IMG/VR virus record: IMGVR_UViG_3300025316_001101
Direction: 5' to 3' (one strand)
Source: a virus
Lineage: Duplodnaviria > Caudoviricetes
Length of the DNA: 64,000 nucleotides
The notes under the pieces are model-generated. The model searched no databases. It was given only the letters and a program-made list of their open reading frames with translations, and had not been told where the DNA came from. The translations under genes and the position numbers were made by a program. Positions 1 through 64,000 of the stretch are shown here, one piece after another. Positions within the stretch are counted from its first letter, which is position 1. Every line of letters begins with the position of its first letter.

Positions 1-240
1 TCACCACATATCATAATCGGTTAAATCAATAGTATCATTAGTGGCCCCATTGGTCACCTTGACAACACAACCTAGACTTGTCGGAGTAAAACTGTAAGTA
101 TATGCGCCACCAGACGCACCATAATACGCTTCGCCCGAATGCTCAAGATCAGTGCCCTTTTGAGCCTCCATAACCTTGAGATCTTGTTCTTCTCGCCACG
201 CTTTCAGTTTTTCGTACTGGTCTTTATCTAATTGGAACAT
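1..240 (-). CDS. hypothetical phage protein
   Basis: 79-aa ORF abutting metK stop; no family recognised. Confidence 0.6.
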   Translation of the reverse strand: MFQLDKDQYEKLKAWREEQDLKVMEAQKGTDLEHSGEAYYGASGGAYTYSFTPTSLGCVVKVTNGATNDTIDLTDYDMW

Positions 241-1407
241 TTATTCCTCCATAAAGTTTTTGAACATCTGCACAAGTTGCAACTGTTCCCAAGGAAATTC
301 ATTTCGACCAAAATGCCCGCCAGCGGCCGTAGCACGATAAATCGGTCGCCGCAAATCAAATCGGTCAATAATGGCCTGTGGCGTCAAAGGTACATTCTTC
401 CAAATAAACATACCCAATTGCCGATTGAAAGATGACTCGGCCTTGCTAATGACATTACGAGTCGTATCAATTTGTAAAGAAACCGGTTGCGATACACCGA
501 TAGCATAAGCCACTTGAACCCTGGCCTTATTTGCTAACCCGGCTGCCACAATGTTCTTGGCAAGATGTCGAGCAGCATAGGCAGCAGAACGATCCACTTT
601 CGTTGGATCTTTTCCACTAAATGATCCGCCACCAATTGGACAATCTGAACCGTAATTATCCACAACAATCTTACGGCCACTCAATCCAGTATCAGAAGCC
701 GGGCCACCAACATTCCATTCTCCACCAGGATTGATTAGATATTTAGTGTCCAATGAAATCCAAGGACTGCCAGCCAACGCTCTGGGAATCAAATCCTTAG
801 AAAGATATTCAGCTACCTTCTCAACCGAACTGCCCGGTTTGTGCTGAGTGGAGGCAACAATCGTATGAATGAATTCGGGTTCCCCTTCGTCCGAATATTG
901 AATCGTCACTTGACTTTTGGCATCCGGCAACAAAAAAGTGGAATCAGGAAATTCTTTTCGATCCTGTTCTAAAGCATTGATAATTTGAAATGCCAAATTA
1001 TGTGCCAAAGGCATATAACTAGGAGTTTCATTACAAGCAAATCCAAACATCATGCCTTGATCACCTGCGCCAAGCTCTACGCCTGCCGTTACCGCACGGG
1101 CAATTTCCGGCGATTGCTTGTTCATTTTATTCAGAATAGGAACGGTTTTGCCATCAAAACACGCTTCTGGCCGGTCATACCCAATATCACAAATAATGTC
1201 ACGGGCAACCTTTTCAATGTCCACATGACATTCAGAAGATGTTTCTCCCGTCAATAAAACCAAATCCTTCATAACCGTGACTTCGCAAGCCACACGGGCA
1301 GTCGGGTCAACAGCAAGATAGGCATCCAACACACCATCGGCAATTTGATCAGCAACCTTATCAGGATGACCAGCCGCAACTGCTTCGCTTGTCCAGAGAT
1401 AGGACAT
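241..1407 (-). CDS. metK: S-adenosylmethionine synthetase
   Basis: TSEAVAAGHPDK, GAGDQG, GGGSFSGKDPTKVDRSAAYAAR motifs; start moved to ATG 1407 (GGAG SD upstream). Confidence 0.97.
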   Translation of the reverse strand: MSYLWTSEAVAAGHPDKVADQIADGVLDAYLAVDPTARVACEVTVMKDLVLLTGETSSECHVDIEKVARDIICDIGYDRPEACFDGKTVPILNKMNKQSPEIARAVTAGVELGAGDQGMMFGFACNETPSYMPLAHNLAFQIINALEQDRKEFPDSTFLLPDAKSQVTIQYSDEGEPEFIHTIVASTQHKPGSSVEKVAEYLSKDLIPRALAGSPWISLDTKYLINPGGEWNVGGPASDTGLSGRKIVVDNYGSDCPIGGGSFSGKDPTKVDRSAAYAARHLAKNIVAAGLANKARVQVAYAIGVSQPVSLQIDTTRNVISKAESSFNRQLGMFIWKNVPLTPQAIIDRFDLRRPIYRATAAGGHFGRNEFPWEQLQLVQMFKNFMEE

Positions 1408-1511
1408 CTGAAATTCTCCTTGAAAAACTTGGGGTGTAAATAGAGATTGGGCTACCAGATAGCAACTTATCACTCTACCTAAATTATAGCCCAGAAACGA
1501 GTGCATGTAAA

Positions 1512-1550
1512 CACGAAACTCCACCCGGCCACGCCGGGTGGAGTTTCGTG
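1512..1550. terminator. 18-bp perfect hairpin, probable terminator
   Basis: CACGAAACTCCACCCGGC-CAC-GCCGGGTGGAGTTTCGTG. Confidence 0.6.
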
Positions 1551-1569
1551 GAAAAGCAACTGCAAAGAC

Positions 1570-2250
1570 TTAGGCAGTCTTCTTATGCTTGGCCAAATGG
1601 AACATGCGGGTTTCGCTGTCCTTGACAACGATATGAGACTTAACGAGTTTGCTCAACTCATTGCTCACCATCGTGTTCAAGCTGGCCGGTGTAGCATCCG
1701 TTTTGTAACCAGACTTCACGAATGCCTCAACAATGTCGCCGTGCTTACCGCCTTCGGGCAACGTCTTGAAAATATCGATCAGAACTTGGCTCTTGGTCTG
1801 ATCATTTTTTTCAGCCGTTTCCTTTTTGGCCTTTTTGGCGGGCTTGTCCTTCTTGGCGGGCTTGCTCACCGCTTTTGTTGCAACCTTGCCTTTTTTGAAA
1901 GCATAGCCACAAACGCAATTCACAGAACGAGCGGCAACATAAGTTGAACACTCAGGACACTGCTTGCGTCCCTTGCCACTGGTCTTAAATGTGGCAATCT
2001 CACCCTTGGCCTTAGCCTTGACCTTCGACGGCTTGGCCTTGACCACCTCGGCCACTACAGCCTTGGCCACATGAACACCCGCAGGACGCCCACGCTTTAC
2101 ATGGGCTGCTTGGCCATTAGAACTTTGGAATGAAGCAATGTTAGAATCCAATTGCTCCAACTCCTCCTGCAACTCGGCTCGCCGTGTGTACATCTCAGCG
2201 GCCTTACGACACTTTTCCGCAGACATCGGAAATGCAGAAACATTACTCAT
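1570..2250 (-). CDS. Lys/Ala-rich putative DNA-binding protein with Zn ribbon
   Basis: CPEC..CxC motif, basic low-complexity linker, coiled N-terminus; SD before ATG 2250. Confidence 0.6.
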   Translation of the reverse strand: MSNVSAFPMSAEKCRKAAEMYTRRAELQEELEQLDSNIASFQSSNGQAAHVKRGRPAGVHVAKAVVAEVVKAKPSKVKAKAKGEIATFKTSGKGRKQCPECSTYVAARSVNCVCGYAFKKGKVATKAVSKPAKKDKPAKKAKKETAEKNDQTKSQVLIDIFKTLPEGGKHGDIVEAFVKSGYKTDATPASLNTMVSNELSKLVKSHIVVKDSETRMFHLAKHKKTA

Positions 2251-2504
2251 AGAACTAAATTTTCTCCTACCCCGTCCAGGGGAGTCGATGGGCAACCTTA
2301 TGCCCGTAACTTGTAAGTTTCAACTCCCTTTGAAACCAGTAACGTAACAACCAGGACTAGAACTATCCAGATTATACGCAGGAATAGACGAAAGTAAAGG
2401 ACTCAAGAATGGATTCTGTATATGATCGCATCCTAAAGCCTTAATACATAATCAGATAAGACTTATAAAATTTTCTAAGATTTAGACCATTTTGTACGTT
2501 CTAA

Positions 2505-2987
2505 CTATTGATGGATTCCCCATTTCACGGCTTCTATGGCATCAAAACCCTCGTTTAACGATGGCCTTATGTATCGAGCCGCATGCTTATTGGCAACCAT
2601 CAACCAATAGTCATAAGAATGACCTCTTGTATCTGCATTTGTCCTTCTTTGAGCATGAATCTCAGGAGCAAACACTTCGAAAACAACGGCATGCACCGGA
2701 ACATCTAAAGCGTGCCCAATAGCTATCCATCGGGCTCTACTTTTATCATTTATGTCCAACCCACGGTCAATTACCACGTCTCTTCCCATTGCCACAGCCA
2801 TGTGCAAAATATGGTCCTCAACTGACTTGTATAACGGTTTCAAAGATTCGTTATACAGAGTATAGATGCCATTGTGAACTGCGTTCACAATGGCATCATC
2901 GTTCATCACGATCCAGCCATCTGTTGCTCGCTTATTAGCATACGTTGACTTACCACTAGCAATTGCGCCCACCAAAACTTCAATCAT
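2505..2987 (-). CDS. P-loop kinase (AAA_33 / polynucleotide-kinase-like)
   Basis: Walker A GAIASGKST, DD and VVID motifs. Confidence 0.8.
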   Translation of the reverse strand: MIEVLVGAIASGKSTYANKRATDGWIVMNDDAIVNAVHNGIYTLYNESLKPLYKSVEDHILHMAVAMGRDVVIDRGLDINDKSRARWIAIGHALDVPVHAVVFEVFAPEIHAQRRTNADTRGHSYDYWLMVANKHAARYIRPSLNEGFDAIEAVKWGIHQ

Positions 2988-2998
2988 TATACTCTCCC

Positions 2999-3346
2999 TT
3001 ATCTGCACAACTTCCATTCAATGAATTTATCATTTTCTATAATCATCTCATAATATTGCCAAGGATCACAATAGGTTGGACTATATGGATTTGTAGGAAC
3101 TTCTGGAGGGGGAGGAAAAGGTGCTGGTCCAAACCATCGTTGCCACCAAGGTAAATTACTCCATGCATCTTGCAACATTTTGGCTTTTTTAAGATTATCA
3201 TCATATCTCTCTTGAATTTTTGCAAATATCACTTCTATTTTATCTTTTAATTTATTATGTTCTATTTGCCGACGACACCAATTGCAATGTTCTCCCCACT
3301 CGGCAGTTGAAAAAATTCTTCTACAATATGGACATTCTCTTTGCAT
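2999..3346 (-). CDS. hypothetical protein with CxxC motifs
   Basis: ORF overlapping neighbour in operon-like packing. Confidence 0.55.
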   Translation of the reverse strand: MQRECPYCRRIFSTAEWGEHCNWCRRQIEHNKLKDKIEVIFAKIQERYDDNLKKAKMLQDAWSNLPWWQRWFGPAPFPPPPEVPTNPYSPTYCDPWQYYEMIIENDKFIEWKLCR

Positions 3347-3393
3347 GGTTTTACATCATTAAAACGAGCCATTAACTTCTCATTCTATGAAAT

Positions 3394-3681
3394 TTAGGCC
3401 GCACTGTCAACGCAGGAATTCAACAGCTTGACTAAATCATCGTGGCAATAACCTTTGTCCATTACATAATGGACAATTAACTCCATATCACATGCCGATA
3501 TAGTACAGCGGGAACATAAAGAATCGAGATCACACAGATTTTCTCGACGAACCATCCATGCGGCAGACAGAAGTTGATTGCGGTCGCAACTGTCAAAGAC
3601 CCGACCACAATTACTGCATGTTGTTATTCCGTTTATTAATGGGGTGCCTAATCGGCGTCCACAAAATGGGCAGTATATCAT
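3394..3681 (-). CDS. Zn-ribbon protein
   Basis: CPFC..CSNC. Confidence 0.6.
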   Translation of the reverse strand: MIYCPFCGRRLGTPLINGITTCSNCGRVFDSCDRNQLLSAAWMVRRENLCDLDSLCSRCTISACDMELIVHYVMDKGYCHDDLVKLLNSCVDSAA

Positions 3682-3719
3682 TCAAAGATATTTATGCTGC
3701 CCATGTTTAATTTTTAATG

Positions 3720-3816
3720 GCAAGAAAACGATACTAATGACCCCTACAGTCAGAAAAACGTTTACGCAACAAGAAAAACGATCACAAACAGCCCAATAAC
3801 AAGAAAAACGATTACG
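3720..3816. repeat. three short direct repeats CAAGAAAA(A)CGAT(T/C/-)AC
   Basis: copies near 3721, 3768 and 3800, downstream of the ParB-like gene terminator. Confidence 0.55.
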
Positions 3817-3852
3817 AAAAAAGCCCACCCCAGCTTTCGCTGGGGTGGGCTT
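3815..3852 (-). terminator. intrinsic terminator
   Basis: AAGCCCACCCCAGC-TTTC-GCTGGGGTGGGCTT with T-run on minus strand. Confidence 0.8.
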
Positions 3853-3875
3853 CGAAGGAGGACGCCTTCTAGTGA

Positions 3876-5102
3876 CTACTTAGCCGCCCGTCGCTCTTGA
3901 TTTCGGGCAATAATCTTCAAGGGCTTCTCAATGTTTTCCTCACCCTGTAAAAACGCCTTAATTAACGTCTTGGCGCAATGCAGGTGATCAAGATCGTATT
4001 GAGTGCCATCTTCGGCCACACCCTTATTGTCAATCAGGGCAGTAACCGCTTCCAGCCATTCCTTTCGCACCTTAACAGCCGTCAAAGGTTTGACATCGGT
4101 ATCGCCAGTGCTCTTGGCTGCTTTATCCAAATCTTTGGCAATCACCCGATTGGTCCGCTTCTTAGCCGTTTCTTCTTTGGCTTTTTCGTGATGCTCGATA
4201 CGATCCCGAGTTTCCGAAAGTTTTTTACGGACCTTGGTGGAGGGTTGTCCCATTGCGTCGGCCGCACGGGCTTCACCATCCAACTGTTCTTCTTCATCCT
4301 TGGCCTTGTCAATCTGCTCGTCGTGCTTCTTGAGACTAGCCTGGATACGAACGGCAGCTTCTTTAGAAGCATCGCCCAACAATTGCAACCGATGGCCCAC
4401 ATCAGGAATGGCAACTAATCTGATGGCCACCGTCCGATTGATCTGTTCATCGCAAAAAGCGTTGAAACATTTATCGTCCAATTGCAAGATTTCATCCGTC
4501 TGGCGCAGCCAAGCAACGCTTTTGCTGAGCACCCAACGGATATAATCGTCATCTTTCTTACAGTGTCGTAAGTGACGGACCAAAGCAGCCAAAGCACCTT
4601 CCCCAATGGACTTGCTTTCTTCATTGCTGCTAACGGCATGTTTAAGAGCCGTATCGTCGTCCATGTCATTAATATGGCAGACAACGTACTCATACACGTT
4701 TGCAGCCGGTTCCCGCTTGCCAGTAGCCGGATTGTGACAATTGGTATTGTCAGCACGCAATTTATCAATACTGCGTTTGCGGCGACTGCCACCGATCAAT
4801 TGGACCTTCTTACCGTCCTTGATCCATCGACAATCAAGGGGATGTTTTAGACCCTCGGTGCAAATGGCAGCCCGCAAGCTGTCCATTTCATCCCTGGAGC
4901 CACCCAATCCCATTTTTTGAGTGCCATTGGCAATATGACGAGGATTTTGATAAACGAATTCTTTGGCGTTCAGGTCAAACCCATCGTCAGCGAATTCAAC
5001 AAGATCATGTCTCACCTTATACACATCATCAAACATGTGGATGATGCCCTCTGGCAAGATCTTCTTGGACGGCAATTTTACCGTTTCAGTTTCAACAGAC
5101 AT
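3876..5102 (-). CDS. ParB/Srx-like N-terminal domain protein with coiled-coil C-terminus
   Basis: L..I..EGL.HPL...LIGGSRR motif; SD before ATG 5102. Confidence 0.7.
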   Translation of the reverse strand: MSVETETVKLPSKKILPEGIIHMFDDVYKVRHDLVEFADDGFDLNAKEFVYQNPRHIANGTQKMGLGGSRDEMDSLRAAICTEGLKHPLDCRWIKDGKKVQLIGGSRRKRSIDKLRADNTNCHNPATGKREPAANVYEYVVCHINDMDDDTALKHAVSSNEESKSIGEGALAALVRHLRHCKKDDDYIRWVLSKSVAWLRQTDEILQLDDKCFNAFCDEQINRTVAIRLVAIPDVGHRLQLLGDASKEAAVRIQASLKKHDEQIDKAKDEEEQLDGEARAADAMGQPSTKVRKKLSETRDRIEHHEKAKEETAKKRTNRVIAKDLDKAAKSTGDTDVKPLTAVKVRKEWLEAVTALIDNKGVAEDGTQYDLDHLHCAKTLIKAFLQGEENIEKPLKIIARNQERRAAK

Positions 5103-5227
5103 TCCAGATCTCCCTAAATTGATATAAACCTTCCTGAAAAATTCCCGAACATTCTTCGTTTTGAACGGAATGCCCTGGAAGACGATAAACACGCTGCTCG
5201 GACTGAATTGTTAATCCTCACTTTCCG

Positions 5228-5255
5228 AGTATAGCGATTTTTACGATCATGTCAA
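5228..5255 (-). promoter_or_regulatory. sigma70-like promoter
   Basis: TTGACA-N16-TATACT. Confidence 0.6.
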
Positions 5256-5423
5256 GTCGGACTCATGTGGCTTTCCACGTTTGGCATTTGACGCACGTTA
5301 GATAAACTAGGCAAATTGCACAACATGCGTCCTATATTCCTTTGATCGCAAGATACGCCATAAACAAAAGTCCTAGAACAATCACTGAACCCATTAAGAA
5401 ATCCATCGGTCAATCTTTATTTT

Positions 5424-5657
5424 TTAGAAATCCTGAGTGACATATACATTATTAATTAATGTAAACTGTACGTCTCGTCGCATACAAGCTCTTTTCGTTG
5501 ATTCTTGGGCCAATTGTTTGTGATAAAAACTCTTGACAACTCCCTCGATGGTCACTATTGCTTCATCAGTGCCATTCTTATGGATGTATAGTGTAATTTC
5601 CCGCAAGTGAGAATCTTTTTCCATGTCCCTTTGCAGGGCAACTTGGAGTTCGTCCAT
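5424..5657 (-). CDS. BON-domain-like small protein
   Basis: VTIEGVVKSFYHKQLAQE resembles a BON core. Confidence 0.55.
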   Translation of the reverse strand: MDELQVALQRDMEKDSHLREITLYIHKNGTDEAIVTIEGVVKSFYHKQLAQESTKRACMRRDVQFTLINNVYVTQDF

Positions 5658-5844
5658 TACTCCATTTCCTTGATTGATGATATTTCCTATTATTCGTATT
5701 GAAAAATTTTGAAAAAAGCAAAACGCACTCAGTTTCCAGGCCCCCGAACCGGTGCAACGGCGATGGAATTATACTCCAAACATCCGCAAAGCGGTAGTTC
5801 GATCACAAAAGATCTCACCTCAACCAAGATCTGGTCGTACTTCG

Positions 5845-5873
5845 TTTACAAGTGCTAAGTGCCATAGTATAAT
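5845..5873 (+). promoter_or_regulatory. sigma70-like promoter
   Basis: TTTACA-N17-TATAAT. Confidence 0.65.
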
Positions 5874-5934
5874 TCTTGCAACGGGTTTCAGTCAAGCCCA
5901 CAAATTTACAAGTTTACCCAATGGAGTTTACCCA

Positions 5935-7383
5935 ATGTACCTAATGATCCAAAATCCCGGCTTTTCTCCTCCAGAATGCTACACCGTACTAGGTGTTAGT
6001 ACCACCCGAAATGCAGGTGTCGATGGAACGATTGGGAAATTTGGAAGTGGCAGTAAGCATGCTGTCAACTTACTTCTACGACACAAACTTTCTCCGATCA
6101 TCTATTGTTCCAATCTCCGTTTGGAATTCTGTACCGAAAAACAAACCGTCAACGATGGTCTCGGCATCACCGAATTTGGTGGCGTTTTTTGTAAAATGAG
6201 CGGTAAAGATCTAAGCGGTTCTCAAATTAAACGAACCAAAGATCTAGGCTTCGTTCTTGAATACGGCACCTACGACTGGACCGAATTGGCAATGGGCCTA
6301 CGGGAATTTGTTAGCAATGCCATTGATCGCACAATCCGAGAAGATGGCGAATTTCAAGAGGCCATTAAAAGCGGTCGCCTCTGCGTTAAGCTAGTAGAAG
6401 ATAATCAAGTACGAGCCAAAGAAGGCTATACCCGTGTGTTCGTGCCACTCTCGCCAGAAGTCCAGCGATTCTATGGAGAACTGCCACGACGATTCTTGCA
6501 CTTTTCCTCACCGGAACTGCTAGAACAAAAGATCCTGCCCAAGGGTGGCCGCAATCTTAGCACCGGTCGTGGAGCCATGATTTATAAACGTGGTGTTTTT
6601 GTTCGAGAAGTTGTAGATCAAGGACACCCTTCGCTCTTCGATTATAATCTCAACGATTTGGATCTTGATGAATCCCGAAACGTTGATGATTACGTTGTAC
6701 GAACACACGCTGCTTATGCTCTACGTGATGCCGATGCTAATATCTTGGCTACGGTATTTAAGAGCTTGACTGCTATGGAACAAATCTGGGAAGCGACTTT
6801 CAATAAATATGATTTGTCGCCATCTTGGGATAGCACCGCTAAAAAAGAAAAGCGAAAGGAGACCTGGAAAGCGGCTTGGAAACAAGCAGTTGGAGAAGGT
6901 ATTCTTTGCGGTGACTCGCAATTTGAAGCCGAAATGGTTTCTAAAAAGGGTTACGAAGCTAAAGTCATCAAGGCCACCAGTTGGGTAACTGCTGCCGAAG
7001 ATCACGAAGTAAACAGCAGCGTTTCAATCATGTCGGCCTTTGAAAAGGAAGGTCGAGAAATCATTCCTGCCACGCCCGATGCAACGAAAGCCGTAGATGC
7101 TGTATGGAGTTGGTTGGAAAAGCACAGCTTTACTTTCAACAAAACCAAACCGTATGTCAAGTGCTTCCGTGATAAAATGGAAGGCGGTGGTCGTGTCCTT
7201 GGATACTACTCGCCCGGTAGCGATACCGTGATGATCAACGAACAGCACGCCAGCGATGGCCAAAATAAAATGCTGCTCAAAACGGCCTTGGAAGAGATTA
7301 CACATTACGTAACCAATGCCACCGATATGTCACGGGACATGCAAGATTTCATTCTACGACTTGTTGTAGAGCAAAACGTGTAG
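5935..7383 (+). CDS. GHKL/HSP90-like ATPase, apparently circularly permuted
   Basis: IQNPG, GKFGSG, then LREFVSNAIDR; SD GGAG before ATG 5935. Confidence 0.7.
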   Translation: MYLMIQNPGFSPPECYTVLGVSTTRNAGVDGTIGKFGSGSKHAVNLLLRHKLSPIIYCSNLRLEFCTEKQTVNDGLGITEFGGVFCKMSGKDLSGSQIKRTKDLGFVLEYGTYDWTELAMGLREFVSNAIDRTIREDGEFQEAIKSGRLCVKLVEDNQVRAKEGYTRVFVPLSPEVQRFYGELPRRFLHFSSPELLEQKILPKGGRNLSTGRGAMIYKRGVFVREVVDQGHPSLFDYNLNDLDLDESRNVDDYVVRTHAAYALRDADANILATVFKSLTAMEQIWEATFNKYDLSPSWDSTAKKEKRKETWKAAWKQAVGEGILCGDSQFEAEMVSKKGYEAKVIKATSWVTAAEDHEVNSSVSIMSAFEKEGREIIPATPDATKAVDAVWSWLEKHSFTFNKTKPYVKCFRDKMEGGGRVLGYYSPGSDTVMINEQHASDGQNKMLLKTALEEITHYVTNATDMSRDMQDFILRLVVEQNV

Positions 7384-7390
7384 ATTAAAT

Positions 7391-7425
7391 AAACCGCCCG
7401 GCCAAAGGCCGGGCGGTTTCGTTTT
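7391..7425. terminator. bidirectional terminator
   Basis: AAACCGCCCGGCC-AAA-GGCCGGGCGGTTT between convergent genes. Confidence 0.8.
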
Positions 7426-7979
7426 TACATCCCATATCTTCTTCGCTGTTCTTCTTCTCTTGCAACCAACATAGCTTTGGGCATCCACATCCCGTCATAT
7501 TCTTCCTCGTATCCAGCAGACTTCATAATACTAGAATACCATCGTTCTCGACGTTCTCCCATAGCGATATAAGAGACTCCAATTGCATATTGAGAAAGGC
7601 GTCTAAGAAAATCTCTAAATCGTTGAGCAAATTGAAGAGTACCTGCTCCCACTTGTTTACGAGTAGAGATTGATGTATCCATATCTCGGGAGCTAACGTC
7701 GGTTGGATAATATCCTCGTCGCCATCCAAATTCTATTTCTAATTGCGGGCTAGCACCCAAATATGGATCTTGTACTGAATAAGCAACTATGTGCAAATAG
7801 CGATCTGCCGCCATAATTTGTATTCCTTCTTCATCCACGTTAATGGCATGTTGAGGGAATGTTTGTTGTAATATGCGACCAGCTATTTGAATTGCTTCTT
7901 TAGAATCTTGCACAGACACCGCACGTGTGGGTGGGGTAAACTTTGCTTCGTCTAATTCAATTAAATCTCTAAATCTCAT
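7425..7979 (-). CDS. hypothetical protein, paralog of 54642-55208
   Basis: shared RKQV..G..QF...RDF and R..(W/L)Y.S(I/M)...GYE motifs. Confidence 0.65.
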   Translation of the reverse strand: MRFRDLIELDEAKFTPPTRAVSVQDSKEAIQIAGRILQQTFPQHAINVDEEGIQIMAADRYLHIVAYSVQDPYLGASPQLEIEFGWRRGYYPTDVSSRDMDTSISTRKQVGAGTLQFAQRFRDFLRRLSQYAIGVSYIAMGERRERWYSSIMKSAGYEEEYDGMWMPKAMLVAREEEQRRRYGM

Positions 7980-8023
7980 GCCGTTTCCATAAATACATAG
8001 TATAATATCTATGGAGTCGGTCT

Positions 8024-8437
8024 ATGAAAAGTTTCTATGAAATGAGTCAACAAGTGAATAACAAACGTGTTTCTTATACAGCGGTCGTTTTAAGCACAGC
8101 CGAACAAGCTAGATTGGTGGATCAATACCGGCATTTAATTCCAGCCGATTGGGAGGTTGTTGCACACCACATGACTATTAATATGGGACCAGCGGTTAAT
8201 GGACCGGCAGCTACTTTAGTAGATGAACCATTTACTTTGAAAGTACATTCATTTGCTAGTGACAATAAAGTAATGGCTGTTGGAGTAGAAACAGATGCTC
8301 CCAGCACAAATGCAACTAAACACATCACCTTAGCTGTAAATAGAAAAGGTGGTGGAAAACCGTTCCACAGTAACCAATTGGTAAAATGGGAACCTGTTGC
8401 TCCATTTGAAATCCACGGAAGCGTACAAGAGGTATAG
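8024..8437 (+). CDS. 2H phosphoesterase (RNA-repair type)
   Basis: two HxT motifs (HHMT, HIT). Confidence 0.8.
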   Translation: MKSFYEMSQQVNNKRVSYTAVVLSTAEQARLVDQYRHLIPADWEVVAHHMTINMGPAVNGPAATLVDEPFTLKVHSFASDNKVMAVGVETDAPSTNATKHITLAVNRKGGGKPFHSNQLVKWEPVAPFEIHGSVQEV

Positions 8438-8469
8438 AAAATCAGCCCGTTCAACACAGGCTGATTTTT
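8438..8469. terminator. terminator
   Basis: AAAATCAGCC..GGCTGATTTT. Confidence 0.7.
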
Positions 8470-8489
8470 CTACTTTCTATTATACAATC

Positions 8490-8711
8490 TTAGCCCCAAA
8501 GATTTTGCGAACACACTGTCACTGCGGGCACATATGCCCCAGCAATTGGGTTGCACAAGAAGTTAATCTTCGGACATTGTGGATAGAATAATCTCCAGCA
8601 TACGTATTTTTGAATTACGACATCGCCATGCATGTTTCTGTGAACGCATTTGAAAACTTTATTTGTTCTACAAACATAGCCGCCTTCGTCAATTTGAGGA
8701 TTATAAGACAT
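8490..8711 (-). CDS. hypothetical protein
   Basis: 73-aa ORF with SD. Confidence 0.5.
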   Translation of the reverse strand: MSYNPQIDEGGYVCRTNKVFKCVHRNMHGDVVIQKYVCWRLFYPQCPKINFLCNPIAGAYVPAVTVCSQNLWG

Positions 8712-8778
8712 GTGTGTTCTCCTTAAAGTAGCAAGATTTGCTTCTATTGTATATATTTACTACTAAAGGATTTTTTAA

Positions 8779-9576
8779 CTAAATTTTTCCTAAACGACCA
8801 ATATCAGCCACACATCGATCATGATTGCTTTCCATGATCCCTTTTGCTTTAGGATTAGTCTTCCAAACCTCCATTAGAGTAGCCTCTCCTATATGTCGAA
8901 TCCAACTATTACCAGAAATACCTTGTGTGTATCCACATTTTTTCATACGGGCTGCCAACTCTTCGCTTTCATACCACGCAAACGGATACGCTTTAATAAA
9001 TCCCCCTATGCGTTTGAAAAGTGTTCTAGGACAAAAAGCGCAATACAGTGGTAAAACCCCTTCTCGTAAAATAACATCTTGAGTTGGTTGATTTTTTGAC
9101 CCTTTTAATAATGTATTATAGCCTTCACCTGGATTGTCCGTCCTTGCAGACACCATTGCCACCTTTTGCGGCTGTAGAGCATTAAAAGAATCGATTAACT
9201 GTCCTAACCATAATGGAGTTTCTGGAACCGTATCTGAATGCATAATCACCATCCACGGAGCTTTGGTTTGCAAAAATCCCGCTTCCAGTGCGCCCCCAAA
9301 ACCCAATTGTGATTTATTACGGATACACATAGTTTTTGGAGCTTTGGCGAACCCATTAATAAAATGTGTGTTGGGAGAATGATCATCAATCAAACAGATT
9401 TGATAATTGAATCTTGACCCCAAGCTTCTCCAAATACCTTGACAAAGCTGATATACTCTTTGATATTGCCCATGAAAGGGAATGAGAATGTCTATCGGAT
9501 ATTGAGAATATGCATCCTCTTTAACCATTGGTGTTTGAAAAATTTTTGCGCCACCTGCATCTTCAGATTCTACCAT
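8779..9576 (-). CDS. glycosyltransferase family 2
   Basis: ILIPFH, LIDDHS, HSD (DxD-like). Confidence 0.85.
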   Translation of the reverse strand: MVESEDAGGAKIFQTPMVKEDAYSQYPIDILIPFHGQYQRVYQLCQGIWRSLGSRFNYQICLIDDHSPNTHFINGFAKAPKTMCIRNKSQLGFGGALEAGFLQTKAPWMVIMHSDTVPETPLWLGQLIDSFNALQPQKVAMVSARTDNPGEGYNTLLKGSKNQPTQDVILREGVLPLYCAFCPRTLFKRIGGFIKAYPFAWYESEELAARMKKCGYTQGISGNSWIRHIGEATLMEVWKTNPKAKGIMESNHDRCVADIGRLGKI

Positions 9577-10215
9577 TTATTCCTCTGTTGTAAATTCGCT
9601 TGTCGCTGAGGACTCCAATACATCTAAAGGAGGTTTCGATAAATCTGGATGAGGTTCTAAAGCAATACAAATTTTGAAATATTCATATCCTGCCGTATCA
9701 AACTTTTGCATTTGATCTGCTAATTTCAAAGCCAATTCATTTGTATTAACAACGTTACAATATGTCAATTGTGGGGTGGTGGCTGCTATTTGTTCTAACT
9801 CTTCATTGGCCTCTTCACCAATCGTACAAACTACATAACGAATATCTAAATGTCTTCGTTTACTTTCTGCTGTTGCAAATCGTATACTACCCACATTAAT
9901 GATGGATGGTTGATCTAAGATAATAAACATCATCTTTTCTAACTGATTTTCTAGTTCAAGTTTCTCAAGTGCTTCAATTGAATGAATTACACCCTTTCCA
10001 ATGTCAACCCTTCCACGTCTAACCATACTAACAACAGAGGCCGCTCCATACCTTTCGTGTGATGATGTTGTATCGGATTGATACCAATAACACCTATCTC
10101 CAGGCTCCATTGCATAAACGATCTTTTGAATTTGTCTTTTAACTTGACCGAATAGTGTTGAGCTTACATCCACCACGAAAGCCAAAGTTATGGGCACTAA
10201 ATTTATTTTTTTCAT
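9577..10215 (-). CDS. vWA-like hypothetical protein
   Basis: FVVDVSST MIDAS-like start. Confidence 0.45.
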   Translation of the reverse strand: MKKINLVPITLAFVVDVSSTLFGQVKRQIQKIVYAMEPGDRCYWYQSDTTSSHERYGAASVVSMVRRGRVDIGKGVIHSIEALEKLELENQLEKMMFIILDQPSIINVGSIRFATAESKRRHLDIRYVVCTIGEEANEELEQIAATTPQLTYCNVVNTNELALKLADQMQKFDTAGYEYFKICIALEPHPDLSKPPLDVLESSATSEFTTEE

Positions 10216-11038
10216 ATCTACCTTTATTGATTCTTTGTCTTTTTATTTTATTAAACTGACGAATAGGGTGGCTACAATCTTTCAATGGATGAAAAATAGT
10301 GGCCTCTGGAAAATGTTCTGTCTCTGGATCGATCTCTGGAATCCATCTCATGGGATATTTTCTGTATCTGCCTGCCCAATATGGACCAAGAAACGAATAT
10401 CGTTCATAGTGTGCAAACTCTTCCACCTTACCACCAAAATGATGGGCTAGCGTTGGATATAAATGCTCTACTATATCGTAACCACCCTGTATATCATAAT
10501 CTGGGAAGAATCCGCCCGAAAATGAATTGGTCCAAGTTAAGAATCTATCAAAGAAATTGATTTCTGCAAGCTTTCTAAGAAAATCACCTCGATGGAACAG
10601 GCACGCCCCCAATAGGTATTTACTGCCATCGAACTTAGTTTTCATCATAGCTTCTAATAAAGGAAACTTGATTTTCCCTTCTCGATAATCATTGCCCAAC
10701 ATCCATACGCCTCGTTGAGCGGCACTCTCCAAATCTTCTTTGAACGCCGACGACGTAAAAAGAACATCATATTCGCAAAAACAATACCAATCCATATTGG
10801 GCCATAGTTTCTGAGCATTCATCAAGCCAAACGTAACATTACGATATGGACTCTTTGGTAAATTATGATAAAACCCCTGTAATTTAGCAGCGGGCATTTC
10901 CATATTAGCCGCCCAATCCCAGTGAGCGCCATCCACCATTACCATCACCCTATCGCCCACCCATGTTCTAATAGAATCAAGGGTATCCATGACCACTTCT
11001 GGACCAGTGTGTACGCTTAAAATAGTTGCAATCTTCAT
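10190..11038 (-). CDS. glycosyltransferase-like protein
   Basis: MVDG and EYD motifs, inside glycan island; long ORF 10139-11038 in track. Confidence 0.5.
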
Positions 11039-11071
11039 AGTGTAATAGAGTATAACATACTCAATTACAGT

Positions 11072-12052
11072 ATGAAATATGATATCCTAATGGTAGGTGC
11101 CGGTATTACGACTGCCACCCTTTGCGCCAAACTAAAGCATAAATACAAAATACTTGTAATCGAAACACGTCCATACATAGGAGGTAATTGTGCCGATTCG
11201 AAAATAGGCAATAACTACATCCAATTACACGGATGCCATAATTTCCATACACCTGACGTGTCCATTATAGACTTTCTATCGAAATTTACCACATGGGATG
11301 ATGTCACGTGCTTTAGCGTAACAGGAGAAATAAAACAAAATGGTCAAATCAAAAGAGTGCCGTTTCCATACAGCCAAGAAACAGAAGCGATTACCGGCAC
11401 TCTCAATGAACAAGAAATTATAAACATATTTTTCAAAAGCTATTCACAAAAAATGTGGGGGGCACCATTCGAAATGCTCCCTGAGGTTATACGAAAAAAG
11501 GTTCCAAAGAAAACTGGAGAAAAATCGATATACTTCCCAGGACACATTCGAGTACATCCAACAGATGGATATACAAGAATGATGGAAAAAATGTTCGATG
11601 GCGTAGACATGCTATTAAACGCAGATCCAGATTATTGGAAACACATTCCCGCTGATCATATTTTTTATTCCGGTAGGCCCGATTTGATCGTTGGTGAAAA
11701 ACTGCGATTCCGCAGCGTTAAATTCGAGTGGAGAAACGAAGAATGGGATGCAGATACCATATGCGTCAATTTCTGCCATGATGGCACGCCATATACCAGA
11801 AAAACTAGTTATGGCATGCAATACGGCATAAAATCTAGAATCGTTTCCTATGAAACGCCATACGAAGCCGATGACGAAGTAGATCCGTACTACCCGTATC
11901 CAGAACAAGACTTTGAATCCATAAAGGCCAAAGTGCAGTCCCAATGGCCCAATCTGCGTTTGGTTGGTAGATTAGGCACTATGGAATATATGGATATTTG
12001 GCAGGCAGTATCGGAAACATTGAATATTTCTAAAAATTATCTGCAAAAATGA
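11072..12052 (+). CDS. glf: UDP-galactopyranose mutase
   Basis: VGAG FAD motif, GGNC, HG.H.FH, PYYP, GRLGT.EY.D. Confidence 0.88.
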   Translation: MKYDILMVGAGITTATLCAKLKHKYKILVIETRPYIGGNCADSKIGNNYIQLHGCHNFHTPDVSIIDFLSKFTTWDDVTCFSVTGEIKQNGQIKRVPFPYSQETEAITGTLNEQEIINIFFKSYSQKMWGAPFEMLPEVIRKKVPKKTGEKSIYFPGHIRVHPTDGYTRMMEKMFDGVDMLLNADPDYWKHIPADHIFYSGRPDLIVGEKLRFRSVKFEWRNEEWDADTICVNFCHDGTPYTRKTSYGMQYGIKSRIVSYETPYEADDEVDPYYPYPEQDFESIKAKVQSQWPNLRLVGRLGTMEYMDIWQAVSETLNISKNYLQK

Positions 12053-12085
12053 TCCAATCCTTCCATTATCAAATGGATCAGGTAA

Positions 12086-12835
12086 TTGGCTGTACATTAC
12101 AAGATGCGAGAAAAGAACTCCTGCAATCATACATATTGCATGATTTTATCTCACACAACTCGACAAAAACTACGGGAACAACTTACGCCCACAGCAACGC
12201 CCACCACAAATGGATTTGTCACATTCATTATTCCGTCACTTAATAGACCATCTCTTCACACAGCAATACAATCTCTTTTGCACCAAACAGATCAAAATTG
12301 GAAGTGCATAGTAATTTTCGATGGATTAGATCATGAATTAAAAATATCAGATGCCTTAAAAGATAAAATAAAATTTGTAAATCACGAAAAAATTGGAATT
12401 GCTGGACCGGTAAGAAACGCAGGCTTGCCACTTGTCAATACCGCATGGACTGCATTTCTTGATGATGATGATGTCTTAAAACCAACATATGTATCTTTTC
12501 TCAAACAATATGCAAATGCCGATCCGCAATTAGAAGTAATACATTTTACTATTGAATGGCCTAATGGTTCATTAGAACCAAACCCAAACCAAAGTGTGGA
12601 CATAAATTGTGGAGGAGTGTCTTTCGCTGTCAAAACTTCTTTGATTATAAAACACAATTTACAATTCAACTCTAATCGTTTTGGAGAAGATAGATATTTT
12701 TTCGTACAATGTAGGGATTTGGGAAAATGCCTCGTTACTTATAATCCCCAATATCTTGCTCTAAAAAGATCCGAATGGCGTACCGCTGATAATGCTACCA
12801 CATTACAAATCCATACCCCAATTAAACTTATATGA
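12086..12835 (+). CDS. glycosyltransferase family 2
   Basis: FIIPS, IFDG, FLDDDD; true start may be downstream. Confidence 0.8.
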   Translation: MAVHYKMREKNSCNHTYCMILSHTTRQKLREQLTPTATPTTNGFVTFIIPSLNRPSLHTAIQSLLHQTDQNWKCIVIFDGLDHELKISDALKDKIKFVNHEKIGIAGPVRNAGLPLVNTAWTAFLDDDDVLKPTYVSFLKQYANADPQLEVIHFTIEWPNGSLEPNPNQSVDINCGGVSFAVKTSLIIKHNLQFNSNRFGEDRYFFVQCRDLGKCLVTYNPQYLALKRSEWRTADNATTLQIHTPIKLI

Positions 12836-12844
12836 TTTAGAGAT

Positions 12845-13435
12845 TTATTTATTCGTTCTAAAATAATAATAATAAATTGGTCGTTCTATAAAAGTTTCTT
12901 TTTTCAAAAACGGTAATAGGCGACTAGAATAGTTTTGATCTTCTCCAAATGACACATCTGGAAACCTGACTGCATTGACAAATTCTCTTTTGACCGGATT
13001 CAAATGATTCGGATTTCTGTAATATCTCATCAATTGTGTGGTATCATCATGTTCTTGCCACCAATGATCATACTGAATACTATGTGTAGCATGACCATTA
13101 AAAATATTATCCATATAATACTCTAAAGTAATACCCACCACATCCGGTCTATCTTCTATGGCCTTCAAAATTGATTCTACATAATCGTTTGATACCACAT
13201 CATCATCATCTACATAACAAACATATCTGCCTGTAGATTGACTTAGTAATTTATTTCTTTTGGCTCCTATGCTTATTTTTCTATCATCGCTGTTAACAAT
13301 CAACTCCACACTGGAATGAAGCTGCGGTCTTAAACACTCTTCCAACTTTTGCAAACACGGCTTTCTATCTTCCACCGTACATACTAAAATAGATAATTTT
13401 TTATTACTTATCTTCAACATGGATATTGTTCCCAT
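12845..13435 (-). CDS. glycosyltransferase family 2
   Basis: GAKRN, YVDDDD, GED. Confidence 0.85.
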   Translation of the reverse strand: MGTISMLKISNKKLSILVCTVEDRKPCLQKLEECLRPQLHSSVELIVNSDDRKISIGAKRNKLLSQSTGRYVCYVDDDDVVSNDYVESILKAIEDRPDVVGITLEYYMDNIFNGHATHSIQYDHWWQEHDDTTQLMRYYRNPNHLNPVKREFVNAVRFPDVSFGEDQNYSSRLLPFLKKETFIERPIYYYYFRTNK

Positions 13436-14265
13436 GATTCTAACTTGCGATGCAACCCATCTTCAAATTCTGGCATTACCCATATCTTTGCCCCTTGAGA
13501 TAAAAAGGCTGCCCACATGGCAAAAGTAGATTTCGATAATAATTGCAATTTGAATTTAGACATAAGATATAATGACGTAAGACAACATGACTCATTAATA
13601 ATGAGAATTGTCGCACGTGGCTTTGGTGATAGGGTATTGAAAAATTCACATGCTGCCGTATAGTTATCTGATAAGACATACGCCTTGCTACTCAAGTTGC
13701 ATAAGTATCTAGCAATAATATCTTTATTGCTTTTTCTATTGGTTATATCTACAAAATCTCCACTTGATCCCAATCTTAAATGCATGCAAGGACACGAAAA
13801 ATCTAACGACTCATATTTTTCATCAATGCTGGCTGCAATCTTGCTATTGATTGAAAATGATTTTATTATATTTGGCAATTGCTCCACAAAATCAAAATTC
13901 CAAAACCCACAATTGTATATGTTACGACTATGTTTTTGAAATGAATCAAAATTATAATGACAAACACCATGCTCTATATGTTTATCAAACGGAATTTGAT
14001 ACACAAACTTAATGTTTGGGAAAAACTCTTCAATTGGATATTTTGGAAATAAGTGGCCACCGAACGGCTGATAAATTTTAGGGAAAAATGCCGCTCCTCG
14101 ATACGCCATTAAACCATCGTGAGCTTTGCCCATATCTATAAATGCAACTTCAACTTTGCACCCATTCTGATTGGCTATGTGTATACCATTAGCGATAAGA
14201 CACAAGATGTTGCCAATACCACAATTAAGTATAATAGATACAGACGATTTGACAATTTTTAGCAT
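13414..14265 (-). CDS. GT11-like (alpha-1,2-fucosyltransferase-like) protein
   Basis: GIGN, HLRLG, SD, STFAMWAAFLS. Confidence 0.7.
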   Translation of the reverse strand: MLKIVKSSVSIILNCGIGNILCLIANGIHIANQNGCKVEVAFIDMGKAHDGLMAYRGAAFFPKIYQPFGGHLFPKYPIEEFFPNIKFVYQIPFDKHIEHGVCHYNFDSFQKHSRNIYNCGFWNFDFVEQLPNIIKSFSINSKIAASIDEKYESLDFSCPCMHLRLGSSGDFVDITNRKSNKDIIARYLCNLSSKAYVLSDNYTAACEFFNTLSPKPRATILIINESCCLTSLYLMSKFKLQLLSKSTFAMWAAFLSQGAKIWVMPEFEDGLHRKLESWEQYPC

Positions 14266-14278
14266 ACATATATGTATG
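14263..14278. promoter_or_regulatory. palindromic divergent promoter/start element
   Basis: CATACATATATGTATG is a perfect palindrome containing both start codons. Confidence 0.6.
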
Positions 14279-14944
14279 TATGCCATATCATTCTGCTTGT
14301 GGGGAAACCAATCAAAATATACCGTAGGAGCCATTCGCAATGCCCAATTAGTCTCTAAAATCTATCCTGGTTGGGTTGCCATATTCTACATAGATGATAG
14401 CGTTGACACAACTGTCGTCAACGCCTTAAAAAACCTTAGTGCGCAAGTAATATACGTCCCCATCACGGCTAAGGAAATGATGCCTCCGATGCTATGGAGA
14501 ATATTACCAGCCAATACTCCTGATATAGAAATATTTGTGGTTAGGGATTGTGATTCAAGACTTACCAAAAGAGAAAAGGCTGCGGTGGATGAGTGGTTGG
14601 CATCCAGCAAAGGATTTCATAGTATGCGAGATCATCCTTTGCATACCGCAAAAATAATGGGTGGCATGTGGGGCATGAAACACAATTGCGTTCCCAACAT
14701 CGTAGAATTAGCTATTCAAGCCAATCTTCCTCATCGTCGTAATGCCGACCAGGAGTTCTTAGAAAATCAAATATACCCACTCATCAAAGACAACGTAATG
14801 ATACATGATGAGTTTCACGAAACCAACAAGCCATTTCCCACCAAAAGAATAGGCCGTGCATTCGTAGGAGAGGTAATTGACGAATTTGAACAACCCAGAG
14901 AAGAATCCAGAGCACTAATAAAACCAAAATACATATTGTTATGA
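14276..14944 (+). CDS. conserved glycan-island protein (GT-like)
   Basis: ISFCLWG..KY..GA, RDCDSR, MRDHP.H, GGMWG, DQ.FL. Confidence 0.7.
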   Translation: MYAISFCLWGNQSKYTVGAIRNAQLVSKIYPGWVAIFYIDDSVDTTVVNALKNLSAQVIYVPITAKEMMPPMLWRILPANTPDIEIFVVRDCDSRLTKREKAAVDEWLASSKGFHSMRDHPLHTAKIMGGMWGMKHNCVPNIVELAIQANLPHRRNADQEFLENQIYPLIKDNVMIHDEFHETNKPFPTKRIGRAFVGEVIDEFEQPREESRALIKPKYILL

Positions 14945-15561
14945 TAATATATCATCATCTTGGATTGGGCGACCATTTCATGTGTTACGGATTGGTACGA
15001 CATTTTGCAGAACAAGAAACCATTCAATTGCTTTGTAAAACTCACAATTTACCAACCGTACAACAAATGTATAGCGGTCACAATATAGAACTCATTCCTG
15101 TTGCTGGAGACCAAGAGGCCAATGAACTATTACAAAATTGTTCTGCCATTAAACGAATAGGATTTACAGATACATGCAACACAGGAGATTTTGGAAAAGA
15201 ATTTTATAGACAAGCAGGAATACCATATGACACTAGATGGAAATACAAAATCAACATTTCTCCACCCAAGCTTATTCCGGGCGTAAAAGGTAAAATTATC
15301 ATACATGATAAAAACGAGTTCACAATACACGTAGCAGGCACAAGAATACATCACATTAGTGGCTGGACTCTATTGGATTGGTCGTACTATGTTGAAAACG
15401 CAGAAAAAATATATTGCATCGAAAGCTCAGTAAGACAAATGATAGAGTTCCTAAACCCAAAAGGCGTGCTTTATTTGTATAGCCATAGTGGACCTAAAAA
15501 CATTGCTAGCCGACATGTTTGGAATACATACGCTAACGGCTCCAAACGATTATTTATTTGA
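14941..15561 (+). CDS. hypothetical glycan-island protein
   Basis: HHLGLGD motif. Confidence 0.6.
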   Translation: MIIYHHLGLGDHFMCYGLVRHFAEQETIQLLCKTHNLPTVQQMYSGHNIELIPVAGDQEANELLQNCSAIKRIGFTDTCNTGDFGKEFYRQAGIPYDTRWKYKINISPPKLIPGVKGKIIIHDKNEFTIHVAGTRIHHISGWTLLDWSYYVENAEKIYCIESSVRQMIEFLNPKGVLYLYSHSGPKNIASRHVWNTYANGSKRLFI

Positions 15562-15567
15562 TCGTCA

Positions 15568-16701
15568 CTATGAAACCACCCCTAACCTAAAATCTATAAA
15601 TGAAATCTCTGCTTCTGATTTTTCCACATTGCTTGCTTTCAAACGCTTTCTAATTATGGGATCATTAAATAACACCTTATCCATTTCTTCCGTAATCACG
15701 TCTTGTTGCAATATTTTTAATCCCGCCTGTTCAAACAGCGACTTATACTCCTTCGAAGGATGGGCTATCTTAATCCCATTATCAACCACGCATTGCATTG
15801 ATGCCAACTCTTCGCTGGTGAAAACCATATGCGAATAAGCCTTGTTGAGTTGTTTGTATAAATGACCGCCATGACGTGAGCACCACGGATGACATCGCAT
15901 AATCACAATGGTATTAAATTTCACAACACTTTTTATTTTTAACAGAACATCCTGAACATCGATAACATGATCTATCACATCATATAATAAAATCAAATCA
16001 TATGGAGCTTGCTTCAATACGTCTTCCCAAGAAGTGGTGGCCACATATGCTCCCTCACTAGGCACCCCTGGTGTAACAATATCATATCCCATTGATATTT
16101 GCGCACCGCTTTCAGCCATTTTTTTAGCCACGTGACCCTCTCCACATCCAAAGTCTAAGACTTTCAAATGGGTCAACAGATTCGAATCTCCAACAAACTC
16201 CTCAATAATTGCTATCGCTCTCTCTGTTTTATCTTGCTCAGATGTATCATCACAAATCATGGCAGAGGCTACCGCTTCTGGCCAATCTGATAATTTACTT
16301 TCCAAATATTCTATTTCCTCTATTGCCGATAATGTCTTTCTGCTGTCTTGTGTTCTTATTACTACCGGATCTCCATCGGCAAATTTTATAATTAACTCTA
16401 ATGGAGCACAATCTTCAGAAGAAAACGCCCCCCAAATCCCCTTGGCCTCCTCCGGGACGGGGAAGTTTATCAATACTTTTGCTGGATCATCTGTTGGCAC
16501 CACTACTGCCGACCAACATCTGCCGTGAGGCCATTCATACCACCATCCTGCGGTTCGTTGATCATCAACCGCTCTAATAGTCACCATCCTCGGAAAAGAT
16601 GATATTCCTTCTAATCTTATTTGATAATCTTGCAAATGACCAGTGTCGAGATTATTGGGATTAGTTAATTTTTCGGCTGGTCCTAAAAATAATGCCTGCA
16701 T
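15568..16701 (-). CDS. class I SAM-dependent methyltransferase
   Basis: VLDFGCGEG, YDLILLYDVIDH. Confidence 0.85.
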   Translation of the reverse strand: MQALFLGPAEKLTNPNNLDTGHLQDYQIRLEGISSFPRMVTIRAVDDQRTAGWWYEWPHGRCWSAVVVPTDDPAKVLINFPVPEEAKGIWGAFSSEDCAPLELIIKFADGDPVVIRTQDSRKTLSAIEEIEYLESKLSDWPEAVASAMICDDTSEQDKTERAIAIIEEFVGDSNLLTHLKVLDFGCGEGHVAKKMAESGAQISMGYDIVTPGVPSEGAYVATTSWEDVLKQAPYDLILLYDVIDHVIDVQDVLLKIKSVVKFNTIVIMRCHPWCSRHGGHLYKQLNKAYSHMVFTSEELASMQCVVDNGIKIAHPSKEYKSLFEQAGLKILQQDVITEEMDKVLFNDPIIRKRLKASNVEKSEAEISFIDFRLGVVS

Positions 16702-16757
16702 AATGGTGATCTCCTTATATAACTATATAAAGAATCTAACTCATTTTTTAGTAACAC

Positions 16758-17345
16758 ATGGAAAGAACTCTCCTGGGCGAGGCTCAACATAGCGTAATCG
16801 AGCGATCCATTGCCGATGTTAACCACCTAACTGGCAATACGGCAGAAGTGGGGGTTTACATGGGTGGAGTAAGCAAGTTTATTGCAAATCATTTACCACA
16901 TAAAAAACACTACTGTTTCGATACTTTTACTGGTATACCGAATGCCCAAATAGGAATAGATTCCGACTTACGCAATGGAGAATTTTTTTGCCCTTCTATA
17001 AAAGAAGTCATATCATATCTTTCCGCATCCACCAATATTGTGATTTGCCAAGGTTATTTCCCTAAAACAGCGATTGATATTAAAGACAAATTTTGTTTAG
17101 TTCATATCGATGGCGACACACATCAAACCACAAAGGATAGCTTAGAATTCTTCTATCCAAAAATGGTTGTTGGAGGACTGCTCATTTTTGATGATTGGCA
17201 TGGACCACGTTGCCTCGGTGTGGCAAAAGCGATTACTAAATTTATGGTGAATAAACCCGAACAAATCGTAACATCCGTACCTGCCAGCTTGGGCGGTCAA
17301 TGTATTATTAAAAAGTCCATTAACGTCTCTAAATTCTTCCTATAA
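16758..17345 (+). CDS. TylF/MycF-family O-methyltransferase
   Basis: EVGVY.GG, FDTF.G, HIDGD, FDDW. Confidence 0.85.
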   Translation: MERTLLGEAQHSVIERSIADVNHLTGNTAEVGVYMGGVSKFIANHLPHKKHYCFDTFTGIPNAQIGIDSDLRNGEFFCPSIKEVISYLSASTNIVICQGYFPKTAIDIKDKFCLVHIDGDTHQTTKDSLEFFYPKMVVGGLLIFDDWHGPRCLGVAKAITKFMVNKPEQIVTSVPASLGGQCIIKKSINVSKFFL

Positions 17346-17348
17346 ATA

Positions 17349-17382
17349 AAAAAGCCCACCGGCCGAAGGCCGGTGGGCTTTC
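17349..17382. terminator. bidirectional terminator
   Basis: AAAGCCCACCGGCC-GAA-GGCCGGTGGGCTTT. Confidence 0.8.
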
Positions 17383-17395
17383 ACTAAAGTTTTAC

Positions 17396-18502
17396 CTAGC
17401 TATTGAAAAGACCTTGGTTGCGATCCAAAACTTCTTGGATTTGCCGCAAAGCAACTGTAGCTGCATCGGGATTAATGATGCATTTATCCAAACTGCCATA
17501 ATGGTGCTCAAGACATTCTAAAAGCAGTTGTTTAATTGCATCTTCGTCGGGTGTGTATGGAATAGGCGACGACTCTCGATTATACAAAACTTCCAATTCA
17601 CGCTCCTTCTCCGTGGCCCACTTCATAATGTCATCTTCGGTCACTTCACCACGACGAATGGCCTTGAGATGTTCTCGATTGAGTCGTAAATCAACATCAC
17701 CGGTAGACATAATCTGACCAACTTCGTCTAGCAAACGAACCAAATGATAAGCAAACTTCGTATCAAATTTCTGAGTTTTGACTCGTTCGGCACGTTTAGA
17801 GCCTTCCACCATCTGCTGGTAAAGACTGTGATATTCAGCCAACTCCTCGCCGGTCAAAACACGCAATTCAGAGTCTCCTGTTCTATGACCACCTAAAGCA
17901 CGAAACTCAACTTCAGCTTGAACATCAGTCAGCTTCATCTCATGGGAAATACCATGTTCCTTTTCCCAAGCACGAACCTCATCCAAACCAACATGGCTCT
18001 TGGTCTTGATTTTCCCCATTTGCGCAAATGCATACCCTCGAAAAGTATGCCACACCTTCTTGCTGAGAAAAATCTTGCGACGATCACGAACCATCGTACC
18101 AATTTGCGTTGTGTGTAGAATGCAATCTTGCGGCACATAGAGACTATCAACCATATTTGGATTTCCCCCCATAACCAACTGGAAATATTTTATGATTGAA
18201 TAGATTTGCAAATCGTAATTGCGACCTTTGCCACCCATTTCATCCGGGCAGTCGATGTGGTGCTGTTGAAATTGTTCAAACCGCTTTTTCTGCGTTCCGA
18301 AGCCAAAAATTTCCCCGGCCAAATGCGGGAACACCATACTTTTTGGGGGTACACACCAGCCATAAATATCCATATCAGACGTATCACTAGATACACCGTA
18401 GGCAACCGAACCCATAATCACTTCAAAGTGAACATTATCCGCTAAAAAAGTAGGCGGTCTGATCAACCCCTTATCTTCTAATTTTTTCACTACGCTTGGC
18501 AT
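17396..18502 (-). CDS. pol-beta-type nucleotidyltransferase (Nuc-transf/RlaP-like)
   Basis: GSVAYG..SD.D, NPN, HL.RL motifs. Confidence 0.85.
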   Translation of the reverse strand: MPSVVKKLEDKGLIRPPTFLADNVHFEVIMGSVAYGVSSDTSDMDIYGWCVPPKSMVFPHLAGEIFGFGTQKKRFEQFQQHHIDCPDEMGGKGRNYDLQIYSIIKYFQLVMGGNPNMVDSLYVPQDCILHTTQIGTMVRDRRKIFLSKKVWHTFRGYAFAQMGKIKTKSHVGLDEVRAWEKEHGISHEMKLTDVQAEVEFRALGGHRTGDSELRVLTGEELAEYHSLYQQMVEGSKRAERVKTQKFDTKFAYHLVRLLDEVGQIMSTGDVDLRLNREHLKAIRRGEVTEDDIMKWATEKERELEVLYNRESSPIPYTPDEDAIKQLLLECLEHHYGSLDKCIINPDAATVALRQIQEVLDRNQGLFNS

Positions 18503-18545
18503 TTTGCCTCCTTCAAAACTTTACCATACTGAGACATTCGTATCA

Positions 18546-18575
18546 CATTATACGACAATCCCCGCCGCTTGTAAA
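18546..18575 (-). promoter_or_regulatory. sigma70-like promoter
   Basis: TTTACA-N17-TATAAT. Confidence 0.6.
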
Positions 18576-18578
18576 GCA

Positions 18579-19430
18579 CTAATCTTCCAAGTGCCCCACA
18601 AGCCTTGTAGCATATTCATTGATCTCATTTATGCCCATAAGTAAAAAATCTATTTTGTTCATTTGGCAATAGTTCTTGAGGCCAACTATTTTTTCTTTAT
18701 TATTGCCATAATCCCACAGACTCTTGGGCTTCACCTCAATCATTCGTGGACTTTGCTCACGATAGTACACCATGAAATCTATACGTGTAAATCGCTCAAT
18801 GCCCTCTTTGGTTTTGTATGACACATAGAATTCCTCTAAAGTAAATCTAAAAACACCTTCGTCACTAACTAACAATTCACACAATCTCTTTTCCCAAGAA
18901 GAACGATAAAACACCCTTCCGCACTTATCGCTTTCAAAAAAACCATGCATATGATATTTGTATCGATTACAAGTATTTTTCGAACCCGCTAAACCCCTAC
19001 TCACGTTCTTTCTGAATACTTCTCTATACGCCTCATCTCTTCCATCCCATTGCTGTTGACATCTCAATTTGTGTGCCGCTCGTTTTTTATCATCTGATAA
19101 CAGCGATTGACGAAATGGATTTTTGTCTCCGTTAAAATCAGCATGATTTTCCGACATCACATCCCTAGTCTCTTGATTATGAGCCTTTCCATAGAATGGA
19201 TTATTATCTCCAAGCATACGATCACGATGCTGTAATTTCCACTCCTCCGTATGTTTGAACCCCTTCGGCCTTCCTATAGTCTTTCCAGTAGAATAAAACC
19301 CCTTAAATGTCGTTATTCCCAATTGCTTGATATAATTCCTAATGGTATTTTTGGAACAATCCATTATCTGCATAATTTCAAAAATTGTCTTTTTCTCACC
19401 TACCAGCTTTTTCAACATATTAGTGTCCAT
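18579..19430 (-). CDS. putative homing endonuclease (NUMOD3-like repeats + TnsA-like PD-(D/E)xK)
   Basis: HTEE/HNQE repeats, YRSSWE, IDF..IEVKP. Confidence 0.75.
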   Translation of the reverse strand: MDTNMLKKLVGEKKTIFEIMQIMDCSKNTIRNYIKQLGITTFKGFYSTGKTIGRPKGFKHTEEWKLQHRDRMLGDNNPFYGKAHNQETRDVMSENHADFNGDKNPFRQSLLSDDKKRAAHKLRCQQQWDGRDEAYREVFRKNVSRGLAGSKNTCNRYKYHMHGFFESDKCGRVFYRSSWEKRLCELLVSDEGVFRFTLEEFYVSYKTKEGIERFTRIDFMVYYREQSPRMIEVKPKSLWDYGNNKEKIVGLKNYCQMNKIDFLLMGINEINEYATRLVGHLED

Positions 19431-19516
19431 ACTAATATATAAGCGTAACCATTAAATTTTTCACAATAATTTCCCATCCATTCATATAAATCATACGTAA
19501 CGCACATCCATTGAAC

Positions 19517-19545
19517 TTGACACAAGATTTGAATCATGCTACAAT
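19517..19545 (+). promoter_or_regulatory. sigma70-like promoter
   Basis: TTGACA-N17-TACAAT with TGn. Confidence 0.7.
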
Positions 19546-19551
19546 ATCGTC

Positions 19552-19815
19552 ATGCACCAAATACAAGAAGAACTATTGGAACAACTGGCAGACGAGAATC
19601 CTGAAGCCTTATTAGCCGATGGATTCGAGAATGCTATTCTCGGCATTTGCGAACGATTCGGGCAGCCACCTTTAATAGCTTACGACTACGGCAAATGTAT
19701 TCAAATCCTCATGAAAGACATGACCGAAGAAGAGGCCGTCGAGTATTTTGAATACAATACTCTGGGAGCCTGGGTTGGTGAAAATACACCTGTCTTCGTC
19801 AGAACAATGCCATGA
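19552..19815 (+). CDS. conserved phage hypothetical protein
   Basis: ADGF.AILG...YD..K...A.EYFEYN..GAWVGE.TP. Confidence 0.75.
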   Translation: MHQIQEELLEQLADENPEALLADGFENAILGICERFGQPPLIAYDYGKCIQILMKDMTEEEAVEYFEYNTLGAWVGENTPVFVRTMP

Positions 19816-19952
19816 AAAGACCACCATGTTCTCATCGATGCCGATGGAGATCAGGCCGTAACTGCCAAGCATTTAGCACATTTGGTTTTTCTGCTTGGAT
19901 TAATTTTGCAAGCGGATCAGAGGCGTTTGCCCATTTTTTGTATTTTTCCGAA

Positions 19953-20339
19953 TCATCTAATATCTGGGGATGATTCAGATTCGTAAGAATTTGCAAAAGC
20001 GTCTTTCCAAGACGCTTTTGCCTTTTCCAATGGCTGCCCCCACAGATCATATTTGGGCGGTGGTGGACTCCACCATTTGCCAAAATTAGGATCAATCGGC
20101 TTTTCATCTTTCTTGGGTGGTAGCTTTGGTGCTGGATGGTGAACATCATATCCGTGTCTCAACGCCAAATCGCTTAATGTCCTAAAAGCTTCCGTTATTT
20201 CTTTGAACTTTTTAACGGCTTCTTCAGGATTTTCTGGTCTGCGATCTGGGTGATATCGAAACACCAGATGACGATATGCAGCAGCGACTTCCTCTTGCGT
20301 TGCCGTTCGAGGAATTTCTAATGATTCATAATAGTCCAT
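19953..20339 (-). CDS. DnaJ (J-domain) protein
   Basis: DYY..L, HPD, F.EITEAF..LSD..R..YD. Confidence 0.9.
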   Translation of the reverse strand: MDYYESLEIPRTATQEEVAAAYRHLVFRYHPDRRPENPEEAVKKFKEITEAFRTLSDLALRHGYDVHHPAPKLPPKKDEKPIDPNFGKWWSPPPPKYDLWGQPLEKAKASWKDAFANSYESESSPDIR

Positions 20340-20380
20340 ACAACCTCTCCATGTTTATTTATGGAGAGATTATGTGGAAA

Positions 20381-20569
20381 TTACGCAGCCGGTGTATCAT
20401 CTATTGGAATGATCTTCACTTGAGGGAAGTTACCTTTTTCAGTAACTAAGACTGCCACGCTTAATGTGCAGTTTTCCTCTTTGAGAATTTCATTAATTTT
20501 TTGAATGGTTCGATCCACTCGATTTTGCTGTTCTTCCAACAATAATTTTTTTGCTTCTGATGTATCCAT
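20381..20569 (-). CDS. hypothetical protein
   Basis: 62-aa ORF with late-promoter-like motif. Confidence 0.55.
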   Translation of the reverse strand: MDTSEAKKLLLEEQQNRVDRTIQKINEILKEENCTLSVAVLVTEKGNFPQVKIIPIDDTPAA

Positions 20570-20585
20570 GCCATTATTATAGTGA

Positions 20586-21293
20586 TTATCTCACAATTTT
20601 TATCCTACTGCGAATAATTTTCATTAAATCTTTTTTAGATCCATTACGGAATTTATGTACAGCCAATTGCGTGGCTCTTTGTCTCAACCAAAATGATGGT
20701 CCACCAGAAAGTGGAGATGGACCAAAATAACAATTAAATGTAATATCAAATGGACCGGTACAAGGTGACAAATATCCAAAAGACACCATTGGAATCTTTA
20801 AGTTTGTGCTACAAAGTATTCCTGAATCGTTAATTGATATTTTCCCCATGTAGGTTGGTGACAACGGATCAGAATCTATTATTAATGGCAATGCTGTTTG
20901 ATATTTACACACTTCATCGCACTTGAGATTACTAAAATAAAACCTCCAATTACAAGAATCATATTCACATGACAAATACATTAATGTGCCCGCATAAGAA
21001 GACGTGAAGCTCATATATGCATCTGTTATAAATGTTGAAGGATTGGCTAAAGTAAAAGTTGGCAAGGTTGACCAACATCCCTCTCCGGGCATGGGATCAA
21101 TTGATGTCGCTGTCATTTGCACGCTAGCTCCATCGATGGCAGACCACGCACTTGTGCAACACGACAAATCTTTAGGTGAGCAACACGTAGGACAACATTG
21201 TGCCCAACAGCTATCTGGCGTAACAATTGTCGGACAATCAGCCTGATCAATAAACCCTGAATCGAAACCACAATCAAATCCTGTTAACGCCAT
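20586..21293 (-). CDS. Cys-rich hypothetical (possibly virion) protein
   Basis: GFD.GFD.GF start, many Cys; divergent from tail-fibre gene. Confidence 0.55.
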   Translation of the reverse strand: MALTGFDCGFDSGFIDQADCPTIVTPDSCWAQCCPTCCSPKDLSCCTSAWSAIDGASVQMTATSIDPMPGEGCWSTLPTFTLANPSTFITDAYMSFTSSYAGTLMYLSCEYDSCNWRFYFSNLKCDEVCKYQTALPLIIDSDPLSPTYMGKISINDSGILCSTNLKIPMVSFGYLSPCTGPFDITFNCYFGPSPLSGGPSFWLRQRATQLAVHKFRNGSKKDLMKIIRSRIKIVR

Positions 21294-21344
21294 AATAGTA
21301 TGTAGAGACGATAATTCCAGGATTTAAGGTGATACATAGTCTTT

Positions 21345-24300
21345 ATGGGACAAACTGCAAGAACTCAAACTGATTTATATGCTCACCTGCCGGATCAACA
21401 AACGCAAGACATATCTCCAGAAGATGTAAGAGATATTGTCGCTTCTTGGGGGTATGATAATAGTGGCACACCACCCAAACAAGCTATAAGTGCGGCCGAT
21501 AGAAAATTATATGCCACAGGCGGTACTACAGTTGCAGCCAAATGGGACAACGCTGATGGCGATTTGAAAAATGGCGATGGCAATTATTTTATTGCTACAT
21601 ACGGGTCCGGTGGATTTGGTACATATACAACTTTACCTGCTGGAACCAATCCTGCCGGTCTACTGTATGCAACAGATGTTAATGCAGCAAACACCAGCGC
21701 TAATCTTACTTGGATTCCCAACACAAATACTTTATCTACAACCAACCTTAACGTAACTGGCTTAACAGCAAACACTTTTATATTTGCTGGGGCAGGCGGA
21801 GCACTCACTTCTGTGGCTGATAGTCGTGTCACCTGGAACCCCATCTCTTACACACTCACTATTAACAATTCGTCTTTAGCTATTACTACTGGCAATCTTA
21901 CTGTTACAGGCGGAACCATATCTGGACAAACAGTATTTACTAATACTGCTGGCACTCCTTTCTCTCCGGGATCAGTTATTTTTGTAGGAAGCAGCGGATA
22001 TGCAACAGAAAATCATGATAACTTCCATTGGAATAACTCGGGTGGCAGCTATGGTTTAAGCATTGCCACTGGTAACCATCCAAATCCCTCTACTAATGCT
22101 TTAACCATAGGCTACATAGCTTCCTCCACTGTGCCCGCTGGAGCTACCAATCTGTTTACGGTTGCTCAAAATGGTGACATAACCTTTATGGGTGACATGA
22201 CTGGAATAGTTCGTGGCACATATTCTGCCGATAAAGACAAAACAACATTTTCTTGGAATGGCCAGTATTTAGGCATTGGAAATTTTGCTGCTGGTAATAG
22301 CCCTGTTTCTCCAGGCAAACAATTAGACATATTCTGGGACTGTAAAGATCCAGGAGATTGGCCTGATAACGACCTAAACGCCCCTTACTACGATGGCTCG
22401 AATGGTTGCTTGAACTCCGCTTCTGTGCGAATCACAGGCAATCGAGACGACCTTCTGCCCGTTGCAATAGAGGTAAAGAATCTTAACGATTGTGATCCAG
22501 CCGAAACTAGACCCGATGATGATATTGCTGATTGGGGAACCGCACATGAAGCCTTTGTCCGGGCTGGCATTTATTTATCTGTTGGTAGAAGTACGCATGG
22601 TGGCCAAATATTTGCCACAAAAGACTACAATGTAAACTACGGAATAGCAAATGGATTAAACATTAGACCAAATCTTGGGGGACAAGACGTAAGCATTTGT
22701 GCGGGTTACCCAGTAGATGGTGCTGCCTCTGAACCCACATTACTCGTTCACCATAATCAGTTTGTTGGAGTTAGAACCAACACTCCAAGTCAAGTCTTTT
22801 CGATAGGAGATTATGCTACCGCATATGGAGCCCCAGAATCTTATCTTACAAATAAACTAACTGTTGATTTAGATGGAAATCTTCTCACCATATCGTCAAT
22901 TACAATTGGTGATAAATCCTTTGCTGGAAACAAGACTGGATCTAGAATAGGTATCGGATATTCATACGTTTACGGTGGCGGCAAACTTCTAGATATTTAT
23001 CAACCACGGGATAATAGCATCAATGATGAAGGAGATCCTCGTTGGCCTTTAAGTGACGATAACCCTCCTGCATATGATGACGCCTGTGGGTGTTCGTCTT
23101 CTGCTTCGGTTAGAATAACTGGCAATAGAGAAGATAAAAAACCAGTTTTCTTGGAAATCAAAAATCTAAACAAGACAGACCCACTTAGCACCAGAGACAG
23201 CCATGACAAAACCATAGATCTACACACAACACAAGAAGCTTTTGTGCGTGCTGGTATCTACATGTCTGTCGGGATCGACACCGATGGCGGTCAATTATTT
23301 GCCACAATGGACACCAACACTCCCTACGGAATAGTTAATGGACTAAATATTAGACCAAATAAAGGCGCACAAGATGTCAGTATTTGTGCGGGCACATTAG
23401 TAGAAAGTGGTGGAGGAACCGAACCCACCCTAATGATTTACCATAATGGAGGAGATAGTCTTCTCAATGGAAATGTGGCCGTAAGAGGATTAGCTCCACC
23501 CCAACGATTTACAGTAAATCCAACATATTCATTTACTGTCAATCTCAATGGCGACACAACCACGCCTCACCTGTTAGATGATTTTGGAGTTATTTTAGGC
23601 ACTCCTGCGGGCAATGCTTCTATTTCACCAAATCGCCTTAGAACATTAACAGCCAATGACGGAAACACTGCTATTGGAGGCAAAACAGCATTGGATTGGC
23701 ACGTTCCAAATGCTGCTATTATGCGAAACACATCTCTGGCTACAAATAACATTTTGCCCGTTACTGAATCGCATTATTCAACAGAAAATTCCTACATTGC
23801 ATCTATTTGGAATCTCAGTGACTCACTTAACGATAGTAAAGCCTCAAATCACTTTACCATGAAAAATGGAGTAAATGCAAGCTGTAGTCACTGGAGTACA
23901 AATACCCGTATTAATCCAGACGAAAATCCAACCTCCTCTACTGGTTCACAAATGAAATGTGCTGGAGCTAGTTTAGACTTTGTACCAGTTAATCCCGATG
24001 ATAAAAAAACTTGGCTATATGCCACATTGCCTGACGCTGATATGATAGCAGCAGGTAACACCAACAGTGCAAGTTATACACATTGGTGTTGGTCTGTTAT
24101 GGGTTGGGCCTACATACCAACTAATAATGCCAGTTGTCCAATATTTTATCTTGGTGGCGTACCCACATATACTCCTCCGTGGGCCTATAGCAGTAAAATA
24201 TACGTAGATGTAGTAAATGGAAATCCAAGATACAATATGGAAAGTTATACATCTACTAGTAGCACAACACTTACAGCAGGATGGCATCATTTTTGTCTAT

Positions 24301-26009
24301 GTTATGGATTTGAAAAATGGATAGCTGGTTCGCCCAACTACGCCTATTATAATGCAGCATTATATGTTGATGGTGTAATAGTGTCAGATCCAACCAAAGT
24401 AAACTCGCAAGGCTTACCCGCATTACACACTGCTCTTGCGGGCGATTGGGGAACAGGGGCGGGTGCTGCTACGCACATAATCGTTGGCAATGGACCTATG
24501 GTTAACGGACCCGTTGACAACATGCTGTTTGAAGAATGGGCTATTTATATTGATAAAACCACCGGCCCTCCTAGTCATAACGGATACGACCTTGGTGTAT
24601 ATCCCATATCAAATGATTACATTGCTAGTTTTGCAGCTAATCCCACAGTGCAACATAGCCAATCAAAACAAGTGTATGATCCGTCCAACAGTAGAATTAT
24701 ATTGGGACCATATAGTGCTACTAATCCAAATGGCGGCACACTATCATTCAAACATCCCTATCCCATTCCTGGATTTGGTTTAATATCAACCATAACATTT
24801 GCCAATGCGGGTTCTGGCTATGCAGTCGGAAATTTACTTTCTGTTGTTGATGGCACGGGTGTGGGCGGATTTGTAAAAGTCGCTTCTATCAGCGGTGGTG
24901 GAGGAACCGGTCCCGTTACCAGCGTAACAATAGATCATGCAGGCATAAACTATTTGGCAGGAGCAACATACTCAACAACCGGTGGTGCAGAAACGGGCTG
25001 TCAAATTATATTGCCAAGCACTACTGCAACCACCATCAATTGGGACACTGGCGGCAATATTCAAACCATTACGCTAACCAGCAATACAACATTTGCCTTC
25101 ATCAATCCAAGTGATCCTCGTAACTCTACAACTACCGCTGCTAATCTACAAATTATTATAAAGCAAGATGGAACAGGTAGTAGACTAGTTACTTGGCCAA
25201 CCATTACTTGGGCTGGTGGATCGGCTCCAACGCTATCTACTACAGCCGGGGCTGTTGATATAATCGATTTGTTGTATGATGGAACAACTTACTATGGAAG
25301 TGGAAAATTAAGTTCTTCAAATTTACTATATGAAGATTTAACATTGACATCAACACATAAAGTGATTTTCAATGCCGCCACCGAATATATCAACAGTGCT
25401 AATACTGGATATTTAGATTTACATAGTGCGTCAGATTTACGCATCACAACCGGGGCAAACAAAACCCTGGCACTTCAAGTCCCTGTTTATAATGATTTAC
25501 CGCCATTCCCACTCAGCATGGCAAGAACAACCGGAAGCACTAAACCAGATTTAGTCGCCTTCAACGGGACCACATTATATCAACAGGAATTTGCATTAAA
25601 TGCTGAAGTACATGGAAACACAGAAATAACCCATGAATATAAAGAAGGAACAGATATTGAAGTTCACATTCATTGGGCTCCTGGAGGGACCAATAATAAT
25701 GCCCGTGGAGTAAAGTGGCAGTTTGATTATCAAATAGCAAATATAAATGGAACTTTTACTGCGGGTTCTACCCTGTCTGTAGACGTAACCTTGGATGCTA
25801 ATGTCACTGCTTTTACACACCACGTTTCTGCCATGACTGCAAAGATTCCCGGAAGTGGCGTAACCATTGGAACACATATCCTGTGGCGAATAAAACGAGT
25901 GGCCACTACACACGTTAACGGCGCACCATCAACCGCCCCATTTGGAATCGCATTGGGAATGCACGTGGAAATAGACACGATGGGTTCAAGAAATTGGTAT
26001 TCAAAATAA
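21345..26009 (+). CDS. large tail-fibre/adhesin-like structural protein
   Basis: 1554 aa, G/T/N-rich beta repeats, internal duplicated module, LamG/ConA-like LTAGWHHF..YVDG segment. Confidence 0.75.
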   Translation: MGQTARTQTDLYAHLPDQQTQDISPEDVRDIVASWGYDNSGTPPKQAISAADRKLYATGGTTVAAKWDNADGDLKNGDGNYFIATYGSGGFGTYTTLPAGTNPAGLLYATDVNAANTSANLTWIPNTNTLSTTNLNVTGLTANTFIFAGAGGALTSVADSRVTWNPISYTLTINNSSLAITTGNLTVTGGTISGQTVFTNTAGTPFSPGSVIFVGSSGYATENHDNFHWNNSGGSYGLSIATGNHPNPSTNALTIGYIASSTVPAGATNLFTVAQNGDITFMGDMTGIVRGTYSADKDKTTFSWNGQYLGIGNFAAGNSPVSPGKQLDIFWDCKDPGDWPDNDLNAPYYDGSNGCLNSASVRITGNRDDLLPVAIEVKNLNDCDPAETRPDDDIADWGTAHEAFVRAGIYLSVGRSTHGGQIFATKDYNVNYGIANGLNIRPNLGGQDVSICAGYPVDGAASEPTLLVHHNQFVGVRTNTPSQVFSIGDYATAYGAPESYLTNKLTVDLDGNLLTISSITIGDKSFAGNKTGSRIGIGYSYVYGGGKLLDIYQPRDNSINDEGDPRWPLSDDNPPAYDDACGCSSSASVRITGNREDKKPVFLEIKNLNKTDPLSTRDSHDKTIDLHTTQEAFVRAGIYMSVGIDTDGGQLFATMDTNTPYGIVNGLNIRPNKGAQDVSICAGTLVESGGGTEPTLMIYHNGGDSLLNGNVAVRGLAPPQRFTVNPTYSFTVNLNGDTTTPHLLDDFGVILGTPAGNASISPNRLRTLTANDGNTAIGGKTALDWHVPNAAIMRNTSLATNNILPVTESHYSTENSYIASIWNLSDSLNDSKASNHFTMKNGVNASCSHWSTNTRINPDENPTSSTGSQMKCAGASLDFVPVNPDDKKTWLYATLPDADMIAAGNTNSASYTHWCWSVMGWAYIPTNNASCPIFYLGGVPTYTPPWAYSSKIYVDVVNGNPRYNMESYTSTSSTTLTAGWHHFCLCYGFEKWIAGSPNYAYYNAALYVDGVIVSDPTKVNSQGLPALHTALAGDWGTGAGAATHIIVGNGPMVNGPVDNMLFEEWAIYIDKTTGPPSHNGYDLGVYPISNDYIASFAANPTVQHSQSKQVYDPSNSRIILGPYSATNPNGGTLSFKHPYPIPGFGLISTITFANAGSGYAVGNLLSVVDGTGVGGFVKVASISGGGGTGPVTSVTIDHAGINYLAGATYSTTGGAETGCQIILPSTTATTINWDTGGNIQTITLTSNTTFAFINPSDPRNSTTTAANLQIIIKQDGTGSRLVTWPTITWAGGSAPTLSTTAGAVDIIDLLYDGTTYYGSGKLSSSNLLYEDLTLTSTHKVIFNAATEYINSANTGYLDLHSASDLRITTGANKTLALQVPVYNDLPPFPLSMARTTGSTKPDLVAFNGTTLYQQEFALNAEVHGNTEITHEYKEGTDIEVHIHWAPGGTNNNARGVKWQFDYQIANINGTFTAGSTLSVDVTLDANVTAFTHHVSAMTAKIPGSGVTIGTHILWRIKRVATTHVNGAPSTAPFGIALGMHVEIDTMGSRNWYSK

Positions 26010-26010
26010 A

Positions 26011-26523
26011 CTAAAAGCCAGGAGCTTCCCATTTATCTTGGGCAGGGGATCGCCTGCGAAGCGGCGATCCCCGCTTCGTTGAATCAATAAACTTTGGATT
26101 CTCAATAATGAAATACTTGCCCTCTCTCTTATTGGGATATCCATCCCTCAAAAACCTTTTCATTAAAGTGGCATAAAGTCCCTGTCTATTCGGCTCGGAT
26201 GCTGTGAAATATAATGACTTCCAACTATTCTTGTTACAAAACTCTTTGATTATTTTTATCACCGTAGAAAAGACAGCAAATGCATCCCCAGTTCCAGTAA
26301 CCATCGTGTCGCAATAACCATCATCATTCCATAAACAGAAATCTACATGATAATCATGCATACTCCATTCTCTTTTGAAATCTGATATGGCCCCAAGATG
26401 CTCCATACTGGTAAAACTCACCTGATACTCTTTGTCATCAATATTAAACATCGCCTCATGGTCATTTACCCATCGAGATGCTCGTACCGCCGTCATTGTT
26501 TCAAAAAAGTCTTTGAAGTTCAT
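26011..26523 (-). CDS. hypothetical protein, paralog of 42016-42450
   Basis: shared TGTGD..VF.TV and EP.R..LY motifs. Confidence 0.65.
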   Translation of the reverse strand: MNFKDFFETMTAVRASRWVNDHEAMFNIDDKEYQVSFTSMEHLGAISDFKREWSMHDYHVDFCLWNDDGYCDTMVTGTGDAFAVFSTVIKIIKEFCNKNSWKSLYFTASEPNRQGLYATLMKRFLRDGYPNKREGKYFIIENPKFIDSTKRGSPLRRRSPAQDKWEAPGF

Positions 26524-26550
26524 ACCCTATTTAGCAACCGCTAAAGAAAA

Positions 26551-26579
26551 AGCCCCACCCGGCTTTGCCGGGTGGGGCT
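26551..26579 (-). terminator. terminator hairpin
   Basis: AGCCCCACCCGGC-TTT-GCCGGGTGGGGCT with T-run on minus strand. Confidence 0.7.
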
Positions 26580-26653
26580 AATTAGAGAAATGCTTTTCCT
26601 CATAAAACTTTATTTTGTTTTTGAATTTTTGAATTCAGAAACTATATAAGGTT

Positions 26654-27685
26654 ATGGACAAATTAATCATATTAGATAAAATACAATTTGAATCTGCACG
26701 GGCATCGCAATTGGTGGATGTGCAGTGCCCTGAATGCAGTAAAAAGTTTCAAAGAAGAAAGAACTACATCAAAAGATCCAACAGTAGTTTCTGCTCACAT
26801 GAATGTGCTAACAAGCATAGAAGCAACAAAATAAAAATTTACTGCAAACTATGCGGCAAAGAAATTATGTTATACCCCAAGCGAATAAAAGCGAACGGTA
26901 ATTTTTGCTCGCAATCATGTATTGCTAAATTCTATCAATTACGCAACCCAAATCCACGAACCATAAACCCCATTACAAAATCGCAATATGACAAACTAAA
27001 AACACCAATGAATCTTGACGAATTTAACATATTGAAAGGCAATGATCCCGTGCCACTTGTGTGCATTGCTTGCTACAAACCATTCACACAAAAGAAACAA
27101 CTTATATGCAGAGCCATCGAACAATACTCCAATGTTGGCTATTGTTCCAGACGATGTTGCAATGCCGATAAAAGCACATTAGTGCAAATTAATTGCGAAG
27201 AATGCAATAAAAAAATATTAAAATACCCAAGCCAAATCATAAAAAACAAACACTGCTTTTGTTCTTACACATGTGCTGCAAAATTTAGAAATAAAAACAA
27301 AACAACTGGATGCCGCAGATCAAAACTAGAAGCCTTTTTAGAAGCCGAAATAAAAAGCCGCTACCCGTCGCTCAATATGGTTTGTAATGAAGTACACCTT
27401 CTTGGTGGATTAGAACTAGATTTCTATTTCCCCGATTTGAAATTAGGAATAGAATTAAATGGTATAACTCATTACGAACCGATTTATGGCATAGATCGCC
27501 TTACTCGCTCAAAAGACAGCGATAAGAGAAAAATGATTTTGTGTTATGAAAAAGGAATTGAATTAGCAGTAATTGATACATCGTCTGCTAAAAACATGAC
27601 TGTTAAAAATGGAGAAAAATTTTGGAATGAAGTAAATAACATTTTATCGCCATTAATAAAAACAGCCACGTCATGTCGCACATGA
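26654..27685 (+). CDS. putative homing endonuclease (Zn-finger repeats + Vsr/DUF559-like nuclease)
   Basis: repeated C..C/FCS..C units; ELDFYFPDLKLGIELNG..HY. Confidence 0.8.
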   Translation: MDKLIILDKIQFESARASQLVDVQCPECSKKFQRRKNYIKRSNSSFCSHECANKHRSNKIKIYCKLCGKEIMLYPKRIKANGNFCSQSCIAKFYQLRNPNPRTINPITKSQYDKLKTPMNLDEFNILKGNDPVPLVCIACYKPFTQKKQLICRAIEQYSNVGYCSRRCCNADKSTLVQINCEECNKKILKYPSQIIKNKHCFCSYTCAAKFRNKNKTTGCRRSKLEAFLEAEIKSRYPSLNMVCNEVHLLGGLELDFYFPDLKLGIELNGITHYEPIYGIDRLTRSKDSDKRKMILCYEKGIELAVIDTSSAKNMTVKNGEKFWNEVNNILSPLIKTATSCRT

Positions 27686-27694
27686 CGTGGCTGT
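27662..27694. terminator. 15-bp perfect hairpin between convergent genes
   Basis: ACAGCCACGTCATGT-CGC-ACATGACGTGGCTGT. Confidence 0.65.
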
Positions 27695-27706
27695 TCATTT
27701 CGACTA

Positions 27707-28479
27707 TTACAAAATCAACCTCAATTCACCCTTCATAACAGCCTTAATGTTACTAGTCTTCTTGCCAGTATTATGGTCTGTCACTCTGGAATCAATGAAA
27801 TTATATGTTCTGGTCTTATCTCCTCTACCAGCGTTTGCAAGTGATTGCTTGCGATTGGCATCGTATTTAGCAGCCATCTCTTTCAATCGTTTCTCATTTA
27901 CACGGGCTGTGATAATTCGCAACGCATGTTTGCGATTCTGGTGTTGATCACGTCCATCGATGACAACCGTGATGCCGGTTGGCTTGTGTTTAATACGAAC
28001 GCAAGATGCCGTCTTTTGGCGATGCTGTCCACCGGGGCCAGTGCCTATCATAGTGGTTACTTCCAATTCTGAATCTGGCAATGGCATACAATCCTGCTCT
28101 GGTGGCAAAGGAAGAACCGCTACTGCTACTACGCTAGTATGCCTTCTACCCTTGGTTTCTGTAGGCGGCACCCTCTGACAGATGTGCTTGCCAGATTCGT
28201 TCTTGAAACTTTTACCAATACCTTTGCCAGACATTTGCACTATTTTATGCCCAAATGAAGAATGTAAAATCTCTGCTTTGAAATTAAGAGACTGAACATA
28301 CCTAGCATACATGACAAGAAGCTCGTCCACGAATATTTTTGAGTCCTCTCCTCCTTCGCCAAATTGTATTTCAACGACGATCTCATGGGCACTGTCTAAG
28401 CTAAAGACAGCCCGGCAATCCCTTCAATTCTGCTTGTGGTCTTTCATTGCTAAAGTAACCTCCGATTGTGCTTGCTCAT
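27707..28479 (-). CDS. class I peptide chain release factor, RF1-type, lacking most of domain 1; predicted expression via two +1 frameshifts
   Basis: VPPT (PxT), RRHTS, GPGGQ, RTYNF..RVTDH; RF homology (EIVVEIQFGEGGED) continues upstream of track start 28330; SD-ATG at 28479 joins by CTT-TAG-C slips at 28449-28455 and 28400-28406 (256 aa). Confidence 0.88.
28400..28406 (-). promoter_or_regulatory. +1 programmed frameshift site 2
   Basis: CCG GGC TGT CTT TAG C; +1 enters RF frame. Confidence 0.7.
28449..28463 (-). promoter_or_regulatory. +1 programmed frameshift site 1
   Basis: CGG AGG TTA CTT TAG C: internal SD GGAGG 3 nt before CTT-stop-C, as in prfB. Confidence 0.78.
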
Positions 28480-28505
28480 GGTTTTTCTCCTTTTGGTTAG
28501 AGCAA

Positions 28506-28544
28506 ATAAAAAGCCCACCTTCTGCGCAGCAGAAGGTGGGCTTG
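28506..28544 (-). terminator. terminator after HNH gene
   Basis: AAGCCCACCTTCTGC-GCA-GCAGAAGGTGGGCTT plus T-run on minus strand. Confidence 0.8.
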
Positions 28545-28548
28545 GGTT

Positions 28549-29220
28549 TCAGCTATCACTCGGCATATCATTTTCTAAAGGGACTTCCCAATACATTTCT
28601 GATACTACCGCATCAAGATCTGTGATCCAGGTTTTCCAAGAACTCAGAATCTTGCCATTTGTCTTGAACAATTCAAACCGAGGCTTGAATGGTTCACGCA
28701 TCAGCTTCATGTGTGCCTGCTGCGGAGTACGATTGTCCTTGCGTTGATTGCAACGAATGCAACTAACAACACAGTTCTTCCAAGTCGTTTCTCCCCCGTG
28801 AGAGCGAGGAGTGATATGGTCGATGGTCAATTCTTCCGTACCCGGCTTTGAACCGCAGTATTGACAAGTGTAATCGTCTCGACGATGAATTGCACGCCGA
28901 GAAAACTTCACACGCTGATTTGGCAGCTTGTTGAAACTAGTCAATAATACGACTTCAGGCACACGATATGCTTCACGCACACCATGCAGAGCCAGTTCGC
29001 CCTCTTGCGGACGCAACTTACTCCAATCTTCCCAAGTGTAAGTCTGGAAGTTGGCAAACGGATCAATGATCCTAGCTTCTGGCTCTCCATCGTCCTCACG
29101 AAATAGCAATCCCATCGCCTCTTTAACCGTATCAATACGGTGAGGTGCCCAGGACTTGTTCAACACAAGTACCGGCCGTTGCAGTGATCGTGAATTCTTT
29201 CGAGCTAAAGTTACTGTCAT
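28549..29220 (-). CDS. HNH endonuclease (McrA-like)
   Basis: VLVLN, RD.YTCQYCG, TIDHI.PRS.GG..TW.N.V.SC..CN..K. Confidence 0.9.
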   Translation of the reverse strand: MTVTLARKNSRSLQRPVLVLNKSWAPHRIDTVKEAMGLLFREDDGEPEARIIDPFANFQTYTWEDWSKLRPQEGELALHGVREAYRVPEVVLLTSFNKLPNQRVKFSRRAIHRRDDYTCQYCGSKPGTEELTIDHITPRSHGGETTWKNCVVSCIRCNQRKDNRTPQQAHMKLMREPFKPRFELFKTNGKILSSWKTWITDLDAVVSEMYWEVPLENDMPSDS

Positions 29221-29292
29221 GATCTTTCTCCTTCCATCTTATTTACACCTAGTATCCTCCTTTTACCTGTCCATCGGTGCTTAGTGAACAAG

Positions 29293-29365
29293 TAGCGGCG
29301 GGTGGAGTTGAACCACCTTAAACTCGCTTATGAAACGAGCCCCTAAACCGTTCGGGCACGCCGCC
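29293..29365 (-). tRNA. tRNA-Met(CAT) (Ile2 not excluded)
   Basis: cloverleaf, loop TT-CAT-AA. Confidence 0.85.
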
Positions 29366-29565
29366 ATATTATTTGGTTATATTGTCGCCTTCGATTTTAT
29401 CAATCGAAAGTTTGTATAGTTCTGGAAAGAATCTATGAAGCCACGGATATGGCCCAGCCTTTCCAGCACGGATACAAAACAAACACAGGCAACCACTTTC
29501 ATGTTTTGAATCATTCATAATCATGCTTTTTATTATACTACAAGTCATTCATCTTGTAAAGGTAT

Positions 29566-29832
29566 TTATTGACTCCACACTCGATAAATTCCCTTCAATT
29601 CTTTTCTCGTCTGACATCTCGGTGTCGCTTGCTCACCTAAAATGCCATCTATCACCTCTGCCAACTCGGCTAATCCACTGTTTCTATTAAGATCCTCCTG
29701 TGTTAATAATAAAGTGTTGGCCGAATCTATAAAGTCAAGAAACTGCTGATGTATCGCTTCCGGCACCTCTATGACTTTAGTCTTTTTATCGCAAGGGAAG
29801 ATGCTTAGTAACTGGATCAATTTTGTCCACAT
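29566..29832 (-). CDS. hypothetical protein
   Basis: ORF overlapping Pth2 end. Confidence 0.5.
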   Translation of the reverse strand: MWTKLIQLLSIFPCDKKTKVIEVPEAIHQQFLDFIDSANTLLLTQEDLNRNSGLAELAEVIDGILGEQATPRCQTRKELKGIYRVWSQ

Positions 29833-30190
29833 AGTCTGGTCCTATCGCCAAAGCTGTCGCCGTTGGCACTCCGCTAAATTCCGTCCTACCACTGTCAATG
29901 ATTAAATGAGTTTCCAGGCCAGCTTCTTTAGCCTTTAATTCCAAAGCTTTTAACTCTTCCTCATTTTCTACCTGACAAACAACCTTGGCATAGGATGCAG
30001 CAATCCAGTCCTGTTGGGCTGGCGTAAGCTTCACTATGAATTCATCTTTTTGATTTGCTAGAATCTGTGCCTGAATTTGCCTACCGATAAACGCACAAGC
30101 GGCGTGAGCCGCTTGTGCGTCTTCCTTACCTCGGCGCACTTTCAGATCACGTCGTACCACTATCACTTGTTTTGTATCTTTTTCGCTCAT
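29786..30190 (-). CDS. peptidyl-tRNA hydrolase type 2 (Pth2)
   Basis: VIVVRRDL..R.GK..AQAAHA, KVV, DSGRTE, IGP. Confidence 0.92.
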   Translation of the reverse strand: MSEKDTKQVIVVRRDLKVRRGKEDAQAAHAACAFIGRQIQAQILANQKDEFIVKLTPAQQDWIAASYAKVVCQVENEEELKALELKAKEAGLETHLIIDSGRTEFSGVPTATALAIGPDYVDKIDPVTKHLPLR

Positions 30191-30253
30191 GATTTAACCT
30201 ATAGACACAGTATGGCCTAACAAGGTTCAGATGGAAAGTAAAGATTTCAGCAC

Positions 30254-30580
30254 CTATTTGTCAGAAGGTGGTGCTAATATCAAGAAATCCCTCACAGGAT
30301 GACCCCCACCATTGAAGTGTCGAAACAACGCTTCTACAGAATCATAGTCGTCTATGTCCTGCATCCGTTGTTCCAAATCTGCATCTGGCAGCAGTGAGAA
30401 AATTCTATTGAAGAAATCAAGCATGATTCGCTTATTTGTTCTTTTGGCAAAAAGATCCGTTATTTGTTCGGGATCATCTTGCAATGCCTGCACCTGACGA
30501 ATAATCTTGGCAACCTTATCCTTCATGGCAGATGCACTATTAGCTTGCTTGCTTTCCAGAAATTCTATAAAACGCTTCAT
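30254..30580 (-). CDS. hypothetical protein
   Basis: MKRFIEFLE N-terminus; late-type motif upstream. Confidence 0.6.
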   Translation of the reverse strand: MKRFIEFLESKQANSASAMKDKVAKIIRQVQALQDDPEQITDLFAKRTNKRIMLDFFNRIFSLLPDADLEQRMQDIDDYDSVEALFRHFNGGGHPVRDFLILAPPSDK

Positions 30581-30594
30581 GCATTTATATAGAG

Positions 30595-30668
30595 TGGGCG
30601 TGACAGGATTCGAACCTGTGACCTTTGGTACGTGAAACCAACACTCTAGCCAACTGAGCTAAACGCCC
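30595..30668 (-). tRNA. tRNA-Val(CAC)
   Basis: TTGGT-TTCACGT-ACCAA. Confidence 0.9.
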
Positions 30669-30928
30669 TAAGCACCCCTCTTAAACGAGGGTTTGGCAAC
30701 AGGCTTAGGATTCGCCGCCAAGAACGTGGGATTCACATGATCTACCACATCTTCTTGAGCTAGCTTGTCAATAAAGCTCTGCTCTTTCCCGATTGGAACT
30801 TCTACGGCATATCTCATGCCCATTGTGGACACTTTTACACCCCAGATTCCCAAATCTTGCAAACACTCTCTCACAACTGATTCGCTTATGGTGCTTTTGA
30901 ATTTAACAAAAATTGTACTGTAAGCCAT
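30668..30928 (-). CDS. hypothetical protein
   Basis: 86-aa ORF. Confidence 0.55.
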   Translation of the reverse strand: MAYSTIFVKFKSTISESVVRECLQDLGIWGVKVSTMGMRYAVEVPIGKEQSFIDKLAQEDVVDHVNPTFLAANPKPVAKPSFKRGA

Positions 30929-30929
30929 A

Positions 30930-31163
30930 TTATGAAAACATTCCTTTAATAAGATCGTAGAATACTACGGGCCACTGTAAAGAATACTTAGTAGCGAGCG
31001 GTATTGCCGCCCACTCTTTAGCAACTATCATCAACATGAAGAAACATGTAATGTATCCAACTCCATAAATGCCAGCTATCCAAGCCAAAATATATAACGT
31101 ACTATGCATAAGTGGTTTTTGTTCCGTCCCCATTGCTATGGGTTCGGCAAGCGTGGCCTCCAC
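30930..31163 (-). CDS. small membrane protein
   Basis: one hydrophobic helix. Confidence 0.5.
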   Translation of the reverse strand: MEATLAEPIAMGTEQKPLMHSTLYILAWIAGIYGVGYITCFFMLMIVAKEWAAIPLATKYSLQWPVVFYDLIKGMFS

Positions 31164-32163
31164 TGCCCATTGGAGGCTTGGGCCTCTGATGCTCTATATA
31201 CCCGTCCCAACATACATTTTTCTTCAACTCTTGTGCCGCCCTTTCCGCAGATGTCCTATCATAGAAGTATCCTATAATAGTATAACCACTCCACCAATGG
31301 CCGGTCACATGCGAATGAACATATTCAACTTCTGTGTCAAACGATGCTAAAACATTTTTGACTGCTCGCCTGGGAAACCACAATGGCTGAACCGTTACCG
31401 TCACCCAACTTAAATTCGATAACTCTAATCCATCCACATTCACATGCTGCTTATACATAAGCTCATTAGCACGTTCAACAGCCTGTGCCTTTCTCTCATT
31501 CTCATAGTCGTCCATAGTGACTATTTTGGAAGACACCCTCACATTTTCCAGTGGCGTGGGTTTGAGCGGAATATACGGAACATGTATGGGTGAAGCAGTC
31601 CACGGTCGTAAGTAATCTAAGGTGCCTGCCCTCTCATCAGTTTTAATCCTTAAAGCCATTTCCTCGACCGTTATCTTATTCGTATTGGCCCATTCACGCA
31701 TTTCCTCATCCGAAAAGGTGGTGGGCTTAGGCTGCCTAAGACCGCTTATGATATTTTCAATTTGATCATTTGAAAAAATATCTTTTTTAGATTGAGCAAC
31801 TGCTTGCATCCTTCGCAGCATCTCTTTATTACCAACCTTGCCAATCACTTCTGATAACTGTTTTCTTGCTGGCTCTTTACCAATTCCAGCAAGTTGCATC
31901 CAAACTTGTAAAGTTTGAGAATCAACCTCTGTAGTGACAGAAGGACGTGGCTCCGAATAATCCCTCATTCGAGTGACAGGCACAATGTAATCTTTTATAT
32001 CTGTATGATCCGCAGCGGCATACTCGGCTGCCAATCTAGCCCGATGCAATTTAACAGCCTCTTCTACATCTTGAGCATAGTCAGGATGTTTGGCCTTCAT
32101 AACACGGTCAAATATCTTTTCGGCTTCTGCGACTACTCTAAATGTTGCTTCGTTAGAGGCCAT
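31102..32163 (-). CDS. hypothetical protein
   Basis: long ORF, start moved to ATG 32163. Confidence 0.6.
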   Translation of the reverse strand: MASNEATFRVVAEAEKIFDRVMKAKHPDYAQDVEEAVKLHRARLAAEYAAADHTDIKDYIVPVTRMRDYSEPRPSVTTEVDSQTLQVWMQLAGIGKEPARKQLSEVIGKVGNKEMLRRMQAVAQSKKDIFSNDQIENIISGLRQPKPTTFSDEEMREWANTNKITVEEMALRIKTDERAGTLDYLRPWTASPIHVPYIPLKPTPLENVRVSSKIVTMDDYENERKAQAVERANELMYKQHVNVDGLELSNLSWVTVTVQPLWFPRRAVKNVLASFDTEVEYVHSHVTGHWWSGYTIIGYFYDRTSAERAAQELKKNVCWDGYIEHQRPKPPMGSGGHACRTHSNGDGTKTTYA

Positions 32164-32175
32164 AATTATTTCCAG

Positions 32176-32270
32176 TACGCCCAGTAGGAATTGCACCTAC
32201 GACCCTCGGTTTAGATTATGGGGCTGACTTGCCCCTAAGACCGATGCTCTATCTCCTGAGCTATGGGCGC
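32176..32270 (-). tRNA. tRNA-Arg(TCT)-like with 22-nt hairpin insertion in the anticodon loop
   Basis: Arg-type body; 29-nt loop CT[TAGGGGCAAGTCAGCCCCATAA]TCTAA. Confidence 0.7.
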
Positions 32271-32284
32271 ATTAATAAAACTCA

Positions 32285-32845
32285 TCAACTGATACGCAAT
32301 CTTTTATTCAATTTATCGATTAACCGGCATGTATAAACATCTACTTTAGATTTTATCGAATTGATATCCCACATGTTTTCATGCAATTCTATATGACATG
32401 TATGACAAAGCAAAATACATTTTTTTAATTCAGTGATAATTTCTGACCATTTTTTATAATGTATGTTTGTCATTTCAAACATTTTCGTTTCGCAATCTAT
32501 GTGATGAAAACACATCCCCTTATCACATCTATTGTAACCACACTTAATACACTTGCCACCTTTAATAGAAACACATTTTGCTTTCAAAGCGTATCTACGT
32601 CTTTTAGTATGACAAGAATTACATATCTTACTGGTTCCTCCGTGCCGCCTTTTATAGGTAAATTGCCTTCCGCAAATATCACATTCACAACCAAGTTCCT
32701 TGTGTGGAATTTCTAATTTTTTTGTATTATGCGTTTTGAATGGAGAACATTCAAAACAATATTTTCGTCTTTGCAGATTACGTTCTTTACCATCAATCTT
32801 CATCCTAAATGGAAATCGATCTCCACATTTTTTGCATATTGGCAT
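32285..32845 (-). CDS. HNH homing endonuclease
   Basis: C..CG..C..FHH..K...KC.LLC.TCH.E.H. Confidence 0.85.
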   Translation of the reverse strand: MPICKKCGDRFPFRMKIDGKERNLQRRKYCFECSPFKTHNTKKLEIPHKELGCECDICGRQFTYKRRHGGTSKICNSCHTKRRRYALKAKCVSIKGGKCIKCGYNRCDKGMCFHHIDCETKMFEMTNIHYKKWSEIITELKKCILLCHTCHIELHENMWDINSIKSKVDVYTCRLIDKLNKRLRIS

Positions 32846-32908
32846 ACAACTCCTTAGCGTAGATGTTAGTACATACTCTACATATGCATCTACGCTATAT
32901 TTTACTAA

Positions 32909-32982
32909 TAGGCTCGGCAGGACTCGGACCTGCGACCCCCAAATTATGAGTTTGACGCTCTAACCAACTGAGCTACGAGCCC
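32909..32982 (-). tRNA. tRNA-Ile2(CAT) (Met not excluded)
   Basis: GGGCTCG acceptor, loop CT-CAT-AA. Confidence 0.85.
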
Positions 32983-33038
32983 GTAACTTCTCACACCAGC
33001 ATACCAAAAAATTAATCTCAAGTCAACTCTTTTAGAAT

Positions 33039-34052
33039 ATGCTAGTTCATACAATCAGTCACGACCATCCCGCTATCATTGGCGGGGTATGTGTTCACGC
33101 ATGTAACTTCTTTAATGCTCTAGAAAAACTCATGCCTTTGGTGCGAACCAAATTCGTTCCTGGTATGCGTTTTGAGCTTACCGCTCAAAACGCCGATGTA
33201 CACATTAATCTAACGCTAAAAGACTATTGGGATCTTCTCAACAATCCACAATTCAAAGGCAAGAAAATTGCCTATCCTGTATTTGAATGGACGAACACTG
33301 AAAATTTTCCTAAATTATTCGAACAACACGATCAATTGTGGGTGCCATCGCAATGGCAAAAAGACAATATTATTAAAAGCGGATATGATGCTAATAAAGT
33401 TAAAGTCATTCCTGAAGGGGTAGACCCGACCGTATTTAATCCACAGATTAAACCTAATCGAGAAGTGACCAAAGTCAACAAGTTTAAGTTTTTGTGTGTT
33501 GCCCGATTAGACGTTAGAAAAAGCTTAGACACTCTTCTTGAAGCATTCATAGAAGAATTTACATATCAGCCAAATGTCATGTTAATGTTAGCTCCTATAA
33601 CGCCCAACACTAAAATCATTTCACACCCTCAAATTGCACATATCAACACAGTGGTACATCACGAACAACTTAATAGTTTGTATACGGCCTGTGACGCATT
33701 TGTATTACCGTCTAAAGCCGAAGGCTGGGGACTTCCCATCTGTGAAGCAATGGCGTGTGGACTTCCTACCATTACTACGAATTATAGTGCCATGACTGAA
33801 TTCTGTAATGAAGACACCACCTATTTTGTCAATCATGAGCTAAAAGAAATGCCAGATGATTGGAATGGATTAAAAAATCCTGGTATGTGGGCAATAGCAG
33901 ATAAGGCTCATCTCAAACATCTCATGCGACATATTTATGAAAATCGTGAGGAGGCCAAAGAAAAAGGACTAAAGGCGTCTAAGCACATTCTTGAAAATTT
34001 CACTTGGGGTATGGCTGCTCAAAAGGCAAAGCAAGCCTTAGATGCGATTTGA
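33039..34052 (+). CDS. glycosyltransferase family 4
   Basis: RK, FVLPSKAEGWGLPICEAMACGLP. Confidence 0.92.
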   Translation: MLVHTISHDHPAIIGGVCVHACNFFNALEKLMPLVRTKFVPGMRFELTAQNADVHINLTLKDYWDLLNNPQFKGKKIAYPVFEWTNTENFPKLFEQHDQLWVPSQWQKDNIIKSGYDANKVKVIPEGVDPTVFNPQIKPNREVTKVNKFKFLCVARLDVRKSLDTLLEAFIEEFTYQPNVMLMLAPITPNTKIISHPQIAHINTVVHHEQLNSLYTACDAFVLPSKAEGWGLPICEAMACGLPTITTNYSAMTEFCNEDTTYFVNHELKEMPDDWNGLKNPGMWAIADKAHLKHLMRHIYENREEAKEKGLKASKHILENFTWGMAAQKAKQALDAI

Positions 34053-34292
34053 CCAAATCCTAATATTGTAATACCAATAAGTCCCATCCTTATATTGATT
34101 GGCATCCCAATCCATTTCGATATCACCCTCGAATTCAGAAAACTGTGGATTCTGAGTGAAGAACTCGTCCCACAAATCAATAATAGCCGTATCAGATACA
34201 AAAGCGGCCCCTTGAGTCCAAGTTTCTAGCCATTCCTGCAACTGCTTCACCGCACCGTCTATCGTATAGTTGTCTATCCAGTAATTCTTCAT
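34038..34292 (-). CDS. hypothetical protein
   Basis: 84-aa acidic ORF. Confidence 0.5.
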   Translation of the reverse strand: MKNYWIDNYTIDGAVKQLQEWLETWTQGAAFVSDTAIIDLWDEFFTQNPQFSEFEGDIEMDWDANQYKDGTYWYYNIRIWSNRI

Positions 34293-34312
34293 ACTCTAGA
34301 TATGCATATTAC

Positions 34313-34747
34313 TCACAACTCATGTGTTCTAGTAGAACAAAATGGATCTAATCCCTCGGCTATTAGCATTGCTATTCCAGGCATAATTGGTTGAGGCAAT
34401 TCGTCCCAAGGAGCCCAAATCCACTCAACACACTTAGTCGGCTCGATTACTTTGGGCTTCCCCTTCTCCCAATCCACTACCATGAAAATGGTTAAATAAT
34501 GTTTCTTTTCTTTTGGAAAAACCACATTTTCTAACCACCAAAAAGCGGGGTTGGATATGTTCAATCCCGTTTCTTCTAAAGTCTCACGAATTGCCGTTTG
34601 TTCGAAAGTTTCCCCATACTCCAAATGCCCACCCGGAAAACCCCAAAACCCACAAGCGTGCTTGCTTTTACGCTTCCCAATTAAAACTTTACCTTCTTTT
34701 TTTATAATCGCAGCAACCCCAATCATTGGGCGAGGGATAGAAGCCAT
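34313..34747 (-). CDS. NUDIX hydrolase
   Basis: GGHLEYGETFEQTAIRETLEETGL. Confidence 0.93.
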   Translation of the reverse strand: MASIPRPMIGVAAIIKKEGKVLIGKRKSKHACGFWGFPGGHLEYGETFEQTAIRETLEETGLNISNPAFWWLENVVFPKEKKHYLTIFMVVDWEKGKPKVIEPTKCVEWIWAPWDELPQPIMPGIAMLIAEGLDPFCSTRTHEL

Positions 34748-34757
34748 TTTATTCTCC

Positions 34758-35000
34758 TTACAATGCAGAAGCCTTTAATATTTTACGACATTCCGCTACC
34801 GTTAATGTAATCTGAACTGTACATTCAGGTGGCCAATCTGCATTTGTGCAATTTGCCGCCTTGTACTTAATAGCCTGAGCAGTAATTGCCAAAGCCTCAT
34901 CTCGTAACGTCTTCTTGGTTACCTTTTGCAGCTTTACCGCTGTTTTCTTAGGAACCTTTGTACTTTTGCGAACTTTTGTCGCAACTGCTGACTTTCTCAT
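34758..35000 (-). CDS. basic hypothetical protein
   Basis: SD plus K-rich ORF. Confidence 0.5.
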   Translation of the reverse strand: MRKSAVATKVRKSTKVPKKTAVKLQKVTKKTLRDEALAITAQAIKYKAANCTNADWPPECTVQITLTVAECRKILKASAL

Positions 35001-35065
35001 GATATGCTCCTATAAATGGTCTACATACATAATAGCATAGTGAAAGTTGATCAACAACAGGAAAG

Positions 35066-35138
35066 TAGGGCGTGGTGGAATCGGACCACCTTCTGTACCT
35101 TATAAGAGTACGGTCCTGGACCATTGAACGAACGCCCC
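35066..35138 (-). tRNA. tRNA-Ile(TAT)
   Basis: GTACT-CTTATAA-GGTAC. Confidence 0.88.
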
Positions 35139-35180
35139 AAATGAAGTAGATTCTACTCCAGAGTAGAATTCCACTACAGA

Positions 35181-35516
35181 CTAGAACGCCACGTCTTTGG
35201 GTTCTATCAATTCTGGTGGCTTGGCCAGCATGCCTTTACCCCATACAAATTCAAGAGAAGTGTCTATTCGAGGCAAAAAATCTTTGCCAAAGTTTAATGG
35301 CTCGCCAGGATTGGGATTAGAAAGAATGCCCTTACCCCACTTAAACTCTAAGTGGCGATTCTTCGCAGACATATACGTAATGGCATCAGAGGCCCAATTA
35401 ATTACGTCAGAAGATGGATATAAACCCATGCCTCCATACCCCATTGGATATAAACCCACTCTAGATCCAGGAGCAGATGCACGTTCGACTAATTGCAACC
35501 ATTCTTTGAAGTTCAT
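35181..35516 (-). CDS. hypothetical protein
   Basis: MNFKEWL start after CTAAATA motif; YP.GY motif. Confidence 0.6.
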   Translation of the reverse strand: MNFKEWLQLVERASAPGSRVGLYPMGYGGMGLYPSSDVINWASDAITYMSAKNRHLEFKWGKGILSNPNPGEPLNFGKDFLPRIDTSLEFVWGKGMLAKPPELIEPKDVAF

Positions 35517-35531
35517 GCTATTATTTAGCAT

Positions 35532-36131
35532 TTATTTCTTCAATTTAGCAATCAAGTCTTCCATTACTTTCTGTAATTGAGCCAATTCTTGATTCATGGC
35601 CGCTACCAATTCATCAGCCATAACCTCTCCCCTCTGCTCAACTTCTTGTGCTTTCTTCAAAAACGCATCCATCGTTTCATGCAAGTGATTGAGTTGATCG
35701 CTTACCTTGATAGTAAGTTGATCCGCCACCTCTAAAACCTGCTCGATTTTACTCGCAGCAGTAGTTTCAAACTGACTTGCAATTTCCTTGATTTTGGCAA
35801 ATAAATTGTCGAAAAGTTGTCTTTGATCGTTCATAATAGCCTCCTGTTTTATATATGCTGATGGCTCCTTGCTTTTGCCTAAATACGCACTAGACCAATC
35901 CAGCTTATTCTCTACATCTTCATCTTTATTTTCACGTTCATACAATGAAAGGTGATCTCCACTAATAATCTCCACCTTTATATCCTCAGCCGCCAACCGA
36001 TAGTCCGTATGCTTCCCGTGATCATAAACACGGAAAAAATACTCATGGTCGAAAATATTGTAGAGAATATAACCCTTCACACCATTAGCTGGCTTTTCAG
36101 TCACGATAATCTCCCATGTAAATAGAGCCAT
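35532..36131 (-). CDS. hypothetical protein with helical C-terminus
   Basis: 199-aa ORF. Confidence 0.55.
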   Translation of the reverse strand: MALFTWEIIVTEKPANGVKGYILYNIFDHEYFFRVYDHGKHTDYRLAAEDIKVEIISGDHLSLYERENKDEDVENKLDWSSAYLGKSKEPSAYIKQEAIMNDQRQLFDNLFAKIKEIASQFETTAASKIEQVLEVADQLTIKVSDQLNHLHETMDAFLKKAQEVEQRGEVMADELVAAMNQELAQLQKVMEDLIAKLKK

Positions 36132-36174
36132 CCTGCCGCAAGCGGCAGGATGGCTCCCCCAACAAGAAAGGAAC

Positions 36175-36414
36175 CTACTTCTTCTCTACCCCAACCGTTT
36201 TTTGTTCAGGCTTGCCGTCTTCCCCTATCGCACAAAGCTGTCCCGGCCCCGTGTATACAACGTAAATTATATTATTGACTACCACCTCTCTGAAATACTC
36301 TGGCTTCACTTCAATCAACTGTGTGTTCCACTTTGATGTCCATTCCACTCTAAACATTATACACAAAATTGCAACTAATACAAGAGTCTGTATAGACGAC
36401 AATATCTTTTGCAT
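36175..36414 (-). CDS. small membrane-anchored protein
   Basis: N-terminal hydrophobic helix. Confidence 0.5.
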   Translation of the reverse strand: MQKILSSIQTLVLVAILCIMFRVEWTSKWNTQLIEVKPEYFREVVVNNIIYVVYTGPGQLCAIGEDGKPEQKTVGVEKK

Positions 36415-36483
36415 GATTATTCCTTTATTTTCTTACTGGCCCCGCATATATACCTATACAATGCCAGTATGAGGAGACTAAAA

Positions 36484-36909
36484 ATGATATGCAGACAATG
36501 CCAGGAAGATCTACCAACCGAAAAATTCTCAAAATGGAGAAGAGTGTGTAAACGATGCCGACATAAAAACCAATGGCCTCGCCACTATGCTAAAAACAAA
36601 GATCAGATTCTTGAAAAAGGTAAAAAACGAACCAAAGCAAACAAACTCCAAGTGATTGATTATTACAGCAATGGAACTATGAAATGTAACAGATGTAACA
36701 TGAATGATATAAGAGTGCTAACCTTGGATCATATTAACGGTGGCGGCAATGCGCATCGTAAACAAGTTGGAAACTCTACTTATTTTCGCTTAATTCAACA
36801 ATACAAAAAAACTAATCAATGGGAAGATGGATATCAAGTATTGTGTATGAACTGCCAATTCATTAAAAGATGTGAAAATAACGAATTGAGAAAACGCAAA
36901 ACCGATTGA
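36484..36909 (+). CDS. HNH-like endonuclease
   Basis: C..C, LTLDHINGGG..HR, QVLCMNCQ. Confidence 0.8.
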   Translation: MICRQCQEDLPTEKFSKWRRVCKRCRHKNQWPRHYAKNKDQILEKGKKRTKANKLQVIDYYSNGTMKCNRCNMNDIRVLTLDHINGGGNAHRKQVGNSTYFRLIQQYKKTNQWEDGYQVLCMNCQFIKRCENNELRKRKTD

Positions 36910-36922
36910 TCAACTCCAAGAA

Positions 36923-36952
36923 GCCCCATCCCGGCGAAAGCCGGGATGGGGC
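36923..36952. terminator. terminator hairpin
   Basis: GCCCCATCCCGGC-GAAA-GCCGGGATGGGGC. Confidence 0.7.
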
Positions 36953-36970
36953 AATCGGATCACTCCCCAC

Positions 36971-37369
36971 TTACTTTACACAACAAGTATCACCATCGCC
37001 ATCACAACACTTCTCTTTATCGCTATGGTGATCGCCATCTTTATCTTCTGGCGGTTCACGACCTTCGGCCATTGCCTCGATCTTATTGAGGATCTTACCA
37101 AGTTCCTTTTCGAACTTTTTCTGTTGACCCTCGAATTGTTTGCGAGCCGCTTCCATCTTGGATCGCAATTCAATAGCCTTGAGGATTTGCTCCTTGGCCT
37201 TTGCCTTGTTTTCCTTAACTCGCTCTTCATTAATTTCCTTGAGTGCTTCACTCAACACAGTCCTGTCAAGAACGGACTTGGCAGGATCAAACCCCAGCAC
37301 ACTTTCAAGTCTCTCTGCTTGCGTTGCCATTACACAGTCTCCTAATGTGGTAAGATTGGTATTAACCAA
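36971..37369 (-). CDS. coiled-coil hypothetical protein
   Basis: K/E-rich heptads. Confidence 0.6.
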   Translation of the reverse strand: MVNTNLTTLGDCVMATQAERLESVLGFDPAKSVLDRTVLSEALKEINEERVKENKAKAKEQILKAIELRSKMEAARKQFEGQQKKFEKELGKILNKIEAMAEGREPPEDKDGDHHSDKEKCCDGDGDTCCVK

Positions 37370-37381
37370 AGCCTTACTATA

Positions 37382-37981
37382 TCATTCCGTCTTGAAGATG
37401 TCAATAAGGGAATTCAAAACTTGATCAGCCTGTTCATTAAGATGAGTTGCCTGTTCAATCGGCACCTTAAATCCAGGCAAGCTCTTTTCCAATTCGGCCA
37501 AATCTTCATCAATTTCTTCAGCTAAATTCCGCTCGCCAGTCTGGAGATTGGCTTCATAAACCCAACTCTTTAGATTCATTGTAGTGACCCTTATTTCGCC
37601 TTGAGGTTCGTATTGTGCCCCCTTGTATGAAACGGCAGGAAGCTGCACGGGTTCATTTAATTCACCAATATCATACCACAGCCGCTTCTCGCATAGTTTG
37701 CCAACATAATAATCACGACATCTGCTAATAAAAGTGCTTCGCAAACTGGTAACAAAGATACCCACACGTTCGTGTCGGTCGGCCTTCTTGTGTTCCCGTT
37801 TAGCCACAGAACGAGCATGTTTAATTGCTCTGGCAATCGAGTCTACAAGCTCTCTACGGGTTGGCATTTCAATTTCTCCCATCTGGGGTTGAGATTTTTC
37901 AATAAATTTTGTTGCTGAAATAACCATAGAATGTTTGTTATTGAAAGCCATAGTTATTTTATCGTAATCTGTTAAGCTCAT
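37382..37981 (-). CDS. hypothetical protein
   Basis: 199-aa ORF. Confidence 0.55.
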   Translation of the reverse strand: MSLTDYDKITMAFNNKHSMVISATKFIEKSQPQMGEIEMPTRRELVDSIARAIKHARSVAKREHKKADRHERVGIFVTSLRSTFISRCRDYYVGKLCEKRLWYDIGELNEPVQLPAVSYKGAQYEPQGEIRVTTMNLKSWVYEANLQTGERNLAEEIDEDLAELEKSLPGFKVPIEQATHLNEQADQVLNSLIDIFKTE

Positions 37982-37995
37982 GCCTATATAATTCT

Positions 37996-38295
37996 ATGGA
38001 ATTCAAACAGTGGTTAATACTTCAAGAAAAAGCAGAGCGCACTTCATCAAGGGTGCCATTATATCCACCACAATACCATACGAAGCAGTACAGCCCATTA
38101 TATCATGCTCCCTATACTGCTGATTATGCTTATTGGCTGCATGCTAAGATTGCTCCCTACACCTACACTGATTATCAAAAGCATTTTGGAGGCACAGACG
38201 AGCCACCCAAACCCACTTGGGATGTACACAATCATGACACTCCTGCACATGGGCATACCGTTACCGATAAATTCAAGTGGTCTATAGCCAATTAA
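37996..38295 (+). CDS. Tyr/Pro-rich hypothetical protein
   Basis: MEFKQWL start, LYPP.Y motif. Confidence 0.6.
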   Translation: MEFKQWLILQEKAERTSSRVPLYPPQYHTKQYSPLYHAPYTADYAYWLHAKIAPYTYTDYQKHFGGTDEPPKPTWDVHNHDTPAHGHTVTDKFKWSIAN

Positions 38296-38513
38296 GCGTT
38301 ACAAAATCAAAGCTAGCACAATCATCTCTTGGTCCAGATCGGGACCAAAAGAAACATTGATCGCAATGGCAACTCCAAGAGTAATTTAACCAAGACGATT
38401 GTTTTTCAGGAATTGCACGCCGAATGATTTTCATCTTGTTAAAACAAAAATGATTATCAAAATAGAAAGCAACACAATGATTACATCAATGGTATGATTG
38501 AGAATGAAAGATT

Positions 38514-38834
38514 TCATAAATTTCCATGCCTTGCCAGTTCTTGATCAAATCGAGATAACAAGCGATGAACCATCAATCTCTTACACTCTTTATCCTGTTC
38601 GTTTCGACCCCACCACATTAGAACATCTGGACGCAAATTTTGCAAGTCCTCTGATTTCACCTTAGCAAAGACCGCTCGTTGCACATCAGAAAGTGGATAT
38701 TGACCAGGACCAAGATGTCGTTTGCATCTCCACTCGTCACCAGAAAACCACCACTGCAACCCTTGTAAAATGTCATTTGGGTCCATGATTATCTCCCTGG
38801 TTTTTTCGCCAACACCCAGACTTGTGCTTGACAT
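38514..38834 (-). CDS. hypothetical protein
   Basis: 106-aa ORF. Confidence 0.45.
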   Translation of the reverse strand: MSSTSLGVGEKTREIIMDPNDILQGLQWWFSGDEWRCKRHLGPGQYPLSDVQRAVFAKVKSEDLQNLRPDVLMWWGRNEQDKECKRLMVHRLLSRFDQELARHGNL

Positions 38835-39478
38835 ACAGGATTGTACGTAATTTTACCATCCTCTGCAACCTCCAAATGATCTGGCCACCAATGCTTATTG
38901 AACATGTACTCCATATATTTGAAATTTCCCCAAAATCCACATTCGCAAATTTCAAATCCACATGATGTCATGATGGCGCACAAACCAATAGGTGTAATCC
39001 CCCAAAAATGAAACGGCATTAAATGTGGAATACAAACAGTCGGTACACTCGTATATAAATGCCCACCCGGCTTGAGATGCTCAAACAATCTAGTAATAGC
39101 AACAAATGGATCATATAAATGTTCTAGCGTCTGATTAAAAACAACTAAATTATAATTTTTCTTATCTAAAGATAAGGTGTGCAGATCGTGTGCTGGGTAT
39201 GATGCAACGGTGGTCATTCGATAATCAAGATACTTAATTTCTGGATCTTCGTCGCACGTACACAACAAACCTTCACCATGTTGAATATTGTGTTTTACAA
39301 TCCATTCTTTGAAATCACAAATAGATATAAAACGACAGGCATCTCTCCCCTTCCAATAAGTTCGCTCTTCATCCGTTAGAGTTGACGAAAGTAATTCAAA
39401 TCTTTCGAAATAAGCAGAATCCTTTATAATATGCTTTTGATAAAGATTATAAATTTCTTCGTTTGATAATAATCTCAT
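38789..39478 (-). CDS. methyltransferase-like protein
   Basis: NQTLEHLYDP..A....LKPGG.LY..VP. Confidence 0.75.
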   Translation of the reverse strand: MRLLSNEEIYNLYQKHIIKDSAYFERFELLSSTLTDEERTYWKGRDACRFISICDFKEWIVKHNIQHGEGLLCTCDEDPEIKYLDYRMTTVASYPAHDLHTLSLDKKNYNLVVFNQTLEHLYDPFVAITRLFEHLKPGGHLYTSVPTVCIPHLMPFHFWGITPIGLCAIMTSCGFEICECGFWGNFKYMEYMFNKHWWPDHLEVAEDGKITYNPVCQAQVWVLAKKPGR

Positions 39479-39550
39479 AAGTACCCTCCCCTAAAATCGA
39501 AAAAATTTTCTATTATTTTACGATTTCGACTCATTTATAGGATAACAAGG

Positions 39551-39627
39551 CAACCGTGGAGGGAGTCGAACCCACATGCGTCCAATTACTCTTTCAACGC
39601 TTTAGGAAAGCGAGGAGATACACGGTC
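39551..39627 (-). ncRNA. rearranged tRNA-like RNA, anticodon CCT (Arg), D-arm displaced
   Basis: acceptor GACCGTG/CACGGTT, T-arm with TTCGACT loop, CGCT-TTCCTAA-AGCG arm nested in TATCTC/GAGTA stem, then ATTGG. Confidence 0.7.
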
Positions 39628-40377
39628 ATGATTACTAAAGTACAAATCATAGAAGATATCCGCAAGATCAAAACCAAAACTGGCAAAATACCATCTAAAG
39701 TTACATATGAAAAAATCGGCTCACATTCTTTGAAAACAATCAAGAAATTATTTGGAAACTGGTCAAGTGCTGTCTATGAATCGTTGGGAGTAAAACCCCT
39801 CATATACGCTCGCCGCCCGGTCGTGACATGTGCGACATGTGGTAAAGCCACCAAAAATTCAAAGTTTTGTTCGAGTTCATGTGCGGCGTCCTATGGAAAT
39901 AGAAACGCCAACGGACGAAAAATTGGCAAAAAACGCAAACCAGGATTTTGCCGCCTTTGTGGTGAACCGTGCCATTATCGCAAAAAACGTTGTGAATTAT
40001 GCAAAACAAAAATCAAAACAGTCGATGGTACATACGCCGTCATTGAAACTCTTACTAAACAACAAGCATCCACCAATGATACGCAAAAATACAGAAGAAT
40101 CAGAAACCATGCTCGTATCATCGCCAAAGCCAACCACCTGTTAATAGAATGTTTCAAATGCGGCTACAACACGCATGTCGAATGTTGTCACAAAAAGTCT
40201 ATCAAGAGTTTCGACAAAGACACACCAGTAATAGAAATAAATGATCCACAAAACCTACTGGGTCTCTGTAGGAACCATCATTGGGAATTCGATAATTTAA
40301 CAGAATTCCACAAACACGTGCTGGCTATGTGTGATGTTTTGAAAATGCCTCTGTTATCGACATCGGCATCCTGTTAA
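39628..40377 (+). CDS. HNH homing endonuclease
   Basis: FCSSSC, C.KCG...VECCH...N...LCRNHHWEFD; real start ATG 39628. Confidence 0.8.
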   Translation: MITKVQIIEDIRKIKTKTGKIPSKVTYEKIGSHSLKTIKKLFGNWSSAVYESLGVKPLIYARRPVVTCATCGKATKNSKFCSSSCAASYGNRNANGRKIGKKRKPGFCRLCGEPCHYRKKRCELCKTKIKTVDGTYAVIETLTKQQASTNDTQKYRRIRNHARIIAKANHLLIECFKCGYNTHVECCHKKSIKSFDKDTPVIEINDPQNLLGLCRNHHWEFDNLTEFHKHVLAMCDVLKMPLLSTSASC

Positions 40378-40402
40378 CGCATTGGCTACACCGCATGCCT
40401 TC

Positions 40403-40612
40403 TCAATTACCCAGCAATATAATAACAAAAATTATCACTCCTATTACCATCACAAGACAGCCTAGTGATTTACACTGTTGTGCGGCCACAATGTTTTGCA
40501 CTTCTTTATTAAACTCGTCTTCTGGAATAGCATTAATGTGTAACCAATACGTAAGTTGCGTTTCGGTTAAATCACCTTGCAAATATTTAATTGCCAAATC
40601 ATATGCTGTCAT
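40403..40612 (-). CDS. small membrane protein
   Basis: C-terminal hydrophobic helix. Confidence 0.5.
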   Translation of the reverse strand: MTAYDLAIKYLQGDLTETQLTYWLHINAIPEDEFNKEVQNIVAAQQCKSLGCLVMVIGVIIFVIILLGN

Positions 40613-40710
40613 TTTTTACCTAATGCCCCCCCCTCTTTATTCCCTTGCTTTCTCTTCCATTTCCACGGTTTCTACCAGCAAACGTTCGAAATCAGATCAT
40701 ATTTTTTAAG

Positions 40711-40781
40711 AGCCGCTACTGGGAATCGAACCCAGGTATCTACATTACCAATGTAGCACATTTCCACTATGTTATATCGGC
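40711..40781 (-). tRNA. tRNA-Thr(GGT)
   Basis: CTACA-TTGGTAA-TGTAG. Confidence 0.88.
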
Positions 40782-40785
40782 AACA

Positions 40786-41265
40786 TTACGGCAACATTGT
40801 AATATTTAATGTTGTTTCTTCACCTTTTGCTGGTTCCGGTTCTTTCTTATCTTCTTCAACACGAACCAATCGCCACGGAAATATCCATCTCCATAATTTC
40901 CTCAATCGCATACTCAACGGCAAACTTTCAGGACCAGCAACGCCTTTCATTACCAACCACACCAAAAACAATATAACAGAAATCAAAATGAAGCTTATAC
41001 AAGCCGCAAAGAATTTGCCCACTTCCATCTTGAGCCCCGGCATAGGCTGCCACAACAGTTGTTCCCAATTCTGACCAGTGGAAGTAAGAGTAAAACTAAC
41101 AAACGGCATAATCAAATTTTCAGAAATTGATTTTGCCACATTATTCAATGCAGCACCGAGAATAAAGGCCACAATGAAATCAACCATTTGGCCTTTGAAT
41201 ACAAGTTGTTTATACTCTTTGATCTCTTTTTCAAAATCTTCTACGCTGATAAAACCCTTAGCCAT
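40786..41265 (-). CDS. mscL: large-conductance mechanosensitive channel-like protein
   Basis: EYKQLVFKGQMVDFIVAFILGAAL..VAKSI.ENLIMP, ...GKFFAACISFILI; start ATG 41265. Confidence 0.75.
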   Translation of the reverse strand: MAKGFISVEDFEKEIKEYKQLVFKGQMVDFIVAFILGAALNNVAKSISENLIMPFVSFTLTSTGQNWEQLLWQPMPGLKMEVGKFFAACISFILISVILFLVWLVMKGVAGPESLPLSMRLRKLWRWIFPWRLVRVEEDKKEPEPAKGEETTLNITMLP

Positions 41266-41266
41266 A

Positions 41267-41479
41267 CTAACATCCCCTAACTCCGACTCCTCCGCCTCTT
41301 TTATATGATAGTCTACCATTGCTAGAAGCTCGTCGATAACAACCTGTTTTTGGTGGTTTTGGGGGTGGCGTTGGACAATTCTTACCACAGCCACAACCGC
41401 AACCACCACATTGATTATCTGGCTTGTATTGACCGTGTGACATTCCAAGCCCCTTCCCCGTCACTGATGTTGCACTCAT
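41267..41479 (-). CDS. small Cys/Gly-rich protein
   Basis: CGGCGCGCG. Confidence 0.4.
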   Translation of the reverse strand: MSATSVTGKGLGMSHGQYKPDNQCGGCGCGCGKNCPTPPPKPPKTGCYRRASSNGRLSYKRGGGVGVRGC

Positions 41480-41519
41480 ATATACCTCCTACAGTATATA
41501 TGAATTGTTATCCTCAAAG

Positions 41520-41747
41520 CTAACCCCCTCCGTATGGCGTCCCATCCGGGTTCATCAGTTGCACCGGATAGATATTAGCTTTCAACTCCTTGACTTCTCC
41601 CAAAACTACACCCTCAGCACGAATGTAACCGCCAGGGCAAAGACTGGTAAGTTCATTTTCCAAAAGAGCCTTGATCCGTTCTACTTCGACCGGATTGGTG
41701 GGCACCAATGTAAAACTTATTCTAAGATATTTTGCATTCGAGTCCAT
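41520..41747 (-). CDS. hypothetical protein
   Basis: SD GGAG before ATG 41747; upstream extension overlaps ncRNA. Confidence 0.5.
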   Translation of the reverse strand: MDSNAKYLRISFTLVPTNPVEVERIKALLENELTSLCPGGYIRAEGVVLGEVKELKANIYPVQLMNPDGTPYGGG

Positions 41748-41762
41748 GTAATTCTCCAATAA

Positions 41763-41997
41763 AAAGTCCTCGGCCGACAAGAAGCGTAGAGACGCCATTC
41801 CCTTTCGGGAAGTTATAGCCTTCACGCACGGACCCTTTCAGGTTACCGCCGTTCGAAACGCAATTAGATCTCCCCTTCGAGAGATCACCGGATTCAGTCG
41901 AAACTTACCGGCTTGTGCTGTCGCTTGCAGGTCGCCCTGTTTTGCTACCTTAGGACCATCATTGATGTAGTCCCCACTACATTCGGCCGAGGACTTT
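41763..41997 (-). ncRNA. structured ncRNA A with 23S rRNA H69-H71-like segments
   Basis: 15-bp terminal stem AAAGTCCTCGGCCGA/TCGGCCGAGGACTTT, then TTATT; several internal hairpins; GGTCCTAAGGTAGC; TTGCAA-N16-TATATT promoter upstream. Confidence 0.7.
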
Positions 41998-42015
41998 GTA
42001 TAATATAGCAGATTG

Positions 42016-42450
42016 TCAACGTTTTGCAAGAGGAGATGATGCAATAGCAACGAATTCTTGCCCGAACATCGTATCTTCAAGGGTGTACCGATATCCTTTA
42101 GGCTTCACGTATCGATCAAGCATCGCTCGATACAATCGTACTCGACTCGGTTCCTTGGCCAAGAATTTGATTATCCTGGGATATACTTTGTCTACGTATT
42201 CTCCCACCGCATTTGCTACTGTAGCGAATACTGGAATTTCGTCCCCCGTACCCGTAATACCATGTGAAGAAAGCTCTTTCGGTTTCATCAGTGTAAAACT
42301 CACATCTGTGACGCCATCATGGTGATCGAAATCGATATCATATTCTTTCCGATTGATCTTAAAGCTTCCAGCCCAATGTCCACCACTTTTTATTTGCCAT
42401 TGAATCGGCAAAGGATTATCAAACAATTCTAAGAATAATGTGAAATTCAT
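42016..42450 (-). CDS. hypothetical protein, paralog of 26011-26523
   Basis: TGTGD..VFATV, EPSRVRLY. Confidence 0.65.
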   Translation of the reverse strand: MNFTLFLELFDNPLPIQWQIKSGGHWAGSFKINRKEYDIDFDHHDGVTDVSFTLMKPKELSSHGITGTGDEIPVFATVANAVGEYVDKVYPRIIKFLAKEPSRVRLYRAMLDRYVKPKGYRYTLEDTMFGQEFVAIASSPLAKR

Positions 42451-42971
42451 CTTCTCACCAACTTCCCTTCCTTCTCAAGCTTTGGCACCAATGTGGGCTG
42501 CTTTTTATATCCCGTCCAAAGAGCCCATATAGGATTGTCTTTAGGAGGTCGAGAAGATTCATCGTCTGACAATTTTTCTAAATATGGTTCGGCCCACTTT
42601 CCAGCATACCATTGGCCAACCGATAACGGAACTTGTGTTACATCAGGACGTTTGAAATAATAATACTTCCAAACCCCAAACGCATCTGGCGAGACGTTCT
42701 TTCTATCAGACACGGCATAACCACCATTCGCTGTAATCTCTTCAATCATAATATCATAAATCAATGGACCATATCCTTTGGTGGCATCTGATTTCTCTAT
42801 GACATACATTGACTCGCCACTAAGATTTTTAGACTTATAGGCTTCAGCAGCACCATGAACTGGATCTCCGTCTAATAGAACGGTAATCTTGCTGCCTTTG
42901 TTTGATACTATGATGACTTGCCCTTGTGGGGGTTCATTCATCATCGCTTCTAGCCACTGTCTGAATTCCAT
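42447..42971 (-). CDS. GNAT-like protein
   Basis: KGYGPLIY..., S.DAFGVW. Confidence 0.55.
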   Translation of the reverse strand: MEFRQWLEAMMNEPPQGQVIIVSNKGSKITVLLDGDPVHGAAEAYKSKNLSGESMYVIEKSDATKGYGPLIYDIMIEEITANGGYAVSDRKNVSPDAFGVWKYYYFKRPDVTQVPLSVGQWYAGKWAEPYLEKLSDDESSRPPKDNPIWALWTGYKKQPTLVPKLEKEGKLVRR

Positions 42972-43000
42972 AGAAGTATTTAGCTTCTATAGAATAAAAG

Positions 43001-43071
43001 TGGGCGTTAGTGGAATCGAACCACTTTTTCCACCTTGTCACGGTGGTGTCTTGCCACTAGACCAAACACCC
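43001..43071 (-). tRNA. tRNA-Val(GAC)
   Basis: CCACC-GTGACAA-GGTGG. Confidence 0.88.
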
Positions 43072-43739
43072 TAAAAACATAAACTTTCGATTCCGCCTTC
43101 TATCATTTGTCTCAATCGAGTATTACATACATAAATCGTGCCCGTTCCATAAAGCATTTTACCTTTTTGCTTACCTCTCCAAACACCCTCTCTTGGTTTA
43201 TAACAAGTAAACTTTCTAAAATGATCATCTGTAAGCTGAACGATTTTTTCCTTCCACCATAACTTCAAATCACTCTCCGTCAGTTCATTTGCTGGATGGT
43301 AACCCACGGTAAATGTCATCTTAGCTAAATAACCGCCCTCTGCCAACCATCTTACTATCAACCTAATCATACGATAATCAGCATTTGCAATTGCAAACAC
43401 GTTCTTGTTTTTAGTACCCTCTCCCCAATACAAAGCACATATCACTCGAAAGTCAGCATCAATTTTTGCACGTTCTCTACCCTCTTGTCTGTATTGCTCA
43501 ATGCGAATTACAGAGTCTAAATGGTTGCGGTTATTGGCAGTGGCAAATTTAGCAGAAAACTTTTCTCTATTCAATTTAGCATTAGACTTTAGCAATGCAA
43601 TTTGTTTATCACTTAATTTAACATTCCTCACCCATGTAGAAATGGAACTTTTTGGACATCTCAAAATTTGAGAAATTTCTCTAACAGATTTGCCTTCTGA
43701 TCTTAATGCTATGGCTTGATTTTTTTCGTTTAATCTCAT
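43071..43739 (-). CDS. HTH protein, possible homing-endonuclease-like
   Basis: N-terminal HTH (SVREISQIL..SISTW), LYWGEGTK. Confidence 0.6.
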   Translation of the reverse strand: MRLNEKNQAIALRSEGKSVREISQILRCPKSSISTWVRNVKLSDKQIALLKSNAKLNREKFSAKFATANNRNHLDSVIRIEQYRQEGRERAKIDADFRVICALYWGEGTKNKNVFAIANADYRMIRLIVRWLAEGGYLAKMTFTVGYHPANELTESDLKLWWKEKIVQLTDDHFRKFTCYKPREGVWRGKQKGKMLYGTGTIYVCNTRLRQMIEGGIESLCF

Positions 43740-43800
43740 TTTGAACCTCCGATTAACTACATTTATATAGTATCGGAAGTTCAAAAAAATATTTCAATAA

Positions 43801-44046
43801 TTAAATACCCGCAAAATAATACCACACGCCTTTAATGTCCATCAGTTCCACATCAGAACCTACTGAAGGAATTGCATATTCACAACACCCCGTTGATCCG
43901 CAATCGCAACCACAGCTTAAAGGATACACCCAATCGGCCATCCCCTCTACTTTTATTCCACCTTTGTGATCCGGGTCATGATTATCAATGACTTTCATTA
44001 TTCCACTCCAATTCCGTCTTTTTACAAACTGTACAATATTTAACAC
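43801..44046 (-). CDS. hypothetical protein
   Basis: 81-aa ORF. Confidence 0.45.
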   Translation of the reverse strand: MLNIVQFVKRRNWSGIMKVIDNHDPDHKGGIKVEGMADWVYPLSCGCDCGSTGCCEYAIPSVGSDVELMDIKGVWYYFAGI

Positions 44047-44275
44047 CTTCCATGCTCGGTTTACTACTGGTAACTAGCGTACCAGGATCTCCGCACTTCT
44101 TGTTTCGTTCTCTTGCGGCTAATTGCTCAATAAATTCCCGCAATTCTTTAACCGGCCCATCAACTAAAACAGGTTCGGAAATTTGTATTGCCAATTGGCT
44201 ATTAACATGAGCTTGAATCTGCTCTATCATTGAATCAATTGCCGGAATACCCGGTGCTGCCATATTTTTATCCAT
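43985..44275 (-). CDS. hypothetical protein
   Basis: 96-aa ORF. Confidence 0.45.
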   Translation of the reverse strand: MDKNMAAPGIPAIDSMIEQIQAHVNSQLAIQISEPVLVDGPVKELREFIEQLAARERNKKCGDPGTLVTSSKPSMEGVKYCTVCKKTELEWNNESH

Positions 44276-44546
44276 AACATTCCTCTAAAATCTGAATCCA
44301 CTTCCGAATACCCTTTGATGTCTGCTCCATTGGATGTAAAAATCCGGCCGCATGACAGGCTTGCTTGTGAAAATCTAAATCACTTTTCACAGCTTCATTC
44401 TTAGCATATTCTTTTAATAACAAAGAATGATTACCATTCCAACCCTCGGCTGCTGCTATCGATTGGAACTCTAAAATGTCTTGTTTTGCATATTGTTCTT
44501 GAAATTGCCACATAATTGTCTCCCACTTAATATAGTGGAAAGACAA
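44268..44546 (-). CDS. hypothetical protein
   Basis: 92-aa ORF. Confidence 0.45.
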   Translation of the reverse strand: MSFHYIKWETIMWQFQEQYAKQDILEFQSIAAAEGWNGNHSLLLKEYAKNEAVKSDLDFHKQACHAAGFLHPMEQTSKGIRKWIQILEECYG

Positions 44547-44552
44547 TAAAAG

Positions 44553-44625
44553 AGCCCCCTGTCGGAATCGAACCGATACATTTTCACGTTACGAGGGTGA
44601 TGTACTGCCATTGTACGAAGGGGGC
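44553..44625 (-). tRNA. tRNA-Thr(CGT)
   Basis: loop CT-CGT-AA, GCCCCCT/AGGGGGC. Confidence 0.85.
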
Positions 44626-44626
44626 A

Positions 44627-45067
44627 TTAGAAACGTGGCATAGATGGTTGCCTGGGCATCTTCGGAGCCTTTGGTGCCTCTGGAGTTTTTAATAATTTAT
44701 CGATTTCCGTTTCATTTTTCAAAACGTAAACATAACAGGCATAAATGGGTAAATCATTAGGATCTCCCTGTTTGCCCTGAATTTGTCGATATTCTACATC
44801 CAACTTCGTTCTTGGATCTGTGTCAAATCTAAGAAAATCCTTCAAATTACTCATAACCGAATTAACAAATCCCGAACTGCCTGTAATACGAAGACCATCT
44901 TCACGGAAACGAGTGCCTGTGTGATGCTTAGAAATAGGGGATGGTTGCAAAGGTAAATTCGTCTGCAACCCGCTCCAGAATGTAAGAACATCCTTTCGAC
45001 GTGCCTTCCACGGCTTTGGCATGCCGTCACGCATTTCTTGTTCTTCTAAGTAATCACTGAATGTCAT
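44627..45067 (-). CDS. hypothetical protein
   Basis: MTFSDYLEE start after CTATATA motif. Confidence 0.6.
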   Translation of the reverse strand: MTFSDYLEEQEMRDGMPKPWKARRKDVLTFWSGLQTNLPLQPSPISKHHTGTRFREDGLRITGSSGFVNSVMSNLKDFLRFDTDPRTKLDVEYRQIQGKQGDPNDLPIYACYVYVLKNETEIDKLLKTPEAPKAPKMPRQPSMPRF

Positions 45068-45113
45068 GCAAATATATAGAGACTCAATTCGTAAAAATGA
45101 CCTATATAACAAT

Positions 45114-45275
45114 ATGGCACTTATGACATTCAAAGAATATTGGTCTCAACAAGCGATTATCAACGCTCAACATAAGAAAATACCGCCATGTGCAATTTGC
45201 CATAAAAGAAAAGGCGAACGCACCATTCATGGCGAATGGGTCTGTCTCAAATGTCGCCCATTCAATAAAAAGTAG
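45114..45275 (+). CDS. small Zn-finger protein
   Basis: CAIC..CLKC. Confidence 0.5.
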   Translation: MALMTFKEYWSQQAIINAQHKKIPPCAICHKRKGERTIHGEWVCLKCRPFNKK

Positions 45276-45343
45276 GCCGTACAAGAATTGAACTTGTTCC
45301 TGCGGTTTCGAAGACCGTTATGCATCCGGCACACCCACAGCCC
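45273..45343 (-). tRNA. tRNA-Arg(TCG)
   Basis: ACGGT-CTTCGAA-ACCGC. Confidence 0.82.
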
Positions 45344-45345
45344 AT

Positions 45346-46005
45346 TTATTTTCTAAATTGCCAACTAACTATCGTTCCCCTATGCTCATTTACTACCTGC
45401 CTAATACCCCTCTCTAGTTTTAATATGGCTATTTTACAAGATTCGTCTACATGGTCTTGAATCATCGGCTGGTATTTTTCCTTATAAGGAATCCTCATCA
45501 TTACACAGATGCCAACACTAATGTCAACTCTGGTCCTATTCCCCTCTCTAACCATAATCAGAGCCGTATCATATTGTTTAAGCATTCGTACTGGTTTGGT
45601 CAAACCAGTACGAATGACCATGCTTTCTTGATCGATACGAATCTTATTGTTGAGCGCAATAACCGATTTGCTAAGCTCTGGATCATAAGGACGAATTTTC
45701 ATTAATACGTCCGTATGCACACACCATTGCAACGGCCTAACTTTCTTTAACTCAAAATTGGGCTTCGCCATCTCTTGAGATATGACCTTCCCAGAGGTAA
45801 TCTCCACCAATTCCGTTGAAGCATTGCTACGCACAAATACCTTGCGTACCGTATCATAATCATCATTCAAATAAAACGATGCCGACCGATTGGCCGTAAC
45901 CGCACATTCAGATGATACTAAGTCTAAGAAGGGTTTCGGACATATAATGGCCGAAACCCCTATGATACACAATAACACAACAGTTGATAATACAAAATAT
46001 CTCAT
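45346..46005 (-). CDS. membrane-anchored/secreted hypothetical protein
   Basis: signal-like N-terminus from ATG 46005. Confidence 0.6.
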   Translation of the reverse strand: MRYFVLSTVVLLCIIGVSAIICPKPFLDLVSSECAVTANRSASFYLNDDYDTVRKVFVRSNASTELVEITSGKVISQEMAKPNFELKKVRPLQWCVHTDVLMKIRPYDPELSKSVIALNNKIRIDQESMVIRTGLTKPVRMLKQYDTALIMVREGNRTRVDISVGICVMMRIPYKEKYQPMIQDHVDESCKIAILKLERGIRQVVNEHRGTIVSWQFRK

Positions 46006-46008
46006 AAG

Positions 46009-46079
46009 AGCGCCTAATCGGAGTCGAACCGATACGTGAACCTTGGCAAGGTTCCAGGCTACCGCTACATCATAGGCGC
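46009..46079 (-). tRNA. tRNA-Gly(GCC)
   Basis: GAACC-TTGCCAA-GGTTC, U73. Confidence 0.9.
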
Positions 46080-46116
46080 AAATGTTCTTTTTATGTATGC
46101 ACGTTTTATTAAAAAG

Positions 46117-46192
46117 TGCGAGGGACGGGACTCGAACCCGCAACCGTCTGGTTGGAAGCCAGATGCTCTAGTACCAATTGAGCTACCCTCGC
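46117..46192 (-). tRNA. tRNA-Gly(TCC)
   Basis: TCTGG-CTTCCAA-CCAGA; A73 is atypical. Confidence 0.85.
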
Positions 46193-46249
46193 TTATTAAA
46201 GACCCTTTAGCATCCCACGAAAAATTCAATTACGAATGTATATAATTAC

Positions 46250-46639
46250 ATGAAAACATTAAGCGAATACATCAATTCTTCGGACCCCTCGGATTTAATC
46301 AATAAGTTGTTCGAAGCTCGTCAAACAACACATGTACTTCACCTTAAAACCAAATCCTATGCTCAACATATGGCCCTGGATTCGTTTTATGGAGACATTC
46401 TTGGCTTAATAGATGAATTCGTAGAAGTCTATCAAGGCCAATATGGCATAATCGATCAAGCTAGCAGCATTTCCGTAGACAAGAGTGCTGATCCGGTTAA
46501 ATACCTTGAAGAACTATGTGCGTTTGTTAAAAAGGCCCGTAAAGCATTAGCAGAAGAAGATACTCATCTACAGAACATTGTGGATGAAATTACTGCCACA
46601 ACTTACAGAACCCTATACAAACTGAAGTTCCTTAAATAG
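46250..46639 (+). CDS. ferritin/Dps-like four-helix protein
   Basis: H..HL.T.SYA.H.AL..FY..D.F.E.YQG.YG..TLYKL.FL. Confidence 0.75.
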   Translation: MKTLSEYINSSDPSDLINKLFEARQTTHVLHLKTKSYAQHMALDSFYGDILGLIDEFVEVYQGQYGIIDQASSISVDKSADPVKYLEELCAFVKKARKALAEEDTHLQNIVDEITATTYRTLYKLKFLK

Positions 46640-47468
46640 CCAACCGTTTGAAGATATATTCACATACCGCTTCGGCAGTGAAATAGTGATGATATAGTTT
46701 TCTAATCTTCTTTTGCTTTGCAGCAATCATCTCTGGCGTATGACTGTCTAAAATCTCAGGAAGACGATCTATATCTCGAACATTAATGCTTACAGCCAAT
46801 CCAGACCAATCCAATATTTCTTTATACGGCAACCATTCAATATCATCCCATACATACACCGGAATTGCACCCATTCCCAAAGATTCATACAATCGGAAAG
46901 ATGTTCTCCCGTAACCCCGTGGACATAAAGAAAACACAGATTCATTCAATTGTTTGAAAAATGATTCGTAAGGAAGCTTTTCACTAAACGACCAGTTGGG
47001 CCGCATCATGGTCATTAATTTACCAACCGCATGACCCCTGGCACTTTCACATGCCATTATCGATCCCGTAAAACACAATTGAATTGGTCGTTCAATGTCT
47101 TTCCTTTGATAAGGCTGTAAATCCTCTTTCAACAATGGAATTGGAATGTTACCCACTCCACCAGCCGCAAATACCAACACGTCAGCCCACTTGGGAATAG
47201 ACTCAAGAATCCCATCGTCATTCTGAACAACTGTGAAATACTTCTTGTCTTGTCTCAATGTCTGATTGAGCCATAACGTAGTCCACAGAGGAGCCCTAAA
47301 ACCATTGGCAAGATAATTGTCGGTCCAACAAATAGGAATGTAGATCCTATCGGTTTTTACGCCATGCTCCGCATAATATTTCTGAAAAGCATTCTCAATC
47401 CACGGGCCAGAATAGCCAGCCCACGTATGCGGCGGAGCCTGTGTTGGAACTTGCAATTTTTCTACCAT
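46632..47468 (-). CDS. exostosin-like glycosyltransferase (GT47-like)
   Basis: FSLCPRGYGRTSFRLYESL..GAIPV. Confidence 0.85.
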   Translation of the reverse strand: MVEKLQVPTQAPPHTWAGYSGPWIENAFQKYYAEHGVKTDRIYIPICWTDNYLANGFRAPLWTTLWLNQTLRQDKKYFTVVQNDDGILESIPKWADVLVFAAGGVGNIPIPLLKEDLQPYQRKDIERPIQLCFTGSIMACESARGHAVGKLMTMMRPNWSFSEKLPYESFFKQLNESVFSLCPRGYGRTSFRLYESLGMGAIPVYVWDDIEWLPYKEILDWSGLAVSINVRDIDRLPEILDSHTPEMIAAKQKKIRKLYHHYFTAEAVCEYIFKRLAI

Positions 47469-47470
47469 AG

Positions 47471-47541
47471 AGCGGCTAGGGGGAATCGAACCCCCGTCAT
47501 CAGATTGGAAATCTGAGGTAATACCATTATACGACAGCCGC
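47471..47541 (-). tRNA. tRNA-Gly(TCC)
   Basis: TCAGA-TTTCCAA-TCTGA. Confidence 0.9.
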
Positions 47542-47600
47542 AATGGACCTCGCCCGGAGGGCGAGGTCATCTTTTTCCACTCATGGTGGATAAGTCTAAG

Positions 47601-47672
47601 AGCTAGCGGTGGGTACTGCCCCCACTTGATCTTGTTTACAAAACAAGCCCATGACTTTTCTGGCACGCTAGC
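47601..47672 (-). tRNA. tRNA-Thr(TGT)
   Basis: CTTGT-TTTGTAA-ACAAG; atypical T-loop GGCAGTA. Confidence 0.75.
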
Positions 47673-47673
47673 A

Positions 47674-48273
47674 TTAGCCCAATATAATCTTCAACATCTT
47701 TGCCATAATATCGGCCTGTTGAATCAACAAAGGCTTCAAATCTTCAATCATCTGTTCGTAATTCTTTTCACAATTAAGATGAATCTCTTCGCCTTTATAT
47801 ACAACCTTTAGTTCTTTAACTTCTTCAGACGGTCCTTTATGACCCAACAGATCTTTAACAGCCATACGAACCTCATCTAACTGCAATCCCAAGTTGACCA
47901 ACACCTGGGCTGCCACGCCTTCGCTCTCTCGTACCAATCCTAACAAAAGATGTTCCGTGCCCACATGATTGTCATTCAAAAGACGAGCCTCTTCCATTGA
48001 ATATTCAACCACCTTTTTTACTCTTGGTGTGTGTGGCAACTTGCCCATTGTGACCATATCTGGCCCTTGTTGGATTAATTTTTCTACTTCTAGTCTAACT
48101 TTGCGAAGATCGATATCAAACTGCTCCAACACATGAGCAGCAATACCCGATCCTTCTTTTATTAGACCCAAAAGAAGATGTTCGGTTCCAATATATTCGT
48201 GATTGAAACGCTGGGCCTCTTGATTGGCCAGCATCATAACTTTTCTAGCTCTATCTGTAAATCGTTCGTACAT
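47674..48273 (-). CDS. ClpC N-terminal (Clp repeat) domain-only protein
   Basis: MYERFTDRARKVM.LANQEAQRFNHEYIGTEHLLLGL, second EHLLLGL repeat, no AAA+ domain. Confidence 0.92.
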   Translation of the reverse strand: MYERFTDRARKVMMLANQEAQRFNHEYIGTEHLLLGLIKEGSGIAAHVLEQFDIDLRKVRLEVEKLIQQGPDMVTMGKLPHTPRVKKVVEYSMEEARLLNDNHVGTEHLLLGLVRESEGVAAQVLVNLGLQLDEVRMAVKDLLGHKGPSEEVKELKVVYKGEEIHLNCEKNYEQMIEDLKPLLIQQADIMAKMLKIILG

Positions 48274-48288
48274 AAAAAATCTCCTTAA

Positions 48289-48362
48289 TAGGTCACGTGG
48301 GAATCGAACCCACATTTACACTTTTAGAGAGTGTTGCTCTGAGCCAATTGAACTAGTGACCC
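48289..48362 (-). tRNA. amber suppressor tRNA (anticodon CTA)
   Basis: ACACT-CTCTAAA-AGTGT, intact D/T arms, G1.U72, A73. Confidence 0.88.
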
Positions 48363-48366
48363 TCAG

Positions 48367-48439
48367 TGGGCGATACAGGACTCGAACCTGTAACCCCCTC
48401 GGTGTAAACGAGGTGCGCTAACCATTGCGCCAATCGCCC
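48367..48439 (-). tRNA. tRNA-Val(TAC)
   Basis: CCTCG-TTTACAC-CGAGG. Confidence 0.92.
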
Positions 48440-48443
48440 TCAA

Positions 48444-48737
48444 TTATCCCTCTAGCATCCGTCTACAGTGATTGCTTATCTCTATAACTTCTGTCATTTC
48501 TTGCGGAGTCAACTCTATCCCGTTTTCGGCTGCCTCCATTCGTAAGCCACTCACTGTCGCCGTTGACATGTCTCCATGTTTCCACTCGCCACGCTCTAGT
48601 GATTCACTCACTTGTTTCAATAGCCGTATCATAGCTATGACACCCTTGGCAGCTTGCATCCTATTTGGGTATGCATTGCGAAACTTTTCATTATGGAGTA
48701 TTCTTCGTATTTTTCTTTTGTCAGTTGATGATAACAT
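48444..48737 (-). CDS. hypothetical protein
   Basis: ORF between tRNAs. Confidence 0.55.
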   Translation of the reverse strand: MLSSTDKRKIRRILHNEKFRNAYPNRMQAAKGVIAMIRLLKQVSESLERGEWKHGDMSTATVSGLRMEAAENGIELTPQEMTEVIEISNHCRRMLEG

Positions 48738-48759
48738 ATTGTTCTCCACATTATAATAG

Positions 48760-48831
48760 TGACCCTACGGGGAATCGAACCCCGATTTACAGATTGAAGG
48801 TCTGTCGTCCTAACCGTTAGACGATAGGGCC
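48760..48831 (-). tRNA. tRNA-Glu(TTC)
   Basis: ACAGA-CCTTCAA-TCTGT. Confidence 0.9.
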
Positions 48832-48835
48832 ATAA

Positions 48836-48928
48836 TGGGCAACCCGGCTCTGAGACCGATCTACTCAGGGAACGTATTTTTTATCGTGGTTTCGCTGACC
48901 ACCGGTTTTCAAACATTTTTGGTTGCCC
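48836..48928 (-). ncRNA. tRNA-like structured RNA of unknown class
   Basis: GGGCAACC/GGTTGCCC-A termini; internal GTGGT-CAGCGAA-ACCAC and CTGAG-N9-CTCAG arms. Confidence 0.4.
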
Positions 48929-48931
48929 AAG

Positions 48932-49026
48932 TGGGCGGGGCAGGGCTCGAACCTGCGACATTCGGAGCGTAATCAAGCATACACCTGATCCGTTTTCCGA
49001 TGCTCTGCCAACTGAGCTACCCGCCC
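48932..49026 (-). tRNA. tRNA (probably Val, TAC) with 22-nt hairpin insertion in the anticodon loop
   Basis: perfect acceptor, D and T arms; 29-nt loop with GATCAGG-TGTATG-CTTGATT. Confidence 0.65.
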
Positions 49027-49202
49027 TAACGCATTGTACTCCAATAATTATTTCCATCAAAACACAATGGAAGCTTTAAGGCAATACTAAAAGCCCCACT
49101 TCCTGAAAAATTTGATGACCAATAGTATTGCACACGAAATCCGACACTTGATCTAGAAGAATTTGTGCCAATACTCACTCCACTCAAAGACCATATTTTC
49201 AT

Positions 49203-49421
49203 TTAATCGTCTGCACATTCGTATTCTGTTCCACAACTTTGGCACATTACTCCACTCGGCATTCCCAAGAACTCGCCATCATCGTCTTCTTCAATGCCTA
49301 AATCGCTTCTCATCTCTGCCATTTCTTCTTCTGTTTTTTCAATGCGTATCGCACGTACAAAGTTTTCCTCTCCGCACGCATCGCAGTCCCATACAAATGC
49401 TGGGTGTAAATATGCTTCCAT
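49203..49421 (-). CDS. small Zn-binding protein
   Basis: CDAC..CQSC. Confidence 0.55.
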   Translation of the reverse strand: MEAYLHPAFVWDCDACGEENFVRAIRIEKTEEEMAEMRSDLGIEEDDDGEFLGMPSGVMCQSCGTEYECADD

Positions 49422-49631
49422 TGTTATCCTCCCCGTTTGGCCACACTACAATAGTATGATACATTCACACTATAGCTGCCAAGTTGTGCCTTTATACTGC
49501 AATGACCGTTACTACCAAATGCTGCTGAACCAAAACAATTGCCAGCACTATTCACAAAAGCCACTGCACACCATTTATATCTTGATTTAACACCTAAAGG
49601 ATGTACCATCATTCTCATGTTATTACCTTAG

Positions 49632-49704
49632 TGGAGACTACGGGAGTCGAACCCGTGCTCTTCTGATTGCGAACCAGACGCTTTCCCAATTAAGCTAAGT
49701 CCCC
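49632..49704 (-). tRNA. tRNA-Ala(CGC)
   Basis: G3.U70, loop TT-CGC-AA. Confidence 0.9.
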
Positions 49705-49960
49705 ATGAGATTTATGTATAATATATTTAGATAAATCAGTCAATGACAAACCTATATTATTCTTCTTATACTAGCTTGATGTCGATCATTCAACCATGCA
49801 GATTGTAAATTGCTACCGGCACTCCCCCATAATATAGACCTTTTAGAAAATCCAGAATGGACCCTATTAAGCCCATAAGCCCAACCTGCTGGAAAATGTT
49901 TTACGGACCACGGTACACGCCATCGAGAAGACCGCAAGGACCACATGGAAGGTCTAAATT

Positions 49961-50188
49961 TCATCCCCACAGCCTTCTTTTTATAGATGTGTGTTGACCC
50001 GGAGTGAACCCGGATGAGTGTGTGGCCTCGGCCGCTTCATAAATTTTATGGATTGCAGTGCTGCCACTATGAGCAAATCTTGAATTCCAAGAATAGCCGG
50101 GCATGTGGTTTCCAACTGACCAGCAAGCTCGCCCACGTGCCCAATATGAATTATGAAATTGCCACAGCGGTCGATGAAATGGTTTCAA
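49961..50188 (-). CDS. hypothetical protein
   Basis: 75-aa ORF with TTG start. Confidence 0.35.
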   Translation of the reverse strand: MKPFHRPLWQFHNSYWARGRACWSVGNHMPGYSWNSRFAHSGSTAIHKIYEAAEATHSSGFTPGQHTSIKRRLWG

Positions 50189-50212
50189 TATTTGTTACCG
50201 CCTCTCCATTAT

Positions 50213-50340
50213 GTGAATTACCCCGCCCCTAAAGAGGGCGGGGCTTCCGTTCCAATCAGCAGCCCACTCAAAGCGGGTCTTATGCCAAGACAAACGGCTC
50301 TCCCTGTATTCCAACAGGGGTTTATACCTTCATGTGAATA
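50213..50340 (-). ncRNA. putative TnpB omega/reRNA scaffold
   Basis: structured 3' region from tnpB end to the TCAC boundary; 5' end unknown. Confidence 0.6.
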
Positions 50341-51461
50341 TTAGTTGCTGCGTTTTCATCCCTATCGTGATTAGTGAAGCAGTTCCAACAAGTCCAAGTC
50401 CTATCAGTAAGTTCCAAGTCCTTGTTCTGCCAACCACATACGGAGCATAATTGCGAACTTGGATACCATTTATCCACTTGTCGCAACTCACGACCATACC
50501 ACTCGGCTTTGTATTTTAACTTTTGGAAGAACGAGGAGAAGCAAGCATCGGCTTGCTTCCTGTGATACACCTTCTCCCTCCATCGCTCAATTTTACGAAC
50601 CTCTGGGTCTGCGTTCCTCAACATATCACTTACACAAAGAGTTTCAACGACAATGACTTGGTTCTCGTCAATTATTTTTCTACTTACTTTGTGTTGAAAA
50701 TCCTCACGAATGTTGTGAATGTGCTGCTCCAACTTGTTTAATTTAAGGTATGCTTTCGCTCTACCTTTGCTGTCTTTCTGTGTTCTATTCTTTGCTTTCG
50801 TCAAGAACTTCAATCTGTTTCTATATTTTGTTTTTGGTAGTGGGTTCTCATACTTTGTTCCATCGCTGCCCACTATTCCATGAACATTCATGTCCAATCC
50901 AATAGTCTTATCAGTAGTTGGAAGTGGAGTCATTACCTTGTTGGCTGTAATGCTCACGAAGTATTGTCCTGCTTTATTCTTGGAAATGGTGGCAAACTCA
51001 ATCTCGCCTTCAAGTGGTCGGTGGAGGATGATGGGGATGCCTTGCTTGAACTTAGGAATGCTCAACTTACCATCAATGACTTTGATATTCTGTAATACCT
51101 TGAATGATTGTTTGCCGTGTTTTTTCTTGAAACGAGGGAAGCCACATTTACCTTTATGTTTGCCTTGTGCTTTTAATTTAACCTTACGGAAGAAGTTGTC
51201 ATATCCATTTTGTAGTGCTTTGGCTGAGTATTGTAATGCTTGACTTCCTGCTTCCTTCAACCAGTCGTATGTTTTCTTTAACTCTGGGATAGATGTAGCA
51301 TTGTCATAGTAGTTCAATGATTTGTTCTCACCTTTATAAGCATTGATGCGTTGTTCAAGGAAATGGTTATACAAAAACCTCACACAACCAAAATGTTTGG
51401 CGAGTAGAACTTGTTGTTCCTCGGTGGGCATCAACCTATATTTGTAAGAAATTAAGGTCAT
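50322..51461 (-). CDS. tnpB: RNA-guided endonuclease TnpB
   Basis: YKYRLMPT..FG..RF.YN HTH, RuvC GLD / VVE / DRD, C4 Zn finger. Confidence 0.93.
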   Translation of the reverse strand: MTLISYKYRLMPTEEQQVLLAKHFGCVRFLYNHFLEQRINAYKGENKSLNYYDNATSIPELKKTYDWLKEAGSQALQYSAKALQNGYDNFFRKVKLKAQGKHKGKCGFPRFKKKHGKQSFKVLQNIKVIDGKLSIPKFKQGIPIILHRPLEGEIEFATISKNKAGQYFVSITANKVMTPLPTTDKTIGLDMNVHGIVGSDGTKYENPLPKTKYRNRLKFLTKAKNRTQKDSKGRAKAYLKLNKLEQHIHNIREDFQHKVSRKIIDENQVIVVETLCVSDMLRNADPEVRKIERWREKVYHRKQADACFSSFFQKLKYKAEWYGRELRQVDKWYPSSQLCSVCGWQNKDLELTDRTWTCWNCFTNHDRDENAATNIHMKV

Positions 51462-51637
51462 TTTGCTCCTGCGGGCATTAATGTTTTGTTCGTTTGATTT
51501 TCAACCCAATCGTGTATTAACAGTCGTATCGCTTCGCTCATATTGAGGTAATTACCATCGCACTTATCCTTGAACTTCTTGAATAATGTCGGATGGACAC
51601 GAATAGTCAAACTATGTTCAGCATTTTCTTTTGTCAT
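51458..51637 (-). CDS. ribbon-helix-helix protein (not in ORF track)
   Basis: 59 aa: LTIRVHPTLFKKFK..C..NMSEAIRLLI; stop overlaps tnpB ATG. Confidence 0.75.
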   Translation of the reverse strand: MTKENAEHSLTIRVHPTLFKKFKDKCDGNYLNMSEAIRLLIHDWVENQTNKTLMPAGAK

Positions 51638-51911
51638 ACACTTTATATAGTGTTGCCTTACAATTTTTTCACAACAAAATCAAAATTATTTTTTCAAGCC
51701 GTTTTCAATGGCTTTTATGCCGTTTTAGAGGGGAAGGCATTAGACCAAAGTTATTCAGCGTATGTCTAACTAAATTACATTATGACGCCTTACATCCCGC
51801 TACCCTAAAGAGGTTTGCCCTGTTCATTCGGTCGCTCGCTGACGCTCGCTTCCTCACTCACAGAGCAAACATTCCTTCGGAATGTAGGGGTTTTACGGCG
51901 TCCCAGATAAA

Positions 51912-52212
51912 TTTCGGCCCGACAAGGATGAATGCATGATGTTTTCTCAGGCTCTACCGGCATCGACCAGTGTGTTGTTACACCAAAGGGCGACTATCCG
52001 ATGTGGTCGGCTTCCCAGCATCATCCTCATTCTAGAAATGAGGGAGAGGCTGCACACCCACTCTTTGAATGATGGCTACTTCTAGGCCAACATCCTGGTT
52101 GTCTTAGCCTTTTGCAAAGCCCTTACTTCCCACTAAAACACCAAACAACTGCAAACGCAGATGAGACGAACTTCACTTCTGTTATGTAGTCCCACTCGCA
52201 TTCGAGCCGAAA
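51912..52212 (-). ncRNA. structured ncRNA B containing a 23S rRNA GTPase-associated-centre (H42-H44) mimic
   Basis: terminal stem TTTCGGCTCGA/TCGGGCCGAAA; ACCAGGATGTTGGCCTAGAAGTAGCCATCATTCAAAGAGT-[76 nt]-GTGTAACAACACACTGGT. Confidence 0.8.
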
Positions 52213-52213
52213 G

Positions 52214-52284
52214 TGGAGCCACGGGGAATCGAACCCCGACTTCAGCCTTGCAAAGGCTGCACACTCCCGTTATGTTATGGCCCC
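52214..52284 (-). tRNA. tRNA-Ala(TGC)
   Basis: G3.U70, CAGCC-TTTGCAA-GGCTG. Confidence 0.92.
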
Positions 52285-52796
52285 AATTTTATTGCATCCA
52301 TTGCATCGTGTGCTTCTCCATGACAATTTCTGCACAGCAAATCGCACTTGTCTAATTCCTTTTTTACTCGTTCAAAATTCCACTGCTTCACCCAATTGCT
52401 GTTAAATTTAACATCCTTCTCGCCAGGATCTCTATGATGAAAATCCAATGACCTCAACGATTTATTGTATCCACAGACTTGACACTTGCCACCCTTATAA
52501 TCTACCGCACGCTGTTTGTGTTTCCTAAATCTTGCCACACTGCGTCTTGAATGACACCTTTTACATAACACATGCGATAATCTTCCATCTCCTACACTGA
52601 CAAACTTACTCTTCTTTGTTTCTCCACAATCCTCACACAAATACCCGTATTTTTTGTTACCTACATGTTTATTGGTTTTAATGCCATGTTTTTTCAACCA
52701 ATGTTTTATAGTGCTTTGACTTTTGCCACATTCACTGGCTATTTCACGCTGGCTTAAATTACGATCTATGCAGTTTTGTAAAAATGTTTTATCCAT
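52275..52796 (-). CDS. HNH homing endonuclease with N-terminal HTH
   Basis: GGKCQVCGY..LDFHH.DP..K..KCDLLCRNCH.E.H. Confidence 0.85.
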   Translation of the reverse strand: MDKTFLQNCIDRNLSQREIASECGKSQSTIKHWLKKHGIKTNKHVGNKKYGYLCEDCGETKKSKFVSVGDGRLSHVLCKRCHSRRSVARFRKHKQRAVDYKGGKCQVCGYNKSLRSLDFHHRDPGEKDVKFNSNWVKQWNFERVKKELDKCDLLCRNCHGEAHDAMDAIKLGP

Positions 52797-52861
52797 GACA
52801 TTATATAGTGTCATGGCTCATTTTTTACAAATTATTTTATCCCAAATGAGCTAAGGCCCCA

Positions 52862-53287
52862 TTATTGCTTTGAATCACTTACATCCACTTCAATCAAACT
52901 CTCTGCCACAATTCCATTGTTCTGTGCAGAACCAACAATTACTACTTTCTTGTTTAACATGTCTCGTAAATATTTGCAAGTTGTATTCTGTGCAAATTGA
53001 ATCTTTGTAGGCGGCGTTGAATTAGGCCAACCAACAATAGCTACATTGATTTGTTTGCCACCACACGTTACTTCAATACTGCCATCACCATTCTTTGTCC
53101 AAGGATTCGAGTCCCTAGTAAATGTACCAACCCATGCATTGGATTGCGACACCATTGTCTGTTGTACCACAGGCTGAGTTGGAGGAATCGTCCTATGCTT
53201 CTTGTGCTTATAGATAGCAACCACAAGAATGGTTAACAAAAGTGATGTCGCTACCATGAAAACCCAAAACTTCACTTGATTCAACAT
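52862..53287 (-). CDS. membrane-anchored hypothetical protein
   Basis: N-terminal TM helix. Confidence 0.55.
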   Translation of the reverse strand: MLNQVKFWVFMVATSLLLTILVVAIYKHKKHRTIPPTQPVVQQTMVSQSNAWVGTFTRDSNPWTKNGDGSIEVTCGGKQINVAIVGWPNSTPPTKIQFAQNTTCKYLRDMLNKKVVIVGSAQNNGIVAESLIEVDVSDSKQ

Positions 53288-53294
53288 GTTTCAC

Positions 53295-53480
53295 CTATTT
53301 CAAAAAATATGCAATCATGAAATATACTAACCAAATCACCAACATGGGAATCACCCAAAGCAATCTAAATGCAGGGGTGATATCAAAATAAGTTGATGCC
53401 CGATACGGTCGGAACATAACTCCCAACAGTATAAGAGTTAAAATGATCGGAATTGCTATCGCACTCACAGTAATCGTCAT
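53295..53480 (-). CDS. small membrane protein
   Basis: two hydrophobic helices. Confidence 0.55.
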   Translation of the reverse strand: MTITVSAIAIPIILTLILLGVMFRPYRASTYFDITPAFRLLWVIPMLVIWLVYFMIAYFLK

Positions 53481-53508
53481 TTATCGCTTTCCTGTGCTGG
53501 TAAAAAAG

Positions 53509-53579
53509 TGGAGCCGAAGGGAGTCGAACCCTTAACTTAACAATGCCATTGTTACGTGATCCCGCTTCACCACGGCCCC
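53509..53579 (-). tRNA. tRNA-Ala(GGC)
   Basis: G3.U70, loop AT-GGC-AT. Confidence 0.9.
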
Positions 53580-53719
53580 GTTAGCTGTCCACTGTATCGA
53601 AATGTGTCCCAAGCCCGACGCCCAGCTAGGCAGCCGTTAGGTAAGTATCGTACAATGGAGACTTGTTCATGACCAAGCCTATCCTACTAAGCCGGTGCCG
53701 AAACACCGTCGTTCGTTCC

Positions 53720-54532
53720 TTATTTATCCTCTTCCGTCGTTTTTGATTCCGACGTTGTTCCCTCTCGCATTGCAGTATACATGGCTGCTTCACCACGCAA
53801 CATACTAGTACGAGCCCGAATATCATCCGAATCAGCAGAAAAACCCATCACAGATGAACAAGCCATCAATTTCGATTCATACATGTCGAATGCTTCGGCT
53901 CCACCTGCCGCATAAGTTACACCCTGAAGTGTAATAGCGGTTTCACAGAACTCATTAAGCAACATTCGCTTGCCTCCGCCACGCTCGGCAAGCTCACCCC
54001 AAAAGGCATTTTCAGAAATTTTGTGTTCGCCGCCTAAACATTGAAGAGAATAAACATTTACGCCCATTTCCTTCAACGCCCCAACTTCAACCCGCCAATC
54101 CAGGTTTTCAGTATTTTCACAATAATTAGGTTCATGCGGAACATCGTCACCGATCATAACCAGCACTCGACCAGTTTTCGCACCATCCGTCCAACCCAAA
54201 TTGCGGGCCACATGCAGTGCCAATTCATAGCACTCAGGGGCATCACCACCACTTGTATTTGGAGCATTGCGAATAAAATCAAAGATTGCTGCACGATTAT
54301 CTGTTAGAGACAACGAAACAATCTTGTTTTCTCCATCGCAATAATCGCCGTGGGCAATCAATCCGATCTTCAAGCCCGGAATGTCTTGAAGCATTGCTTC
54401 ACAAGTTTCTTCCAAGTGTTTTCGCACATCGGCAATTGCTGGACGCATACTCCCAGTGGTATCGAAACAAAATGCCACTTCTGTAGCATTACCAACACGA
54501 TCCGCTACTCTGTCTTTCTTTTCTTCACTCAT
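53720..54532 (-). CDS. vWA domain protein
   Basis: FDTTGSM MIDAS, GGD.PE, IGDD.PH. Confidence 0.88.
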   Translation of the reverse strand: MSEEKKDRVADRVGNATEVAFCFDTTGSMRPAIADVRKHLEETCEAMLQDIPGLKIGLIAHGDYCDGENKIVSLSLTDNRAAIFDFIRNAPNTSGGDAPECYELALHVARNLGWTDGAKTGRVLVMIGDDVPHEPNYCENTENLDWRVEVGALKEMGVNVYSLQCLGGEHKISENAFWGELAERGGGKRMLLNEFCETAITLQGVTYAAGGAEAFDMYESKLMACSSVMGFSADSDDIRARTSMLRGEAAMYTAMREGTTSESKTTEEDK

Positions 54533-54551
54533 TTCTATTTCCTTGTAAAAG

Positions 54552-54623
54552 TGACCCTACGGGGATTCGAACCCCGATCTTAGCGCTGAGAACGCTATGT
54601 CCTGACCATTAGACGATAGGGCC
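54552..54623 (-). tRNA. tRNA-Glu(CTC)
   Basis: TAGCG-TTCTCAG-CGCTA. Confidence 0.9.
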
Positions 54624-54641
54624 ATTATACTGCGAAAGATG

Positions 54642-55208
54642 TTACTTGGCAAGAGCAGGCGTGCGAAGTGCCGCCAAAGCCTTGGAAGGGAACCACTGCT
54701 GAATTCCTTCGTCCTCTTCAATCTTCTCGTAACCTAATGATTGAAGCATACTTTGATATAAACCGTCTCTTCTTGGACCAACAGGATGGTAAATTACAAT
54801 AACTGAATAACTCACCAATTCTTTGAAGAAATCTCGCATAACATGCATGAATTGGATGGAACTTCTAGATACCTGTTTCCGAACAAGATAATTAGATTTT
54901 TCCTTGTCACTTACATCTTCATCATCTACAAAATCTGGATCTGCCCAATCAAACATCACCATTAAAGCAGGGACTTCTATTTCACCCACCCATTCAGCTT
55001 GTATGACAAAATGCAACTCTCTTCCATCATCTACGTCTACACGATAAACACTGCCACGATTGGCCTTAGCTGTGGGATTATGCCATTTACTGAAATATTT
55101 GTTCAGCAAAGATTTTACAATTCCCATGCCACGGGCATCTGGATGAATGATTTGTGCAGCCGGGGCAGCAAAAGCTTCTGTCAATGTATACCAATATGAG
55201 AATCTCAT
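54642..55208 (-). CDS. hypothetical protein, paralog of 7425-7979
   Basis: shared RKQV..QF..RDF, R..LY.SM..LGYE. Confidence 0.65.
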   Translation of the reverse strand: MRFSYWYTLTEAFAAPAAQIIHPDARGMGIVKSLLNKYFSKWHNPTAKANRGSVYRVDVDDGRELHFVIQAEWVGEIEVPALMVMFDWADPDFVDDEDVSDKEKSNYLVRKQVSRSSIQFMHVMRDFFKELVSYSVIVIYHPVGPRRDGLYQSMLQSLGYEKIEEDEGIQQWFPSKALAALRTPALAK

Positions 55209-55237
55209 AAATGTATTTAGCCTTACTTATATAAAAT

Positions 55238-56017
55238 ATGGCTACAATGCACATCCCTAACGGATATTCCGGCTATACAGAAGACTGCGTAGTAGGTGAC
55301 AAACGAAGAATGGGCAATCAAATGCACATGATAGCAGCAACTTATGCTCTATCACTAAATGTGGGGGAACCCTGTGAACTCCCACCCTGGGCATTTGCTC
55401 AATACTTCCCCAATTTTAACAGTTGTATAACTACAACCGATAACCCATCCATTGAATTCATTTACAATGAACCACCTTTGTGCAAACTCAAACTCACGCC
55501 CGAAACCTTTCAATACATTCCAAAAGTGAAAAAATTGAAAATTTGCGGTGGCTTTGAATCAGCCAAATTCTTTGAAGGTAGAGAAAAAGAAATTAAACAC
55601 CTATTCTGGATGCCTACCCAAGAACACAATGCTTGCGGTATCCATGTCCGTCGTAATGATTACTTGCAACACGATTTTATCATTAAACTCACAATGGATT
55701 ATTACACCGATGCGATAAATCGCATCGGTGCCTCCAAATATATCGTGTGTTCCGATGATGTAGAATGGTGCAAACAAAACTTTGTAGGACCACAATTTGA
55801 ATTCCCCAACGGAACTCAAATGGAAGACTTCGCAACCCTCATGGGCTGCGAACATTTAATCAATGCCAATTCAACATTTAGCTGGTGGGCTGCCCTTCTC
55901 ATGAAACATGAGAAGGGTACTGTGATTGCACCTAGACACAGTTATCTTGGATTCACTGGCACCAATGATTGGTACAAAACAATTAATACCAATTGGACAT
56001 TGATTAACACAATATGA
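55238..56017 (+). CDS. alpha-1,2-fucosyltransferase (GT11)
   Basis: GNQ, HVRRNDY, SDD..WC, NSTFSWWAALL. Confidence 0.9.
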   Translation: MATMHIPNGYSGYTEDCVVGDKRRMGNQMHMIAATYALSLNVGEPCELPPWAFAQYFPNFNSCITTTDNPSIEFIYNEPPLCKLKLTPETFQYIPKVKKLKICGGFESAKFFEGREKEIKHLFWMPTQEHNACGIHVRRNDYLQHDFIIKLTMDYYTDAINRIGASKYIVCSDDVEWCKQNFVGPQFEFPNGTQMEDFATLMGCEHLINANSTFSWWAALLMKHEKGTVIAPRHSYLGFTGTNDWYKTINTNWTLINTI

Positions 56018-56020
56018 GAG

Positions 56021-56092
56021 TCAGAGTGACAGGAATCGCACCTGCGGCCTCTTCCACCCCAAGGAAGCGCTCTCCTCCTGAGCTACACTCTG
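56021..56092 (-). tRNA. tRNA-Pro(GGG)
   Basis: C1-G72, CTTCC-TTGGGGT-GGAAG. Confidence 0.88.
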
Positions 56093-56096
56093 ATAA

Positions 56097-56171
56097 TCGG
56101 AACGATTGGATTTGAACCAACGACCTTCTTCCCCAACGGAAGACGCTCTAATCTGGCTGAGCTACGTCCCG
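56097..56171 (-). tRNA. Pro-body tRNA with atypical anticodon loop CGTTGGG
   Basis: CGGGACG/CGTTCCG-A; TCTTC-CGTTGGG-GAAGA gives TTG at 34-36 and G33. Confidence 0.6.
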
Positions 56172-56630
56172 AAGTTTTGTCTCTAACTTCGTTACTTGAT
56201 CGTGAATAGCTTGAGACATAAGATATTGAGCATCTAATGCTGCTTCTAATTCTTTTTCCCTTGATACGTCCCTTTGAATTGCTATCCACCCCACAAGATT
56301 GCCATCATCATCTTTTGCTGGATAAATAGAAAGTTGTACCCAATACGTTGATCCGTCTTTTTTATAATTTTCAATGACGCTCGTTACAGATGCGCCAGCT
56401 TTCAAACGATTTTTCATTTCTGTACGTTCAACGTGATCTGTACGGTCTCCCTGTAAAACTCTAGGTGTTTTACCGATCAATTCTTCACGTGTATATCCCG
56501 TTAAACGAGACATCGCATCATTAACAAAAATGATCTCTGGTTCAGTTGGTTCATCCAATCCAGATTTTGTTACTACAACGCCTTCTGCGGCATGCTGAAT
56601 CGCTTGAAATAAAATATCTTTGATGTCCAT
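56148..56630 (-). CDS. stand-alone PAS domain protein (LOV-like, no photoactive Cys)
   Basis: FVN..TGY..E.IGKTPRVLQG..NYKKDGS.YW..WIAIQRDVS. Confidence 0.85.
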   Translation of the reverse strand: MDIKDILFQAIQHAAEGVVVTKSGLDEPTEPEIIFVNDAMSRLTGYTREELIGKTPRVLQGDRTDHVERTEMKNRLKAGASVTSVIENYKKDGSTYWVQLSIYPAKDDDGNLVGWIAIQRDVSREKELEAALDAQYLMSQAIHDQVTKLETKLRDVAQPD

Positions 56631-56703
56631 ACTGTATGTATCGTTGATAAATGAAAATCAGGTGCAGAAGCCGCATGCCACACTCACTCCGCCCTAAAGA
56701 AAT

Positions 56704-56768
56704 CATCGTAACCATTTTCTTGCACGATAACAAAATAAATGTTATCGTGCAAGAAAATGGTTACGATG
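56704..56768. repeat. 29-bp perfect inverted repeat, 7-nt spacer
   Basis: CATCGTAACCATTTTCTTGCACGATAACA-AAATAAA-reverse complement. Confidence 0.85.
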
Positions 56769-56813
56769 GAGTTTTTACACAGAAACTCTAACTGTGTTCC
56801 GACCGTCGTACAG

Positions 56814-56889
56814 TCGAGGTGAGAGGATTTGAACCTCCGAAACCTTCCGGTCCCAAACCGGACGCTCTGCCAGACTGAGCTACACCCCG
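56814..56889 (-). tRNA. tRNA-Pro(TGG)
   Basis: TCCGG-TTTGGGA-CCGGA. Confidence 0.92.
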
Positions 56890-56894
56890 ATAAA

Positions 56895-57437
56895 CTATAC
56901 TAGTGCTTTACGCACCGCTTTTCTTTCTTCATAGTGAAGAATTCTATGGCAGTTTGCGCACAACACCTCACACTTTGCTATTTCGGCAAGAATTGTTTCT
57001 TTTGACAAGCCATGTAACACACCTTCCGAAATATTGAATTCTTTATTATCTTCGTGATGATGAAATTCAAATGTTCTGAAATCCTCATTGGGACATCTAA
57101 CACACTTCAATCCCTTCTTCAATTCTTCAAACCACTCTGCAATATCACGCTTCCTAGCAGTCTTCATTGCGACGTAGCATTTATTACACTTCCACCTGCG
57201 ATACGTCTGACCATTGGAAATTGCAGCAATTGGAAATTCTCCTATTTTCTTCTTATCTCCGCAATATCTACAAATCCTAGTCTTGGCATCAGGACGATGA
57301 TCACAATAGTGCTTTGTCCTCAATCCAAATTTTTTCAATAATCTGCTGACCGACGATACGCTTATTCCTAAGTTTACCGCCATCTGCGGAGCCGTCATCT
57401 TCTCTTCTATCAGTTTTTCAATAATTGCTTTATCCAT
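56895..57437 (-). CDS. HNH homing endonuclease with N-terminal HTH
   Basis: C..C..FEFHH..K.FNIS..KCEVLCANCHRILH. Confidence 0.85.
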   Translation of the reverse strand: MDKAIIEKLIEEKMTAPQMAVNLGISVSSVSRLLKKFGLRTKHYCDHRPDAKTRICRYCGDKKKIGEFPIAAISNGQTYRRWKCNKCYVAMKTARKRDIAEWFEELKKGLKCVRCPNEDFRTFEFHHHEDNKEFNISEGVLHGLSKETILAEIAKCEVLCANCHRILHYEERKAVRKALV

Positions 57438-57497
57438 ACCATTATATAGTAAGGACATCGCAATTTTCGGGACCAAGAAAATTGGTCCCGAATAAAA

Positions 57498-57569
57498 TCA
57501 GGGCAATGGGAATCGAACCCATAACTCAGCCTTCCAAAAGCCGCATGTTACCGCACACACTCTGCCCTA
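57498..57569 (-). tRNA. tRNA-Pro(TGG), divergent
   Basis: loop TT-TGG-AA, several G.U pairs. Confidence 0.7.
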
Positions 57570-57577
57570 GCAAACAG

Positions 57578-57653
57578 TCGGAGTTGCAGGATTCGAACCT
57601 GCGAAACCTCTGCGTCCCGAACGCAGCGCTCTGCCAGACTGAGCTAAACTCCG
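57578..57653 (-). tRNA. tRNA-Pro(CGG)
   Basis: CTGCG-TTCGGGA-CGCAG. Confidence 0.92.
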
Positions 57654-57662
57654 AACAAACAG

Positions 57663-57737
57663 TGGACCTTATGGGAATCGCACCCATCTGGATTTCTCGG
57701 TGCAAGCGAGACGACCACCCTAGCAGTCCCAAGGCCC
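57663..57737 (-). tRNA. tRNA-Ala(TGC)
   Basis: G3.U70, TCTCG-CTTGCAC-CGAGA. Confidence 0.85.
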
Positions 57738-57785
57738 AAATTTCTAAAAATTCTGAATCCGATAAGGATTCCCAACGAATACGAG

Positions 57786-57878
57786 TGCGAGTGACAGGAT
57801 TTGAACCTGCGACCTCCATAGCGTTCCCGGCTACCACGCCGGTGCTTTGGTGTTCCAATCGGGCAGAACTTCACTCAC
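57786..57878 (-). tRNA. tRNA-like gene with hairpin insertion in the anticodon loop (possible Val AAC)
   Basis: GTGAGTG/CACTCGC-A, T-arm; 25-nt loop containing CCGGC-GTGGTA-GCCGG. Confidence 0.55.
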
Positions 57879-57901
57879 AAAAAATTTTTTACCAACTGGC
57901 C

Positions 57902-58033
57902 TTGACGCCATTCTCTGGAAAGTTACAATGTTTGCAGTCGGGAGATTTTACGAAAAGCGGTTCCGCTCGGCGGGAAGGCTTATCGAGGGAATAGACCGGC
58001 GTTTGGCCTTGCGGCCGAACGCCGGTCTTTTTT
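57902..58033 (+). ncRNA. putative sRNA gene (promoter + terminator, no ORF)
   Basis: TTGACG-N16-TACAAT, about 100 nt, 16-bp hairpin plus T-run. Confidence 0.55.
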
Positions 58034-58231
58034 GTTTAATACACCACCCAAAAGATGTGTTTGAGCCCCCAAATTTACCACTTTGTTGATAGTCTAACTA
58101 GGGAATTGATTCTGACAGCGAATGCTGTTATAATTATTTTGTCAATGACCACTAGATTTTACCCCTATGAACCGATAGAATGTCATGTTGAGTCATGACA
58201 TCCTAGTTCTCTTTTATGAAAGGAATTCGTC

Positions 58232-58465
58232 ATGGCCGCTCTAGGAAAGGACGACCGGAAGCGAATGGTCCTGCAAACCATGCAGGGAATTGTCAACGAG
58301 ATTGAGTCCAAAAGACTTCTTCTTGAGGCCATTTTGGAAAATCGACCGGAGCTTGCCGATGAAGTTTACGGCAAAATGCATACGCTTCAGTCGAATCTCG
58401 ATAGCATCTTTTTGATGCTTGAGTACGTAGAAGCTGAATGTCCTTGTACGCAAGGTTCGGCTTAA
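58232..58465 (+). CDS. hypothetical protein
   Basis: SD AGGA, 77 aa. Confidence 0.5.
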   Translation: MAALGKDDRKRMVLQTMQGIVNEIESKRLLLEAILENRPELADEVYGKMHTLQSNLDSIFLMLEYVEAECPCTQGSA

Positions 58466-58902
58466 AAATTATCGAAACTGTTAGGGCCACAACCATTGGG
58501 TCCGCAGTTTCCCTTATTGCCATGAACTGGGCAATTGGGGTTACCGCATCCCTGCACTCCTTGTGCTCCTATTCCTGGTCGTAAAATTTGTCGTCCTGGC
58601 AAGATATATCCAGGTCTCTTAATAGGAGTCGGTTCCGGTTTCACGCCAATAATAGGCTTACGTCCAGGCTTTACTGGTTGCACACCTTGATTATCTGGAG
58701 AAAGTGGCTCTTCCAATTTAGATGGATCTTTTGGATCAACAGGCTTAACATCTGGCCTATAATCGCCAATGGGTTGTTGTCCTTCCATTCTTGGTTGTTG
58801 CCAATCTGCGTTTGCAGCTTTTGTTTTGTAGTTATAAGCTCCAAAAATTGCCACAAACAAAACTAACACCGCACACACTAAACCAACAGTAAGCTTTTGC
58901 AT
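58462..58902 (-). CDS. secreted/membrane-anchored Pro/Gly-rich protein
   Basis: signal-like N-terminus. Confidence 0.55.
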   Translation of the reverse strand: MQKLTVGLVCAVLVLFVAIFGAYNYKTKAANADWQQPRMEGQQPIGDYRPDVKPVDPKDPSKLEEPLSPDNQGVQPVKPGRKPIIGVKPEPTPIKRPGYILPGRQILRPGIGAQGVQGCGNPNCPVHGNKGNCGPNGCGPNSFDNF

Positions 58903-58957
58903 AAAACCCCCTTAATTTTTTCCATATGTATATAGGTATACAATTTTATTTTTCAAG

Positions 58958-59032
58958 TGACCCCAGGCGGATTTGAACCGCACATTCTCACCGTGAAAGG
59001 GTGATGTCCTGACCAGATTAGACGATGGGGCC
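58958..59032 (-). tRNA. tRNA-Glu(TTC)
   Basis: TCACC-CTTTCAC-GGTGA. Confidence 0.88.
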
Positions 59033-59037
59033 AAAAT

Positions 59038-59124
59038 CGGGCGTTTTATTCGTGTGGGGGTCGAACCCACATGTCCCGGCTGAACGCCGAGAATCCTATC
59101 CATTAGATCAACGATTCAACGCCC
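59038..59124 (-). ncRNA. tRNA-like RNA with extended acceptor stem and atypical loop CGTTCAG
   Basis: GGGCGTT-GAA-TCGT / ACGA-ATAA-AACGCCC; normal D and T arms. Confidence 0.55.
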
Positions 59125-59170
59125 TGATACAAAATTCGTGTACTTTGAATTTTGCATGTATCAAATTGTT

Positions 59171-59213
59171 TTAGAATGCCCACCCATCCCTTCGGGATGG
59201 GTGGGCATTCTAA
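59171..59213. repeat. 20-bp perfect hairpin, GAA triloop on minus strand
   Basis: TTAGAATGCCCACCCATCCC-TTC-GGGATGGGTGGGCATTCTAA. Confidence 0.8.
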
Positions 59214-59214
59214 G

Positions 59215-59285
59215 TAGGCAATGAAGGAATCGGACCTTCGCTTCCACCTTGTAAGGATGGCACACTTCCATTATGTTAATCGCCC
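59215..59285 (-). tRNA. tRNA-Val(TAC)
   Basis: CCATC-CTTACAA-GGTGG. Confidence 0.87.
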
Positions 59286-59352
59286 ATGCGGCTATTTCAT
59301 TTTGTAGAGGATTCGAACCTCTCCCTCCCGGCCAGCGGGCGCACCGAGACCA
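59286..59352 (-). pseudogene. degenerate tRNA-like element
   Basis: intact T-arm AGAGG-TTCGAAT-CCTCT; CATGCG/CGCATG closing stem; no proper acceptor or D arm. Confidence 0.35.
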
Positions 59353-59388
59353 CGCATGCACACGAAACTTCCTAGCCTAACGTAACGT

Positions 59389-60123
59389 TTACCTTTTTAA
59401 TTTTTGCCAATAACCTCTTGGCGGTTTGTCTATTTTGTATCCACGACACCATTTTTCAATAGACTTATCTGAAACTCCGAACTTGTTTGCAAGCTGTACA
59501 GTTGGTATCTCCCACACCAATTTACACAACTCTTCTCGGCTCGGTCTTTCTACTCTGCGACAGGCAAATTGCGCACATGATTGAGAGCAATATATTTGAT
59601 CTTCACTTTTCGTATTGTATTCTCGACCACATGAAACACATCTCAATGTTAATATCGGTTTAACCAACTGTTGCAGCGCTTCTATTTTGTGTTGTCCAAA
59701 ATGAATTTCCCGATGACACCTACAACACACTAAGATACACTTACTAATTTCGTCAACAATTTTATCCCAACTCCATTGATAAATCATCTTTCCTGGATCT
59801 CCACTTTTTTTGCTACCTGGATCAATATGATGAAAATCCATTGCTGCAAAACATTTGTTATACCCACACATGCAACACTTGCCACCGAAATATTCTACTG
59901 CCCTCTGCTTTTTCCTCCGTCGTGAATTTATTCTAGATATACTAGATTTTGGTTGCTCCCGTCCATCTATCACCGCAAATGGCTTGGTTAAATTCCTAGT
60001 GTTGTGTTGCCCAAATGGCGAGCACTTTAAGCAAAACATTCTACCCTTGAGATTATGTTTTTTGCCATCTAAAACAATCCAATAGGGAATGTACTCACCA
60101 CATTTTTTACAAAGTCTTTTCAT
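59389..60123 (-). CDS. HNH homing endonuclease with C-terminal HTH
   Basis: GGKCCMCGYNKC.AAMDFHH.DP..KCILVC..CH.E.H. Confidence 0.85.
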   Translation of the reverse strand: MKRLCKKCGEYIPYWIVLDGKKHNLKGRMFCLKCSPFGQHNTRNLTKPFAVIDGREQPKSSISRINSRRRKKQRAVEYFGGKCCMCGYNKCFAAMDFHHIDPGSKKSGDPGKMIYQWSWDKIVDEISKCILVCCRCHREIHFGQHKIEALQQLVKPILTLRCVSCGREYNTKSEDQIYCSQSCAQFACRRVERPSREELCKLVWEIPTVQLANKFGVSDKSIEKWCRGYKIDKPPRGYWQKLKR

Positions 60124-60195
60124 AATTAAACCTCCATTACTTATATAGTAATGCGAGGCTTAATTTACGCTACAATTTATAAAAATGCCGAAAAA

Positions 60196-60267
60196 CAGCG
60201 ACGACGAGAATCGAACTCGCCCCTTCAATTAGACAGATTGAAATGCTAACCAATACACCACGCCGCT
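60196..60267 (-). tRNA. tRNA-Asp(GTC)
   Basis: TCAAT-CTGTCTA-ATTGA, G73. Confidence 0.87.
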
Positions 60268-60334
60268 ATTATCGACCCAGGGGACTTGCGTCCCCTGGGT
60301 CGTTCACAGACATAGGGCATACAATATAACCAAA

Positions 60335-60346
60335 TTGTCAAAGATC
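60335..60346 (-). promoter_or_regulatory. boxA-like antitermination element
   Basis: GATCTTTGACAA resembles rrn boxA (TGCTCTTTAACA). Confidence 0.5.
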
Positions 60347-60417
60347 GAGGGGTCTGCGAGGTCTTCCCGCCAAGGTCGAGCAATCGCTTAAACCATAACC
60401 CGATGGTTTTTATTTAG

Positions 60418-60492
60418 TATCCCCGGTTGGACTCGAACCAACGACTTCTGCCTTCGCAGGGCAGCACTCTTATTCCACTGAGCTACGGGGAC
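60418..60492 (-). tRNA. tRNA-Arg(GCG)
   Basis: CTGCC-CTGCGAA-GGCAG, A20-containing D-loop. Confidence 0.9.
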
Positions 60493-60513
60493 AAATATAT
60501 TCAAAACTCCAAT

Positions 60514-60621
60514 AAAAAAGCCTTCCTTAAATTCCTTTTGGGAACTTGAGGAAGGCTTTTTCTTCTCACTCAGGTTCCCTTTTTGGGGGCTCCTGAGTGC
60601 TATTTCTGCGATCTCAGGAGC
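60514..60621 (-). promoter_or_regulatory. attenuator: alternative hairpins plus intrinsic terminator
   Basis: seg1 GCTCCTGAG pairs seg2 CTCAGGAGC; seg2 CACTCAGG pairs seg3 CCTGAGTG; seg3 GGGAACCTGAG pairs terminator arm CTCAAGTTCCC; terminator 60514-60561 with T6. Confidence 0.75.
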
Positions 60622-60727
60622 AAGTGGTATCGACGGTCTCCGGGCGTTCTGGGCGCACGGCGGCGGGTCGTCCGTTTCCGGCGACTGTCGCTACTGCTCG
60701 CTCTATCGTCCTGAACATCGACATCAT
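60614..60727 (-). CDS. 37-aa leader peptide MMSMFRTIERAVATVAGNGRPAAVRPERPETVDTTCS (not in ORF track)
   Basis: SD GGAG, ATG 60727, TGA 60614-60616 within attenuator segment 1. Confidence 0.75.
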   Translation of the reverse strand: MMSMFRTIERAVATVAGNGRPAAVRPERPETVDTTCS

Positions 60728-60808
60728 TTTGCTCCGTTTACCCTTAGACGCACCATGCGGCCAAAAGGTTCACTAAATTTTTAGGCAGAACATCTGCCTC
60801 GTAACAGT

Positions 60809-60837
60809 ATTATACGCTCGCCAATCCAAATTGTAAA
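60809..60837 (-). promoter_or_regulatory. sigma70-like promoter of the tRNA array leader
   Basis: TTTACA-N17-TATAAT. Confidence 0.8.
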
Positions 60838-60857
60838 GGGGCTGAAAAATTTTTTTC

Positions 60858-61259
60858 TTAGCCTAACCTACGGGCAGCCTCAAGAGCCGCCACGCAATTA
60901 GAGCTAATTACAGCAAATAGATCATCTGGATGGTAGCCCGGCGTCCAGACTGTTTTGCCGCTAGAGTGCCAGACTTCGGCTTTTATGTGACATCCTGCGC
61001 ATAGGCTAATGCCATTCTCTGGCACGTAACCGCCATTTATAATTTCGTGCCGATTGATAATGTGGTGTGCGTCTCCAGCCCGCACACCACACATACGACA
61101 ACGATTATTATCTCGTTTGAAAACAGCATTAACAAATTGCTGTCGAACGAGTTTTTTATTTGCTTTTGCCATTGAGTTCACCATTGAGCTTAGACACACG
61201 CTCTTTGAAACGACCGATCTCTCCATTGATCCATTCCAATCGTTTGGCTTCTTCTTCAA
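60858..61259 (-). CDS. HNH endonuclease
   Basis: VFKRD..C..CG..DAHHI..NGISLCAGCH. Confidence 0.8.
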   Translation of the reverse strand: MKKKPNDWNGSMERSVVSKSVCLSSMVNSMAKANKKLVRQQFVNAVFKRDNNRCRMCGVRAGDAHHIINRHEIINGGYVPENGISLCAGCHIKAEVWHSSGKTVWTPGYHPDDLFAVISSNCVAALEAARRLG

Positions 61260-61530
61260 GCTGCCCTGGAGTCAAGGAACACCACTTGGCTTCATCCTCT
61301 TGCTGTACACGGGCGGATTGAACAGCCAATTGATCTTCAACGGCTCGATTGGCAAGCTGCTGTCTCAACTCAACATTCTTGCGTTGCAAATTCTGCAATG
61401 CTTCGCTTTGCACACGCACGGTATGCTTCGACGTTTTGATTTCAATAGGCTGCCAGTAATGAAAATACACAAAACAGGCAATAGAACTAAAAACAAGATA
61501 CACCAACGTTCCAGAAAATAGACGCTTCAT
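61156..61530 (-). CDS. membrane-anchored coiled-coil protein
   Basis: TM helix then heptads. Confidence 0.55.
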   Translation of the reverse strand: MKRLFSGTLVYLVFSSIACFVYFHYWQPIEIKTSKHTVRVQSEALQNLQRKNVELRQQLANRAVEDQLAVQSARVQQEDEAKWCSLTPGQLEEEAKRLEWINGEIGRFKERVSKLNGELNGKSK

Positions 61531-61602
61531 CTTATCGCTTTCTTACAAATGGGTGAGAAATTACCAAAACCAAACACATTTTACTAGAGATTCAAAACCA
61601 TG

Positions 61603-62187
61603 TCAAGTATGGGCACAACTAACCTCTCGTTGCAAAAATTCTAGTGCCTGCTCTTTATGCTGCCGTGCCCGTTCACGACTAATGCCTAATTCACTTGCTA
61701 TTTGTTTCAGATTCTTACCTTGTAAAAACCAACCAATCAACGCTTGTTTACTCCTAGCTTTAGCTGGCGGGATTTTATCAAGCAACTCATGCAAATCCAT
61801 ACGAGCCTCTTGTTGTCTTCTATCTCGTTCTGAATCGGAATATCGCAATAGACATTCAATAGATTCATTTGGCATAGCGTATATGTTATGCGATCCTCGT
61901 CTTGTGCGATTTCCTCGTTGCTTTAAGATGTAACCCCTTATGCAATAATATGCATAAGTAGAAAACTGCAACCCACGACTGGGATCAAACCGATCAATGG
62001 CATGATAGAGTCCCTGAACGCCGTCGCTAAACTCTTCTGTTTCTTCCAACGCCTGACCTGGGCGTAGTGACGCATGTTTGATCACTATTTTTGCCACAAG
62101 CCCAAGATGATCGACAGGATTAATTTGCGGATTATGCCTTACTTGGGTTACCACGGAATAGTTCCTTTCTATATTTCTACAACCCAC
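61603..62187 (-). CDS. sigma70-family RNA polymerase sigma factor (regions 2 and 4)
   Basis: GL..AIDRFDPSRGLQFSTYAYY.IRG; IASELGISRERARQ. Confidence 0.88.
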   Translation of the reverse strand: MGCRNIERNYSVVTQVRHNPQINPVDHLGLVAKIVIKHASLRPGQALEETEEFSDGVQGLYHAIDRFDPSRGLQFSTYAYYCIRGYILKQRGNRTRRGSHNIYAMPNESIECLLRYSDSERDRRQQEARMDLHELLDKIPPAKARSKQALIGWFLQGKNLKQIASELGISRERARQHKEQALEFLQREVSCAHT

Positions 62188-62795
62188 GGCTGATGAACCA
62201 TTTTGTATGATTCATTCAATATTGACACATTGGTTAAGATAGAATGTGCATTTCTCCATTCTCCACGGGCACAATGAATGTGTCCAAACACTACCAACTT
62301 CGGTTTTATTTGTTCAATTCTCCAAGTCAAAGATTCCGAACCACAAGCCTCTCCTTGTTGATTCCGGTCGCCATAGTATTTCGGTGGACTATGACAAACA
62401 ATGACATCGACATCATCGGGAATCAAGTTCCATTTCCCCATCAATTGATGCTCATCTAAATTAAATGCCCAATCATAAAATTTCTTCTGCCAAGGTGTGC
62501 CATATATCTTCAACCCATTAAACATTGCAAACTCGTCTTGCAAATAAGTCCAAGGAAGTTTAAGTCGCATTACGTCTTGAGGCACTTCATACATCGGCCA
62601 ATCATGATTGCCAGCACATGCGAATACTGGTTTATTGATTCTATTAAGCCAACGACGAAAATCTTGGTCAAGCCAAGCAAGTTGTCGTGTGTACGCACCA
62701 TGATTGCAAATATCGCCAGCAATTAAGACGGCATCACATTCGGGTAATGGTTCTGGAAGATGTCCGTGCATATCGGACATACACGCAAATTTCAT
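62169..62795 (-). CDS. calcineurin-like metallophosphoesterase
   Basis: SDMH, AGD, GNHD, HSPP, GHIH. Confidence 0.92.
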   Translation of the reverse strand: MKFACMSDMHGHLPEPLPECDAVLIAGDICNHGAYTRQLAWLDQDFRRWLNRINKPVFACAGNHDWPMYEVPQDVMRLKLPWTYLQDEFAMFNGLKIYGTPWQKKFYDWAFNLDEHQLMGKWNLIPDDVDVIVCHSPPKYYGDRNQQGEACGSESLTWRIEQIKPKLVVFGHIHCARGEWRNAHSILTNVSILNESYKMVHQPWVVEI

Positions 62796-63103
62796 ATATC
62801 ACTCTCTAAAAGTTCGTGCAGGCATGGCCAACTCTTTCTGTTCTCTAACAGCCATTTGTGAATACTATTTTTAGTATTCTTGCCTTTTAGGCTATGACCG
62901 CTTGCCAATATTTCATCTACAACTTTTACTATATCGGCATCCGTCTTAGCATCCATGAGCTTATCTTTCAAACGGCTTTTTTCAGTAATTTTGCTGGTAG
63001 ATGTGCCATTAAAAATACGACTGCCGTCACGTAATTTAATACGAGAAACGTCTGAAGGCTCTCCCTCAGCAATCAGCCAACCTTTGAAATTTAGTCCGTT
63101 CAT
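62792..63103 (-). CDS. hypothetical protein
   Basis: 103-aa ORF with SD. Confidence 0.55.
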   Translation of the reverse strand: MNGLNFKGWLIAEGEPSDVSRIKLRDGSRIFNGTSTSKITEKSRLKDKLMDAKTDADIVKVVDEILASGHSLKGKNTKNSIHKWLLENRKSWPCLHELLESDI

Positions 63104-63238
63104 ACAGCCCTTCTCAAAGTAATGAAATGGGTTTTAGGGGACTGTTTAGTGATGCTTGCGAACCCACAAAACCTCGGTCAATATGGACGTACACCGGAGA
63201 ACCGATCTCCACATCCCTCTTTTCAAATTCATTACAAG

Positions 63239-63311
63239 AGCGGGTGAAGGGATTTGAACCCTCGACATTCACGTTGGGAACGTGACGCTCTGCCAACTGA
63301 GCTACACCCGC
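63239..63311 (-). tRNA. tRNA-Gly(CCC)
   Basis: TCACG-TTCCCAA-CGTGA, U73. Confidence 0.92.
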
Positions 63312-63709
63312 AAAATTCCAGCGTGGATTTTAGCATGACAATTCCTACACACCACAACACACTTATCTATTTCTTTTTGCACTCTTTCCCAAGAAAGGTT
63401 TTTACCACAACTGCCTAAACCAAACTCTTTATTATCACTGGGATGATGAAAATCTAAACAACACGCTTCTTTTTCAAAACAAAATTTACACCCTACGGAT
63501 GATTTTATCTTATCTACTTTTTCTTTCCTATCACGCTTAAACAATCTCGCTTTTTCTATGTAACCACTCTTATCGGCTAAATAATACTGATGGTTTGCTA
63601 CTGTCTTACAAGATTTACACCTAGATTGCAGTCCATCACTATGCCGAACGTTTACATAAAACTCGCTTGCATCTTTTTCTTCTTGGCACTTAAAGCATGT
63701 TTTTCTCAT
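63302..63709 (-). CDS. HNH homing endonuclease
   Basis: CKFC..CLDFHH..K..KCVVVCRNCHAKIH. Confidence 0.85.
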   Translation of the reverse strand: MRKTCFKCQEEKDASEFYVNVRHSDGLQSRCKSCKTVANHQYYLADKSGYIEKARLFKRDRKEKVDKIKSSVGCKFCFEKEACCLDFHHPSDNKEFGLGSCGKNLSWERVQKEIDKCVVVCRNCHAKIHAGILRV

Positions 63710-63786
63710 GCTTTATATATGCTTCCCAAATCAACATTGTTTGGGAATCACGCCCGCATTTCACTATTTATGATAGTATGCAAAAT

Positions 63787-63919
63787 AAAAAAGGCCCTTG
63801 GAATTGCTGCCAACGCTGGCAGCTTGCAGAACGGAAGGGCAAGTTACCGTCCTGCGAATAAAAATTCCAAGGGCCAAGAGCCAGCCACTTAATATACTAC
63901 AATCGCCACCATTTGTCAA
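63787..63919 (-). ncRNA. putative sRNA gene: promoter plus three-way-junction RNA ending in a T-run
   Basis: TTGACA-N17-TATATT; GGCCCTTGGAATT/AATTCCAAGGGCC enclosing two hairpins, then T6. Confidence 0.55.
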
Positions 63920-64000
63920 GTGAGTGATTCCAACTCGTCTTCGCATATTTCTCCACCCTGATACGGGCCATCACCATCTAGGTCTTGTTGCTCAGAATCA

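Follow-up and report, generated by a model that had tools for sequence, protein, structure and literature searches.

RNAs A and B of this phage are probably phage-encoded Y RNA-like (Yrl) RNAs whose shared ends form the handle for Ro60 (Rsr); binding is predicted from the sequence. Both RNAs belong to a family of handle-bearing RNAs, the phage has a Ro60 gene of its own, and the module of B is rRNA-like. New here is thus a known system, Y RNA and Ro60, with rRNA look-alike modules replacing the usual tRNA-like part. To our knowledge, only tRNA-like Y RNA modules have been described so far in bacteria and phages.

Positions refer to the window, i.e. the whole analysed stretch of 64,000 nucleotides, which is part of a 259-kb freshwater phage record. 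The features of RNA A are:

41763-41997, minus strand: RNA A, 235 nt, Y RNA-like, canonical topology (module distal to helix P2)
42002-42029, minus strand: promoter-like site (TTGCAA, 16 nt, TG-extended TATATT), from a consensus scan only, with no evidence of use
41984-41997, minus strand: P1 5' strand AAAGUCCUCGGCCG, 14 bp with CGGCCGAGGACUUU
41965-41983, minus strand: 5' handle motif AAUGUAGUGGGGACUACAU, holding the P2 5' strand and the conserved UACAU
41970-41977, minus strand: P2 5' strand GUGGGGAC, within AAUGUAGUGGGGACUACAU
41794-41964, minus strand: cargo of about 170 nt with nine words (7-14 nt) of 23S 1894-1985
41777-41793, minus strand: 3' handle (P2 3' strand, then GCUU, then the conserved CUUGU)
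41786-41793, minus strand: P2 3' strand GUCUCUAC
41777-41781, minus strand: 3' motif CUUGU
41763-41776, minus strand: P1 3' strand CGGCCGAGGACUUU, pairing with AAAGUCCUCGGCCG

The features of RNA B are:

52213-52284, minus strand: tRNA-Ala(UGC); P1 of B begins directly after its 3' end
51912-52212, minus strand: RNA B, 301 nt, Y RNA-like, with a complete minimal handle and a cargo
52161-52212, minus strand: 5' handle (P1 5' strand, AAUGCGA, P2 hairpin)
52203-52212, minus strand: P1 5' strand UUUCGGCUCG, 10 bp with CGGGCCGAAA
52184-52202, minus strand: 5' motif AAUGCGAGUGGGACUACAU
52189-52195 (GUGGGAC) paired with 52161-52167 (GUCUCAU), minus strand: P2 hairpin, with a 21-nt loop starting UACAU
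51966-52099, minus strand: cargo core, a mimic of the 23S GTPase-associated centre (H42-H44)
51912-51930, minus strand: 3' handle (CAUC, CUUGU at 51922-51926, P1 3' strand)
51912-51921, minus strand: P1 3' strand CGGGCCGAAA, pairing with UUUCGGCUCG

The shared ends and the Y RNA handle

A preliminary description of this DNA had claimed that A and B share both ends, and that these ends pair to a terminal helix in which the differences are compensatory. Both claims hold. The two 5' ends and the two 3' ends quoted there are present on the minus strand, and in each RNA they pair to a terminal stem (14 bp in A, 10 bp in B) as Y RNAs have it. The outer P1 pairs are compensatory between the RNAs, being C-G in A and U-A in B. 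In the window the 5' handle pattern occurred twice, as against no occurrence in 100 shuffles. A composite test, which demanded the 5' motif, the 3' motif and a P1 of at least 7 bp, gave eight matches in the 259-kb genome, all on a single strand and with A and B among them, as against one match in total in 30 block-shuffled genomes. A sequence-only profile was built without A or B and applied to both RNAs after their cargo had been deleted in silico. It scored B with 27.7 bits (E 3e-7) and A with a modest 18.0 bits (E 3.5e-4), and reported none of 400 shuffled controls. With a 5'-half profile A and B were the top matches of the whole genome outside the array described below, and at the conserved handle positions both match the consensus letter for letter. 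Chance is therefore excluded as the source of the shared ends.

In the handle, helix P1 closes the ends. Next comes an asymmetric internal loop, whose 5' side carries GAAUG(C/U) and whose 3' side carries (C/U)CUUGU; the second helix, P2, is followed by UACAU. Bacterial and phage Y RNAs carry the Ro-contact motif GNCGAAN0-1G and combine a handle with a module (PMC4201824). A matches this motif in full (GCCGAAUG) and B in seven of eight positions (CUCGAAUG); in both, CUUGUC lies opposite on the 3' strand. The frame is not a new scaffold but the known Ro60/Rsr-binding handle of Y RNAs (Rfam YrlA/YrlB), and in this phage a Ro60 gene adjoins an array of units that carry it.

The Ro60 orthologue is a 569-aa ORF with the Pfam vWA_Ro60 (1.7e-17) and TROVE domains. 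Its alignment with human RO60 (E 7.6e-16) spans the full length; D. radiodurans Rsr aligns with its C-terminal half (residues 280-534). About 160 nt after its end an array of at least nine handle-bearing RNAs begins, and at least 12 to 13 such units exist in the genome, A and B included. Minimal units of the array matched Rfam YrlB with 29 bits (E 0.003) and YrlA with 25 bits (E 0.011) over the full model length. In relatives of this phage, loci just downstream of Ro60 genes matched YrlA at full length with 59, 56 and 48 bits (E 3e-11 to 4e-8). All of these scores lie below the Rfam gathering scores of 69 and 97, while the E-values are significant.

The proposal that A and B represent a single ncRNA family, in which the frame is conserved and the modules are exchangeable, came with a suggested covariance-model search, and the members which that search found support it. 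A model (R1) built from five array units found a sixth unit in this genome, making six, and 11 units in other phages, located beside Ro60 homologues at eight loci. In the alignment 15 of the 16 pairs show changes on both sides, and 90% of the cells are paired, as against 57% in shuffled and at most 51% in slid alignments. No match occurred in the control DNA (263 kb from 30 unrelated phage loci). A and B themselves were absent both from the R1 matches and from the cmscan output for YrlA and YrlB, because their cargo is longer than those models tolerate. Searches for Y RNAs that are limited to the neighbourhood of rsr, or that use models intolerant of inserts, miss such members.

Two modules of different kind

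B carries its cargo, about 230 nt, within the 3' strand of the internal loop. Compared with the Rfam LSU model this cargo gave a local match to positions 1085-1152 with 36 bits (E 1e-7). Positions 52060-52099 are identical to E. coli 23S 1051-1090 in 34 of 40 positions and form H43 with A1067 kept; a 75-nt insert (51985-52059) within the cargo core separates them from an H44-like piece (51966-51984; 13 of 19 identical, A1095 kept). B thus has both the H43 and H44 arms of the GTPase-associated centre, the A1067 and A1095 loops and the closing helix. In a relative (locus L098) the copy of B is 98.7% identical and the neighbouring DNA 92-98%. Two of its four differences are one compensatory change in H43, from G-C to U-A (52088/52074, i.e. 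23S 1062-1076). The H43 pairing of B is under selection.

A tRNA-like gene likewise abuts B in this relative. The position of P1 directly after tRNA-Ala suggests that the 5' end of B is probably made by tRNA 3' processing. An IS605-type element also abuts B, starting 5 nt after it; the relative lacks it, and the element thus arrived later.

An isolated H43-like piece as in B was found at 14 other phage loci, often beside tRNAs, and in four of these (L033, L037, L040 and L042) an H44-like arm follows after a variable insert. None of the 14 loci has a Y RNA handle, and no Ro60 vWA domain was found in five phage records with a free-standing mimic. Since the GTPase-centre mimic also exists without handle or Ro60, B is chimeric, with parts of two RNA families. 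By this it links the Y-like RNAs with the GTPase-associated-centre mimics, both poorly understood classes of phage RNA, the latter free-standing in many other phages.

For A the claim of an rRNA-like cargo, which stands for B, holds only at the level of short words. Judged by its letters, the module contains 23 7-mer matches in 23S 1895-1995 as against 1.6 expected, among them GGUCCUAAGGUAGC (23S 1921-1934); AAUGAUGG, CGACCUGCA and GAAUGGCGU come from the same 23S stretch. These words appear in non-collinear order. The local alignment score with 23S was not above that of shuffles, and neither the LSU model nor any other Rfam model matched. A collinear mimic of H69/H70/H71 was considered for this cargo and rejected, as the words are short and scrambled and the LSU match is missing. 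No homologue of the cargo was found, so its fold and any rRNA mimicry stand without covariation support. The promoter-like site predicts a start of A a few nt upstream of P1, and a U-run (CUUUUUAUU) follows the RNA.

No tRNA model matched inside A or B, and the tRNA-like module of YrlA type (T arm, D arm, acceptor-like stem) is absent. With their rRNA-like modules A and B are thus Y RNA-like and not YrlA proper. The suggestion of circularisation, self-cleavage or trans-splicing found nothing pointing to it: among Rfam self-cleaving ribozymes and group I/II introns there was no match in A or B (E up to 10), and no other sign of circularisation, self-cleavage or splicing was found.

Other explanations for the shared frame

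The preliminary description had also likened the frame itself to 23S H70/H71. In its letters this is correct: in both, a hairpin (H71 in 23S, P1 in the handle) lies between CCUUGUCGG and CGAAUG. The register differs, however, since the Rfam 23S structure pairs G1945 and U1946 inside H71 and has seven extra letters between H71 and GAAUG. Structural mimicry of H70/H71 by the frame is therefore unproven. If it were nevertheless a circularly permuted H70/H71 mimic that works independently of Ro60, A and B would be ribosome mimics throughout. The words of the same 23S stretch in A would agree with this, as would a compact H70-like string at another phage locus (L048; GGUCCUAAGGUAGCAAAAAGAUCCUUGU-UUUGAU-CGAAUG). 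Yet units without rRNA-like cargo and tRNA-like YrlA RNAs have the same frame, which across phages goes together with Ro60 genes and matches the Rfam Y RNA models; this makes the explanation improbable.

The handle could also be a mere clamp, which stabilises small RNAs cut from tRNA transcripts or aids their processing, with no role of Ro60 for A and B. Both RNAs lie inside a tRNA array, on the same strand as rsr and 77-88 kb away from it; a tRNA immediately precedes B in this genome and in the relative; and the GTPase-centre mimic works in other phages without handle or Ro60. The published Y RNAs are located within a few kb of rsr (PMC4201824). At least nine other units lie that close and on the same strand, whereas A and B do not; proximity was, however, a search criterion of Chen et al. 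(2014) and is not a property of the RNA. For a clamp a stem would suffice, yet about 15 letters, unpaired or semi-conserved (GAAUGC, GG.CUACAU, CUUGUC), are kept and are identical to those of the rsr-linked units, and the loop letters stay fixed while the stems vary freely. We therefore consider a mere clamp unlikely. Still harder to accept is that A and B are non-functional debris of host 23S rDNA, left by recombination or a mobile element with the shared ends as its terminal repeats. It would account for the scrambled 23S words of A, the IS605-type element next to B and the short isolated words of 23S 1921-1938 in other viral contigs. But the ends are not mutual repeats: each RNA pairs its own two ends, and these differ from A to B. 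B is conserved and shows a compensatory change, the IS came later, and A has its own promoter-like site and U-run.

Relation to known systems and possible roles

As Y RNA-like RNAs, A and B resemble YrlA and YrlB (Rfam RF02553, RF02565; PMC4201824) in their paired ends, the 5' loop of GNCGAAN0-1G type and the 3' CUUGUC; the combination of handle and effector module, several Y RNAs per genome and a Ro60 orthologue in the same genome are shared features as well. Relatives of this phage have units of YrlA type with tRNA-like modules. A and B differ from YrlA and YrlB by their rRNA-like modules, their distance from rsr within a tRNA array and scores below the Rfam gathering thresholds. In B, moreover, the module occupies the 3' strand of the loop and not the site distal to P2; this unusual position might hinder the binding of Ro60. 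Chen et al. (2014) listed 22 phage cases of Y RNAs (PMC4201824), and a phage Ro60 has been shown to bind phage Yrl RNAs (PMC12135203). That system, of the Thermus phage phiLo (PDB 9KOP, 9L5Y), likewise pairs a phage Ro60, which is among the PDB sequence matches of the Ro60 found here, with phage Y-like RNAs carrying a CGAA motif. In contrast to A and B, its Yrl1 and Yrl2 are two small RNAs adjoining the Ro60 gene, for which no rRNA-like module was described (PMC12135203).

How A and B would act can be outlined from these systems. In D. radiodurans RYPER (Rsr-Yrn1-PNPase) the Y RNA gates the ring and, through its module, holds a partner to Ro60, and Rsr acts in 23S rRNA maturation, which links Ro60 to 23S rRNA metabolism (PMC4201824). 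Unlike here, the RYPER module is tRNA-like and binds PNPase; neither a PNPase nor an RNase PH domain was found in the 259-kb phage record. The handle would load the RNA onto Ro60, as with other Y RNAs, and Ro60 would stabilise the RNA and perhaps link it to 3'-5' exonucleases of the host. The variable module of Y RNAs is thought to give Ro60 its specificity. Here the module, distal to P2 as in YrlA and holding scrambled 23S H69-H71 words in A, a near-complete copy of H42-H44 in B, would determine the partner to be tethered or titrated.

The rRNA domain copied in B, the GTPase-associated centre (23S H42-H44, E. coli 1051-1108), is the 58-mer to which uL11 and thiostrepton bind; it also binds uL10 and is the docking site of translation GTPases. 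The expected partner of B is a protein, or a small molecule, recognising this centre. The phage mimics elsewhere stand alone, whereas that of B sits inside a Y RNA handle. This single phage encodes a dozen or more handle-bearing RNAs, and in two the module is an rRNA look-alike. A speculative reading, which we regard as rather doubtful, is that large phages use Ro60 and the Y RNA handle as a chassis that displays parts of the translation machinery, with Ro60-bound decoys capturing host factors. If so, the parts displayed would be tRNA bodies, the GTPase-associated centre and pieces of the H69-H71 bridge region. Targets of the decoys would be, for example, uL11/uL10, proteins of the stringent response or of ribosome-targeting defence, or compounds of the thiopeptide type, and captured factors would be sequestered or handed to exonucleases. 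The handle itself might, in addition, descend from the 23S H70/H71 region or imitate it.

Metazoan Y RNAs (hY1, hY3, hY4, hY5) have different loop modules, and we know of no report of rRNA mimicry among them. Their terminal stem and conserved bulged helix carry GGUCCGA(A/U)GGUAGUG on the 5' side and CUUGAC on the 3' side; these letters appear to resemble CCGAAUGUAGUGGGG and CUUGUC of the phage handle.

Common ends of RNAs A and B

RNAs A and B had been put forward in the preliminary description as one family of noncoding RNAs with a conserved frame and exchangeable rRNA-like modules. They are placed as follows:

41763-41997, minus strand: RNA A, terminal helix P1 of 14 bp
51912-52212, minus strand: RNA B, terminal helix P1 of 10 bp

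Both end pairs quoted there for A and B were found in the sequence, their exact coordinates were verified, and the ends are paired in the folds of both RNAs. Past P1 the 5' side of each reads AAUG(U/C), a few letters, G(U)GGGAC and UACAU, and CUUGU precedes the 3' strand of P1 in both. The 5' pattern proved to be non-random, with two sites in the window (A and B only) versus none in 100 shuffles. In A the cargo is enclosed by the second helix, P2 (GUGGGGAC paired with GUCUCUAC), which is the same arrangement as in the Rfam YrlA consensus, where P2 encloses the module. P2 of B (GUGGGAC with GUCUCAU) has a closing loop of 21 nt, like that of the minimal units; about 230 nt are inserted between P2 and CCUUGU, on the 3' side of the internal loop. 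Thus B is a complete minimal Y RNA plus an insertion.

The window, on the reverse strand, is the last 64 kb of an IMG/VR virus record of 259 kb, which comprises about half a genome. A motif scan of this whole record showed the same ends outside the window as well, in a dense array (genome 128,960-130,060) and at a further site (161,890-162,020). Six of these units have the topology of A and B (U1, U2, U5, U7, U8 and U9; the shortest has 60 nt). With E-value thresholds and over full model lengths, Rfam matched the minimal units to two families of bacterial-type Y RNAs, YrlB with 29 bits (E 0.003) and YrlA with 25 bits (E 0.011); the letters in common are CGAAUGC, CUAC and CUUGUCG. An ORF of 569 aa (L003:3092-4801), with its end about 160 nt ahead of the array, encodes an orthologue of Ro60/Rsr, the ring protein bound by Y RNAs, with the Pfam domains vWA_Ro60 (1.7e-17) and TROVE. 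Its alignment with human RO60 spans residues 22-531 (E 7.6e-16), and that with D.radiodurans Rsr covers the C-terminal half (residues 280-534). Y RNAs next to rsr are known from over 250 bacteria and from 22 phages, an arrangement which the array beside the Ro60 gene shares; they carry the motif GNCGAAN0-1G near the 5' end, a probable Ro60 contact, and their variable module is tRNA-like in YrlA (PMC4201824). A structural study has described a phage Ro60 binding two phage Yrl RNAs (PMC12135203).

The search with a covariance model that had been proposed for the family did find further members. The model R1, built from five minimal units, recovered U7 in this genome (36.8 bits). In eight other phage loci, located via the Ro60 protein (42-55% identity), it recovered a further 11 units, which lie no more than a few kb from the Ro60 homologues. 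At E up to 0.1 it matched nothing in 30 unrelated phage loci totalling 263 kb. In the alignment of 17 units, both partners vary in 15 of 16 pairs, and 90% of cells are paired, versus 57% after shuffling and at most 51% with slid partners. In three relatives, a full-length Rfam YrlA match (48-59 bits, E 4e-8 to 3e-11) directly follows the Ro60 gene, and T- and D-arm sequences are visible in two of them (L017 and L019). The Rfam matches, the adjacency to Ro60 and the family test with R1 together show that the frame is a Y RNA handle.

The proposed likeness of the frame to a permuted 23S H70/H71 holds for the letters and fails in register. In the Rfam 23S structure, AAAUUCCUU is the bulge 5' of H71 (GUCGGG-UAAGU-UCCGAC) and UGCACGAAU is the single strand after H71; the order in the handle is CCUUGU, P1, GAAUG. 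G1945 and U1946 belong to pairs of H71, and GAAUG lies seven letters away from this helix. We treat the likeness as a resemblance; mimicry by the frame is only putative.

Handle copies in the phage record

A direct search with R1 reports neither A nor B, because their cargo is longer than the model tolerates; therefore half-handle and cargo-deleted profiles were used for these two RNAs. When A and B were aligned in full length to the minimal units (MAFFT), the 3' ends were misaligned, and this alignment was set aside. A composite rule (5' motif, 3' motif and at least seven contiguous P1 pairs) selected eight sites in the 259-kb record, namely six standard units, A and B, all of them on the same strand; across 30 block-shuffled genomes it selected a single site. 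With a 5'-half profile made from 17 units without A or B, the two RNAs came immediately below the array units, B with an E of 0.005 and A with an E of 0.15; the next match had an E of 2.7. After deletion of the cargo, a sequence-only profile of the whole handle scored B with 27.7 bits (E 3e-7) and A with 18.0 bits (E 3.5e-4) for a genome-sized database, and none of 400 shuffled versions was reported. The pairing of P1 and P2 is additional evidence which does not enter these profile scores. Five phage records with a related Ro60, compared with A and B by BLAST, gave handle-sized matches only. A metagenome scan with the 5' motif yielded mostly chance matches, a few ordinary small Y RNAs and one close relative bearing B (contig L098).

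Four further units, T1-T4, are tRNA-shaped and lie outside the window (L003:4961-5690 and L004 about 3889-4017; genome 128,961-129,690 and 161,888-162,016). Their ends lie within a 7-bp acceptor-like stem, T and D arms are present, P1 is capped by a loop, and the Ro60 handle takes the place of the anticodon arm, making them naturally occurring circular permutations of the YrlA design. Rfam classifies T1 as a tRNA (43.8 bits) whose anticodon loop holds an insert of 61 nt. A divergent permuted handle, also outside the window, was found at genome 186,780-186,835 (in L015 about 8,475-8,640, genome 186,676-186,840). It consists of CCCUUGU, a hairpin, GAAUAC, ACAGGUC and UACAA, with GACUUGU as the partner, and is preceded by a promoter-like site (TTGACT-17-TATAAT). 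This is a candidate for a 13th RNA with the handle, distant from rsr.

Cargo of RNA B and RNA A

The Rfam LSU model matched 51963-52106 at model positions 1085-1152 (36 bits, E 1e-7), and BLAST matched the B cargo to E.coli 23S 1039-1088. Nucleotides 52060-52099 agree with E.coli 23S 1051-1090 at 34 of 40 positions, A1067 being retained. This H43-like part is followed by a structured insert of 75 nt and then by an H44-like arm which agrees at 13 of 19 positions and retains A1095. The cargo of B is a mimic of the GTPase-associated centre of 23S (H42-H44). At 1072, 1092 and 1099, B has U, U and A where E.coli has C, C and G; this is the established alternative to the E.coli form of the 1092/(1072-1099) base triple. 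L098 is a metagenome contig of a close relative (flanks 92-98% identical) whose B is 98.7% identical; two of the four differences turn the H43 pair G1062-C1076 into U-A.

A scan of IMG/VR with an H43 34-mer gave 15 loci. In 14 of these (L031-L043 and L045), solely an isolated H43-like piece of about 34 nt is present, often right after tRNA genes; in four of them (L033, L037, L040 and L042) an H44-like arm follows past a variable insert of roughly 60-130 nt. These pieces form a free-standing family of GTPase-centre mimics. None of the 14 loci has a Y handle, and tblastn with the phage Ro60 found no match in them; the Ro60 vWA domain is absent from five mimic-bearing phage records, two of which are complete, and the H43 motif is absent from the five phage records with a related Ro60. 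Since other phages thus have the handle without the mimic and the mimic without the handle, B is a fusion of two RNA families that exist separately. What is new here is that the frame of A and B is the handle of the rsr array and that B joins this handle to the free-standing mimic. Our literature search found no published description of rRNA-like modules in Y RNAs.

RNA A had no Rfam match at E up to 10. As a collinear copy of 23S it was rejected, the best local alignment to E.coli 23S scoring 70.5 versus 63.3 +/- 5.6 in shuffles, which is not significant. In 23S 1895-1995, A has 23 matches of 7-mers, versus 1.6 in shuffles (maximum 10 in 500). They merge into nine words of 7-14 nt in non-collinear order: AAUGAUGG, GGUCCUAAGGUAGC, CGACCUGCA, GGUAAGUU, AACGGCGG, CUAUAAC, GAAUGGCGU, CUUGUCGG and CCGGUAA. 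An 18-mer scan of IMG/VR revealed no homologue of A, its matches being either genuine 23S or short pieces unrelated to A, and the metagenome scan for the 5' motif revealed none either. As the words are not collinear, the alignment is at shuffle level and no homologue was found, the rRNA likeness of A is real for the words, and structural mimicry is only putative.

Isolated short copies of 23S 1921-1938 (GGUCCUAAGGUAGCGAAA, which is one half of the I-CeuI site) were seen in viral contigs that are unrelated (L046, L048, L050, L051 and L053-L056). In L046, L051 and L053 the copy stands in a conserved hairpin-like context adjoining a tRNA, and a compact H70-like string, GGUCCUAAGGUAGCAAAAAGAUCCUUGUUUUGAUCGAAUG, is present at L048:4500-4620 in a 305-kb phage. 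With the phage Ro60 as the query, tblastn found no match in the loci holding 23S words.

Expression, possible function and genomic neighbourhood

A promoter-like site (TTGCAA, 16 nt, TG-TATATT) ends 5 nt ahead of P1 of A, and a U-run follows P1. B begins directly after a tRNA-Ala gene in the window. The gene directly before B in L098 (1706-1801) is a tRNA-like one of 96 nt with an abnormal anticodon loop (ARAGORN anticodon 'tcag'); its counterpart in the window is the 71-nt tRNA-Ala(UGC). That B abuts a tRNA or tRNA-like gene in both suggests that it may be released by tRNA 3' processing.

A possible interpretation, which follows the published Y RNA model, is that the handle would bind Ro60 and the module would select the partner (PMC4201824, PMC12135203). 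The module of B would then present a docking surface for uL11, uL10 and GTPases, and that of A pieces of the H69-H71 region; the RNP could act as a decoy, as an exonuclease tether or in another role. No uL11, RNase PH/PNPase or RtcB domains or genes were found in the 259-kb record (about half a genome), so that any partners would be host proteins.

Public DNA runs containing the window are freshwater and lake metagenomes; public RNA runs contain only small shares of the sampled words. The runs compared with the window were contigs, and the differences tabulated for them include none within A or B. Directly downstream of A lies an ORF with an MscL domain (large-conductance mechanosensitive channel; 40786-41448, minus strand; Pfam E 1.4e-17), an unusual gene for a phage. 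An IS200/IS605-type element of 1.7 kb (50213-51906, minus strand) begins 5 nt past B, after TTTAT, and encodes a TnpB of 379 aa (OrfB_IS605, Cas12f1-like TNB). L098 lacks this element at B, TTTAT continuing straight into ATAATGGAGAGG. A second full copy with 75% identity lies at genome 178143-179817, and the structured left end (about 130-220 nt) is present in several copies in the record. RNAs A and B lie among 28-30 minus-strand tRNA genes of the window, on the same strand. One tRNA of this array (48289-48362, minus strand; labeled Pyl by ARAGORN) has the anticodon CUA of the amber suppressor type, which hints at recoding or suppression of TAG in the phage.

Follow-up and report, generated by a model that had tools for sequence, protein, structure and literature searches.

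An amber-suppressor-type tRNA in a huge standard-code phage that carries a short RF1-type release factor

A huge phage that occurs in freshwater and lake metagenomes from several studies carries a structurally intact tRNA gene with the amber-reading anticodon CUA, uses the standard genetic code with TAG as a frequent stop, and has relatives in which CUA tRNAs recur together with the same short RF1-type release factor. On its sequence and predicted fold this tRNA is very probably functional. The reading that we favour, with moderate confidence, is that it is a working elongator-type reader of UAG that brings about partial read-through and not a new code, and that the huge phages with the RF1-type factor carry such tRNAs recurrently and under selection. 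The DNA analysed here (the window, 64,000 nucleotides) is the reverse strand of positions 195025–259024 of an IMG/VR record of 259,024 bp, hereafter G000, whose completeness is judged to be about 50%. Of the 28 tRNA genes that ARAGORN calls on the window's minus strand, one has anticodon CUA; the phage as represented by G000 has about 48 tRNA genes, including many duplicates and odd forms. The CUA gene and its immediate neighbours are:

48289–48362, minus strand: class I tRNA of 74 nt with anticodon CUA, amber-suppressor type (ARAGORN, Rfam RF00005, fold)
48366–48439, minus strand: tRNA-Val(UAC), 3 nt upstream of the CUA tRNA (ARAGORN; Rfam 71.1 bits)
47674–48276, minus strand: gene for a Clp_N-domain protein (NCBIfam ClpB/ClpA N-terminal region; homologues carry PF02861)

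The intact cloverleaf that the initial annotation had read here, with the loop CT-CTA-AA, G1.U72 and A73, is recovered by ARAGORN, by the Rfam tRNA model (RF00005; score 62 bits, gathering threshold 29, E=2.4e-12, match over the whole model, 1–71) and by the minimum-free-energy fold, a canonical cloverleaf of -23.5 kcal/mol (z=-2.97) that 0 of 200 shuffles equal in stability. The acceptor stem GGGUCAC/GUGACCU contains G1.U72, G2-C71 and G3-C70 and is followed by discriminator A73, with no encoded CCA; the body has U8, G10-C25, a 10-nt D loop with G18G19, a 4-nt variable region and the T loop UUCGAUU; and the anticodon loop runs C32-U33-C34-U35-A36-A37-A38, with CUA at positions 34–36. The features by which we defined a canonical elongator tRNA (stems of 7/4/5/5 bp, U8, G18G19, U33, a 7-nt anticodon loop, a UUCRA T loop and a score above threshold) are thus all present. 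The combination of U33 with A36-A37-A38 is the pattern of efficient readers of codons that start with U, and the loop CUCUAAA is common to 13 of the 15 distinct CUA tRNAs in this record and its relatives. ARAGORN labels the gene ‘Pyl’ because of the anticodon alone. The hallmarks of tRNA-Pyl are a 6-bp anticodon stem, a 3-nt variable loop, a short D loop without G18G19 and one base between the acceptor and D stems; in the window's gene the anticodon stem is 5 bp long, the D loop retains GG, and both U8 and A9 follow the acceptor stem, and this assignment was therefore rejected. The synthetase PylRS (PylS_Cterm, TIGR02367) was not found in G000.

The surroundings of the gene suggest how it might be expressed. 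It probably shares one precursor with tRNA-Val(UAC), and the ribosome-binding site of the Clp_N gene, AAGGAG, begins 3 nt past A73, so that the CUA tRNA lies within a mixed tRNA and protein-coding transcription unit. A promoter and terminator scan around the CUA tRNA gave sites no more numerous than in shuffled sequence, and no RNA run turned up among the sequencing runs listed as containing the stretch.

TAG serves this phage as an ordinary stop codon. The two genes that end at 7383 and 8437, which had been read initially as TAG stops just before terminators, do have a TAG stop followed by a G+C hairpin and a T run, and TAG ends 25 of the 92 genes called in the window. Across G000 a greedy ORF call under the standard code (357 genes) yields 166 TAA, 113 TGA and 78 TAG stops (22% TAG), and coding density is 0.897 under the standard code and 0.889 with TAG recoded, which bears out for the whole record the earlier statement that there is no wholesale recoding. 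Since half of the genome is absent from G000, two complete relatives with the same short release factor were fetched. One of them, G007 (532,729 bp), has 56 tRNAs, including three with anticodon CUA and one with UCA; TAG ends 139 of its 711 genes (20%), its coding density is 90.7% under the standard code versus 0.911 with TAG recoded, and no 40-kb bin gains density under TAG recoding. The other is G022, which is 395,473 bp long and bears terminal repeats; it carries two CUA tRNAs, uses TAG to end 185 of its 569 genes (32.5%), and is 91.6% coding under the standard code versus 0.905 with TAG recoded. We would have assigned code 15 where in-frame TAG within genes went together with a rise in coding density of at least 5% on reading TAG as sense, and this combination occurs in none of G000, G007 and G022. 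G000 uses the standard code, and because the same picture is seen in the complete G007 and G022, the co-occurrence of CUA tRNAs and frequent TAG stops is a property of the group and not an artefact of a partial record.

Individual genes tell the same story. Among alignments of G000 with G007 that span an in-frame stop, two cross a TAG, five a TGA and five a TAA, and both of the TAG cases are read as artefacts because they are antisense to longer called ORFs; in-frame TAG was not found in conserved genes of G000. Four long pairs of same-frame ORFs in G000 are joined by TAG, and Pfam assigns them as separate genes: a methyltransferase-like ORF (weak Methyltransf_24 match, below cut-off) and a gp23-like ORF; an FkbM methyltransferase and an ORF with no assigned family; a thioredoxin and a metallophosphoesterase; and a fourth pair without a hit. 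The gp23-like capsid-family gene is uninterrupted by TAG and its own stop is TAG. Read-through past TAG in G000 would add a median of 11 codons, with 4 of 78 extensions reaching 100 codons, and these extensions are not longer than those after TAA or TGA. Nor is there any sign in G000 of adaptation to read-through, in that TAG-ending genes are indistinguishable from those ending in TAA or TGA in how far away the back-up stop lies, in which base follows the stop and in where they are placed, and TAG use shows no partitioning by genome region.

The same window encodes a release factor that, by its sequence, is RF1-type. Its gene and leader comprise:

27707–28479, minus strand: short RF1-type release-factor gene whose leader would need two +1 shifts (PF00472, PF03462; motif RVPPTETKGRRHTS)
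28449–28455, minus strand: slip site 1, CTT TAG C, with GGAGG and 3 nt before it; the 0 frame continues CAA TGA (28444–28446)
28400–28406, minus strand: slip site 2, TGT CTT TAG C; the 0 frame continues CTT AGA CAG TGC CCA TGA (TGA at 28383–28385)

Its NCBIfam scores rank prfA (192 bits) over prfB (135) and prfH (63), the tripeptide at the PxT position is PPT, and relative to RF1 the protein is shorter by about 125 residues at its N terminus. An identical release-factor protein is encoded on a contig of 373,808 bp. The leader reads ATG...CGG AGG TTA CTT TAG C, at which point a +1 shift would carry the ribosome on to ...GGC TGT CTT TAG C, where a further +1 shift gives the frame of the factor. 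As the initial annotation had it, decoding UAG in frame leads to a TGA, after one codon at slip site 1 and after five codons at slip site 2; the gate codon is thus the codon of the tRNA, and reading it in frame aborts the product. The arrangement shares with the prfB frameshift a Shine-Dalgarno-like element, a 3-nt spacer, CUU, a stop codon and C, as well as the logic that slow decoding of the stop favours the slip and that reading the stop lowers expression; it differs in that an RF1-type gene here has two UAG gates and that its relatives have mostly UGA. Among 8,164 bacterial prfB motifs TAG is never the stop, and prfA is without a programmed shift (PMC12421855). In prfB, anything that speeds up decoding of the gate codon competes with the slip, and the mechanism has been reviewed (PMC5009743). 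Since in-frame reading of UAG leads to a dead-end peptide, the CUA tRNA should compete with the +1 slip, and by analogy with prfB biology such competition between the suppressor and the frameshift in G000 is plausible.

Comparison of relatives nonetheless argues against a conserved pairing of gate and tRNA. The last gate is CTT TGA in G002, G005, G007, G010, G013, G016, G018, G019, G024, G026, G027, G029, G030, G031–G035 and G038; it is TAG in G000, G011, G012, G015, G021 and G036/G037, and TAA in G014. G006/G008 have an upstream TAG gate and TGA as the last, an upstream TAA gate is found in G009 and G021, and no gate site was found in G001, G017, G022, G023 and G032. CUA tRNAs are present in phages with TGA, TAA, TAG or no gate, and TAG gates occur in 4 of 13 CUA-positive records versus 5 of 27 others (p=0.44), so that UAG gates and CUA tRNAs do not travel together across relatives. 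Taken by themselves, the relatives' leaders (L003–L041) read mostly TGT CTT TGA, some with two to three mixed gates, and the gate codon is often mismatched to RF1-type specificity, UGA being RF2-specific.

The tRNAs themselves recur. Relatives were found via the short release-factor gene and each CUA tRNA was verified by ARAGORN; on this basis CUA tRNAs are present in 12 of the 39 related IMG/VR records with the short RF1-type gene, and in 9 of the 13 RF-bearing records whose completeness is at least 85%. The CUA pattern search behind these counts was not exhaustive, in that its first pass missed the tRNA of L023, the pattern also matches tRNA-Arg(UCU), and two likely matches in G014 were left out of the verified set. 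No class I CUA tRNA was found in the 15 control records retrieved through the gp23-like protein, of which 14 lack the RF domain, and seven of those 14 hold 6–18 tRNAs. The resulting association between release factor and CUA tRNA (nominal p=0.003–0.012) is to be taken as a lead, since genome size, tRNA number, record completeness and shared ancestry all confound it, and as no more than indicative because the control set is small and made of fragments. G000 itself has a second CUA tRNA outside the window:

G000:183724–183798, plus strand: second CUA tRNA, with C1-G72 and G73, about 11.2 kb past the end of the window and unrelated in sequence to the first
G000:185966–186679: RNA ligase gene (PF09414), between the second CUA tRNA and the shared downstream ORFs

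The ORFs downstream of this second tRNA have homologues that adjoin the CUA tRNAs of G009 and G038, so synteny has been kept across deep divergence, and L023 and L131 have CUA tRNAs that are clearly orthologous. Opal-suppressor-type tRNAs, with anticodon UCA (labelled SeC by ARAGORN), also occur, at G007:80837 and in L117 (G004), and TGA is a frequent stop in both genomes.

The copy in the window is less constant. Among DNA contigs from four studies, those of two (X2, X3) have an identical CUA tRNA and those of X8 do not extend over the locus; contigs encoding a 99%-identical Clp_N protein have the same tRNA pair, again identical. A strain contig from run X7 is 98% identical through the Clp_N gene and has 48287–48600, which takes in the two tRNAs together with the upstream ORF's 3′ end, exchanged for 217 other letters. 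The tRNA pair is thus a cassette that varies between strains, and the X7 replacement means that this copy of the CUA tRNA is dispensable or swappable. Neither a search of viral_contigs with the neighbouring Clp_N protein nor a search with the anticodon-arm pattern (NNN for the anticodon) found close relatives of the locus, and the window's CUA tRNA has no syntenic orthologue among the relatives sampled. The nearest CUA tRNA is one in G022 (75% identity) and the closest sense tRNA is the phage's own tRNA-Lys(CUU) (74%).

As to which amino acid the tRNA would carry, the initial annotation had called its identity not evident, and published identity rules do point two ways. Lys is favoured by U35 together with A73, and Gln by the weak 1–72 pair, G3-C70, G10-C25 and U35 (PMC9976931). 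Because the anticodon CUA supplies the U35 used by both LysRS and GlnRS, the inserted residue is, on these sequence features, most likely Lys or Gln. Across the family the discriminator base of the CUA tRNAs is A, G or U, so that more than one identity is likely. Neither GlnRS/GluRS nor a class IIb synthetase was found in G000, and a host enzyme therefore probably charges the tRNA. G007 does encode synthetases, namely GluRS, AspRS and class II LysRS, all above the NCBIfam cut-offs (loci L089:8529–10442, L109:10169–11833 and L099:8120–9673), and its GluRS has an N-terminal extension of about 200 residues.

Taking these observations together, we infer that the CUA tRNA is expressed and charged, that it reads through UAG to some degree and that the phage gains from carrying it. 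In the sequence of events that we propose, it would be transcribed with tRNA-Val(UAC) inside an island of phage tRNA and translation genes, excised by RNase P and RNase Z, completed by a nucleotidyltransferase that adds CCA, and charged, most likely by a host synthetase. It would then contend with RF1, both the host's and the short RF1-type factor of the phage, at every UAG, with partial read-through as the outcome and the code unchanged. The phage would tolerate this because its TAG-ending genes reach another stop after a median of 11 codons. Amber suppressors would be a recurrent and selected trait among huge phages with the RF1-type factor, so that these phages appear to bring both of the opposing players at UAG. 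Repression of the release factor at its two UAG gates would be a plausible side effect in G000 and not a conserved circuit. No benefit of read-through is visible in the genome of G000.

This account has to be weighed against others that explain part of the same evidence. The gene could be a by-product, in which a duplicated tRNA mutated to CUA and is now weakly expressed or uncharged, tolerated but not selected, or has a non-decoding role. The large and duplicate-rich tRNA complement of the phage is compatible with such an origin, as are the fact that one point mutation turns Lys-CUU, Gln-CUG or Glu-CUC into CUA (with the phage's own tRNA-Lys(CUU) as the nearest sequence), the existence of the X7 strain that lacks the locus, and the heterogeneous acceptor and discriminator features of the relatives' CUA tRNAs. 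A by-product sits poorly, however, with a gene that has kept all structural and loop features of an efficient decoder, with two or three CUA tRNAs per complete genome, with orthologous and syntenic CUA tRNAs in distant phages, and with the lack of any in related controls that do bear tRNAs; we regard it as unlikely, though not negligible. The initial annotation had instead proposed a dedicated and possibly timed switch, whereby abundant tRNA(CUA) would read the gates, abort synthesis of the factor and lock in read-through, and scarce tRNA would let frameshifting make RF1 and bring termination back. Several observations speak for it: both gates are CTT-TAG-C with a nearby 0-frame TGA, the first with GGAGG 3 nt before it; UAG is the common point of gate codon, RF1-type factor (PPT, prfA as best match) and tRNA; phages with the factor are enriched in CUA tRNAs; and suppressor tRNAs reportedly reduce prfB frameshifting (Curran and Yarus, J Mol Biol 1988). 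The extension to a conserved or timed switch is not supported, since the gates of relatives are mostly TGA, which a CUA tRNA is unable to read, and in some relatives are missing, and co-occurrence fails (p=0.44). Furthermore, G000 has no gene with in-frame TAG that could profit from read-through as an output; one strand holds both the tRNA and the release-factor gene, with 20 kb between them and within a single tRNA-rich stretch (window 27.7–64 kb), a layout that gives no hint of separate timing; the near-identical X7 strain has other sequence at the tRNA locus; and, by the context studies of Bossi and Miller, UAG followed by C is reportedly a poor context for suppression and termination alike. 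A dedicated switch thus seems to us rather improbable.

Recoding deserves the same scrutiny, because late genes in the missing half of G000 might use TAG as sense in the manner of code 15, or the tRNA might be a first step towards such a code or a relic of it, following the model of Borges et al. It is true that G000 is only about half complete, that recoding in phages is often confined to late genes and that suppressors are found in standard-code relatives of recoded phages (bioRxiv 10.1101/2021.08.26.457843). Yet the complete genomes with three and two CUA tRNAs have no bin that gains density, the gp23-like gene lacks an internal TAG and itself ends in one, TAG is not depleted in G000, G007 or G022, stop-spanning alignments are no more frequent for TAG than for TGA or TAA, and those for TAG are antisense to longer ORFs, and the factor that accompanies the tRNA is RF1-type, unlike the RF2 of TAG-recoded phages; recoding is accordingly very improbable. 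A bolder proposal goes beyond our favoured reading of a partial UAG reader under selection. One can imagine that deliberate carriage of one to three suppressors together with an RF1-type factor devoid of domain 1 sets UAG read-through on the phage's own terms, whether to harm UAG-ending proteins of the host or of competitors while sparing its own, or to keep UAG decoding going should host RF1 be disabled, and that the suppressor here feeds into production of the factor. We offer this as a conjecture and think it unlikely.

It is informative to place these observations beside known systems. Phage CUA tRNAs are known from the TAG-recoded Lak and crAss-like phages (bioRxiv 10.1101/2021.08.26.457843), which resemble the phage described here in having a canonical-looking CUA tRNA amid translation genes and a host presumed to use the standard code. 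They differ in having in-frame TAG in structural and lysis genes, a gain in density under code 15 and RF2 as the partner, whereas this phage group has no in-frame TAG, ends 20–33% of its genes with TAG and carries an RF1-type factor. Where a recoding phage does encode a factor, it is RF2 with TAG recoding and RF1 with TGA recoding (bioRxiv 10.1101/2021.08.26.457843; PMC13037316), and RF1, RF2 and tmRNA are all known in huge phages (PMC7162821). Suppressors in standard-code phages have been reported sporadically and taken to mark a move towards recoding where a lineage has become poor in the stop concerned (bioRxiv 10.1101/2021.08.26.457843). The TGA suppressor of the standard-code Agate phage (Borges et al.) is likewise a stop-reading tRNA in an unrecoded genome, but one interpreted as the stage that immediately precedes recoding, its lineage having few such stops; the tRNA-Sup(UUA) of megaphage G (PMC12484599) also belongs to an unrecoded genome, but reads UAA. 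What sets the present group apart from both is that amber suppressors, frequent TAG stops and an RF1-type factor recur together across deeply diverged huge phages. With the amber suppressors of E. coli (supE tRNA-Gln CUA and those derived from tRNA-Lys) the phage tRNA has in common the anticodon and, as proposed, partial read-through against RF1; those are point mutants of host tRNAs, whereas the phage gene is natural and without a close sense-codon parent (best 74%). The CUA tRNA itself is therefore of a known kind, and its setting is a variant outside the recoding model.

Phage suppressor tRNAs are currently explained as tools of recoding, partnered with a release factor that is blind to the recoded codon. 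A clade of huge environmental phages with amber suppressors, often more than one to a genome, with TAG at 20–33% of gene ends and with a UAG-reading RF1-type factor does not fit that model; the literature searched yielded no treatment of amber suppressors alongside RF1 in a phage of standard code and no stated function for the combination. If the read-through is real, a fifth of the phage's proteins and all UAG-ending host proteins would be partly extended during infection, which turns the reshaping of termination by large phages into a testable question. What most merits following up is that amber suppressors recur with an RF1-type factor in huge phages rich in TAG stops. For annotation, it also follows that a CUA tRNA alone is insufficient to call a phage recoded.

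The translation genes of this phage include some further unusual forms. A 95-nt tRNA at 48932–49026 on the minus strand of the window (Rfam 56.8 bits) is missed by ARAGORN at its default settings and, when introns are allowed, is seen as a gene resembling tRNA-Val(UAC) whose anticodon arm bears a 22-nt insert. A tmRNA is encoded beyond the window at G000:84822–85173 on the plus strand, with the tag peptide ANTFAVAA, and G022 also has a tmRNA whose tag differs. Finally, at G000:188112–188336 on the plus strand, again beyond the window, a tRNA-Val(AAC) stands between two tRNA-like ARAGORN calls whose ‘anticodons’ have only two bases (ca), and these are tRNA look-alikes that are incapable of decoding.

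Follow-up and report, generated by a model that had tools for sequence, protein, structure and literature searches.

Why would a phage carry, next to a tRNA gene and on the same strand, an RNA that resembles one small functional domain of bacterial 23S rRNA? The question is raised by an element on the minus strand of the window analyzed here, that is, the 64,000-nucleotide stretch at the end of an IMG/VR record of 259 kb (IMGVR_UViG_3300025316_001101), which is estimated to represent about half of the genome of a giant phage from freshwater or lake metagenomes. The record encodes 48 tRNAs and a tmRNA, and its PHROG matches include tail-fiber families. The domain in question belongs to the stalk base of the large subunit, where uL11 and uL10-(bL12)n are bound and translational GTPases dock. 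Our reading, to which we assign a probability of roughly one half, is that the element specifies a stable ncRNA of ~301 nt that would adopt the stalk-base fold and serve, off the ribosome, as a uL11/uL10-bL12 platform acting as a decoy or adapter, in this phage with a link to Ro60. We set out below the sequence evidence that led us to it, and the alternatives against which it has to be weighed.

The stalk-base module

The heart of the element is a 58-nt domain, interrupted by an insert, whose two halves (Table 1) together correspond to E. coli 23S rRNA positions 1051-1108, the GTPase-associated center (GAC). The two are identical at 48 of 58 positions when compared with the E. coli 23S sequence (L005), the ten differences being 1051 G>A, 1065 U>C, 1072 C>U, 1083 U>C, 1089 A>G, 1090 A>U, 1092 C>U, 1097 U>C, 1099 G>A and 1101 U>A. 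Searching E. coli 23S with blastn returned two matches, collinear and in sense orientation: one spans 1039-1088 with 90% identity (E 1e-14), the other 1093-1111 with 84%. Both A1067 (position 52083) and A1095 (position 51979) are kept, as are the U1060/A1088, A1077 and 1082:1086 signatures of the GAC, while the base triple is found in the U1072/U1092-A1099 form, which we take to be the known rRNA alternative to the C1072.C1092-G1099 triple. The module is not part of a large-subunit rRNA gene: Rfam gave no LSU rRNA match, and no other 23S-like segment was found in the 259-kb record. Nor is H44 a continuous hairpin, in that a 76-nt arm sits between 1090 and 1091.

The likeness extends beyond the 58 nucleotides. 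A closing stem, in which GGGCU (52122-52118) pairs with AGCCU (51953-51949) and which is of the GGCCU type, encloses a module equivalent to H42-H44, and between this stem and the core lie two strands that reproduce the anatomy of kink-turn 42 (PMC1919483). On the 5' side AAGGC (1039-1043) and AGACA (1046-1050) are identical to E. coli, and on the 3' side CGA (1109-1111) is kept; one extra U is present on the non-bulged strand, before the strand that pairs with GGC. Because these flanks are present, it would be the whole L10/L11 site that has been copied. L10 is known to bind 23S 1029-1125, where its recognition elements are helix 42 and the loops of the junction, and in vitro a 95-nt H42-H44 fragment is sufficient for full L10/L12 binding (PMC1635324); the GAC folds autonomously, and L11 needs this fold for binding (PMC6239185). 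The recognition elements for L11 (the fold) and for L10 (helix 42 and the junction loops) all appear to be kept in the phage module, as far as its sequence can tell. Compared with the 23S stalk base (H42-H44, 1029-1125), the phage RNA is thus alike in its helices, in its tertiary signatures and in the AGACA/CGA bases of Kt-42, whereas it differs in being free-standing, in its unrelated framing sequence outside any rRNA gene, in the H44 arm with its UUUG linker, in a U1090-A1101 pair that replaces A-U, and in the extra kink-turn U.

A preliminary description of this DNA, made from the sequence alone, had already counted 48 matches out of 58 in a manual alignment to E. coli, and comparison with the E. 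coli 23S sequence returned the same count and the same ten differences; the retained A1067 and A1095, the 76-nt insert between 1090 and 1091, and the AGAC..CGA flanks resembling Kt-42 were all found where it had reported them. The extent it gave, 51963-52103, takes in the core with 3-4 flanking bases on either side, but the true unit is larger, as the module spans 52122-51949 within a 301-nt RNA.

Table 1. Positions of the ncRNA, its parts and associated features, in window coordinates.
Feature	Position	Strand	Basis or remarks
Whole ncRNA, 301 nt, with 11-bp terminal helix (52212-52202 with 51922-51912)	51912..52212	-	Motif and helix scan of the record
Y frame, 5' part: terminal-helix strand, CGAAUG, GUGGGACUACAU element	52184..52212	-	Also in three short units by the Ro60 gene and in RNA A
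Y frame, 3' part: CCUUGUCGG motif and terminal-helix strand	51912..51927	-	Frame scan, short-unit comparison
Stalk-base module, 23S H42-H44 (~E. coli 1028-1125)	51949..52122	-	Fold, E. coli alignment, blastn
Kink-turn 42-like 5' strand, AAGGCUAAGACA (1039-1050)	52100..52111	-	10/12 bases as in E. coli
Kink-turn 42-like 3' strand, CGAUGCCGG (1109-1116 and one extra U)	51957..51965	-	E. coli alignment
5' half of 58-nt domain (1051-1090), 40 nt	52060..52099	-	H42 top strand, H43 with A1067 loop, 1082-1086 junction, H44 5' strand; blastn, alignment, family covariation
3' half of 58-nt domain (1091-1108), 18 nt	51966..51983	-	H44 loop with A1095, H44 and H42 3' strands; blastn, alignment, family covariation
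76-nt insert within H44	51984..52059	-	Fold, alignment, family comparison
Insert basal helix, GGGUG with CGCCC	52059-52055 with 51992-51988	-	
Insert hairpin A	52052-52016	-	
Insert hairpin B	52010-51998	-	
Insert linker, UUUG	51987-51984	-	
tRNA-Ala(UGC)	52213..52284	-	ARAGORN and Rfam tRNA, 63.9 bits; 3' end abuts ncRNA 5' end
RNA A, second framed RNA, 235 nt, with 15-bp helix	41997-41763		Carries 23S H69-H71-like pieces

A family of related RNAs

Scanning viral contigs with sequence patterns revealed that the element is far from alone. A pattern built on the H43 region matched 37 loci, only one of them a true 23S gene; two looser patterns matched at least 119 viral loci each; and a kink-turn-specific pattern matched 14 loci and added six relatives, each from a phage contig of very large size (117-527 kb). 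In viral contigs the distinct relatives number well over 150, and from these scans we extracted a set of 120 unique canonical members together with ~80 that have variant H43 loops. Bacterial contigs and MAGs from many phyla yielded 19 true members among 86 pattern matches, the other 67 being chance matches. What the family members have in common, and rRNA lacks, is a U1090-A1101 pair, an insert at a fixed site, a base helix of variable sequence in that insert, and a UUUG linker. The RNA in the window combines all the features by which the family is recognized: the H43/H44 core, U1090 paired with A1101, an insert that starts after 1090 and has a basal helix and a UUU(R) linker, a closing helix of its own, and a place on the sense strand of a tRNA array. 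No family in Rfam 15 matched the window region, L002, RNA A or any of eight relatives, and a search of the full-text literature found no published description of it. In cultured phages the only matches were pieces of host 23S; the match in Paenibacillus phage Pd_22F is ordinary 23S sequence. Phage RNAs that mimic the GAC make up a very large and apparently undescribed family, whose members, judging from their sequences, probably imitate the ribosomal stalk-base site off the ribosome.

The 120 canonical members show covariation. In helices, the closing pair 1051:1108 is paired in 92% of them with all four Watson-Crick types, and 1058:1080 in 99%, also with four types; 1054:1105 is G-C in 72 and A-U in 44, 1064:1074 is C-G in 109 and A-U in nine, and 1092:1099 is C-G in 90 and U-A in 27. 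The tertiary pair 1082:1086 occurs as U:A (81), C:G (22) and A:U (11), and position 1072 tracks the 1092-1099 pair, with C accompanying C-G in 89 members and U accompanying U-A in 25. U1060, found in 118 of 120, is essentially invariant together with A1077 and A1098, while 1061 varies freely, as it also does in rRNA (PMC6239185). These counts are to be read with the exception of positions 1085, 1087-1089 (including A1088), 1091, 1093, 1095, 1100 and 1102-1104, which were fixed by the search pattern and are hence uninformative. The A1067 position is A in 96, G in 20 and U in four of the 120, and the neighboring loop bases vary as well.

A pairing test on a MAFFT alignment of 17 short-insert members gave a similar picture. 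The specified GAC structure had 93.9% paired cells, against 72.6% in shuffles, none of 500 of which reached the observed value, and 34-52% when partners were slid; 15 of the 23 pairs change on both sides, and the same holds for the two tertiary pairs. RNAalifold alone recovers H42, H43 and the basal helix of the insert. Plain energy folding of the window RNA favors an alternative CAAAG/CUUUG helix that would destroy the junction, but this AAAG/CUUU pairing was rejected: 1086 covaries with 1082 and not with the linker, which makes the GAC-type junction the better model. That H42, H43, H44 and their tertiary contacts are kept by selection is our conclusion at the level of sequence evidence. The compensatory changes that the preliminary description had noticed in a single RNA are hence borne out across the family, in the 120-member counts as well as in the 17-member alignment; the tertiary covariation that it proposed holds at 1082:1086 and at 1072 with 1092-1099; and the homologs with a conserved fold for which it suggested searching LSU rRNA and phage sequences turned out to be plentiful in viral contigs.

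Proposed role of the RNA

If the stalk-base fold is what selection maintains, a plausible course of events can be outlined. The body of the RNA would fold by itself as a stalk base, with H42 and its kink-turn 42, H43 and H44, and with the extra arm branching from H44; the module would bind host uL11 and, in the kink-turn-bearing subclass, also uL10-bL12; and the resulting off-ribosome stalk-base particle might act as a decoy or adapter for whatever recognizes the site. Phage-encoded bL12 domains are common (PMC6375957) and offer a protein-level precedent for phages that manipulate the stalk. Given the variation at A1067, recognition of the fold or by L11 fits better than recognition of the factor or thiostrepton type, and the relaxed A1067 loop points to a role in fold or protein recognition rather than in GTPase docking.

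Alternatively, the RNA could be a decoy for something other than a ribosomal protein, be it a host defense nuclease or toxin that attacks the stalk base or docks on it, or translational GTPases or RelA that would be drawn off the ribosome. We consider this doubtful, yet worth keeping in view. Three long relatives (L059, L161 and L210) have hairpins resembling the sarcin-ricin loop (SRL) inside their inserts, and the GAC and the SRL together form the full factor-binding site, so that these hairpins keep a decoy for factors or toxins in play. RNA A, with its H69-H71-like pieces, would fit the display of several rRNA target sites, and the tRNA and tmRNA complement of this phage (48 tRNAs and one tmRNA) is as expected of phages that replace damaged parts of the translation machinery. 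Against it, an SRL-like motif is found neither in the insert of the window RNA nor in any structured context across the 259-kb record, across the family no part of the core is less conserved than the factor-contacted A1067 loop, and we know of no defense toxin that targets the GAC. On this reading the RNA would be a sponge for a factor recognizing either the GAC alone or the GAC together with the sarcin-ricin loop.

The Y-RNA-like frame and Ro60

What sets this particular RNA apart is the sequence that frames the module. The MFE fold of the 301-nt ncRNA keeps the terminal helix (z = -2.3), and the boundary of a metagenome repeat falls exactly at 51911, next to the 3' end of the ncRNA. Scanning the whole record for CGAA(N)G with CUUG(U/A)C no more than 520 nt farther on and nine or more complementary flank pairs gave four places, namely the 301-nt ncRNA itself, RNA A, and two units of ~70 nt lying directly downstream of an ORF of 569 aa, with a third short unit between these two. 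The five terminal helices differ in sequence and are all complementary. The 569-aa ORF (L324:661-2370) is a Ro60 orthologue, matching vWA_Ro60 with 64.3 bits and TROVE with 28.2 bits. Compared with the Y-RNA models, the short units match specifically, with 29 bits for YrlB (E 0.005) and 25 bits for YrlA (E 0.02), though below the Rfam thresholds of 69 and 97, and the 301-nt ncRNA gave no Rfam Y-RNA match. Its 5' motif, GCUCGAAUG, has one extra base relative to GNCGAAN0-1G, the motif proposed for Ro60 recognition (PMC4201824), while RNA A and unit Y2 fit that motif exactly. In RNA A, four matches to 23S 1921-1976 that break collinearity were found, the best with 17 of 18 bases (E 0.002); shuffled sequences average 0.14 such matches.

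The phage RNA resembles the Y RNAs YrlA and YrlB (RF02553/RF02565), then, in its end-to-end stem, in the 5' CGAAUG and 3' CUUGUCG, in the Ro60 (Rsr) gene and short Y-like units of the same genome, and in a variable module that mimics an RNA of the translation apparatus. It differs from them in its size, 301 nt against ~70-130 nt, in a module that is rRNA-like rather than tRNA-like, in carrying its cargo behind a closed hairpin instead of within stem 2, in scores below the Rfam thresholds, and in lying 77 kb away from Ro60. On the grounds of its motifs, its helix and its genomic association, we assign the GAC module here as cargo in a Y-RNA-like chassis. The Y frame is a speciality of this phage, as it was seen in only one of the 120 family members, and the Ro60 vWA domain was detected in none of ten other carrier records, three of which are 99-100% complete; Ro60, in consequence, cannot explain the general function of the family. 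Since Y RNAs tether Ro60 to effector proteins (PMC4201824; bioRxiv 10.1101/312249), the Y stem may, by analogy, tether the stalk-base particle to Ro60 in this phage.

A stronger role for Ro60, in which the module would guide or gate phage Ro60, along with a host exonuclease, toward or away from 23S rRNA or its fragments as an adapter in RNA quality control, and would be no protein decoy, seems to us rather unlikely. It would account for a Y-type frame common to the ncRNA and to the units adjacent to Ro60, and for two framed RNAs with different 23S-like cargo, and it has a parallel in Y RNAs that specialize Ro60/PNPase for the decay of structured RNA (PMC4201824). A sense copy, however, cannot base-pair with rRNA, and the great majority of the GAC family has neither Y frames nor Ro60, which implies that the module has a function independent of Ro.

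Returning to a platform for uL11 and uL10-bL12 as the reading we prefer, it can be carried further, at the price of becoming speculative and, in our estimate, improbable as a whole: the family RNAs with host uL11 and uL10-(bL12)n might form free-standing pseudo-stalks that capture translational GTPases, RelA or stalk-docking defense nucleases, and the Y chassis, being modular, might present different 23S sites (the GAC, and H69-H71 pieces on RNA A) on Ro60, as a programmable display for purposes of counter-defense or host takeover.

Origin of the element and the insert in helix 44

A more trivial explanation would be that a fragment of host 23S was captured in a recombination or homing-endonuclease event and has been decaying without function ever since. 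An HNH endonuclease-like ORF (52814-52275) and a TnpB element are indeed neighbors of the element, and pieces of host 23S do occur in phage records. This reading is nevertheless close to refuted, and we give it very little credence: the derived features (the U1090-A1101 pair, the insert site, the UUUG linker) are common to hundreds of phage elements, all changes are compensatory, the record holds no other 23S segment, and the family covaries. With a large set of relatives in which both helices and tertiary contacts covary, and with a sense orientation relative to tRNA genes, the element is no scrap of rRNA but an RNA whose fold appears to be under selection, as the preliminary description had argued.

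The insert varies in length from 19 to more than 350 nt across the family, always at the same site, before G1091, and is absent altogether in a few members (L018, L034 and L037). At its base is a short helix of variable, covarying sequence, with a mean of 3.3 bp against 1.5 in shuffles, and the UUUG linker is found in 88 of 119 members. The modules found in the inserts of the family include the SRL-like type and a CACCCCGUAACUGGUAAGG motif. An insert placed between two rRNA-like halves might suggest a pair of split rRNA exons, with the 76 nt being a small intron whose splicing would give a contiguous 58-nt domain. It is true that the 5' part has U as its last base and the insert has G, as group I splice sites do, and that the inserts of relatives reach more than 300 nt, but inserts of only 19-45 nt cannot be ribozymes, no Rfam intron match was obtained for the window or for eight members, the last base of the insert is A in 12 of 119 and hence not always G, and a base helix that covaries, with a conserved linker after it, is what one would typically see in a built-in arm. 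We regard such an intron as highly improbable. Excision is in general unlikely, because the insert has, family-wide, a basal helix that covaries and a UUUG linker that is conserved, and we conclude that it is a structural extension shared by the family.

Genomic context and predicted transcription

The ncRNA begins 1-2 nt after the discriminator base of tRNA-Ala(UGC). An association with tRNA genes is seen throughout the family, in that every one of the 87 members that have a tRNA within 3 kb has its nearest tRNA on the strand that gives the element rRNA sense; in 52 of the 120 members a tRNA is found within 50 nt. No promoter or terminator consensus was found near the element on the minus strand, which fits release from a polycistronic tRNA transcript. 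The ncRNA would, accordingly with this view of a shared transcript, be made within the long tRNA-array transcript of the phage and probably be released by tRNA-processing enzymes cutting at tRNA-Ala. A search for the 191-nt core in RNA data sets listed no run, a result that bears neither way on transcription. In RNA runs sharing 4-9% of words, the three that were examined contain the rRNA of other organisms on 52059-52104, continuing into contiguous 23S; those runs also show low-depth copies of the repeat at 51767-51911.

Other phage-borne, tRNA-associated and highly structured RNAs are known, such as GOLLD and ROOL, which, in contrast to the RNA described here, form RNA-only multimers and copy no rRNA domain, and to which it has no relation in sequence or structure (PMC12286853). 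The leaders of ribosomal-protein mRNAs, such as that of rplJ, bound by L10-L12, are alike in being off-ribosome copies of the binding site of a ribosomal protein; they act, however, in cis in the mRNA of the bound protein and bear a loose likeness to the rRNA site, whereas the phage RNA is a stand-alone gene in a tRNA array, nearly identical to the rRNA site and with no ribosomal-protein gene. That our element is such a cis-acting autoregulatory leader of the rplJ type can practically be dismissed despite the textbook precedent of an mRNA leader that copies an rRNA site, as the 259-kb record (about half of the genome) has no gene for L10, L11 or L12, nor one for RtcB, as no protein neighbor is conserved within ±3 kb of the 120 loci (the top cluster, HNH-type endonucleases, occurs at seven), and as the element sits among tRNAs, often flanked by them on both sides.

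Implications

To our knowledge, the examples of phages acting on the translation machinery have so far involved proteins and tRNAs only, such as phage bS21, phage bL12 and tRNA arrays. If the RNAs described here do bind stalk proteins or factors, they would represent a widespread and overlooked action of phages on that machinery at the level of RNA, and the element would be, if our reading is true, the first case of a stand-alone RNA gene copying a functional domain of rRNA. The family also provides hundreds of natural variants, in sequence, of an RNA tertiary fold that ranks among the best studied. What is new in this phage relative to the rest of the family, as predicted from its sequence, is the placement of the module inside a Y-framed RNA of 301 nt, in a phage that encodes Ro60, and with a second framed RNA that carries 23S-like pieces; here, the biology of Ro60 and Y RNAs would be linked to the factor-binding site of the ribosome.

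The frame and a second framed RNA

The 3' frame motif of the GAC RNA, the predicted phage transcript whose core copies the GTPase-associated centre of 23S rRNA, reads UCCUUGUCGGG (window 51912-51927) and is identical to E. coli 23S 1940-1950, and the CGAAUGG of the same RNA (window 52195-52204) is also present in E. coli 23S, close to that site, at about 1968-1976. It is possible that the putative Ro60-binding frame of this phage's Y-like RNAs resembles the H70-H71 region; such a likeness might also arise by chance. RNA A, a second RNA with the Y-type frame of the GAC RNA, is closed by a terminal helix of 15 bp, and is preceded by a promoter-like TTGACA..TATTAT and followed by a U-run. Inside RNA A, four pieces match the H69-H71 region of 23S (1921-1976), their order being permuted; the top match covers 17 of 18 bases with an E value of 0.002, and shuffles gave 0.14 such hits on average. 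Elsewhere in the phage record, a tRNA-like gene whose anticodon arm carries an insert of 61 nt comes after the gene for a Ro60 orthologue, and three Y-like units come next.

Features of the phage record (G000:C1 positions lie outside the window)
Feature	Position	Strand	Remarks
tRNA, anticodon CUA	48289-48362	-	ARAGORN call, tRNA-Pyl
tmRNA	G000:C1:84822-85173		tag ANTFAVAA
RNA A	41763-41997	-	235 nt
IS605-type element	50322-51911	-	adjoins 3' end of GAC RNA
HTH + HNH-type endonuclease-like ORF	52275-52814	-	overlaps tRNA-Ala start
VWA-domain protein	53720-54532	-	270 aa; 1.5 kb upstream
Ro60 orthologue region (L324)	G000:C1:127091-130058		569 aa; vWA_Ro60 + TROVE
Y-like unit	G000:C1:129090-129158		~70 nt, downstream of Ro60
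Y-like unit	G000:C1:129429-129501		~70 nt, downstream of Ro60
Y-like unit	G000:C1:129988-130058		~70 nt, downstream of Ro60

Genomic neighbourhood

In the IS605-type element, a 59-aa ORF precedes a TnpB ORF of 379 aa with OrfB_IS605 and Cas12f1-like TNB domains. Because its 145 nt at window 51767-51911 reach about ten times the phage depth in the best DNA run, contain variants and end in a sharp edge at 51911, this stretch is a mobile repeat found in many genomes. ORFs similar to the HTH + HNH-type ORF lie near seven family members. The phage encodes 48 tRNAs plus the tmRNA; the CUA tRNA, of amber-suppressor type, sits in the tRNA array and may hint at TAG recoding in late genes.

Variation among relatives

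A recurrent insert module, CACCCCGUAACUGGUAAGG, is present in about 13 of the 107 non-redundant inserts (carriers include L032, L147, L156, L157, L194, L217 and L240), and in the window the resemblance to it is only weak: CUGGGAAGCC. GGUAAG was found in 35 of these 107 inserts versus about 4 expected. Three relatives on small viral contigs (L018, L034 and L037) are unsplit mini-versions, with a contiguous 58-nt-like domain flanked by AGACA..CUCACUAGUCU and lacking the insert. L237, from Paenibacillus phage Pd_22F (MZ092003.1), was rejected as a member, being ordinary 23S rRNA sequence that lies unannotated at the end of the deposited genome, at about 83.4-84.1 kb; it represents either host DNA or an artefact of assembly. 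Three relatives, L059, L161 and L210, have inserts of at least 310 nt that contain sarcin-ricin-loop-like hairpins, that of L210 matching 23S 2651-2669 at 17 of 19 bases, and these three RNAs join both halves of the factor-binding site.

Follow-up and report, generated by a model that had tools for sequence, protein, structure and literature searches.

Lak megaphages are reported to carry tRNA introns, which have been called "enigmatic" (Devoto et al., 2019, PMC6784885), and phages can evade host defences that cut tRNAs by means of tRNAs whose anticodon loops are altered (van den Berg et al., 2023, PMC10264068). The known phage counter-measures to such defences are tRNAs that are still able to decode. 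Here we describe a 93-nt tRNA-shaped gene of a huge (giant) freshwater phage, in which the place of the anticodon loop is taken by a 25-nt segment that closes into a hairpin. With a probability of roughly 0.45, we read this gene as an unspliced, non-decoding look-alike derived from tRNA-Pro, perhaps a decoy. The reading is backed by the fold of the gene, by its tRNA-Pro ancestry, by the lack of any canonical spliced product and by sibling look-alikes with closed arms in the same phage. The window that was analysed comprises 64 kb and is the final part, in reverse strand, of a 259,024-bp IMG/VR record whose completeness is about 50% (CheckV).

The Gene and Its Fold

Read on the minus strand from 57878 to 57786, the gene runs GTGAGTG AA GTTC TGCCCGATTG GAAC A CCAAA, followed by the 25-nt loop and then by TATGG AGGTC GCAGG TTCAAAT CCTGT CACTCGC A. 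The loop, given in the initial annotation as GC-A-CCGGC-GTGGTA-GCCGG-G-AAC-GC, agrees with this strand letter for letter. The gene and its surroundings comprise the following features:

57786-57878, minus strand: tRNA-shaped gene of 93 nt, putative tRNA-Pro-derived look-alike; cloverleaf fold with 27 standard pairs, body segments matching tRNA-Pro genes
57872-57878, minus strand: 5' strand of the acceptor stem, GTGAGTG, pairing with CACTCGC at 57787-57793 (7 bp, one U.G)
57852-57869, minus strand: D arm, GTTC-TGCCCGATTG-GAAC, in which U14 and A19 replace A14 and G19; A8 and A9 precede it and A26 follows
57816-57850, minus strand: extended anticodon arm, made of a lower helix (CCAAAGC/GCTATGG), a 1x4 internal loop (A / GAAC) and an upper hairpin
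57827-57842, minus strand: upper hairpin, CCGGC-GTGGTA-GCCGG, 5 bp and a hexaloop
57794-57810, minus strand: T arm, GCAGG-TTCAAAT-CCTGT, from sequence and fold
57786, minus strand: discriminator A, from sequence
57745-57771, minus strand: terminator-like hairpin, GAATCC-TTATC-GGATTC and then AGAATTTTTA, 15 nt downstream of the 93-nt gene

The cloverleaf is the minimum-energy fold of the gene (-35.4 kcal/mol, z -2.27, equalled by 6 of 200 shuffles) and has all that is expected of such a structure, namely a 7-bp acceptor stem, a D arm, a T arm and a discriminator, with AGGTC as the variable region. The seven positions of the lower helix consist of six standard pairs and one A.A mismatch, the latter lying within the anticodon stem proper (CCAAA/TATGG), and the outer GC/GC pairs of the 25-nt loop stack on this stem, so that the arm forms a single rod. 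When the arm is folded in isolation, one rod fold occupies 83% of the ensemble (-14.5 kcal/mol, z -2.14). Perfect 5-bp hairpins arise by chance in 6% of random and in 13% of composition-matched 25-mers; given that they are not rare, the evidence lies in the entire cloverleaf with its stacked arm and not in the hairpin alone. The arm might also form the stem GGCGT/ACGCT around an 11-nt loop in which C-CGG-GA would possibly be left over from a Pro(CGG) loop; this fold is not the favoured one, and readings of the internal loop as a K-turn or as a bulge-helix-bulge motif were rejected on geometry. No second copy of the arm or of its upper hairpin was found in the 259-kb record.

The gene is poorly visible to tRNA detection tools. 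ARAGORN with default settings did not call it, either with or without the intron search, and accepts the body as a tRNA under a relaxed threshold once the loop has been shortened in silico. In Rfam, the best clan match is tRNA-Sec with 16.5 bits, and the general tRNA model scores below that (cut-off 29). A canonical 7-nt loop with U33 and purine 37 on a 5-bp stem is lacking, the loop being 25 nt long. At the tertiary positions A8, U14 and G18-A19 stand in place of U8, A14 and G18-G19, and the T loop TTCAAAT is retained.

Genomic Setting

The phage has more than 50 tRNA genes, among which HNH endonuclease genes are interspersed, and it further encodes TnpB, an RlaP-type nucleotidyltransferase, SAM synthetase, a Ro60/TROVE protein and an RNA ligase of family PF09414 (genome 186089-186604). 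No gene for EndA/Sen (PF01974) or RtcB was found in the 259-kb record, which holds about half of the phage. The 93-nt gene stands at the head of the Pro gene run, and downstream of the terminator-like hairpin come an Ala-type tRNA-like gene and then two Pro genes. The hairpin keeps its stem and varies in its loop in strains L005 and L007. A different element lies beyond the terminator in L005, and the neighbouring tRNA-like cassettes come and go between strains. Upstream of the 93-nt gene, no sigma-70-like promoter was found on the gene's own strand.

Several other elements of the neighbourhood may be recorded here. On the plus strand, window 57902-58035 has a near-consensus promoter (TTGACG-16-TACAAT) about 65 nt ahead of a strong 16-bp terminator with a T run, a pair from which an RNA of about 100 nt would result on the plus strand, transcribed divergently from the 93-nt gene; strains L007 and L003 show the exact absence of this promoter/terminator block (about 125 nt, GACCGGC to TTGGTAAAAAA). 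An ORF of 170-189 aa on the opposite strand (57425/57482-57994, plus), predicted by public gene callers (170 aa in L001 and L004), overlaps four tRNA-type genes, has no Pfam or PHROG match and is probably a false call. At window 57659-57733 (minus) lies a tRNA-Ala-like gene missed both by ARAGORN (default) and by Rfam, with acceptor GGGCCTT/AAGGTCC including G3.U70, A73, anticodon loop CTTGCAC (UGC), G8 and a 7-nt variable loop; in L005 it is replaced by a hairpin-like element of another kind. Moreover, the Val(TAC) and Glu(TTC) genes are closely preceded by T-arm-like sequences (GAGAGGTTCGAATCCTCT and GTGGGTTCGACCCCCAC, at window about 59286-59340 and 59033-59090, minus) that have no called tRNA and may represent more unannotated tRNA-like elements.

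Descent from tRNA-Pro

Judged by its sequence, the body of the 93-nt gene is a derivative of tRNA-Pro. Acceptor pairs 3-7 (GAGTG/CACTC) are the same in the Pro GGG gene of the phage and in tRNA-Pro of its relatives L193 and L019; L193 tRNA-Pro has the identical T arm, the stem of which also recurs in Pro GGG; and tRNA-Pro(TGG) of L198 agrees in D stem (GTTC/GAAC), variable loop (AGGTC) and T arm. Differences from tRNA-Pro are concentrated at identity and tertiary positions. In the acceptor, the first two pairs have changed from C1-G72 to G1-C72 and from G2-C71 to U2.G71, and in the core A8/U14 stands in place of U8/A14 and A in place of G19. G72 is a major identity element for ProRS, and proline charging is thus unlikely, as the flip of pair 1-72 removes it. 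Compared to tRNA-Pro, both strands have changed at pairs 1-72 and 2-71 and throughout the anticodon stem with pairing retained, which argues for a constraint on shape after the copy's departure from tRNA-Pro.

Strain Variation and Possible Decay

The neighbouring 146-aa protein is known from identical copies only, on 18 contigs, no homologue beyond these being found. From seven contigs with DNA the 93-nt gene was obtained in three different full-length versions, and L003 has a truncated fourth copy. The versions differ by four substitutions in total, two in stems, one in the D loop and one in the internal loop. In L007 A4 is replaced by G in the acceptor, turning an A-U pair into G.U, and in L005 and L007 T65 is replaced by C, turning G.U into G-C; both stem substitutions therefore keep pairing, all 27 modelled pairs are standard in the three variants with the five helices intact, and the upper hairpin is invariant across the four strain copies. 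No pair altered on both sides was seen among these near-identical copies, the sole ones found. L007 differs at 4 of 93 positions in the gene, compared to 5 mismatches and a gap in about 95 nt of flanks, which is about equal, and for this reason purifying selection is not demonstrated for the gene.

Pattern scans of IMG/VR, both exact and degenerate (T arm plus acceptor, arm, D arm, loops-only), returned nothing or unrelated weak matches of 14-16 bits; a looser body pattern found ordinary tRNAs only, and a loops-only scan of JGI metagenome contigs gave no match. The covariance model (R1), run over the remainder of the genome, over 81 loci that surround a shared phosphoesterase gene and over 36 complete records of related huge phages (up to 511 kb), detected no orthologue. 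The 1554-aa neighbour protein led to no related loci, and 80 further loci held no copy beyond the near-identical strains, nor did the 241 loci fetched besides the 36 records. In L019, the closest diverged relative (phosphoesterase 71% identical), a tRNA-like gene of 103 nt (L019:4984-5086) has about 29-36 nt too many in its anticodon arm; ARAGORN calls it only when introns are allowed, as Trp(CCA) with a 29-nt intron. This gene was rejected as a relative: the two arms have two hexamers in common, and their alignment is not significant (p = 0.14, shuffling).

The chief alternative explanation is that the gene is a decaying or neutral duplicate of tRNA-Pro within the Pro run, which received an insertion in the anticodon loop, lost its identity and tertiary nucleotides and is now functionless. 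The loss of universal tRNA nucleotides (now A8, U14, A19), the A.A mismatch within the anticodon stem, the confinement to near-identical strains, the equal divergence of gene and flanks and the turnover of neighbouring cassettes (L005) are all in line with this explanation, which we nevertheless regard as somewhat unlikely. Against decay count the five intact helices with 27 standard pairs, the two-sided changes that retain pairing at 1-72, 2-71 and in the anticodon stem, the preservation of pairing by both strain substitutions in stems, and the stacking of the insertion as one stable rod and not as a floppy loop.

Mini-Inserts in tRNA Genes and the Question of Splicing

The initial annotation had grouped the locus, as a third insertion tRNA, with two others, which are indeed present at 32175-32270 and 48931-49026. 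Anticodon-arm inserts do recur, in the Arg, Val, Leu and fMet genes of the phage and in its relatives L123, L101 and L019, and to this extent the proposed recurrent class of element holds; the 93-nt locus, however, differs in architecture. All three hairpins named there have a 6-nt loop, but direct abutment on the triplet that follows was found only in Val, the gap being 4 nt in Arg and 1 nt in the 93-nt gene. Homologues sharing the architecture, by which the annotation had proposed to judge such a class, do not extend beyond the near-identical strains.

The inserts of the Arg(TCT), Leu(TAA) and initiator-type fMet genes are 21-22 nt long, each within a canonical tRNA body. Together with the insert of L123 they have a common layout, with 1-2 nt, a 4-5 bp hairpin with the hexaloop MARWCA and then a tail of 5-6 nt, A/T-rich in most. 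The hexaloops in the phage are AAGTCA, CAGTCA and CAGACA and its tails, each of 5 nt, are ATAAT, ATGAA and CTAGA, with ATAAAT also occurring among the tails of the Arg/Leu/fMet/L123 group. Excising any of the four restores a loop with U33. The L123 case is a tRNA-Leu(CAG) of a 390-kb relative (L123:1323-1416) with the 21-nt insert AGGGTCAAACAGCCCATAAAT, a near-twin of the phage Arg insert. In the 93-nt locus the implied insert is 18 nt with a GTGGTA hexaloop and a GAACG tail, and the body is non-canonical, so that it should not count as a third insert tRNA and the reading as a third member of one intron class is not supported. Leaving it out keeps the family sharply defined by its 21-22 nt length, MARWCA hexaloop, short tail and canonical body. 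The nearest analogue of the 93-nt gene is the Val(TAC) gene at 48931-49026, the insert of which is likewise a long rod; unlike the 93-nt gene, it combines a canonical body with the full loop ATTACGC.

Inserts of other kinds were also seen in related phages. A 461-kb relative has an 89-nt tRNA (L101:1501-1589) with a hairpin GTCT-GGCC-AGAC and then TATGAA. Further, tRNA-like genes of 133-134 nt (L142:7792-7925, L157:3225-3358, L188:4336-4469 and L249:2241-2374, also L180 and L205) contain an insert of about 39-60 nt that holds a T-arm-like hairpin, GAGAG-TTCGATT-CTCTC, and are thereby reminiscent of the "tRNA inside a tRNA intron" in Lak phages.

It is quite unlikely that the 93-nt gene encodes a mini-intron tRNA spliced by protein, from which an endonuclease and the phage RNA ligase would excise about 18 nt to leave the anticodon AAC. 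Such a pathway would have precedents in the 21-22-nt inserts of the otherwise canonical Arg, Leu, fMet and Val genes of the phage (that of Arg with its near-twin in L123) and in the tRNA introns reported for Lak megaphages (PMC6784885), the phage has its PF09414 RNA ligase, and the loop has AAC-GC at its 3' end, similar to TAC-GC in the Val gene. However, a 7-nt loop requires the removal of 18 nt, and the only possible product loop is GCAACGC, which lacks U33 and could pair with itself down to a 3-nt loop. The initial annotation had rightly cautioned that U33 would be missing, and this tells against splicing. The arm has its T residues in the hexaloop and in the lower helix (3' strand) only, so that U33 cannot be regained in a 7-nt loop, whatever stretch is excised; deletions made in the arm in silico gave AAC, ACC and similar anticodons, never with U33. 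The would-be position 33 is itself polymorphic, strains L007 and L003 having A where the window has G. When the geometry of the Arg/Leu inserts (1 + hairpin + 5) is applied, 22 nt are removed and a 3-nt loop is left. Neither the hexaloop motif nor the tail motif of the family is present; the body is without U8, A14 and G19, whereas the other insert tRNAs have canonical bodies; and no EndA or RtcB gene is found in the 259-kb record (about half of the phage). A version of the gene free of the insert was not found among the strains. Known intron types were rejected as well. The archaeal/eukaryal bulge-helix-bulge intron has two 3-nt bulges 4 bp apart, and here the unpaired A faces GAAC across one internal loop, the bulges lying opposite each other; a group I intron has a catalytic core of about 200 nt or more, compared to a surplus of 18 nt, and no Rfam intron match was obtained.

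Very improbable is a Y RNA partner of the phage Ro60, with the long arm as Ro60-docking helix: the phage encodes a TROVE/Ro60 protein, and its gene is adjoined by a tRNA-shaped gene with a long anticodon-arm insert and then by an RNA with a weak YrlA-type match, but 72 kb separate the 93-nt gene from the Ro60 gene, the Rfam YrlA model gives no match to it, and its arm is without the CGAAUGC / CUUGUCG helix of the YrlA consensus and of the phage RNA beside Ro60.

Look-Alikes with Closed Arms and a Possible Decoy Role

Other tRNA-shaped genes of the phage provide the context for a non-decoding look-alike. Genome 188112-188492 has four of them, in which two arms consist of 7 bp and a GCAA loop, one of 6 bp and a 5-nt loop, and one is about 95 nt long. 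In the window, a Gln-type gene at 56097-56171 (minus), called as tRNA-Gln(TTG), has the anticodon loop CGUUGGG, with G for U33, which can be closed to 6 bp and a 5-nt loop. This gene has GCCNGATT in its D loop as in the 93-nt gene, the D loop AGCCAGATTA carrying G18-A19, and it is the best non-self match of the covariance model of the 93-nt gene, with 50 bits. A tRNA body joined to a sealed or extended non-decoding arm is what unites these look-alikes, a set without a published family; the 93-nt gene has both and fits this set better than the intron set.

A plausible scenario for the non-decoding look-alike starts from a copy of tRNA-Pro in the Pro gene run of the phage, in which the acceptor stem, T arm and D stem are retained and the anticodon arm, as a closed rod, would permit neither splicing nor decoding. 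The RNA may be transcribed as its own short unit that ends at the hairpin just downstream, and may be trimmed like a tRNA by RNase P and 3' processing. It could then occupy or distract a tRNA-binding factor while itself remaining outside translation, candidates for this factor being a defence nuclease with which the host cuts tRNAs or a phage protein for RNA repair or surveillance. That the RNA acts as a decoy or ligand is speculated by analogy with the other closed-arm mimics of the phage and with the conflict between phages and bacteria over tRNAs (PMC10264068). As it has no usable anticodon loop, it could be a decoy only, not a replacement. In its fullest form, in which the RNA is a working member of a rod-armed set, matures like a tRNA and soaks up or misleads a host defence enzyme that targets tRNAs or a tRNA-handling factor, this scenario is unlikely. 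Against the look-alike reading itself count the loss of U8, A14 and G19, which would weaken the tRNA elbow that many tRNA-binding proteins read, and also the restriction of copies to near-identical strains, the flank-like divergence and the failure to find a sigma-70-like promoter upstream. If the decoy reading were true, it would point to a decoy strategy, in contrast to the known supply of replacement tRNAs. If the RNA is made and stable, it would add to the evidence for non-decoding tRNA-shaped RNAs of huge phages and hence for decoy or scaffold roles.

Comparison with Known Systems

With tRNA-Pro (RF00005) the 93-nt gene has in common a seven-pair acceptor with the GAGTG/CACTC core, A73, the D stem, AGGTC and the T arm. 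It differs in that a 7-nt anticodon loop, U33 and an NGG anticodon are all missing, and in its G1-C72, A8, U14 and A19, with an Rfam tRNA score of less than 16.5 bits. For inserts in general, the nearest published parallel is the tRNA introns of Lak megaphages (PMC6784885). With these introns and with the 21-22-nt mini-inserts the 93-nt gene shares a short hairpin (6-nt loop) by which the anticodon loop is interrupted; in contrast to the mini-inserts, the implied insert is here 18 nt, with GTGGTA and not MARWCA, without an A/T-rich 5-nt tail, and no canonical loop is restored. YrlA-type Y RNAs (RF02553) are alike in joining a tRNA-like module to a long helix and in belonging to a genome that encodes Ro60, whereas the 93-nt RNA has normal tRNA topology with free acceptor ends and no Ro60-binding helix motif. 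Finally, like the phage tRNAs that escape host cleavage (PMC10264068), the gene is of tRNA type, lies in a large cluster and has an anticodon arm unlike the host form. Those tRNAs carry point mutations in a 7-nt loop and decode, whereas the 93-nt RNA has no loop that could serve as an anticodon loop.
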